From Candidatus Hadarchaeota archaeon (GTDB taxonomy: Archaea; CAYQAE01; CAYVLA01), in the NCBI GenBank assembly GCA_964621445.1, contig CAZUNO010000031.1, positions 1 to 29,142 on the forward strand: a DNA stretch of 29,142 nt, read 5' to 3'. The notes beneath the pieces are model-generated. The model made no database searches and was not told the origin of the DNA. It saw nothing but the letters and a program-made list of their open reading frames with translations. Of the stretch, positions 1 through 29,142 are shown in pieces; positions within the stretch are counted from its first letter, which is position 1; the number at the start of each line of letters is the position of its first letter. The position numbers and the translations under genes were made by a program.

Positions 1-914
1 CCTATGTATATGGTCCCATCCGGTCCAATGCCCGGAGAGGATTTCATATAGTTACCATATATTATCCTCCATTTTAGGCTCCCGTTAGGATGAAAGGCCA
101 TAAAGCCAAGTCCCCACCCACCGATATACACCGTTCCATCGGGACCTACAGCCGGGGATGAGTAAACAGGTGTACCGCCGGTGTGGGGGTGTCCTTTTGA
201 TACGGTGTAGGTCCACTTGATGAGGCCCTTTTCGCCAGTGAGGGCTATGAGCTTGCCGTTATGGGACCCTATGTAAACTGTTCCGTCCGGCCCGATAGCG
301 GGAGAGGTATCCGCATCACCCATGGCCCGGCTCCACTTGACGGTGCCATTGGGGTAAAGCACATGGATATTACTCCCCCCAAAGTAGACACTACCATCAC
401 GGTCGATGGTGGCAGAGGATCGGTCGGCACTCGTTGAGTACTGCCGTTTCAGGCTGCCGTTTGGATGCAGGGCAACGAATCCACACCCTTCACCGCCGAT
501 ATACACCGTTCCATCGTGAGCGATCGCCGGAGAACCCCGCAGGTTAGCCCTGGTATTATAGCTCCATTTGGGTTTACCGTTCCTGGGGTTCAAGGCGTAG
601 AGCCTGTTATTATTCGAGCCCACGTAAACGGTTCCGTCAGGACCTATTGCTGGGGAAGAAACCACCGAATCCGATGTCCAGAATATTCACCTGACGATGA
701 TGTTCTGGGCCCCTAGATATTGACTCCTCCCGGTGTGGCGTGGACCTCCTCGAAACATGGGCCACGGAGAATAGTCTATACCCGACCCATTCGACTCTCC
801 CAGAGAATACCCAAGAACCAATGGGCCGAGAGACAATGCCACAAACCCGCCAAGCAAAGCCCATCTGACCAGACCCGGGACAAAGTCTTTACACAGGAAT
901 CGGTTAAGCGACAA
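1..914 (-). pseudogene. PQQ-binding-like (BamB-family) beta-propeller repeat protein, secreted; interrupted by one in-frame TGA at 687-689; runs off the left edge
   Basis: ORF 687..914 has a hydrophobic leader and SPWPMFRGGPRHTGRS, typical of the N-terminus of these proteins. Manual translation past the TGA in the same frame gives no further stop to base 1 and repeated blades: SSPAIGPDGTVYVGS...LYALNP.NGKPKW, SPAIAHDGTVYIGG, TSPAIGPDGTVYIGS, SSPAVGPDGTVYIGG, SSPGIGPDGTIYIG. Confidence 0.85.
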
Positions 915-1090
915 GAAACCCCCATACTGACACCATTATCGAGGGATTTCAGGCATAAGTAGTTTGCGGTTATGGATTCCGAAGATGGTAAGAGGAAATA
1001 GTTACAATCTTTCAATTTTTTTGGACCTGGAAGTGGTCGAATGAGTGAATCTACTTTCGGATAGGGGAAGCTAGGTATCAAAGCCCGGGT

Positions 1091-1098
1091 TTTATTAA
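1091..1098 (+). promoter_or_regulatory. Candidate archaeal TATA box for the 1134 gene
   Basis: TTTATTAA about 35 nt upstream of ATG 1134 in an AT-rich divergent intergenic region. Confidence 0.4.
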
Positions 1099-1133
1099 AG
1101 TAAGAGGATATTTGTTATCCGGAGTGTTTTTGA

Positions 1134-4097
1134 ATGGATTTCACTAGGGGTTTTGCCTTATTTTTATTATCGGCTCTGTCTTTGTTCATGGTTGTGAATG
1201 AGCCGGTTTGTGCTTCATGTGTTTCTGGGAGTAGTGGTCTTGGGTCCGAGTTTCCATATCTACAATGGAGTCTGGAGTGGAATCGGACCTATGGCGGCGG
1301 TGACCGGGAGAATTTCCGGGATGTGGTGACTGATGACGGTGGATATGTGCTAGCCGGGAGCATAGAGCTTTTTGGTGGTGGGTATGACGCTTGGTTGGTT
1401 AAGGTTGATAGCGAGGGTGTCCTGGAGTGGAGCCAAACCTATGGTGGTGAGGACCGGGAGACTTTGTGGGATGTGGTGGTGACTGGTGACGATGGGTACG
1501 TGCTAGCCGGGTACACAGAGTCTTATGGTGCGGGGGAGGCTGATTTTTGGTTGGTTAAGGTTGATAGCGAGGGGACAGTGGAGTGGAACCAAACCTATGG
1601 GGGGTTTGATGACGATGAGGCGTGGAGTATGGCAGCAACGAGTGATGGTGGTTACATTATAGCAGGAGATACAAGATCCTATGCTGCCGGGAAGACTGAT
1701 GTCTGGCTGGTGAAGGTTGATAGCGAGGGGGTGTTGGAGTGGACCCAGACCTATGGTGGTGAGGATTACGATGGGGGTAGGAGTGTGGTGGAGACTCATG
1801 GAGGTGGATACTTGCTAGCCGGGTATACAAAGTCTTATGGTGCAGGTGGACGTGACGCTTGGTTGGTTAAGGTTGATTGCGAGGGGGTGTTGGAGTGGAA
1901 TCGGACCTATGGTGGTAGCAAATATGATACTGCTCGGGATGTTTTGCAGACCGGTGATGGAGGATATGTCCTAGCTGGACAGACCGAGTCTTTTGGTGCC
2001 GGGTTATATGATTTTTGGTTGGTTAAGGTTGATTGCGAGGGGGTGTTGGAGTGGAATCGGACTTATGGCGGTGAGGACTACGAGTATTTGCAGGATGCAG
2101 CGACCGCCGATGACGGTGGGTATGTCTTGACCGGGCAAACGGAGTCGTATAGTGCCGGGAAGACTGATGCTTGGTTGGTTAAGGTTGATTGCGAGGGTGT
2201 CCTGGAGACTGACCGGGCCTATGGAGGTACTGATTGGGATTGGGGGAGTTCTGTTCTGGGAATTGGTAACGGTATCTATGTCCTGGCCGGGAGTACATCT
2301 TCTTATGGTGCCGAGCTGTCGGATGGTTGGTTATTGAAGGTTGGGCTAGAGCTATCTGGCGATTTGACTGTTTCGGATTTCTCTTCCGATGTTGTTGATG
2401 GAAGTGGGCCTTTAACGGTTAGTTTTGTTGACCGGTCCGAGTCTATTGATCGTGTGGTTTCGTGGCTGTGGGTTTTTGGGGATGGGTCAACCAGTAGGCT
2501 CCAGAACCCTAGCCATACCTATACCCAGATCGGTACCTATACTGTGAGCCTTACCGTGACAGAGGAAGATGGTGATAGTGATGTTGAGACTAAATCAAGA
2601 TACATAACGGTAACCGGTACGGACGAGATGGTTGATAGGCTGGATGTCGAGTGGACCTTCAACACCAGCGCCGTGTTCGACGACAAGGCCTTTGGCGCCG
2701 GTCACCAGGGCTGCCAAACGGTGTGGGATGTCGACGGTGATGGTGTGAACGAGGTTGTTTTCGGCACGCGTTGGGGTGATAGCGAGAGGCTTTGGTGTAT
2801 TGACCAGACCGGTAGCTTTGAGTGGGTCTACCCGGACATAGGTGATGAGGGACTGCCCAACGACCCGTGGGGTGTATCCCTCGTCGACGTTAACAGCGAT
2901 GGGACCTACGAGCTCTGTTTCTCTGGCAGGGGTGGTAGACTCCACGTGTTGAACGGTGACGGTAGCGAGCTCTGGCTATGGGATAACCCTACGGGTGCCC
3001 ATATGCTAGGGCCGCCCCAGGCACATGATGTGGATGGTGACGGGTTCCCGGAGTTCTTCATGAACGATGCGGGTGGTTTTATCCACCGCATCAGCCATGA
3101 AGGAGAACTGGTGTGGACTTCTTTCCAGGCTGGAGGTGCGAATGAAGGGCACCCCACCATCGCCGATATGGATAGGGATGGTAGTTTCGAGGTTTTGTGG
3201 GCGAGCCAGGACCACTATCTCTACTGTGTGGATGCGGCCACTGGCGAGGAGGTGTGGAGGTTTGATTCCGGAGCCAAGATGTATACCAACCCGGTGTTCG
3301 TGGCTGACATCAACAACGATGACCAGTTTGAAGGGTTGGTGTGGAATGATGACCCTGTTAACTCGGTGATAGCGGTCAGTGCTTCCGGGGCCGAGGTAGG
3401 CAGGTGGACCGAGCTACACGGGTCACCTATAAGGTTGACCCCTGCTATGGGAGATGTGGATGATGATGGTCAGCTTGAAATGGCATTGATGTCCGGAGCC
3501 GCTATATACGTGATAGACCTGGCCACCATGGGTATTGAGTGGGAGAGGGATGTCACCCAATGGACCCGGGGAGGCCTCATACCTGGGGGAGCGGTGACCA
3601 ACACCTGGTCTAACTACCCGCTTATCGCCGATATAGACGGGGACCTGGAGCTAGAGATACTCTGGCTATCGCCCTACCCCATCGTTACAGAAGCAGCAAC
3701 CGGAAGGTTAGAGTATTACTACTCTAATGAGCATGTTGATGTTGGCTGGAGGCAGGAGAACGGTGGCTGGTGGGGCGACGTCGACCAGGACGGCGTATCC
3801 GAATGGATCGTCGAACTGAACGGCAACAGCCACACCGAGACACAGCTATACTGCCTAACCGCAGGCGGGAGCTTCCCAGCCCACTCACCTTGGCCGGAGT
3901 ACGTGCACTCCGCCTACCCCGCAGCTTACCAGGCCCAACAGGACTGGATAACCCTAAAGGGCGCGGGGTCCAACTCCGTGTGGTTCCCCATGCCTGAAAT
4001 TCCAGCCATGCCATGGGTCCTTTTGGGCATTGCATTATACCTCATGATCCAAGCTGATAGGATATTGCTTTCATCAGGTCAATGGAGGATCCCTTGA
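1134..4097 (+). CDS. Secreted/surface multidomain protein: signal peptide, 7-repeat beta-propeller, PKD domain, FG-GAP/VCBS-like Ca-binding repeats, C-terminal membrane anchor
   Basis: Hydrophobic N-terminus. Seven W.RTYGG...DGGYVLAG.T.S.GAG..D.WLVKVD.EG.LE repeats. PKD signature PLTVSFVDRS...SWLWVFGDGSTSRLQNPSHTYTQIGTYTVSLTVT (about 2365-2625). Many DVDGDG/DMDRDG/DIDGD motifs. Ends MPEIPAMPWVLLGIALYLM. Confidence 0.9.
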   Translation: MDFTRGFALFLLSALSLFMVVNEPVCASCVSGSSGLGSEFPYLQWSLEWNRTYGGGDRENFRDVVTDDGGYVLAGSIELFGGGYDAWLVKVDSEGVLEWSQTYGGEDRETLWDVVVTGDDGYVLAGYTESYGAGEADFWLVKVDSEGTVEWNQTYGGFDDDEAWSMAATSDGGYIIAGDTRSYAAGKTDVWLVKVDSEGVLEWTQTYGGEDYDGGRSVVETHGGGYLLAGYTKSYGAGGRDAWLVKVDCEGVLEWNRTYGGSKYDTARDVLQTGDGGYVLAGQTESFGAGLYDFWLVKVDCEGVLEWNRTYGGEDYEYLQDAATADDGGYVLTGQTESYSAGKTDAWLVKVDCEGVLETDRAYGGTDWDWGSSVLGIGNGIYVLAGSTSSYGAELSDGWLLKVGLELSGDLTVSDFSSDVVDGSGPLTVSFVDRSESIDRVVSWLWVFGDGSTSRLQNPSHTYTQIGTYTVSLTVTEEDGDSDVETKSRYITVTGTDEMVDRLDVEWTFNTSAVFDDKAFGAGHQGCQTVWDVDGDGVNEVVFGTRWGDSERLWCIDQTGSFEWVYPDIGDEGLPNDPWGVSLVDVNSDGTYELCFSGRGGRLHVLNGDGSELWLWDNPTGAHMLGPPQAHDVDGDGFPEFFMNDAGGFIHRISHEGELVWTSFQAGGANEGHPTIADMDRDGSFEVLWASQDHYLYCVDAATGEEVWRFDSGAKMYTNPVFVADINNDDQFEGLVWNDDPVNSVIAVSASGAEVGRWTELHGSPIRLTPAMGDVDDDGQLEMALMSGAAIYVIDLATMGIEWERDVTQWTRGGLIPGGAVTNTWSNYPLIADIDGDLELEILWLSPYPIVTEAATGRLEYYYSNEHVDVGWRQENGGWWGDVDQDGVSEWIVELNGNSHTETQLYCLTAGGSFPAHSPWPEYVHSAYPAAYQAQQDWITLKGAGSNSVWFPMPEIPAMPWVLLGIALYLMIQADRILLSSGQWRIP
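1272..2345 (+). repeat. Intragenic tandem repeat, 7 units with a 156-bp period
   Basis: The TGG of the WLVKVD motif starts at 1392, 1548, 1704, 1860, 2016, 2172 and 2328, each exactly 156 bp apart. Long identical blocks occur, e.g. tggttggttaaggttgattgcgagggggtgttggagtggaatcggac at 1860 and 2016. Confidence 0.9.
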
Positions 4098-4366
4098 TTC
4101 AGGTTGGTCTGTTTCCATTATTCTCTTGAAGTGGAACCGTTCTGGTGCGATATTTCCTCCGGGGGATCCTTTGATCCTGGAGTTGGCGATCATTATATAC
4201 TGGCTTTATCATCTTCCTTGTCACCTTGATTATGGGCAGGAATCCCACGGTTACCGTATTTGAGCCTGAGCAAAGGGCCTCCCCCGGTCAGCAGGAAGTC
4301 TCAAGCAAGCATGGCCCCAAAGATATCTGATGGGGTTGATGGCCAGCGACCTTGAATATCCGAAAT

Positions 4367-4564
4367 CTAGAGTTGGGGGCACGGGAAAGATGGCAGGGTT
4401 TCTAAACCTTCCCGGCGAACCGGATACCAGGTGGGTATTGGTCCAAGTCCCGGGAGGAATTCCCATCTGCCAACTTGGATGCCTAACCTGGCGGATTGTA
4501 TTGCCCCGCAAACCCCTGCCGGGTCTCCACCAACCACGATGATCTGGGCATTGGTAATGATGAA
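4367..4564 (-). pseudogene. N-terminal remnant of an FAD-dependent oxidoreductase (Rossmann beta-alpha-beta fragment)
   Basis: Manual translation gives IITNAQIIVVGGDPAGVCGAIQSARLGIQV, matching DVVVVGGGPAGxxAAIxxARLG but with GGD for GGG. No ATG start (TAA at 4565-4567 just upstream); similarity is lost after about 30 codons; TAG at 4367-4369. Confidence 0.6.
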
Positions 4565-4581
4565 TTATACCTTTAGCCAGC

Positions 4582-5055
4582 CTAGCTATCCTCTTCTCTC
4601 AGGGCGTGAATTAGGGCCTGATGGGGCCTGTTCTTCACCGAGCTGTGGACGATGAAGGTCTCCGTCTCCCTCATACCCTCCAGTTCATGTATCTCCTTAA
4701 CCAGGGAGCTCAGCTCCTCCTGATCCCTGGTGAGGATCTCCAGCAGCCCGCTGTAGCGACCGAATAGCCTGAAGAACCTGGTGACCTGGGGAATTCTGTC
4801 GATCTCCCTCTCGATATTACGCCTCACGCTCATCTCGGGGTCCTCCTGTATGAAGACGAAGGCCCTTTCCTCCAGGCCGACCTTGGAGGGGTCGATCCTG
4901 GCGCTGACACCCTCGATGAGGCCGGACCCCTCGAATTTCTCGATCTTCTTGGAGACCGTTTGCCTTGAGGCATCGACCCTCTCGGCTATGCTCACCGTTG
5001 TGCGTTCGGCGTCAATGAGAAGCTGGATCAGTATCCTGCGTTCAAGGGCATTCAT
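4582..5055 (-). CDS. Lrp/AsnC family transcriptional regulator
   Basis: N-terminal HTH (LLIDAERTTVSIAERVDASRQTVSKKIEKFEGSGLIEG), linker IDPSKVG, RAM domain (LFGRYSGLLEI...ETETFIV); 157 aa. Confidence 0.92.
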   Translation of the reverse strand: MNALERRILIQLLIDAERTTVSIAERVDASRQTVSKKIEKFEGSGLIEGVSARIDPSKVGLEERAFVFIQEDPEMSVRRNIEREIDRIPQVTRFFRLFGRYSGLLEILTRDQEELSSLVKEIHELEGMRETETFIVHSSVKNRPHQALIHALREEDS

Positions 5056-5093
5056 GTACTGCTAATTGTAAGCGATACTATAAAATGCGGTAG

Positions 5094-5143
5094 TTAACAT
5101 AATGTTAAGTAAGACTTAAAAGATACATCATTATGATAATGAT
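5094..5143. promoter_or_regulatory. Cluster of three palindromic operator-like sites in the divergent lrp/pckG promoter region
   Basis: TTAACAT-A-ATGTTAA (5094-5108), TTAAGT-AAG-ACTTAA (5105-5119) and ATCATTA-TGA-TAATGAT (5127-5143), all perfect inverted repeats, in the 144-bp AT-rich gap between the two start codons. Confidence 0.55.
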
Positions 5144-5199
5144 AGAACTCATTAAATTGTCGAATAGTTAGAAAAGGTATTCATGGTGGTAATAGGACT

Positions 5200-7161
5200 A
5201 TGGTTGAGTTAAGAACCCGTCGGGAACCTGCAAACGTGGAGGAGGTTCTGCTCGAGAAGTGTGGGTTAGAGGGACTTGAGAAGATAGAGATCCTGGAGAA
5301 TCCTCCGGTCAGGGATTTCATAGCCAGATACCTCGAGCATTGCAATCCGGAAAGGGTCTTCGTCAGGGGAGGCCGCAAGGAGGACGCGGAATACATAAGG
5401 CGCAGGGCGATCGAGAAGGGAGAGGAAATTCCCCTTTATATGAAAGGACACACCGTTCACTACGACGGCTATAACGATCAAGCCCGGGACAAGGAAAATA
5501 CAAAATTTCTCCTTGGACCTGGCGAGGAGCTGGGGTCAAACTTCAACTCCACGGACCGGGATAGGGGGCTTAACGAGATACATGGCTATCTTGAGAACAT
5601 AATGAAGGGAAAGGAGGCCTATGTCTGCTTCTTCGGCCTGGGCCCCATGGACTCCGAGTTCTGCATACCTGCATTGCAGATCACCGATTCCGCCTACGTA
5701 GCCCACTCCGAGGATATACTGTACCGGGATGGCTATGACATCTTTAGAAAGTCAGATATGGAAAGTGAGCGGGAGATCTTCAAGTTCGTGCATTCAGCCG
5801 GTCCCCTAAAGGGGGCGGTGTCTAAGGACATCGAGAAGAGAAGGATCTACACCGATCTAAGGTCTAACACCATATACTCGGTCAATACCCAGTACGGGGG
5901 AAACACCATAGGCGCCAAAAAGCTGGCCATGCGCCTGGCAATCAGGAAGGCCGACCGGGAGGGTTGGCTTACGGAACACATGTTCATCATGGGGGTCAAC
6001 GGCCCCGGCGGGAGGACCTCCTACTTCGCGGGAGCCTTCCCGTCAGCCTGTGGAAAGACGTCCACATCAATGATTAAGGGAGAGACCCTAGTGGGCGATG
6101 ATATAGCTTATCTTCGGGAGATCGATGGCGAGGTCCGAGCAGTGAATCCGGAAAGGGGGGTATTTGGAATAATGAGGGATGTCAACCCCGAGGACGACCC
6201 CCTGATATGGGATGCCGTCACCTCCCCGGGTGAGGTTATACTTTCCAATCTATTGTCATGCGAGGGCAAGCCATACTGGCTGGGCATGGGATGCGAGGTG
6301 CCCGAAAAAGGACTGAACCATTCCGGCGAGTGGTGGAAGGGAAAGAAGGACCAAAATGGGGAGCCGATAGGCTTTGCTCACCGTAACGCCAGGTACGCGG
6401 TCAGGATATCCGACTTGGAGAATATGGATCCAAATCTGAATAATCCAAGTGGAATTAGGCTTCGAGGCATAATATACGGAGCCAGGGATGCCGACACCTG
6501 GCTGCCCGTGCAGGAGGCATTTGGCTGGGAACACGGGGTCATAACTATGGGAGCCATTCTCGAGTCGGAGACCACCTTTGCCACCCTGGGTAAGGCTGGA
6601 CTGCGCAGGTTCAATCCCATGGCCAACCTCGATTTCCTATCCATTCCCATCGGCAAGTATGTGAGAAATCACCTGGAGTTCGGGAGAAAGCTAAGGGATA
6701 CCCCCTGCATATTCTCCGTGAACTACTTTTTGAAATCGGAGGAAGGAGAGTACCTAAACGAGATCGACGACAAGAGGGTATGGCTAAAATGGATGGAACT
6801 CCGGGCCAACGGGGATCTGGAAGCCATAGAGACCCCCATGGGATACTCACCCCTCTATGAGGACCTCAAGGGACTGTTCTGGAAGGTTCTGGGCAGGAAA
6901 TACTCCAGAGAGGAGTACGAGGCGCAGTTTAAGATCAGAGTAGGCAAAAACCTCCAAAAGATCGAGAGGATGATGGATCTGTACCAAAACGAGGTCCGTG
7001 GGACCCCGGAGAGGCTATTCACCGTCCTCGAGAGACAGAGGGAGAGGCTGCTAGAGGCCAGAGAGAAGTTCGGTAACTATATTCTACCTAGGAATCTAAA
7101 GAAGGCAGGTAGTGTGGATTCAGGCGAGCCAAGACCCTTAATGACCACCTATTCCGAATAG
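5200..7161 (+). CDS. pckG: Phosphoenolpyruvate carboxykinase (GTP)
   Basis: Family motifs NTQYGGNTIGAKKLAMR, WLTEHMFIMG, AFPSACGKTS (P-loop), VGDDIAY, NPERGVFG, HRNARY, FSVNYF; 653 aa. Confidence 0.96.
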   Translation: MVELRTRREPANVEEVLLEKCGLEGLEKIEILENPPVRDFIARYLEHCNPERVFVRGGRKEDAEYIRRRAIEKGEEIPLYMKGHTVHYDGYNDQARDKENTKFLLGPGEELGSNFNSTDRDRGLNEIHGYLENIMKGKEAYVCFFGLGPMDSEFCIPALQITDSAYVAHSEDILYRDGYDIFRKSDMESEREIFKFVHSAGPLKGAVSKDIEKRRIYTDLRSNTIYSVNTQYGGNTIGAKKLAMRLAIRKADREGWLTEHMFIMGVNGPGGRTSYFAGAFPSACGKTSTSMIKGETLVGDDIAYLREIDGEVRAVNPERGVFGIMRDVNPEDDPLIWDAVTSPGEVILSNLLSCEGKPYWLGMGCEVPEKGLNHSGEWWKGKKDQNGEPIGFAHRNARYAVRISDLENMDPNLNNPSGIRLRGIIYGARDADTWLPVQEAFGWEHGVITMGAILESETTFATLGKAGLRRFNPMANLDFLSIPIGKYVRNHLEFGRKLRDTPCIFSVNYFLKSEEGEYLNEIDDKRVWLKWMELRANGDLEAIETPMGYSPLYEDLKGLFWKVLGRKYSREEYEAQFKIRVGKNLQKIERMMDLYQNEVRGTPERLFTVLERQRERLLEAREKFGNYILPRNLKKAGSVDSGEPRPLMTTYSE

Positions 7162-7235
7162 GCTCCTTTTCTCCCCCCAGCAATTCGAAATCATATCAGG
7201 TGATGGCTATGACCTGGGCCGGATTCTAATAAGGG

Positions 7236-8960
7236 CTAGTCGGATCTATCCTTTATCCTAAATATTAGCCTGGACCCCAATTCCTGGGTGTGGTAGATCC
7301 TCTGTTCCGCAGGTTGCATGTCAGCTTCCATGAGGTCATTCCTGCCGGTGTTGTGGTTCCTGTCGAAGTTGGGAAAATCGCTGCTGGTTATCTCCAGTCT
7401 GATCCTGTGGCCCTTATTGAAATGGCAGGCGGTGGGGCCTAAAGATATATCGAACTGGGTTACCTCTCCTGGAGTTAATAATTCCTCCCTATCCATCGAG
7501 TTCCGGTACCTGGCACGGATCATCCCGTAGGAGACCTCCAGGGCAGGGCCCGAGGGATCTTCATCGACCAACCTGGCGAAGAAATCGGTATCTCGAGCCG
7601 ATGATGAGGCGAATAACACCACCTTTGGATTCCCGACCACCTCCACCTCCTCCTCTAGTGGCGGGGTTCTGTAGTAGAGTATGTCATTCCTGTACTCCAG
7701 CGACCTCCTGTCGGAGGGGACGGTGAACAGCCTTTCAGTCCAGAGGGTGGGAACCGGGTTTTTGGGGTCGTAGGTGAAACCGTCCTGGGGCCCGTTTCCC
7801 GCTCTTCCCCGTTCCAGACGACCCGTGCCATTCACATCCCCAGCATCTCCATCGCTATCCAGGAAATATACCACATTCCGGTCACCATCAGGAGGCCAGG
7901 TGTCGGCACTCCTCCAGCGGTTGGAGCCCATTACGAAGTACCTAACGGCGGGCAATGCGCAGGTACCGTTTTCTATACCCTTTAGCCAGTAGTTGAACCA
8001 CCGTATTATCTCATCCTGCATATCCACCGAGGCCTGAGGGCCGAAATCGAATTCTCCGGTTGATCTCTCTCCAAGTGAGGCGTGGCTCCAGGGCCCGATA
8101 ACCAGTTTGGAACTTTCCCTGGCCATTTGGGTTGTAGCGTGCTGCTGCATCCCGCTCAGGTGTTCAATGGTTCCGTTGCAGTGATCGAACCACCCGCTAA
8201 AATCGAGGTTGGGAACCTCGATCTCCTCGTGTGCCTCATCGAATTTCCATGGCCTCGCCGTTGGGTTGGAAAGCCAACCATCCACGTGTTCGGCCAGTCC
8301 CTGGGGAAGGAATTGTGGCAGCTGACCCCAGGGCATGAAATATAGCCACCTGGAAGCCTCGATGTGGTCCCAGATCTCTCTGGCCTTCTTCGCGGTGTGG
8401 GGAGGCGGGAGGCCCCGGCGCTTTCTTATATCCGGGGATATGCTAGTGAACCACCAGTGGACTCTTCTGGCCGCCCGGAAGGCGCCCGGATAGTCCAGGT
8501 CCGTTAGCTCGACCGGTATGGAGAAAGCGCACATCGCCACCAGGTGTGGCGGTCTGAGCCTGGCCAGCATCCACTGCATCCAGGCGTTGTAGGAGGCTCC
8601 CATCGTTCCAACCTTCCCGTTACAGTAAGGCTGGGCGGCCAGCCACTCCACGGTGTCGTACCCATCCTCCGCATCTCCCGTTTCCTCAACACAGAAGGGC
8701 GTATACTCCCCCTGGGAGTCATACCTGCCCCGTGTATCCTGGTTAACGATGACATATCCGGCCCTGACCAAACGCCGGTAACCTGCTGGCACCGATCCAT
8801 CCGCCCTGTGCTTTCCATAGGGCGTTCTCTCCAGGATGGCCGGAAACTCCTCGCTGGAATCCGGCCTGTATACATTTGCCCGTAATAGGGTCCCATCCCG
8901 CATGGGCACGTCAACGTTCTCCTCCGTGATCGTTCCCAGGGAGTTAAAACCGGATGTCAA
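7236..8960 (-). CDS. CocE/NonD family serine hydrolase (peptidase S15-like)
   Basis: VPMRDGTLLRANVYRP, ERTPYGK, QDTRGRYDSQG, nucleophile GASY, GWFD, IGPWSH, C-terminal GHRIRLEITSSDFPNFDRNHNTG. TTG start; no signal peptide. Confidence 0.93.
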   Translation of the reverse strand: MTSGFNSLGTITEENVDVPMRDGTLLRANVYRPDSSEEFPAILERTPYGKHRADGSVPAGYRRLVRAGYVIVNQDTRGRYDSQGEYTPFCVEETGDAEDGYDTVEWLAAQPYCNGKVGTMGASYNAWMQWMLARLRPPHLVAMCAFSIPVELTDLDYPGAFRAARRVHWWFTSISPDIRKRRGLPPPHTAKKAREIWDHIEASRWLYFMPWGQLPQFLPQGLAEHVDGWLSNPTARPWKFDEAHEEIEVPNLDFSGWFDHCNGTIEHLSGMQQHATTQMARESSKLVIGPWSHASLGERSTGEFDFGPQASVDMQDEIIRWFNYWLKGIENGTCALPAVRYFVMGSNRWRSADTWPPDGDRNVVYFLDSDGDAGDVNGTGRLERGRAGNGPQDGFTYDPKNPVPTLWTERLFTVPSDRRSLEYRNDILYYRTPPLEEEVEVVGNPKVVLFASSSARDTDFFARLVDEDPSGPALEVSYGMIRARYRNSMDREELLTPGEVTQFDISLGPTACHFNKGHRIRLEITSSDFPNFDRNHNTGRNDLMEADMQPAEQRIYHTQELGSRLIFRIKDRSD

Positions 8961-9005
8961 TTCAGTGATCCCTCGATGCTGGCACCAAAAAACCGTGAAC
9001 CCATT

Positions 9006-9485
9006 TCAATCGAGCAGTTCCTCTTGGAGACCGTGAATCCTTCGAACATGCCCCTTTTCCTCGGAGATGATCTGGTCCAGGGTCGATTCGGCGTTCTCAG
9101 CTGCCAGGTCGCTCAGGGACTGGTAGAAGAGAATTGTTTCCTTCTCGAATCCCAGGGCGAAATCCAGCGTTGACTCCATGCCTCTCCCCGCATCCCCCTC
9201 CAGCGCATCCTGGTCCAGGTACCTCCCGATCCCGGTGTCCACCAGGGCCTGAATGTAGGGCGTTGACTCCTCGATCTCTATGCCCTTGGTCTCCTCCCTA
9301 TCGGGGAGAAGACCCTGAAACACCTTGCCGTGCCTCCTTTCGTCATCTGCCAACAGGGACAGGGCCTCTTTTACCTGGTCTGACCCAGATTCGTGAGCCG
9401 CTCTTGTGTAAAATTTCTCCCCTGCCTCCTCGATGTTCAGGGACATTTCCACCAGCTCGGTCCAACTATACCCACTCTTCAACAT
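9006..9485 (-). CDS. Ferritin-like / rubrerythrin-family di-iron protein without a rubredoxin domain
   Basis: Duplicated helix pairs EEAGEKFY...DDERRH and EKETILFY...EEKGH. Start overlaps the hydA stop (ATGTTGA). Confidence 0.88.
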   Translation of the reverse strand: MLKSGYSWTELVEMSLNIEEAGEKFYTRAAHESGSDQVKEALSLLADDERRHGKVFQGLLPDREETKGIEIEESTPYIQALVDTGIGRYLDQDALEGDAGRGMESTLDFALGFEKETILFYQSLSDLAAENAESTLDQIISEEKGHVRRIHGLQEELLD

Positions 9486-10777
9486 TTCCCACCTCTAGTT
9501 AAGGTCGCATGTACTGAACAGGAGATGCATGGATCATATGCCCTGACCAGCATCTCGCAGTTCCTGGTCAGATCACCGTCCTCCCGGACGGCCCTGCGGC
9601 TGAGCCTGGAGAGTGACTTCTCCACCTGGGCTGAGTTGTGAGCGGTGGGAGGAACTATATCGCAGTCTATAACCGAACCCGTCTTGTCAAAGCTATACCA
9701 GTGGTACAGGGACCCCCTGGGGGCCTCGGTCAGGGCAGCTCCCTGGCAGGGGACCCCGACCTCCGGTTTCAACGGTTCTTCTTCTAGTTCGTATGGAAGT
9801 TCATCTATGATTTGGATACTCTCATCAAGGGCATGGATTATCTCCACCACCCTGGCCTTGATATTCATGAAGGGGTCGGTTGAGCCGGTGTCCAGCCCCA
9901 CCGCTTCGATGGCATTCTTTCCAAGCGAAGTAAGCTGGTCCCTATTTATGGAAACCCGGGAAAGGGGGCCCACCATGAAGGTGTCCCTGTCCTTGACCCG
10001 GGACTGTTTGGCGTTGGAATGTTCGACCTGGTTCTCGACTATCATGGACCTGTAGTTCTGCTCCCCGATGTCTAGTCCCTCAGTTGACACCAGCCTTCCC
10101 TTGTTTAAACCGTATTCATGGGGATTGCTCACCGCTACCAGTTCATTATCCTGGTTGATCACCGGGTAGTCAAAGCCGCCCACAAGGTCGGCGGCGATGG
10201 ACATGTCGTCGAGGCCCGCCTGGAGACGGTCCTTAAATGGTCTCAGGTCGGAGGGTGAGGGTATATTCGTGAAGCCACCCACCACGGCCGATATGGGGTG
10301 GACCGCCCTGCCACCAACGACCTCCCCGATGTCGTTTCCTAGTTTCTTGAGCCTCAGGGCCATCTCCGCCAGGTCACGGTGATCGGCGGACAGGGATACC
10401 ACGCCGTCATAACCCATGTAATCCGGGGCGGTGAGGAAAAATACGCTCAGCGAATGGCTCTGTATCCAGCCGCTCAGTGCCAGAAGCCGCCTCAGGATCC
10501 TTGTCTGGTCGCTGACCTCCAGGTTGTAGGCGTTCTCCACCGCCCTGAGCGAGGTGATCTGGTGGGCTATGGGACATATACCACATATCCTGGAGCTGAT
10601 TTCATGGACCTCGAACAGGCTTCTATCCCTGAGCAGGGATTCGAAGAACCTCATGGGCTCGAATATGGCGAATTCCGACCTCTTGACCTCTCCGTCAGGT
10701 CCTACCTCGACGTTGATGGCGCCCTGACCTTCGACCCGGGAGACGTAGCAGACCTCAACCTCCTTTCCGTCGCTCAC
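9479..10777 (-). CDS. hydA: [NiFe] hydrogenase group 3b (sulfhydrogenase) large/alpha subunit
   Basis: SRVEGQG, L1 motif RICGICPIAH, EAPRGSLYH, VPPTAHN, L2 motif RAYDPCISCSVH followed by a 9-aa extension. Confidence 0.95.
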   Translation of the reverse strand: MSDGKEVEVCYVSRVEGQGAINVEVGPDGEVKRSEFAIFEPMRFFESLLRDRSLFEVHEISSRICGICPIAHQITSLRAVENAYNLEVSDQTRILRRLLALSGWIQSHSLSVFFLTAPDYMGYDGVVSLSADHRDLAEMALRLKKLGNDIGEVVGGRAVHPISAVVGGFTNIPSPSDLRPFKDRLQAGLDDMSIAADLVGGFDYPVINQDNELVAVSNPHEYGLNKGRLVSTEGLDIGEQNYRSMIVENQVEHSNAKQSRVKDRDTFMVGPLSRVSINRDQLTSLGKNAIEAVGLDTGSTDPFMNIKARVVEIIHALDESIQIIDELPYELEEEPLKPEVGVPCQGAALTEAPRGSLYHWYSFDKTGSVIDCDIVPPTAHNSAQVEKSLSRLSRRAVREDGDLTRNCEMLVRAYDPCISCSVHATLTRGGKC

Positions 10778-11538
10778 ATCTGGGCCTCCTTGCGGAATTC
10801 GGGGGTGTCCCCGGCGTATTTCCTGAACTTGCGGACGATGTCACGATCCGTCAGGCCAATTTTCCTGAACACCCTGGCCAGCTCCTGGGGGTTGGCGTCG
10901 CTCATGGGTCCATAACAGCCCTCGCACTCCCGTCCGTAGGTGGGGCAAATCGCTCCACACCCGGCCTTGGTGACCGGTCCCATGCAGGCCATCCCTCGGC
11001 GAGTGAGAAGACAAACGTTTTCTCGGAGTTTGCACTCCACGCAAACCGGGTGGTGCTTGAGATCGGGTCCTATCCCCTGGAGGGCGGAGGTGATGGTGTC
11101 CAGTATGAGATCCTTGTGGGGCGGGCAACCCGGTAATTTGAGCTCCACCGGGACGTACTCGTGGAGTCCCTTTAGCCTGAACGAGGATATGGTGGATGGG
11201 TCCGGGTATACGTATTCCTCGGCCTCTCTCTGGGGCATCCAGTTCCTTATGGAGGGAACGCATCCGGTTATGGCACAGTCACCGAAGGCCACCAGGGTTT
11301 CCGATACCTTTCTCAGTTTCTTGAGCTCCTGGAGTTCACGAGGGGTTGATACCGATCCCTCAACGAAGCATAGGTCATAAGGTCCCAATTCGACCGAGGT
11401 CTGGGCCATCATGAAGTAAGTGATGTTGATTTTGTCCACGATATCCAGGAGCTCGTCTTCCAGCCTCAGCAGTTCCATCTGACACCCTGCACATCCGGTG
11501 AACTTGTATACCGCCACGGTTGGTTTGTCGTCGCTCAT
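10774..11538 (-). CDS. hydD: [NiFe] hydrogenase group 3b small/delta subunit
   Basis: KFTGCAGCQ, EGSV, GDCAITGC, LPGCPP, VCVECK...C...CMGPVTKAGCGAICP...CEGCYG. Start moved from 11643 to ATG 11538, which follows a GAGGT RBS and avoids overlap with hydG. Confidence 0.94.
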   Translation of the reverse strand: MSDDKPTVAVYKFTGCAGCQMELLRLEDELLDIVDKINITYFMMAQTSVELGPYDLCFVEGSVSTPRELQELKKLRKVSETLVAFGDCAITGCVPSIRNWMPQREAEEYVYPDPSTISSFRLKGLHEYVPVELKLPGCPPHKDLILDTITSALQGIGPDLKHHPVCVECKLRENVCLLTRRGMACMGPVTKAGCGAICPTYGRECEGCYGPMSDANPQELARVFRKIGLTDRDIVRKFRKYAGDTPEFRKEAQM

Positions 11539-11548
11539 GATTAATACC

Positions 11549-12382
11549 TCAGATCCTGCAGTCGGGAATACCCTTGATATCGGAATACTTGAATACCGGT
11601 CCGTCCTTGCACACGAAGTAGGGACCCAGCTGACAGTGTCCACACTGGGCGATTCCGCATCTCATCCTCCGTTCCAGTGAGAGGTAGAGCTGTTCCTCGT
11701 GGAATCCCCTTCGCAGGAGGTCCTGTACGGCGAAGTGCATCATTACCTCCGGACCGCAGATCAGCACCCCCGCGTTTCTGGGCTTTGTGACCATCTCCTC
11801 GAATAGGGTGGTTACCACGCCCACGCCGTGTTTCCATTCCACGCCTCCCGGGACCCGATCGACGGTCAATCTCAGCCTGGTCCTGGGCATCCTGTGCCAT
11901 TTCTCATACTCCCATTCGAATATGCTCTCCTCGGGAGTCCTGGTCCCGTATAAGATCTCCAGGAATCCGAAATCCTCCCTTCGTTCCTCGATGTTCATGA
12001 TCACCGGTCTGGGAGAGGGGAGGCCTATTCCCCCGGTGATTATCAGTACGTCCTTGCCCTCAAGCCTCTTCATTGGCCAACCATTACCGTAGGGGCCTGC
12101 TACCCATACGATATCCCCGACCTCCAGCTGGTGTATTTTAGTGGTCACCCGACCGACCTTTCTAATTGTGGTTTCAAAGCTGCCCTTGGTGGAGGACCCA
12201 GATGCGATAGAGAACATGGCCTCGCCCACACCGGCAAAGGAGATCACTATGAACTGTCCTGGGATGAAGGAGAAGTCCTCCTGGAGTTCCTCCTTGAAGG
12301 CCAGGGTGTAGGTGTTGGTATTTGGGGTCTCTACCTTGATTTCCATTACCTGGGCTGGATGTCTCTCGTAGGGATCCTTCAT
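11549..12382 (-). CDS. hydG: Sulfhydrogenase gamma subunit (FAD/NAD(P)-binding, 2Fe-2S)
   Basis: FIPGQF, GPYGNGWP, TGGIGL, ICGPEVMM, SLERRMRCGIAQCGHCQLG...VCKDGPVF. ATGA overlap with hydB. Confidence 0.94.
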   Translation of the reverse strand: MKDPYERHPAQVMEIKVETPNTNTYTLAFKEELQEDFSFIPGQFIVISFAGVGEAMFSIASGSSTKGSFETTIRKVGRVTTKIHQLEVGDIVWVAGPYGNGWPMKRLEGKDVLIITGGIGLPSPRPVIMNIEERREDFGFLEILYGTRTPEESIFEWEYEKWHRMPRTRLRLTVDRVPGGVEWKHGVGVVTTLFEEMVTKPRNAGVLICGPEVMMHFAVQDLLRRGFHEEQLYLSLERRMRCGIAQCGHCQLGPYFVCKDGPVFKYSDIKGIPDCRI

Positions 12383-13416
12383 GTTAACGCCTCCTGTTCC
12401 GGCTTCTCCCGCAGCTCATGAGCTATCTCGGTTATGTCGATATCCACGGGACACACCTTGATGCACCTACCGCACCCCACGCACTTAGTCATGCTGTATT
12501 GATAGGAGCCATAGCTAAGATTATGACAGATGAATTGTCTCAAGCGAGCGCTCCTCTCCGGCCGGAAGTTCCCGCCCATGGCCACCTGGGAGAACTCCTT
12601 TAGCAGGCAGACATCCCACTCCCGGTACCTCTCCCCCTTATTTAGGGAGGGTTCCACCCTCTCCCTGATATCAAAACAGAAACAGGTTGGACATACGTTG
12701 CCGCACTGTCCACAGGCCAGGCATATCTCCCCCTCCCTCTCCCATACCGGGTGATCCTGGGATTGCATACACAGCTCGGGCATGCCCTCCATGTCTATCG
12801 ACCTGGTGAAGGACTCCTTCAGGGACTCGATCAAGGACATTTTAGCCTCGAAGTCCTCTTCCCTGGCCTGCGGTAGTTGAAGGGATCTTAGGATATCCTC
12901 CCCCTGTGGCGTTCCCGCCTCCAGGAGGTATTTACCCCCGATGTCAGTCATCAGCACGTCATATCCGTCGGACGCCTCGGGGCCGGTTCCCATGGAGAGA
13001 CAGAAGCATTCCTTCCCCACCTCCTTGCAGGTTAGGGCAAATATAAGGAAGTTGTCCCGTCTCCGGAGGTACCTGGGATCGCTCCGGAAACCAAGGAAGA
13101 CCCGATCCAGGAAATCCAGAGCCGCCAGGTCACAGGGATGGACACCGAGGAGTATCTTCTTTTCCTGAGGAATTATATCCGATATTTCCGATGTCTGGCC
13201 ATTCTCGAAGGTGAAAATCGTCTCTCTAGGCGGGAAGAAGTACTTCTTTATGGGAAGTATTGTGGTGTCGTAGCCTAGATCAAGGTCCTCCGGGTCATCG
13301 ATGGGGCCGAATTTATACTCGGAGTCCTCGCCCCTGGGACCGCAAACCGAAGCATCTTGGTGGAGACGTTCCAGGAAAGTCGGAATCCCTCCTTCGCTGA
13401 GGATTACGGAGTACAT
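12379..13416 (-). CDS. hydB: Sulfhydrogenase beta subunit (4Fe-4S dicluster)
   Basis: KKYFFPPRE, GVHPCD, CFCLSMGTGP, CLACGQCGNVCPTCFCF, CVGCGRCIKVCPVDID; first gene of the hydBGDA order. Confidence 0.94.
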   Translation of the reverse strand: MYSVILSEGGIPTFLERLHQDASVCGPRGEDSEYKFGPIDDPEDLDLGYDTTILPIKKYFFPPRETIFTFENGQTSEISDIIPQEKKILLGVHPCDLAALDFLDRVFLGFRSDPRYLRRRDNFLIFALTCKEVGKECFCLSMGTGPEASDGYDVLMTDIGGKYLLEAGTPQGEDILRSLQLPQAREEDFEAKMSLIESLKESFTRSIDMEGMPELCMQSQDHPVWEREGEICLACGQCGNVCPTCFCFDIRERVEPSLNKGERYREWDVCLLKEFSQVAMGGNFRPERSARLRQFICHNLSYGSYQYSMTKCVGCGRCIKVCPVDIDITEIAHELREKPEQEALT

Positions 13417-13462
13417 GGAGATATCACGATCCTGGCAAGGAAATCTCGGAGACTGAAAAGAG

Positions 13463-15478
13463 TTATGTTGTTGGTGGTCCCTTTACCCGGTCCGGTCTAC
13501 TTCCCAAAAGGCCAAAAAGCCGCTCCCTGAACCGACGTTCCCTGAGCATAAGGGCCTGGAGGAAGGTCCAGCTGTAGACCAAATGCCCCTCGTAGCCGCA
13601 GGGATTACCTTCCCAGTCATAGAACTCTGCCCCCTTCCCCATCTCGTCCACCACGCCGTTCTGGAAACCACCCCCGTTGGGGAACACGCCCCTGTGCTGG
13701 CGCTCCAACATGGCATCGAGAATCTTATCGGCCCTCCGGCGGTTCCCGACGATATAGTTGGCAACCAGGAAGAAGTAGGTGTTGCTAACGCAGCAACCGC
13801 CATTGAGATACTGCCCAAAGGTATCGGAGCCGTCCTCCAGCTCTTCGCCGAGCCTATGGTACTGGTCATCCCGGTGCACCGGCCTTAGGTTCAGGGGGAC
13901 CCCGAGGTCAAAACGATCGAACCCCGTTTTACGGAGTTCCTCCCAGTAGGCATCGAGCATCTGGCTTGCTCGATCCTTTGGGACCAGACCATATATGACA
14001 CCCATGCTGGTGGGAACATCGGAGTAGATATCATGCAGCATACCATCTCGGCTCCTCCACCATCCCAGCCAGCCGGTGTCCGGGTTGTAGAAAGTGGAAA
14101 TGAAAACGGAGTGGATACGATCGGCAAGGTAATCGTAGCGTGAACCCTTGCCGGTTCTTCCCAGTCTTCTCTCAAGATCGGCCATGCACCGGTAGGCCCG
14201 ATAGGCCAGGGCATTTACATATGCGTTCTTGTGTCCGCTGGAGTAGGTATCCCAGGCCGTATCGCCGAAGGAGCGTGTCCCCCTGTTCCCGCTCTGTGGA
14301 GATTCTATGAGCCCGTCTCCATCGGTGTCCCTGCCCTCCATCCAGTCGGCAATGGATTCCAGGCTCTCGATCTCCTTCGTCAGCCAATTCTCATCATCGC
14401 TGGCCTCCACGTAACACCAGGAAGCTGTAAGTACCGAGGGGTGGGAGTCCATCATGGGCCCCCTATCCCCAGTTCCAGAATCGATCTCGGTCTCCGTGTA
14501 CGAAATCCTCCCGTCCGGCTGCACGGCACGGTGCATCCAGAATTCAAGGGTCCTCCGGAGCAGTGGGCAGAGGGGGATGGATGGGGACAGTTTTGGGATC
14601 AGAAGGACATGGTCCCCGAGCCAGAACAAGGTGGAACTAACCGGGTTGCTGATAGCGTTGTTTGCCCAGGTTCCCCAACCCCTAGGCTGAGAATTGACCT
14701 GGATAAAGTTGAACCATCCTCTACGTGCTAGCGACCAGCGATCTTCATCCTCCAACCCCTCTGGAGTTTCAAGGACCAGGGGTGAGAATTCCAATTCATA
14801 GCCGGCACGGCCCGGAGAGGGGAGGTCCAGTGTGAGGTCCACCGTTTGACGCTGCCTGTCCCCGGCCACGGTCATGGTTACCGGACGCTGACAGGTAACC
14901 ATCATCTGTCCCATGTCCGGCGCGCTTAACAACGCGGGAAGTCCCATCTTGCCCTCGGTGACCGTATGAGGACCGATCACCGTGGTTGCCGTGAGCTTGG
15001 GGTTAAAGGGAATCGATATCTCCATTCTAGACAGATCCCTGACCCTACCACTCAATGCAAAGCGCATGGCCAGGTTACCATTGACCCGGGTTGTCCAGGA
15101 GAGATCGGTGATCGGTGAAATACTAAGAAGGTGGTGAATTTCATCATCCACCACCTCGGTGACCGTCCGAACCTTCTCCGCATCTAACCTCCCGGTGGGA
15201 AGTATGATATTCAATTTCAAGGGAGATCTCAACAGATTGTGCTGGCTGTGATCACCTCCCTCGGTGTCCCAACCCAGTTCGGTTAACATGGGCGAGGTCC
15301 GGTGGGCCTTAACATGTATGGAGGCGCTGGCGGATTCCTTCAGTGGAATGTTTTTGCGCGATATCAAGACCCCTTCCTCCTGAGAACCGGGTTTCAACCT
15401 GATTCCCGATAAATATTGGCCCGGTTTGGCCGGGTCTTCATTGAGATGTAGCTGACGGCATTTTGGGGGGCCTGGCAT
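13463..15478 (-). CDS. Putative (alpha/alpha)6-barrel glycoside hydrolase-like protein (six-hairpin glycosidase fold)
   Basis: C-terminal half has YVEASDDENWL, DTDGDGLIES, AWDT, NAYVNALAYRAYRCMADL, TFYNPDTGWL, YLNGG, EFYD, resembling GH78/GH116/debranching-enzyme catalytic domains. Start is uncertain; TTG at 15367 after GGAGGAAGGGG would remove the overlap with the upstream ORF. Confidence 0.7.
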   Translation of the reverse strand: MPGPPKCRQLHLNEDPAKPGQYLSGIRLKPGSQEEGVLISRKNIPLKESASASIHVKAHRTSPMLTELGWDTEGGDHSQHNLLRSPLKLNIILPTGRLDAEKVRTVTEVVDDEIHHLLSISPITDLSWTTRVNGNLAMRFALSGRVRDLSRMEISIPFNPKLTATTVIGPHTVTEGKMGLPALLSAPDMGQMMVTCQRPVTMTVAGDRQRQTVDLTLDLPSPGRAGYELEFSPLVLETPEGLEDEDRWSLARRGWFNFIQVNSQPRGWGTWANNAISNPVSSTLFWLGDHVLLIPKLSPSIPLCPLLRRTLEFWMHRAVQPDGRISYTETEIDSGTGDRGPMMDSHPSVLTASWCYVEASDDENWLTKEIESLESIADWMEGRDTDGDGLIESPQSGNRGTRSFGDTAWDTYSSGHKNAYVNALAYRAYRCMADLERRLGRTGKGSRYDYLADRIHSVFISTFYNPDTGWLGWWRSRDGMLHDIYSDVPTSMGVIYGLVPKDRASQMLDAYWEELRKTGFDRFDLGVPLNLRPVHRDDQYHRLGEELEDGSDTFGQYLNGGCCVSNTYFFLVANYIVGNRRRADKILDAMLERQHRGVFPNGGGFQNGVVDEMGKGAEFYDWEGNPCGYEGHLVYSWTFLQALMLRERRFRERLFGLLGSRPDRVKGPPTT

Positions 15479-15809
15479 CCCTCTTTAGATATCCATCCCA
15501 CATGCGTACGTCAGTGACCATTAATATCAGGGCTAGCGGGGCATAAACGATTGAGCCCGGGGTCATGGGGTTCCATATCAGCGGTGATAGAAGGCCACCC
15601 GTGACGGTCATGGATATGCAGGAGGAAATTGTCCTGGACATTTCAGGCGCGCCCCGCCAAAATCTAAGGGCTAAAACGAATAGAAATCCAGCAACAATAC
15701 CAATAGGAAGGATATAATTTATCCAATTCTGGAGAACTAGCGAGGTAATGAACAAGACCACCGGAATTAGTACCAGCTTTCCATCCCTTGAGTTTGCCAA
15801 GATTACCAA
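15438..15809 (-). CDS. Hypothetical membrane protein (about 4 TM helices)
   Basis: 123-aa ORF with four hydrophobic stretches; GGTGGG RBS-like motif and TTTAATAA upstream; TTG start. Confidence 0.6.
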   Translation of the reverse strand: MVILANSRDGKLVLIPVVLFITSLVLQNWINYILPIGIVAGFLFVLALRFWRGAPEMSRTISSCISMTVTGGLLSPLIWNPMTPGSIVYAPLALILMVTDVRMWDGYLKRDARPPKMPSATSQ

Positions 15810-15879
15810 TTGAATTGCTACCCACCTTTATTAAACTGTTACGAAGCCTCCGCCCATTCCCGATTTTAGTAGGATGCAG

Positions 15880-16170
15880 TCAGAGAATTTTTTCGCCACA
15901 AATCTCGCAGTAGTTCGCCTCCGGTCTCACGGGATGCCCGCAATTCGGACAATAACTCAAATTACTCTGAGTACCTCGCCGTTTCTTCTTCGGTCTCACC
16001 AACAGCCAAACGAGTAGGCCCACTATATTGCCCACCAGGACCACGATTAGCCAGAGAGCTCCATTCTCGCCTCGGGCATTTGCATCCCTGTAAACCCAAA
16101 TACATAGGAACACCGATAGGGCTATGGTTAGAATGAGAACCAATCCGACAAGTATTACCCCCAAAAGCAT
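15880..16170 (-). CDS. Small membrane protein with PLDc_N-like hairpin and C-terminal zinc ribbon
   Basis: WVYRDANARG...ALWLIVVLVGNIVGLLVWLLVRP followed by CPNCG...NYCEICG. Confidence 0.85.
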   Translation of the reverse strand: MLLGVILVGLVLILTIALSVFLCIWVYRDANARGENGALWLIVVLVGNIVGLLVWLLVRPKKKRRGTQSNLSYCPNCGHPVRPEANYCEICGEKIL

Positions 16171-16252
16171 GGCCCATTATTCCCCCGCAGGAAGGATCCT
16201 TGATGGATTAATAAATTTCCCTAGAGCCTTTGAGAAGGAGACCCTTAATGGC

Positions 16253-17452
16253 TTAGGCCTCAGTTAGCCTGGTTGCTTTTACTTGTTTGTAGAGTTTTCT
16301 TTTTATCATTAGTGTCCATAGTAGGAATCCGCATACCATGCCGGTGGCGGTTACTGCTAGCCATTCTATGATGAATATCCATAGCATGGCTCTGTTTTTG
16401 GCTTCCATCATGTTGTTGGATATGTCTTTGATTTCTTCGTTTGCTTGTGTTAGTGTTTGTGCGGCTTGTTGTAGTTCTCCTTTGAGGTAGGCTGTTTCTG
16501 CTTGTTGTTGTTTGGTTTTTATTTGTGCTAGTTGGTTTTCGAATGGTGTGGGGTTGGCTCCGAATTTGTCTATGAATTCTATTACTGAGGTGGCCATTCG
16601 GTTTTGTTCGTCGAGGCTGGAGAATAGGGCTCTGACTTCGTGGGTTAGTTCTAGGTCTTCTGGGTAGGGTAGTCCGGTTACGAAGCTTAGGTGGGAGAAG
16701 ATGTAGTCGGGTAGGTATCTCCAGGTTCTTTTTACTTCTTCGGGTATGGTGTCCCAGCCGTGGTTGTAGTGGAGTACGGTTCCTTCTCCGTATTCTCTGG
16801 AGACTAGTGCGGGTGTTTTCCTGCCTCTCCATATGGCCCAGGTGGTGGTTCCTTCTCGAGGGATGAGGTCGCCGTGGTGGCCCCAGTTGATGATTATCTT
16901 TTCTATTCCTGGGAAGTCGACTATGGGTCCTTCCTGTACTATTTTGTAGTATTGTCTGCCGTCTATGGCTTCTATGCAGTTGGGGAATAAGTCGGCGGGG
17001 AAGGCGTCGTATAGGCTGGTGTCTTGCCAGTATTCCATTCCGCATTGGGATATTCTTTGTGCGAATTCTACTAGGCAGAGTCCTATTCCGTCGTGTACTC
17101 CTTTTCTGAACCATTCTAGGTATTTGGGTGTTAGTACTTTGGGTGAGAAGTCGTGGAATATCATGGCGTCTGTGGTTGTTTGGAGGTCGCTGTATTTTCT
17201 GGGTAGGTATATTCTTACGAATCTGACTGCTTTTTCGTAGGGTAGTAGGATTAGGTTGCAGGGCACCACGCTAACCAGGTCGAACCTAGGATCAGTGGGA
17301 ATCATATCAATATACATATCCACATATCCGGAAACCTCCCCAACCCATATCAGCCTTTTTTTAGAGAGTTCCGACTCGTCTTGGGCCAGTACTAATGGTG
17401 AGGAGATAAGGATAATAATGAGTAATAGGCCTAGAGGGTTCTTGGCTCGCAT
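16253..17452 (-). CDS. Uncharacterised exported, C-terminally anchored protein (possible class-I GATase-like fold plus helical stalk and TM)
   Basis: Signal peptide (LLLIIILISSPLVLA-QD), alpha/beta core (RIYLPRKY, GIGL, PALVSREYGEGTV), coiled-coil region, C-terminal TM with basic tail. Clear paralog at 20685-21905. The fold assignment is an inference. Confidence 0.8.
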   Translation of the reverse strand: MRAKNPLGLLLIIILISSPLVLAQDESELSKKRLIWVGEVSGYVDMYIDMIPTDPRFDLVSVVPCNLILLPYEKAVRFVRIYLPRKYSDLQTTTDAMIFHDFSPKVLTPKYLEWFRKGVHDGIGLCLVEFAQRISQCGMEYWQDTSLYDAFPADLFPNCIEAIDGRQYYKIVQEGPIVDFPGIEKIIINWGHHGDLIPREGTTTWAIWRGRKTPALVSREYGEGTVLHYNHGWDTIPEEVKRTWRYLPDYIFSHLSFVTGLPYPEDLELTHEVRALFSSLDEQNRMATSVIEFIDKFGANPTPFENQLAQIKTKQQQAETAYLKGELQQAAQTLTQANEEIKDISNNMMEAKNRAMLWIFIIEWLAVTATGMVCGFLLWTLMIKRKLYKQVKATRLTEA

Positions 17453-17561
17453 ACATCCTTAATTTAACAACTCGCCAAATAAATTTTGCCCCATCGATTT
17501 GGATATCACTACCTCCAGGGTTCCATGCGATAGAAAGCAGGTGGGTTGGAGATCCGCCCCG

Positions 17562-18209
17562 TCAATCTCTCCTTTTTCGAAAGAGAAGCCAGATTCCGAG
17601 ACCAGTTCTGGGATCGCTTGGAGGTAACCCACCCTCACCAACAACCTGGAATCCGGTTAGCCCAGCTTCTCTGGCCCACCGGGCAAAGGTCTCCGGGTCC
17701 CTCATCTTGGTAAAGTTCTCCACGGCCCCAGGTCCTTTCTTTCTTACCGCTCTGCGCCTTCTTTGTGTGAATTGCCGTCGAGCCCAAAGAGGGTAGGTTT
17801 TACCCATACCTCCGCCAACCATTGCTTCGCCTCCGGGGCGCAATACCCGGCGTATCTCCTTCAAGCCAGCCCTCTGATCGTCCCAGAAAAAGATCGAGCC
17901 ACGGCTAATAACCAGGTCCAGGGAATTTTCCCGCATTGGCAGCTTCTCAGCTCTACACGATATGGCAGTCGACCTTTCACCAAGGCCGAGTTCAAGGGAT
18001 CTATTCAAAGCCTTGGCCAGGGCTTTCCGGTTTGGATCAGCCATGATTAACCTGCAATCGGAAAGCTGTGCGAGTTCGAGACCCACTTGCCCCTGACCGC
18101 ATCCCAAGTCCATACAAAGCCCGTGGGTACGGTTACACAGCTCCATTATATCTAGGGCCACGCAAGGGTAGTAATCTGGTAATTTTGTTTTGGAATCCGG
18201 GCTCTTCAT
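17562..18209 (-). CDS. Class I SAM-dependent methyltransferase
   Basis: Motif I MDLGCGQG, AEKLPMRENSLDLVISRGSIFFW, EIRRVLRPGG. Confidence 0.9.
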   Translation of the reverse strand: MKSPDSKTKLPDYYPCVALDIMELCNRTHGLCMDLGCGQGQVGLELAQLSDCRLIMADPNRKALAKALNRSLELGLGERSTAISCRAEKLPMRENSLDLVISRGSIFFWDDQRAGLKEIRRVLRPGGEAMVGGGMGKTYPLWARRQFTQRRRRAVRKKGPGAVENFTKMRDPETFARWAREAGLTGFQVVGEGGLPPSDPRTGLGIWLLFRKRRD

Positions 18210-18513
18210 ATGTATTCCATGGGCTGCTAAATCACCTGGGGAGGGAAAAGGGTTTCGTTAGCGATTCCGGGATAGGAATGAGTTAGCATGATCACAAGCC
18301 AATCCTGGTTGGGGAGAAGTCCTCCATCGCCGGGTGAGAAGTTTTCTGTGAGCTAGTGTTGATGCCTATCGAGTGGGAAGTACGGTTCTACTATCAACCC
18401 AGCATTTCTAGAGAAGATATCGTTTTTACGGAAGGGTAACCTATCTAAACAAGGACGAACTCTCTCCATCCAGTCCAGGGGATGCCGAGTCCTGAAGCTA
18501 GAGAACGTCCCGG

Positions 18514-19290
18514 TTGTCATCTCAACATCCGGTTGCCACCATACTGGCCCTAAATCTCCTGCTTTTCCTGGAGGCGCCGGGAATATGGGGAGAGGATCTA
18601 GGGGTGGAGAGCCTGCAAGCCCTTCTCTATTTCGCGTCGGGCTCCATCCAGCTATGGCTGGTATTCCGCCGTGCGGATGGGGGAACCTACGGGAGGCACC
18701 TTCACTTTTTCCTGTTTATTCTCTTCCTGGTTATAGCTATGGAGGAGATAAGCTGGGGTCAGAGACTATTCAACTGGGAAACCCCGCCCTTCCTGAGCGA
18801 TCTGAACCTACAGGGCGAGACCAATATTCACAATATCCACGGATCGGTATTCAACTGGGTCGTTACCCTATTCGTCTTTGCCTTCTGTTACCTGGTCCCC
18901 ATATCCAGAATCATGTCTTCCAGGGCCCGATGGTTTATGGAGGAGATTGGACTACCGGTTGTTGGGATAGAGCTGGTTCCAGTGTTCATGATTGCAGATA
19001 TATTTCGCCCCCTAGATCTGGGGAACCTGGACGCCCAGTTGACCGTCCTGGCATCATTGGTGCCCCTTGGACTCTACCTGACGGGGGCCGCGCCCCAGCT
19101 CTTCCGCCGCCTGAAGTCACCCAGATTGCATGTACTATCTATCCTTGTGGTGGGCGCCCTTGCAGTCCTGGTCTCGGTTATAGGATCGGATGTTCCGAGC
19201 CTATGGCTATGGGAATCAAGAGAGCTGCTCTTCGGGGTAGGTTTTCTTTCCTACTCGGCATATTATGCCCTTACCATGGAGGCTAGATGA
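18514..19290 (+). CDS. Multi-pass membrane protein with an EEISWGQR...N.QGETNIHN motif, function unknown
   Basis: About 7-8 hydrophobic segments and the polar motif MEEISWGQRLFNWETPPFLSDLNLQGETNIHNI. TTG start is uncertain. Confidence 0.75.
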   Translation: MSSQHPVATILALNLLLFLEAPGIWGEDLGVESLQALLYFASGSIQLWLVFRRADGGTYGRHLHFFLFILFLVIAMEEISWGQRLFNWETPPFLSDLNLQGETNIHNIHGSVFNWVVTLFVFAFCYLVPISRIMSSRARWFMEEIGLPVVGIELVPVFMIADIFRPLDLGNLDAQLTVLASLVPLGLYLTGAAPQLFRRLKSPRLHVLSILVVGALAVLVSVIGSDVPSLWLWESRELLFGVGFLSYSAYYALTMEAR

Positions 19291-19311
19291 GAGAAGAGTG
19301 TTCCGGGCCTC

Positions 19312-20439
19312 CTATGGAGAAATGGTGCGGAGCCATCCCTCGATCGTGAATTCCGGGAACCCGATCTCATCTTCATCCAGCACGGAGAGCTTGTCCCGGG
19401 GTATAAGAGATAGGTCCAGGTCGGGTAGAATCGCTCCTCGATAATGGAGTTGAGTACCGTATAGGTCCTCCAATATCACCCCATGTCGGTCACACCACTG
19501 GCCGAAGTTAAGCTCGGGTAGGGATTTTATCTCCCCTTTTTCCATCTGGAGTGGTCCCAGGTAATTCTCCGAGAAAAGCAATGCCTCCCTGTAACCATGG
19601 TAGGGGCGATGGCCCCCAGACGGGCAGAACCAGGCCCTTAGGTTGTCATGTGCGGGGTCAACCGATGAAAGGTTGGAGACGGTGTCCCTCCAGACCCGGC
19701 CACTTCCATCCCTGTCGATGACCACATCGGAATCCCCGTTCATGACCAGAAGGTGGGAGTGGCCACCTAGCTCCAGGAACTCCTTCCACTTGCATACTGC
19801 CCGGAGCTTGAGGTTAGGTATCCGTGTGCAGTGCTTCCCGTTGTGACATAGAAAATCGGAGAAGGCCCACCCCGATACAATTACCGTTCGTAAGCGGGGT
19901 TCCAGGGCATATAACCACCCGGCGATTGCCCCGCCCAGTGAGTTCCCAATCACCCCCAGGCGTATGTCATCGATCCAGTGAAGGGTCTTTAGAAAGTCTA
20001 AACACCGCATGGTATCGAAGACGATTTTACCCATAACCGGGCGCCCGGCCATTTCGGAGCGATAGGAAACCTCCTGTGAATCGTGTGCGCGCGTGCCGAC
20101 TTTTCCCGAGGAATTCCTTTCCTCCTCCCCCAGAGGATCGGCCACCAGGCAGGCAATTCCCAGCCGGGCGTAGGTCCGGGCCAGGTAGGACATGTGGGGT
20201 ATTCCCTTGCTGTCACCATGTCCGCAGGTTTGAACCACGGCCGGGATCCTACCATCAACATCCTTTGGCCTGTAGAGATTGAGAGGTATCCGGGAGCCGG
20301 GCTCGGAGTCAATGATCCATTTCTCGATCACAGTTCCGTCCACCCTGAGGTTCCCTCTGCTTACGGGTGACGGGTCATGTTTTTCCTGGGGAATGCCCAA
20401 TAGCCGGTTCAGGGTGGTTCGGAGATGGGAGCGATTCAT
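19312..20439 (-). CDS. Alpha/beta hydrolase (acetylxylan-esterase / dienelactone-hydrolase-like)
   Basis: IPLNLYRP, PAVVQTCGHG, DPLGEEER, DTMRCLDFL, nucleophile elbow GNSLGG, NGDSD, GGHRPY. Start placed at ATG 20439 after GGGGTGTGG. Confidence 0.85.
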   Translation of the reverse strand: MNRSHLRTTLNRLLGIPQEKHDPSPVSRGNLRVDGTVIEKWIIDSEPGSRIPLNLYRPKDVDGRIPAVVQTCGHGDSKGIPHMSYLARTYARLGIACLVADPLGEEERNSSGKVGTRAHDSQEVSYRSEMAGRPVMGKIVFDTMRCLDFLKTLHWIDDIRLGVIGNSLGGAIAGWLYALEPRLRTVIVSGWAFSDFLCHNGKHCTRIPNLKLRAVCKWKEFLELGGHSHLLVMNGDSDVVIDRDGSGRVWRDTVSNLSSVDPAHDNLRAWFCPSGGHRPYHGYREALLFSENYLGPLQMEKGEIKSLPELNFGQWCDRHGVILEDLYGTQLHYRGAILPDLDLSLIPRDKLSVLDEDEIGFPEFTIEGWLRTISP

Positions 20440-20684
20440 AACCACACCCCTGAAGAAGCTCAAACCCTTAATTCTTTATCTTATTCCGGTGTCATGGCAG
20501 CGAAACTACTTGAAAGGTTCCAAGAGCTTTCCACCTGTCGCGCCGACCATTAGCATTTCCCTGGATCCCGTTCCTGGGCGGGGCAACTGTTTTTCCGAGA
20601 GGACGACGGAACCTTCTCGGGGCCTGAGGTTCCATCCGCGAATCCCGCGTTACCCCGGATTTTACGTAAGGCCCCTATACATCA

Positions 20685-21905
20685 TTACTCGCTCCGTAGC
20701 TTGGATGTACCGACTTCCCTATACAGCCTTCGCCTTACCATCAAGGTCCACAGGACGAATCCGGAGATCATGAAGGTGGCTATGAGCGAGAACCACTCGA
20801 TCATATATACCCAGGCCAAGGCCCGGTCCTTGGCACTCGAGGCAGCCTCTCGGATGGCCATCTGTTCCTCTCTTCCCCGGTCCAGATCCTCGAGAGCCCC
20901 ATCCATGTCGGCCTGGAGATAGTCCTCATAGGCATCATCCATCACCGTATCCAGATCCTCGATCCGGTTACGTAGATCTACCGTATTTCCACCAAAGTTC
21001 TCGACCCATGATACGAGTGAGTCAAGCATTCGGTTTCTCTCCCTGAAGGAGATGAAGGTGTTCATCACTATCTGAAAGAGATCAGGGTCCCTGGGCAGTT
21101 CCTTCTCGGAGATCCTGTAGACCAGATACATCATGGCCTGGGGGAAGTATTGCCAGTTCCGGGCCCATATTGGGACCCCTGCCGGGAACTTGCTGGCGAA
21201 TTTAAGGGCGGCTCCCTGGCCAAGATTCCAGTAGCTCATCAATGGATAGGCCTCTGGCCGGTCCACCCTGGCCCATACATGCCCCCTTTCTTGGCCTGCT
21301 GGAGATTGATGTTGTCCACCGGAGGTGCCTGCGACCAGGGCAGGGACTCCATAATGGGCTCATCCTCGTCGGTGACGGTGAGCCACAATACCCCTGAGGT
21401 TATGTACTTGTTCCCAAACTGGGCCTCGACCTGCTTGACGGGAAGAACTCCCGCCACGTTGGTGTCCTCCCAGGTTTCAAACCTCGCATCGGCGATATTT
21501 CCCAACCAAAACATGCCCATCCCTCCCTGGGGAACCGAGTCGGCCAGCCAGATAACCCACCGGGTTTCAAATACCGAGCGATCGGAGTCGCTCATCAATA
21601 TGATATCATAGTCGTCGATCAATTTCCGGTAAGTCCTGGGCATGTAGATTCTCATGTTTCTGACCGCGTCCTCCCGGCCTCCCAGATAATCGGCCCTTGA
21701 GGGTACGTAGGTCGGTTCTATTGCCGGATCTTCATCAATCACTGTGAAGATGTTGTATCCCACGTACTGGTCGGTTATATCACCGAAACATAAGATCCTT
21801 ATCCGGCCCCCGGGGCCCCATCCGTTGGGCCATAACCGGTGAGAAGGAGATGATGGCCATGGAGATGATAATCAACATAATGAGGTTAGCACCGGACGGC
21901 TTCAT
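20685..21905 (-). pseudogene. Paralog of the 16253-17452 exported membrane-anchored protein, split in three by two frameshifts
   Basis: ATG 21905 gives the signal peptide MKPSGANLIMLIIISMAIISFSPVMAQ. The frame shifts at the C5G4C4 run (21807-21819) into GRIRILCFGDITDQYVGYNIF...RIYMPRTY (ORF 21239..21763), then again at the C5 run (21282-21286) into HVWARVDRPEAYPLMSYW...AKDRALAWVYMIEW...GFVLWTLMVRRRLY (ORF 20685..21266). The pieces are collinear with the intact paralog. Confidence 0.8.
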
Positions 21906-22028
21906 GGAGGATCAATGTGGGCCGTTTTTTGAATATCCTCCTAGGCTCGATTTTCTTCCAGACAATGTCACGGGGATTCAAGCATCCATGGCAAGATACA
22001 AAAGGATCGGAATGCGCTCTGGGAGGGG

Positions 22029-23405
22029 ATGAATAGGATGGCAGAGAAGGAAAGTCCAAATATCGTATTCATAATGACCGATGACCAGGCCCCCTGGGCG
22101 TTTAAGGCGGGCGGTAATCCCAACTTTAGAACCCCGAATCTTGATCGTCTGTGTAGTCAAGGAGCCATGTTCTCCAACATGTTCGGGGTCTCGGCGGTGT
22201 GTAGCCCCTGCCGGGCCAGCTTGATAACCAGCCGCTATACCAGTGAACTGGGTATTCCGGATTATATACCCAGAAGGGATAAGGAAACCGGGCTAGAACC
22301 AGGTACCAACACATGGCCCGGTGTTTTATCCGACTGGGGCTACAGGACGGCCCTGGTTGGGAAGTGGCACCTTGGGGGCGGTGACCTCCATCATCCCACC
22401 AATTTTGGATATGATGAGTTCGTTGGTTTTAGGCACGGAGCCGGGATCTCAAAGGACCCTGTGGTGGAGGTCGAGGGAAGTGATAAGGAGATGGAGGGTT
22501 ACACTCCGGACATACTTACCGACTTTGCGGTGGACTTCATCGATCGTCCGGACGATGAGCCATTTCTGCTGTCCCTCCACTACTGGTCGCCCCATGCCAA
22601 TACCAAGAACCGAACCCCGGACGGCGACCGCACCTGGCTTCCGCTGCGGGATGAGGATTGGGCGCCCTTCAGGAACATGGAACCAGTGCTCCCGAACCGG
22701 GATTACCCGAAACTGGACATTCCCAGGCTGGTTAGGATGACCAGGGAATACTGCGGTAGCGTGGCCGCCGTGGACCGCAACCTGGGTAGGCTGATGGATA
22801 CCCTGTACGAGCTCGGTTTGCAGGCGAACACTGTGGTGGTTTTCACCTCCGACAACGGCTACAACATGGGGCATAACGGCATCTGGCACAAGGGCAATGG
22901 GAGATGGATTCTCACTGATAACCAGGGGGATCGTCCTAATCTCTATGATAACTCGCTCCGGCTCCCAGCCATCGTGCGGTGGCCGGCAAGGATTAAGCCG
23001 GGGACTATAATAGAGGAAACGGTGTCCCACCTGGATTGGTTCCCGACCATGTTGGACATGGCGGGGTGTGAATACGAGGGTCAAGAGATTCGTGGCACGA
23101 GTCTCGTACCATTGTTGGAGGGACGGGATGTAAACTGGGATAATGACCTCTTCGCCCAGTACTCCATGTGGGAATGGAACCAAACCGGGGCCAAGCTCCG
23201 TGCATACCGATCCGGTGGGTGGAAACTGGTCCGGGATTTCGCGGGAACCGTTTCCGATGAGCTATACAATCTAAATGAGGACCCCGAGGAAAGTCACAAC
23301 CTCATCAACTCCGATGATCCACAGGCCCAGAGGATGAGGAGATCACTGTCAAGATCGATGAGGGCTCGCATGGACGAGGTGGGGGATGAGCTAGGTCTGG
23401 ACTGA
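22029..23405 (+). CDS. Formylglycine-dependent (Cys-type) sulfatase, family S1
   Basis: PNIVFIMTDDQ, RTPNLDRL, CSPCRASLIT (CxPxR), GYRTALVGKWHLG, SPH, TSDNG, HKG, ELYNLNEDPEESHNL. No signal peptide; start may be ATG 22038. Confidence 0.95.
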   Translation: MNRMAEKESPNIVFIMTDDQAPWAFKAGGNPNFRTPNLDRLCSQGAMFSNMFGVSAVCSPCRASLITSRYTSELGIPDYIPRRDKETGLEPGTNTWPGVLSDWGYRTALVGKWHLGGGDLHHPTNFGYDEFVGFRHGAGISKDPVVEVEGSDKEMEGYTPDILTDFAVDFIDRPDDEPFLLSLHYWSPHANTKNRTPDGDRTWLPLRDEDWAPFRNMEPVLPNRDYPKLDIPRLVRMTREYCGSVAAVDRNLGRLMDTLYELGLQANTVVVFTSDNGYNMGHNGIWHKGNGRWILTDNQGDRPNLYDNSLRLPAIVRWPARIKPGTIIEETVSHLDWFPTMLDMAGCEYEGQEIRGTSLVPLLEGRDVNWDNDLFAQYSMWEWNQTGAKLRAYRSGGWKLVRDFAGTVSDELYNLNEDPEESHNLINSDDPQAQRMRRSLSRSMRARMDEVGDELGLD

Positions 23406-23480
23406 GAGCCTTGCAGGTCGGGAATCAAATAAATAGCCAGGACGCGTATATACCATCTTGAATTAGGGGGCAACCACGGG

Positions 23481-24782
23481 ATGGGATGTAGGGACCTGGG
23501 TAATCACCGCGCGAAGGAGGACCCCGAGGCAGTGCAGGAAGTGCTCTCCGGGGATAGAAAGGTTGCTAATGCAGCCTGGTGGGGTTTCAATGAGATCGAT
23601 TCCACCGATTCCATTCAAAACGCCATTGCATCCGGAGCCAGGAGAGTGGTAATTCCCGACATGAATAGGGAGTGGATCGTACGACCCATTGATCTAGTGG
23701 GAGACATGGAGTTGGTCCTGGAGCCAGGAACGGTGATCACCGCCAAGAGAGGGGAGTTTCGAGGGTCAGGAGACAAGGTGTTCAGGGCCCGGGACATATC
23801 CAATCTGAGCATACGTGGATACGGGGCCACCATCCGGATGCAGAAGGAGGACTACATAGTAGGCAAGGTGCTGGTTGACCTCGGCTGGGATCGGTGGTTT
23901 GGAACCTATGAAAAGGCCGAGTGGCGCACACCGCTTTCCCTGGAGGGCTGCAGCAACGTGAAGGTGAACGGGCTCAAGCTCTGTGACAGCGGTGGCGACG
24001 GGATATACATAGATGGGGGCGATAAGCTCGATTGGTCCAGGAATATCAGTATCCAGGACGTGACCTGTGATAATAACTATCGCCAGGGCATGAGCGTGAT
24101 AAGCGTTAATGGACTGGATGTTAAGAACAGCACCTTCTCCAACACCTGGGGAACCCCTCCTTCAGCCGGGGTGGATATCGAGCCCGATTCATCGGATGAG
24201 AGGATCCAAAACGTGGTTTTCAGGGACTGTAGCTTCCGTGACAACTATGGAGATGGGATCGAGGTTTTCCTATCCAACCTCAGAAAGGATTCGGGAGAGG
24301 TATCGATCCTATTCGAGAGATGCAGGGTCACCAGCAAGAGAGGTTCCGGCATCAGAGTCACCAAGGTGCCGGACAACGGTCCGGACGGGAAAATAGAGTT
24401 CAGGGACTGCGTTATAGAGAATACCCAGGGATACGGGATCAAGGTTCAGGACAAGTCAGCTGATAGGGCCAGAGTAAGATTCGTTAGATGTAAGGTGAGG
24501 GATGCGGCCAGAAATCCAGCCTACAAGGGTGCCTGGAGCCCTATCTGGCTCGACCTTTTCAGAACCCAGCAGACGACGCGGTTCGGGGGCATTGACTTTG
24601 TCGACTGCCGGGTTGAGGACGACTACCGACGTCCGGTGGTCAGGATGACGGAGAGCGAGAGCGATCTGGGTTTACGGGACGTTACCGGTACGTTGAATGT
24701 CCTAAACCCGTGTGGCGTGGAGGAGTCGCTTGGCAGCAAACGAGAGGAGGTCGACCTGAATCTCCGGGAAGTCAAATGGTAA
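23481..24782 (+). CDS. Right-handed parallel beta-helix (pectin-lyase-like) protein
   Basis: DSTDSIQNAI N-terminal helix motif, then beta-helix coils SGGDGIYI, NNYRQGMSVISVNGL, PSAGVDIEPD, DNYGDGIEV, NTQGYGIKV. Confidence 0.85.
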   Translation: MGCRDLGNHRAKEDPEAVQEVLSGDRKVANAAWWGFNEIDSTDSIQNAIASGARRVVIPDMNREWIVRPIDLVGDMELVLEPGTVITAKRGEFRGSGDKVFRARDISNLSIRGYGATIRMQKEDYIVGKVLVDLGWDRWFGTYEKAEWRTPLSLEGCSNVKVNGLKLCDSGGDGIYIDGGDKLDWSRNISIQDVTCDNNYRQGMSVISVNGLDVKNSTFSNTWGTPPSAGVDIEPDSSDERIQNVVFRDCSFRDNYGDGIEVFLSNLRKDSGEVSILFERCRVTSKRGSGIRVTKVPDNGPDGKIEFRDCVIENTQGYGIKVQDKSADRARVRFVRCKVRDAARNPAYKGAWSPIWLDLFRTQQTTRFGGIDFVDCRVEDDYRRPVVRMTESESDLGLRDVTGTLNVLNPCGVEESLGSKREEVDLNLREVKW

Positions 24783-24794
24783 TTAATTGGGCTT

Positions 24795-27101
24795 TCAGAT
24801 CTCTCCCCTGATATGTTCAACCGAGAGTCTTCTGAATGCGATATTTCCTCCCCCGTATATGCAGGTTAGGGAGATCCCCTCCGGGCTGGGGGTAAGGGCT
24901 GGGTTTGAGAAGACAACCTCTTTACCCGGTCTATTTCCCCGATCCTGAATCCGGTATCTGTGGGGCCAGCTCTTTCCGTTATCCTCGGAAAGGGCAAGTA
25001 CCAGTGAAACTCTGCCTGATTCCCCTTCCATCCGGGTAGACGGATAATGGCCGAGCACCAATTGGCCGCCGTTCATTTTCGTGAGGTCCATGTAGGGCTC
25101 TTCGCCCTTAAGCTCCGTGATTTGGGCCCGACTCCAGGTACGTCCTGAGTCGTGGGAGTCACTTCTGTAAACCGGACTAGAGCCCGTACAGACAAGCATG
25201 TGCATTTTTCCGGGTTCCGATTCCCAAATGACCGGCCTTATCTTATCCCCTGACGGTATGTCGTCCAGAGAAATATCATGGGCAATTTGCCAGGAGTCTC
25301 CCTTGTCCTTGGATAGGGCAAACGAGATGTGTTGGGTTTGGCCATCTATCCTGGAGATGGGGATCAGCCATTCATCACCGTGGGAGGCCACGACCTGGTG
25401 GAAATCGCCTCCCGGATAATCCTCCTGGGATAATATGTCCCGGGCGGGGGACCAGGAGCGTCCCCCATCCTGGGAGACCTGTAAACGGGCATGTGAGCCT
25501 TGGCCGCTCTCAATTACTCTGTAGAAGAGATATATTCCTCCATGATCGTCAGAATGTAGGACCGGATTTCGATACTCTACCTGGTGATCGGCCAGGGTCC
25601 TGGTAGGCGAGCTCCATTGCTCCTCTGCCCTTCTGGCAGTCCATATCCCGGTTCGAGTCCCGGGGTCCTTTCGACCCGACCAGGCCACCAGGGTTTCCCC
25701 ATTCTCTAGCTCAATGTGCGTGCTTTCATAACAGGATTCGAGGTTTAGATCATCCATAACCAATTCGCTTACCTTTCTCTTCTGGCGTCTATGTTCTCTA
25801 TAAGGCGTGGTGTCCAGAACCTGGCCCAGTTTCCGGATGGCTCCCTGGACCTTTCGTGGATCGACCTGGGATACATCCATCCCAACCTTGGCCGCAATGC
25901 CGCAGACCGTTCCAGCCGCAAGCCCGGTCTGGGCACAGGTGGTCATGACCCGGAAGGATGCCATTGCCATCTGATCCCCGGACACGCATCGGCCGGCAAC
26001 CGCGATGTTTTTGCCACCTTTGGGAATTAGGGATCTCAACGGTATCTGGTAGGGTGGTACGACTGGCGTTACCCCGGTGCCTGCTCTCTGGAGTATGTGA
26101 GGCCAGTGATAATCGATCTGGTAGGTGCCCACGGCCACTGCGTCGGCGAACCTCCTCCCTTTTCTGACGTCGTCCTCGCTCATGACATATTCGCCCACTA
26201 TCCTTCTGCCCTCTCTCACCCCCAGGCCAGGAGAGACATGGCTGATCTCATATGTATCGTACTTCTCTCTCCTGTAACCCTTGGTCTGCAGGTAGTAAGC
26301 CAGGGCCGTCATGTGTCTTCTGGCCCTTATCTCGGCCCGTGAGTAGCTATTGCCATCGGTGGAGTCCCCGCCGATCACCTTCATCTTGACGAACACGGAG
26401 TAAGGGTTCGTCCTTTTCACGGAGGTCATGGGTAGATCTTCGTCGTTCTCCCATTGGGGACAACCGGGTGGTAGAACGGTGTTGACCTTTTCCCCCACGT
26501 CCTCCATCCAAAAGCAGAGGCTCATGGGGAGCTGTAGGTTCATGTCTTCCTCAACCGTACCGTCGGGGTTGTGTGGCTTGCCTCCTTTAACCGTAGGGAA
26601 ACCGGCCATCGCTGCAAGGTCACCGTCTCCTGTGCAGTCCACCAGGCACTTGGCCTTGATTCTCTGGAGTCCGCTCTTGTTGAAAATTAATAATTCCTGG
26701 ACCTCGCCCTTATGGCTGGTCGCGTCCACCAGACAGGTGTGAAACAGCAGATCCACGCCGCTGGTCAGGACCTTCTCCTGGAGAAGGAAGGCCAGAATCT
26801 CTCCCTTGAACCAGGTACCGCCGCTTGTCGGTTTGTATGGCCCCAGGGCTCCGAAGCGCCTAAGCCCTTCCAGTATTTGCTGGAAGGGGGTGTTTACCCG
26901 CTTTATATCCCCGCAGAAGCCTCTTTCGCCGGTAAGGGTTCCCTGACCTCCGAGTCTTGAGCTCTGTTCAATCAGCAGTACATTCTCCGTGTGCTTAGAG
27001 GCTCCCAAAGCGGCAAATACACCTGCCATGCCGCCGCCCACGACAACTACGTCGTAATCTGGCACGGCTTCCTTTCCGTCCTTATGGGGTTGAGTTTTCA
27101 T
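24795..27101 (-). CDS. FAD-dependent oxidoreductase (FAD_oxidored-type) fused to a C-terminal BNR/Asp-box sialidase-like beta-propeller
   Basis: N-terminal part: DVVVVGGGMAG, LGGQGT, DCTGDGDLAAMAG, GVREGRRIVGEY, YQIPLRSLIPK, VAGRCVS, ASFRVM. C-terminal ~320 aa: four Asp boxes SQDGGRSW, SKDKGDSW, SHDSGRTW, SEDNGKSW. Confidence 0.9.
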   Translation of the reverse strand: MKTQPHKDGKEAVPDYDVVVVGGGMAGVFAALGASKHTENVLLIEQSSRLGGQGTLTGERGFCGDIKRVNTPFQQILEGLRRFGALGPYKPTSGGTWFKGEILAFLLQEKVLTSGVDLLFHTCLVDATSHKGEVQELLIFNKSGLQRIKAKCLVDCTGDGDLAAMAGFPTVKGGKPHNPDGTVEEDMNLQLPMSLCFWMEDVGEKVNTVLPPGCPQWENDEDLPMTSVKRTNPYSVFVKMKVIGGDSTDGNSYSRAEIRARRHMTALAYYLQTKGYRREKYDTYEISHVSPGLGVREGRRIVGEYVMSEDDVRKGRRFADAVAVGTYQIDYHWPHILQRAGTGVTPVVPPYQIPLRSLIPKGGKNIAVAGRCVSGDQMAMASFRVMTTCAQTGLAAGTVCGIAAKVGMDVSQVDPRKVQGAIRKLGQVLDTTPYREHRRQKRKVSELVMDDLNLESCYESTHIELENGETLVAWSGRKDPGTRTGIWTARRAEEQWSSPTRTLADHQVEYRNPVLHSDDHGGIYLFYRVIESGQGSHARLQVSQDGGRSWSPARDILSQEDYPGGDFHQVVASHGDEWLIPISRIDGQTQHISFALSKDKGDSWQIAHDISLDDIPSGDKIRPVIWESEPGKMHMLVCTGSSPVYRSDSHDSGRTWSRAQITELKGEEPYMDLTKMNGGQLVLGHYPSTRMEGESGRVSLVLALSEDNGKSWPHRYRIQDRGNRPGKEVVFSNPALTPSPEGISLTCIYGGGNIAFRRLSVEHIRGEI

Positions 27102-27143
27102 AGGAAAATCGGCTAACTACCTACTGAAAATGGTTTGCCAATC

Positions 27144-28547
27144 CTAGCTTTCCACGGGGAGACCCGACTTGTTCCAGGACATCATGCCCCCGAGGAGAGT
27201 TGATACCTCTTCCCATCCCTCCCTTTTCAGGATGCTGGAGGCCATACTGGACCTGGTCCCGATCCCGCAAACCGTGACCACCGGACCTTCAGGAAGATCC
27301 GAAACCTCGTTTTCCAGCTCGCCAACATGGATGTTTTTGGCCCCCTCAATGTATCCCTCCTGGAACTCCTCATCGCTACGAACATCGAGGACGGTTATAT
27401 CGGGTTCCCTTTCAAGCCGGTCCAGGAGCTGGGTGGGGGATAATAGATCGATTTGGTCGTATTCCATCCCTTCCTTGTACCACTCCTCCATTCCGCATAT
27501 CTTGGAACCACCACATAGGTATCCGTCAATATTATCGTAACCGAGCCTGAAAAGGAACCTGGTGGCCTGATCCAGATCGGAGCTGTCATCTAGAACCAAA
27601 AGAATTGGTTCGTCATAGGGCATCACCCACCCGGCGTAGAGGGGGATACCTTCCAGCCAGATGTTGTAAGATCCGGGGATATGTGCTGAGCTAAAGCAGC
27701 CGGGGAGCCTGGCATCAAGTGCAACTCCTCCCCTATCGAGTAGATCCCGTGCCTCCTGCGCTCCCATCTGGCCCGGCGTCGGGAGGTGGTCCCTGGGTGG
27801 AGCTCCCTGTTGATTATATCTCTCCATCATCTTGAAGTAAGGAGGCGTGGGCAGGATTTCCTGGGACTTCTTCTCAATGAAATCCTGCCGGTTCAACTGG
27901 AGCTTTTGGTTAAACTTCCTCTCCAGGCCCAGGGTGCTCTCCTCCCGTTCACTTATGGAGCCTCCACATACTGAGCCTCCGCCATGTGCAGGACAAAGTA
28001 TAACCTCGTCTCCGAGGGGTAGTAGCTTATCATGAATGCTCTTGTATAGTGCACGAGCAAGTCGTTCTGATTCCTCTGGACCGTAGAGGTCAGTTCTTCC
28101 CACATCCCCCACGAAGAGGGCATCACCGGTGAACACCATTAGGGGCTGACCCTGGGTTGTGGGATCTGAAACCGAGTAAGAAGTGCTCTCATCGGTGTGG
28201 CCGGGGGTATGGATGGCCGTTAGATCGAGCTCGCCGACCGAAAAGTTCTCGCCATCATCTATGGTTGTTCCGTATTGAAAGTCCAGTCCGGGGCCATGGA
28301 GGATTTCAGCACCCGTGGCCTCCTGCAGATCAATGGAGCCTATGGTGTAATCCTCATTTCTGTGGGTTTCAAGGACGTATTTGATGATTAGGCGCTCCTT
28401 CCTGGCCATCTCCGTGTAGACTTTACAATCACGCCTTGGGTCAATCACGGCCGCTTCGGGCTCGGAGCCAAGGAAGTATGAGATATGCGCCAAACCCTCC
28501 GACCTAATCTTCCGAAATATCATTTCCAGACCATCTCTTGTGGTCAT
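27144..28547 (-). CDS. MBL-fold metallohydrolase (persulfide dioxygenase / glyoxalase II-like) fused to two rhodanese domains
   Basis: LAHISY, VIDPRRD, ETHRNEDY, HTPGHTDES, FTGDALFVGDVGRTDL, PAHGGGSVCG. Rhodanese 1 (LDAR...HIPGS, no active-site Cys); rhodanese 2 (LDVRSDEEF..GYIEGA, CGIGTRS, LLGGMMSW). Start may be ATG 28523. Confidence 0.92.
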   Translation of the reverse strand: MTTRDGLEMIFRKIRSEGLAHISYFLGSEPEAAVIDPRRDCKVYTEMARKERLIIKYVLETHRNEDYTIGSIDLQEATGAEILHGPGLDFQYGTTIDDGENFSVGELDLTAIHTPGHTDESTSYSVSDPTTQGQPLMVFTGDALFVGDVGRTDLYGPEESERLARALYKSIHDKLLPLGDEVILCPAHGGGSVCGGSISEREESTLGLERKFNQKLQLNRQDFIEKKSQEILPTPPYFKMMERYNQQGAPPRDHLPTPGQMGAQEARDLLDRGGVALDARLPGCFSSAHIPGSYNIWLEGIPLYAGWVMPYDEPILLVLDDSSDLDQATRFLFRLGYDNIDGYLCGGSKICGMEEWYKEGMEYDQIDLLSPTQLLDRLEREPDITVLDVRSDEEFQEGYIEGAKNIHVGELENEVSDLPEGPVVTVCGIGTRSSMASSILKREGWEEVSTLLGGMMSWNKSGLPVES

Positions 28548-28704
28548 TTACTCTTATCACGGAAAAAGATACCGCAAGACAGCTCGGGATACGGAATTTG
28601 ACAGGTAAAATAATGGGAATAATCACGAAATGATAGCTCTGAGAGTGCCGATAAGGGAATCACTAAAAAGGGAGTGTACAATATAATTTGCGGAGGTGAG
28701 CAAA

Positions 28705-28911
28705 ATGCAGGGAACGGTGAAGTTCTTTGATAACAGAAAGAATTTCGGTTTCATAGAGCCCGACGAGGGAAACGAAGATTGCTTTGTACACAGAGCCGAC
28801 GTAGAAGGCGATTCACCCTTCGGTAGTCCTCTCAACGAGGGAGACCGAGTAGAGTTCGAAATCGAAGAGGCCGAAAAGGGGCCAAAGGCAGTAAATGTGA
28901 AGAAGATCTGA
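28705..28911 (+). CDS. csp: Cold-shock domain protein
   Basis: GTVKFFDNRKNFGFI (RNP1), DCFVHRAD (RNP2), LNEGDRVEFEI...KGPKAVNV. ATG 28705 follows GGAGGTGA at 28692-28699. Confidence 0.95.
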   Translation: MQGTVKFFDNRKNFGFIEPDEGNEDCFVHRADVEGDSPFGSPLNEGDRVEFEIEEAEKGPKAVNVKKI

Positions 28912-29142
28912 ATCTAATCAGGGTTACTAGTGCTTGTACTGCATGAAATGGAGGTATCAACCCCCGTTTCGTGTGCATCAAGGCATGATGAAAGCCTCTT
29001 TTTTGGGGTTTGTGACAGCTTTTTCAAGACATTAAGTTTTACCGCCGGTGGTAGAATTTTTTCCGCCGGCTCAGACCCTTTTATGTTCCAAAAACCGTAA
29101 CTGTTTAGCTGGTTGTGGTTTGGGTTATTTGTTGGTAGGGGT

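Follow-up and report, generated by a model that had tools for sequence, protein, structure and literature searches.

How can about 1 kb of coding DNA come to use almost only A and C at its third codon positions, while the codons on either side, in the same gene, remain ordinary? This question is raised by P0001, a gene on the minus strand of the window, i.e. the whole stretch of DNA analysed here (29,142 nt of a Candidatus Hadarchaeota archaeon; GenBank assembly GCA_964621445.1, contig CAZUNO010000031.1). The gene and the features around it are as follows.

16270..17263, + strand G+T-rich: skew tract, both edges within the coding sequence 16253-17452(-)
16253..17452, minus strand: P0001, intact gene of 399 amino acids (from its translation)
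17264..17452, minus strand: ordinary-codon start of P0001, first 63 codons (signal peptide and first strand of the domain)
16260..17114, minus strand: shadow ORF, in the frame that reads P0001 third positions as first positions
16205..16217, no strand assigned: TATA-like A/T-rich box, read from the sequence, in the 82-nt spacer between the P0001 stop and gene 15883-16170(-)
1016..2487, coding strand of 1134-4097(+): second tract, with the same + strand polarity as 16270-17263
1134..4097, plus strand: secreted repeat protein of 987 amino acids with YGG...WLVKVD repeats, PKD and an FG-GAP propeller
20685..21905, minus strand: P0001 paralogue (29% at the amino-acid level), of ordinary composition, used as internal control

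Maximum-score segmentation placed the tract at 16270-17263 (994 nt, + strand keto 0.67). The preliminary description had reported a skew island bounded within one gene and taking over its third positions, which is what we found, and its G+T counts (51/60 in 16501-16560 and 22/60 in 17281-17340) were reproduced. In codons 64-394 of the gene, A or C occupies 309 of the 313 free third positions, i.e. those of codons other than Met and Trp; the four exceptions end with G or T (CAG, AAG, CCT, AGG). Codons 2-63 end with G or T at 30 of 59 free third positions, and the final five codons (AGG CTA ACT GAG GCC) are back to ordinary. The keto fraction of free third positions is 0.013 within the tract versus 0.51 in the 59 free codons before it, and the switch from ordinary to skewed takes place inside one codon, with a plateau, razor-sharp edges and no decay. 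All 71 two-fold NNY codons of the tract end with C, versus 44-66% across the genome, and 58 of the 60 NNR codons end with A, versus 28-37%; ATA, CTA and AGA predominate, and T is found at 1% of third positions. By codon position, the keto fraction of the tract is.46 (K1),.46 (K2) and.09 (K3, the G/T fraction of third codon positions). For the whole gene, K3 is 0.1475, the lowest value of 2971 called ORFs (mean 0.505, SD 0.052). Consecutive period-3 keto positions form runs of 61, 41, 33, 30, 24 and 21 in the tract, with about 0.003 such runs of at least 30 expected in the whole genome. In the protein, the use of K, Q, I and T is raised over the tract and that of V, R, M, D and G is lowered. 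This stretch of about 1 kb, in an intact archaeal surface-protein gene, bears the mark, real and sharply delimited, of a local process that acts on a single strand.

The product of P0001 comprises a signal peptide, a GATase1-like ectodomain, a long coiled coil and a C-terminal membrane helix, and tblastn detected more than 150 paralogous places in the genome. From the AlphaFold model (pLDDT 82), the ectodomain is predicted to be GATase1-like (class I glutamine amidotransferase-like), with a flavodoxin-like alpha/beta fold: the best Foldseek matches are 2gk3 (E 6e-9, TM by target.67), 3soz (.66) and 3rht (.60), all GATase1-like. A Pfam search of P0001 gave no significant family, PF07090 included, and the only sequence-level match was 3rht (E 0.28). 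The tract edge at 17263 falls inside strand E57-64 of this model and so does not coincide with a domain border. The translation of the shadow ORF is a basic low-complexity string that, as previously described, lacks F, Y, C and W and is free of internal stops; its G-initial residues number 21 on recount. We read this ORF as a by-product of the T shortage at third positions and not as a gene; it would have no stops because it has no T-initial codons.

The paralogue at 20685-21905 is split over two frames (tblastn pieces 21673-21404 and 21317-20697), with a keto fraction of.50-.55 by frame. Together with the genes next to P0001, it is ordinary (K3 0.47-0.58), as the preliminary description had stated, but the rest of the window is not free of skew. 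The second tract begins 118 nt upstream of the start codon of the repeat-protein gene and occupies its first 457 codons, with third positions of A.09, C.15, G.35 and T.41.

An abrupt change of composition in a MAG contig might point to a chimeric join or a sequencing artefact at 16270 or 17263. The contigs that bridge these edges, all with 0 differences, are listed below.

X1: 16269-17688 and 16093-16296
X2: 17092-17640
X3: 17043-17323 and 16231-16399

Edge 17263 is therefore spanned by contigs of three samples and edge 16270 by those of two. In addition, a piece covering 16920-17339 from X4, a diverged strain from a second study, also crosses 17263, and this strain bears the tract. The reading frame and the homology with orthologues are continuous across both edges, and an artefact would not spare replacement sites. 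The chimeric assembly that the preliminary description had considered is thus refuted in practice by bridging contigs from two studies, and we give an artefact virtually no credence.

The X4 strain also shows how the tract evolves. Compared with the studied genome (G000), it differs at 57 of 565 and 30 of 307 positions in the flanks and at 14 of 400 and 12 of 420 positions on the tract pieces, i.e. a similarity of about 97% on the tract and about 90% on the flanks, the tract being three times more conserved. Among the 15 in-tract differences listed, 8 are exchanges between G and T on the + strand, which preserve keto. By these differences, the constraint on the composition of the tract is still acting in two populations.

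Then, we searched the whole genome for comparable segments, ignoring N in the later scans, as twelve 100-nt N blocks had given false tracts in the first keto scan. The K3 scan flagged 36 gene segments, in unrelated genes; the tracts are 0.2-1.5 kb long and several of them sit in IS copies and on small contigs. Third positions are approximately A.45, C.40, G.13 and T.04 in AC-type segments and A.05, C.16, G.40 and T.38 in GT-type segments, the complement of the former. Both coding polarities are present genome-wide, recognised protein domains included. One GT-type ORF (C71:202-591) was discarded as the antisense shadow of an IS66 copy. The two tracts of the window share the same + strand polarity in oppositely oriented genes, and a non-coding stretch inside another tract (C34:9340-9433) is 85% keto. 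The skew thus belongs to the DNA strand and not to the codons, in line with the local strand-specific process that had been proposed in place of codon usage or GC drift.

These observations bear directly on translational codon selection, in which A/C-ending codons would be the best decoded and the gene would be optimised after a slow 5' ramp. NNC and NNA codons do pair by Watson-Crick rules with GNN and UNN anticodons, and no bias is seen in the first 63 codons, which cover the signal peptide. However, the second tract, 14 kb away, uses the opposite codon set, the predominant ATA, CTA and AGA are usually rare codons, non-coding DNA is skewed too, the switch occurs inside one codon, and ribosomal-protein and RNA-polymerase genes have a K3 of.49-.62. 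Such selection is scarcely credible here, and plain codon usage is contradicted by the second tract, the non-coding stretch and the unbiased housekeeping genes. Because the ribosomal-protein cluster (K3.48-.62) and the RNA-polymerase region (K3.50-.55) show no skew beyond background, plain expression level is not the driver either, high expression of these genes being assumed.

We then compared the tracts with the background of the genome. Third-position skew is bimodal at the contig level (about ±0.03), i.e. a replichore-like background, and its sign switches from - to + at about 136-140 kb of contig C3, beside an AT-rich spacer (GC.30) and an AAA+/wHTH gene. No skew switch was found at the Cdc6 gene (C13:38000-39247), which was rejected as an origin for this reason. 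The r-protein and RpoB operons are located on the keto-rich strand. The tract at 16270-17263 is discrete and about ten times stronger than this background, and is therefore an island, as first described, and not a smooth replichore effect. Of the 28 segments that could be tested, 23 have the polarity of the background around them (p 0.0009); with the IS copies left out, the figure is 20 of 24. Part of this concordance could be due to the detection threshold, since the background adds to weak tracts. Segments also start on one side: with a tolerance of 12 codons, 16 of the 36 have a gene boundary at their 5' end, as read along the keto-rich strand, and 2 at their 3' end, the remaining 18 being internal to genes. 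The 5'-side starts correspond to 11 of 19 AC-type segments at the stop and 5 of 17 GT-type segments at the start; by comparison, only 1 of the 19 AC-type segments lies near a start codon. No genome-wide 5'-to-3' gradient of third-position skew was observed along genes, and no contig of the assembly is skewed throughout.

Comparison with orthologues, one of the checks initially suggested, places the tract in a single lineage. The third-position keto fraction of four P0001 orthologues (L033, with 73% amino-acid identity, L002, L003 and L034; range 64-73%) is about 0.5 along their length, and since all four use ordinary codons, the tract is lineage-specific. Homologues of the genes bearing two other tracts also use ordinary codons: those of the repeat protein (1134-4097) in G002 and G003 have a K3 of.41-.47, and those of a histidine kinase, being paralogues only about 40% identical, give weak support. 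Among five genomes of the phylum, exact 30-codon period-3 runs outside low complexity were found only in G000, and the threshold was exceeded by 27 of 14,447 windows in G000 but by not one of the 1850 windows covering 400 kb of G001. Four-fold sites are saturated between orthologues (R/Y class identity of about 0.5 except for the closest pair), and no synteny was detected within 1.5-3 kb between P0001 and the orthologue loci, a result that counts neither for nor against acquisition. Orthologues at 64-73% identity and edges inside a coding sequence do not correspond to a horizontally acquired island.

The replacement sites of the tract are also shifted in the same direction as its third positions. 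Compared with L002, differences at codon positions 1 and 2 inside the tract comprise 60 keto>amino and 17 amino>keto, and 22 and 18, respectively, before the tract. When these changes were polarised, the totals were 39 in G000 and 37 in its sister lineage L033, with keto>amino changes doubled (21 vs. 10) and amino>keto changes reduced to a third (5 vs. 15). Judged from these counts, the pattern looks like a fixation bias as much as extra mutation. G>C transversions are up (7 vs. 2) as much as G>A transitions (10 vs. 5). With five outgroups, the amino-acid changes unique to G000 and L033 number 23/27, 21/22, 22/24, 17/16 and 20/16; the amino-acid evolution of P0001 is thus not accelerated relative to the sister lineage. 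One-shot hypermutation was rejected, as the ORF is intact, keto is depleted at third positions only (K1 and K2 versus K3) and the substitution rate equals that of the sister lineage.

Several searches around the tract were negative or served to discard candidates. Blastn of the tract against the genome detected no second copy, only short 3'-end paralogue matches, including a 74-nt relic at C14. No motif common to the tract edges, as had been envisaged, was seen by eye in 20 tracts. Lost deamination or mismatch repair was discarded as a cause, as G000 encodes UDG (two copies), EndoV and NucS, enzymes also found in its family relatives G001-G003. A diversity-generating retroelement target was also discarded: no template repeat was found in the genome, and the only reverse transcriptase (RT) is intron-type and on another contig.

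The reading that we favour, tentatively and with a confidence slightly below even, is that a strand exposed as single-stranded DNA unusually often has long been subject to substitutions biased from amino to keto bases, while selection has maintained the protein. The + strand would be driven from A and C to G and T over about 1 kb, at every site where the protein tolerates it, and purifying selection would preserve the GATase1-like surface protein during this base replacement. This strand would have to be single-stranded more often or for longer than its surroundings, either while serving as lagging-strand template or when displaced, as the non-template strand, by an antisense transcript starting in the spacer beyond the P0001 stop. 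By its sequence, the TATA-like box at 16205-16217 could start such a + strand transcript about 30 nt before the tract. On the exposed strand, hydrolysis would deaminate C to U and A to hypoxanthine, giving C>T and A>G once copied. Passages of PMC10030826 state that single-stranded DNA deaminates preferentially, that leading strands and non-template strands are enriched in G+T, and that GC skew promotes R-loops. A G-richer displaced strand would favour RNA:DNA hybrids, and exposure could become self-reinforcing, hence a plateau with sharp edges. Some results count against this reading. The local background S on the contig studied (C31) is +0.010 at tract 16270-17263 and -0.002 at tract 1016-2487, too weak to give a fork direction. 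The purity of 98.7% implies, by simple arithmetic, a bias of about 65 to 1. The unaccelerated amino-acid evolution of P0001 is also unfavourable, as are the pattern of its polarised changes, the razor-sharp edges, the lack of a gradient along genes, the unskewed housekeeping genes and the presence of UDG, EndoV and NucS, and pure deamination does not predict the raised G>C. T-runs are archaeal termination signals, and the five T5+ runs on the + strand of the tract would be an obstacle to antisense transcription over 1 kb.

That the composition itself is favoured, by selection or by some other fixation bias, is possible but rather doubtful. Such a bias could act for an unstructured mRNA or single strand (a strand made of two non-complementary bases cannot pair with itself), for a G-poor coding strand that avoids R-loops, or for antisense T-runs that stop antisense transcription. 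The substitution pattern suits it, with a replacement total equal to that of the sister lineage, opposite changes in the two directions and G>C also raised, as do the threefold conservation of the tract between populations and the mostly keto-preserving differences listed. The sense RNA of the tract folds weakly (-0.09 to -0.21 kcal/mol per nt, versus -0.311 ± 0.036 for 30 control CDS pieces, the weakest at -0.236), and T4+ runs are absent on the sense strand, with 14 on the antisense (+) strand. The palindrome depletion that had been suggested holds for 4-mers (37 vs. 56.7 ± 8.3 in 100 controls) but not for 6-mers (11 vs. 13.8 ± 3.7). However, both coding polarities exist and G+U-rich RNA folds normally (-0.22 to -0.32 kcal/mol per nt), so that no single mRNA benefit fits both, and non-coding DNA within tracts is likewise skewed. 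In addition, polarity tracks the replication background, which is unexpected of an RNA-level benefit, no polar motif of the KOPS/Chi type is prominent (best 8-mer skew 0.73-0.78, about 100 copies), and such selection gives no reason for targeting codons 64-394 of one among more than 150 paralogues. A recombinational import from an unsampled close relative or extrachromosomal element, with a mitochondrion-like strand asymmetry over its whole genome, seems improbable. Homologous replacement would account for sharp edges inside a coding sequence, a flat plateau and a polarity matching the replication direction of the homologous locus. Recombination-like lengths, tracts in unrelated genes, in IS copies and on small contigs, and a similarity to X4 that is higher in the tract than in the flanks, as after a recent spread, all go in the same direction. 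On the other hand, scans with P0001 recovered no donor and no skewed relative (three relatives in metagenomes, all with ordinary codons, and one in genomes), the assembly holds no contig skewed throughout, and amino-acid identity to L033 does not jump at the edge, being about 75% in the tract and, judged by eye, similar in the codons that precede it. A donor differing at most third positions would presumably recombine poorly, the one-sided starts at gene boundaries (16 vs. 2) are unexpected, and we know of no prokaryote with a third-position skew near 0.9.

Gene conversion by error-prone cDNA is very unlikely. An RT that starts copying at the 3' end of the mRNA would introduce G:T-wobble errors (G>A and U>C in the sense), and recombination of the resulting cDNA with the gene would leave A/C-type tracts anchored at the 3' ends of genes. 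The excess of A/C-type segments at stops over starts (11/19 vs. 1/19) is what this predicts, and RVT_1 was found in G000 only, among five genomes searched. But G/T-type tracts in real domains would require antisense RNAs, and the second tract takes in non-coding DNA upstream of a start codon. Moreover, the coding strand lies on the amino-rich strand of the background in 14 of the 15 A/C-type segments that could be tested (12 of 13 without IS), the opposite of what is expected from antisense cDNA annealing to the lagging-strand template. The RT itself is an ordinary, truncated group II intron-type RT/maturase on a tiny 1.9-kb contig (C87), possibly mis-binned (contamination 4.2%), and the coincidence of RT and tracts in one genome is a sample of one. 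Among the candidates of the preliminary description, we would rank single-strand mutagenesis first, then selection against self-pairing, then import from a skewed donor.

Replication is taken to leave prokaryotic chromosomes, as a by-product, with a weak strand asymmetry over their whole length, whereas here the asymmetry is local and saturated inside a working gene, strong enough to alter the amino-acid make-up of a protein, and retained in two populations. If the cause is mutational, the tract marks one strand in an unusual state and offers a natural read-out for uncultured organisms; if the composition is selected, some requirement on the make-up of DNA or RNA takes precedence over the choice of codons. 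In practice, such tracts give rise to spurious ORFs of great length, both in the other frames and on the opposite strand (16260-17114, C71), distort codon-usage and horizontal-transfer predictors and bias substitution models. As a broader speculation that we consider unlikely, kilobase-sized strand-skew islands might represent a chromosomal state of their own, inherited and shared by many uncultured archaea and bacteria. One strand of a segment would be held exposed (by a persistent co-directional R-loop, another programmed single-strand structure or a targeted strand-specific editor), and the G-rich strand would be self-reinforcing until all free sites are converted, giving sharp edges, saturation and proteins rewritten towards K/Q/T/I or G/V/W/D.

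A literature search for local tracts in microbial chromosomes, with subscription journals outside its coverage, returned only genome-wide skew, R-loop reviews and unrelated work. Replication strand asymmetry (G+T-rich leading strand, with its effect on codon usage in Borrelia burgdorferi) enriches the same pair of bases, acts on third positions and drags amino acids along, and the background of G000 and the polarity agreement of its segments recall it. However, the known effect is modest and smooth over a replichore, as opposed to a 994-bp block of 98.7% purity with ordinary neighbours. Transcription-associated mutagenesis and R-loop-prone GC-skewed regions (immunoglobulin switch, hypermutation), in which the non-template strand gains G+T, most markedly towards transcript 5' ends, resemble the tracts in being of kilobase scale and affecting one strand, and 16 of the 36 segments run down the G+T-rich strand from a gene boundary (vs. 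2 on the 3' side); passages of PMC10030826 add that G-rich displaced strands favour hybrids. But here the only evident gene has the G+T-rich strand as its template, and the antisense transcript is conjectural; moreover, prokaryotic effects amount to a few percent, and in G000 housekeeping genes are unskewed and no gradient follows gene position. Kataegis by APOBEC and fungal repeat-induced point mutation are likewise local and sharp, with transitions of one sense on one strand. These processes are one-off, hit all codon positions and wreck genes, whereas here the protein is intact, positions 1 and 2 keep a keto fraction of about 0.46, and A>G is involved besides C>T. Vertebrate mitochondrial DNA is the nearest match in magnitude and kind. 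Its light strand is A+C-rich and its heavy strand G+T-rich, which is ascribed to time spent single-stranded, and third positions on one strand hold almost exclusively A or C, whatever the direction of the gene, T being less depleted than in the tract (1%). In mitochondria, this asymmetry extends over the entire length of a small genome that replicates in a mode of its own, whereas here it forms an island in a 3.2-Mb archaeal chromosome.

A recount bore out the + strand G+T counts of the preliminary description (51/60 in 16501-16560, 22/60 in 17281-17340) and the residue make-up of the shadow ORF, said to lack F, Y, C and W. Maximum-score segmentation places the G+T-rich tract at 16270-17263, within the gene of a surface protein:

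16253-17452, - strand: P0001, 399 aa by translation

From codon 64 to codon 394 of this gene, a per-codon count found A or C at the end of 309 of the 313 codons other than Met and Trp; in the tract, two-fold pyrimidine-ending codons end in C (71/71) and two-fold purine-ending codons in A (58/60). Codons 2-63 end in G or T in 30 cases out of 59, and the last five codons have ordinary third positions. Consecutive period-3 keto (G/T) runs reach 61, 41, 33 and 30 in the tract, about 0.003 runs of at least 30 being expected genome-wide, and among 2971 ORFs none is as extreme as P0001 in third-position keto. The structure model puts the start of the tract within a beta-strand of the P0001 domain, at no domain border.

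The window is an entire contig (C31) of an assembly (G000) of 3.21 Mb in 89 contigs, 96% complete with 4% contamination, and its DNA is present in microbial-mat metagenomes from one study and hypersaline-lake metagenomes from another. An assembly join at the tract edges had been envisaged; contigs from three samples span these edges with 0 differences, a check based on assembled contigs, not reads, in which X1 may be the source sample:

16269-17688 and 16093-16296: Logan contigs of sample X1, edge-crossing, 0 differences
17092-17640: Logan contig of sample X2, edge-crossing, 0 differences
17043-17323 and 16231-16399: Logan contigs of sample X3, edge-crossing, 0 differences

In addition, a piece of a diverged strain from the second study (X4, 16920-17339) spans the edge at 17263. 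The tract is genuine and not an assembly artefact.

According to a structure model and structure search, P0001 comprises a signal peptide, a GATase1-like fold domain, a long coiled coil and a C-terminal membrane helix. The domain matches 2gk3, 3soz and 3rht, all GATase1-like (TM 0.60-0.67 by target); sequence methods gave no significant family for P0001. Its family occupies more than 150 paralogous places in the 3.2-Mb genome, is of similar size in three family relatives (G001-G003), and was not found with the P0001 query in 37 more distant archaeal genomes. The paralogue at 20685-21905(-), whose composition is ordinary as claimed, is broken across two frames (tblastn pieces 21673-21404 and 21317-20697), which probably reflects either a pseudogene with a frameshift or an error in sequencing. 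Directly downstream of P0001, gene 15883-16170(-) encodes 95 aa with two membrane helices and a zinc-ribbon-like C-terminal CxxC...CxxC end. A relic of the last 27 codons of P0001 (C14:2793-2873(-), 83 nt, about 90% identical) is appended behind another gene; it is also A/C-ending at third positions and was therefore copied after the tract formed.

The best orthologues of P0001 are at 73% (L033, from a metagenome), 68% (L002), 66% (L034) and 64% (L003) at the amino-acid level. Comparing orthologues, as had been suggested, placed the third positions of all four near A.1, C.4, G.4 and T.1, with a keto fraction of 0.35-0.70 along them, and on this comparison the tract is lineage-specific. Synonymous sites are saturated in all pairs, and the substitutions that built the tract are therefore not readable from orthologues. 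At codon positions 1 and 2, differences from L002 comprise 60 keto>amino and 17 amino>keto inside the tract (22 and 18 before it). Amino-acid usage in the tract is up for K, Q, I and T and down for V, R, M, D and G.

Of 14,447 non-overlapping 60-codon windows across the genome, 27 have a third-position keto fraction beyond 0.22/0.78; in 400 kb of G001, 0 of 1850 windows passed the threshold. Among five genomes of the phylum, exact 30-codon runs outside low-complexity sequence occur in G000 only. The extreme windows correspond to 36 segments of unrelated genes, not all of them independent, as some tracts are common to IS copies and one GT-type ORF is an antisense shadow. Twelve 100-nt N blocks (e.g. 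C30:9529-9628) look like A+C-rich tracts when keto is scanned naively, and one sits within a real tract on C30. Tract-bearing genes encode a histidine kinase, an S24/S26 peptidase, an oxidoreductase, IS66 and DDE transposases, clostripain and large repeat proteins; two cases are the following:

1016-2487, + strand keto-rich as in the first tract: second tract, starting 118 nt upstream of gene 1134-4097(+)
C34:9434-11071, - strand: DDE transposase gene (L028), carrying two segments, one G/T-type (5' end) and one A/C-type (3' end)

The second tract covers the first 457 codons of 1134-4097(+), including its YGG...WLVKVD repeats, with G/T third positions there and a GC skew of up to +0.5; homologous repeat proteins of relatives have ordinary codons. 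A/C-type and G/T-type third-position compositions (coding strand) are mutual complements. Moreover, the 3' tract of the transposase gene extends 94 nt into non-coding DNA (85% keto), and tract C34:14945-16400 covers the overlapping 3' ends of the convergent genes 13562-15349(+) and 15346-17943(-). Since one of these genes shows the G/T type and the other the A/C type, this tract ignores gene direction. The skew belongs to the DNA strand, not to the codons. Separately, the 1110-aa Ig-like repeat protein encoded at locus L017 (C3:188007-191336(-)) has about three tandem units; in each of them, some 40 consecutive codons end purely in A or C and lie beside ordinary codons.

Of the 19 A/C-type segments, 11 come within 12 codons of the stop and 1 within 12 codons of the start; of the 17 G/T-type segments, 5 reach the start and 1 reaches the stop. 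Along the keto-rich strand, a gene boundary is found at the beginning of 16 of the 36 segments and at the end of 2. The tract at 16270-17263 starts 17 nt inside the 3' end of P0001, about 55 nt past an A/T-rich TATA-like box in the spacer. Inspection of 20 tracts by eye showed no common edge motif, and a skew gradient along genes, sought genome-wide, was absent.

With gene direction balanced, third-position keto skew per contig is bimodal in G000 (about ±0.03) and, more weakly, in G001. On contig C3 its sign changes from - to + at ~136-140 kb. This switch (L030, about 136-143 kb), a candidate replication origin, adjoins an AT-rich spacer (GC 0.30) as well as an AAA+/winged-helix gene with a small tract of its own; no skew switch was found at the Cdc6 gene (C13:38000-39247). 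The keto-rich strand carries the ribosomal-protein cluster and RpoB and is therefore taken, with moderate confidence, as leading, as in bacteria. Segment polarity agrees with the sign of the local background (±15 kb, tracts left out) in 23 of 28 testable segments (P = 0.0009; 20 of 24 without IS copies), an agreement that the detection threshold may inflate among weak tracts. On C31, the background at the two tracts (+0.010 and -0.002) is too weak for a polarity call.

X4 differs from G000 at 57/565 and 30/307 flank positions, and at 14/400 and 12/420 tract positions. In the displayed subset, which excludes 67 others and on which the difference types are based, 17 of 22 flank differences are transitions, and 8 of 15 tract differences are G<->T on the + strand; keto is kept in 5 of 8 third-position ones, codon positions being derived by our own arithmetic. 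The skewed state is, from these sequences, being maintained.

Selection for the composition itself could produce such a state. Unique amino-acid changes (G000/L033: 23/27, 21/22, 22/24, 17/16, 20/16) indicate that the protein evolves no faster than in the sister lineage, and polarised position 1/2 changes number 39 vs. 37. Their spectrum is altered, with keto>amino at 21 vs. 10, amino>keto at 5 vs. 15, and G>C (7 vs. 2) up alongside G>A (10 vs. 5). Unaccelerated protein change with a changed spectrum seems to sit better with fixation bias than with a simple hypermutator; the same totals could come from saturating mutation bias on limited tolerant sites. The suggested palindrome depletion holds for 4-mers and fails for 6-mers. 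Palindrome loss at 4-mers, the weak folding of the sense RNA and the T-run asymmetry (0 on the sense strand, 14 on the other) follow from composition. We regard selection for composition as rather unlikely. Import from a skewed donor is improbable. Conversion by cDNA is very improbable, as the strand rule (polarity vs. background) speaks against it. The only reverse transcriptase among the five genomes is a truncated group II intron-type reverse transcriptase/maturase (C87:1-1032, on a 1.9-kb contig), and a search for RVT_1 in the four others found none.

Our reading is that the tract shows, in its purest local form, a process turning amino into keto bases on one strand, which tends to share the polarity of replication and to set in at gene boundaries. 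Its likeliest basis, we tentatively propose, is prolonged single-strandedness: a strand kept single-stranded for long periods would undergo deamination, and RNA:DNA hybrids might reinforce that state. G000 has genes for the repair of deaminated bases and of mismatches. Our literature search turned up chromosome-wide skew only; background on strand skew comes from the review PMC10030826. The finding is real and striking.
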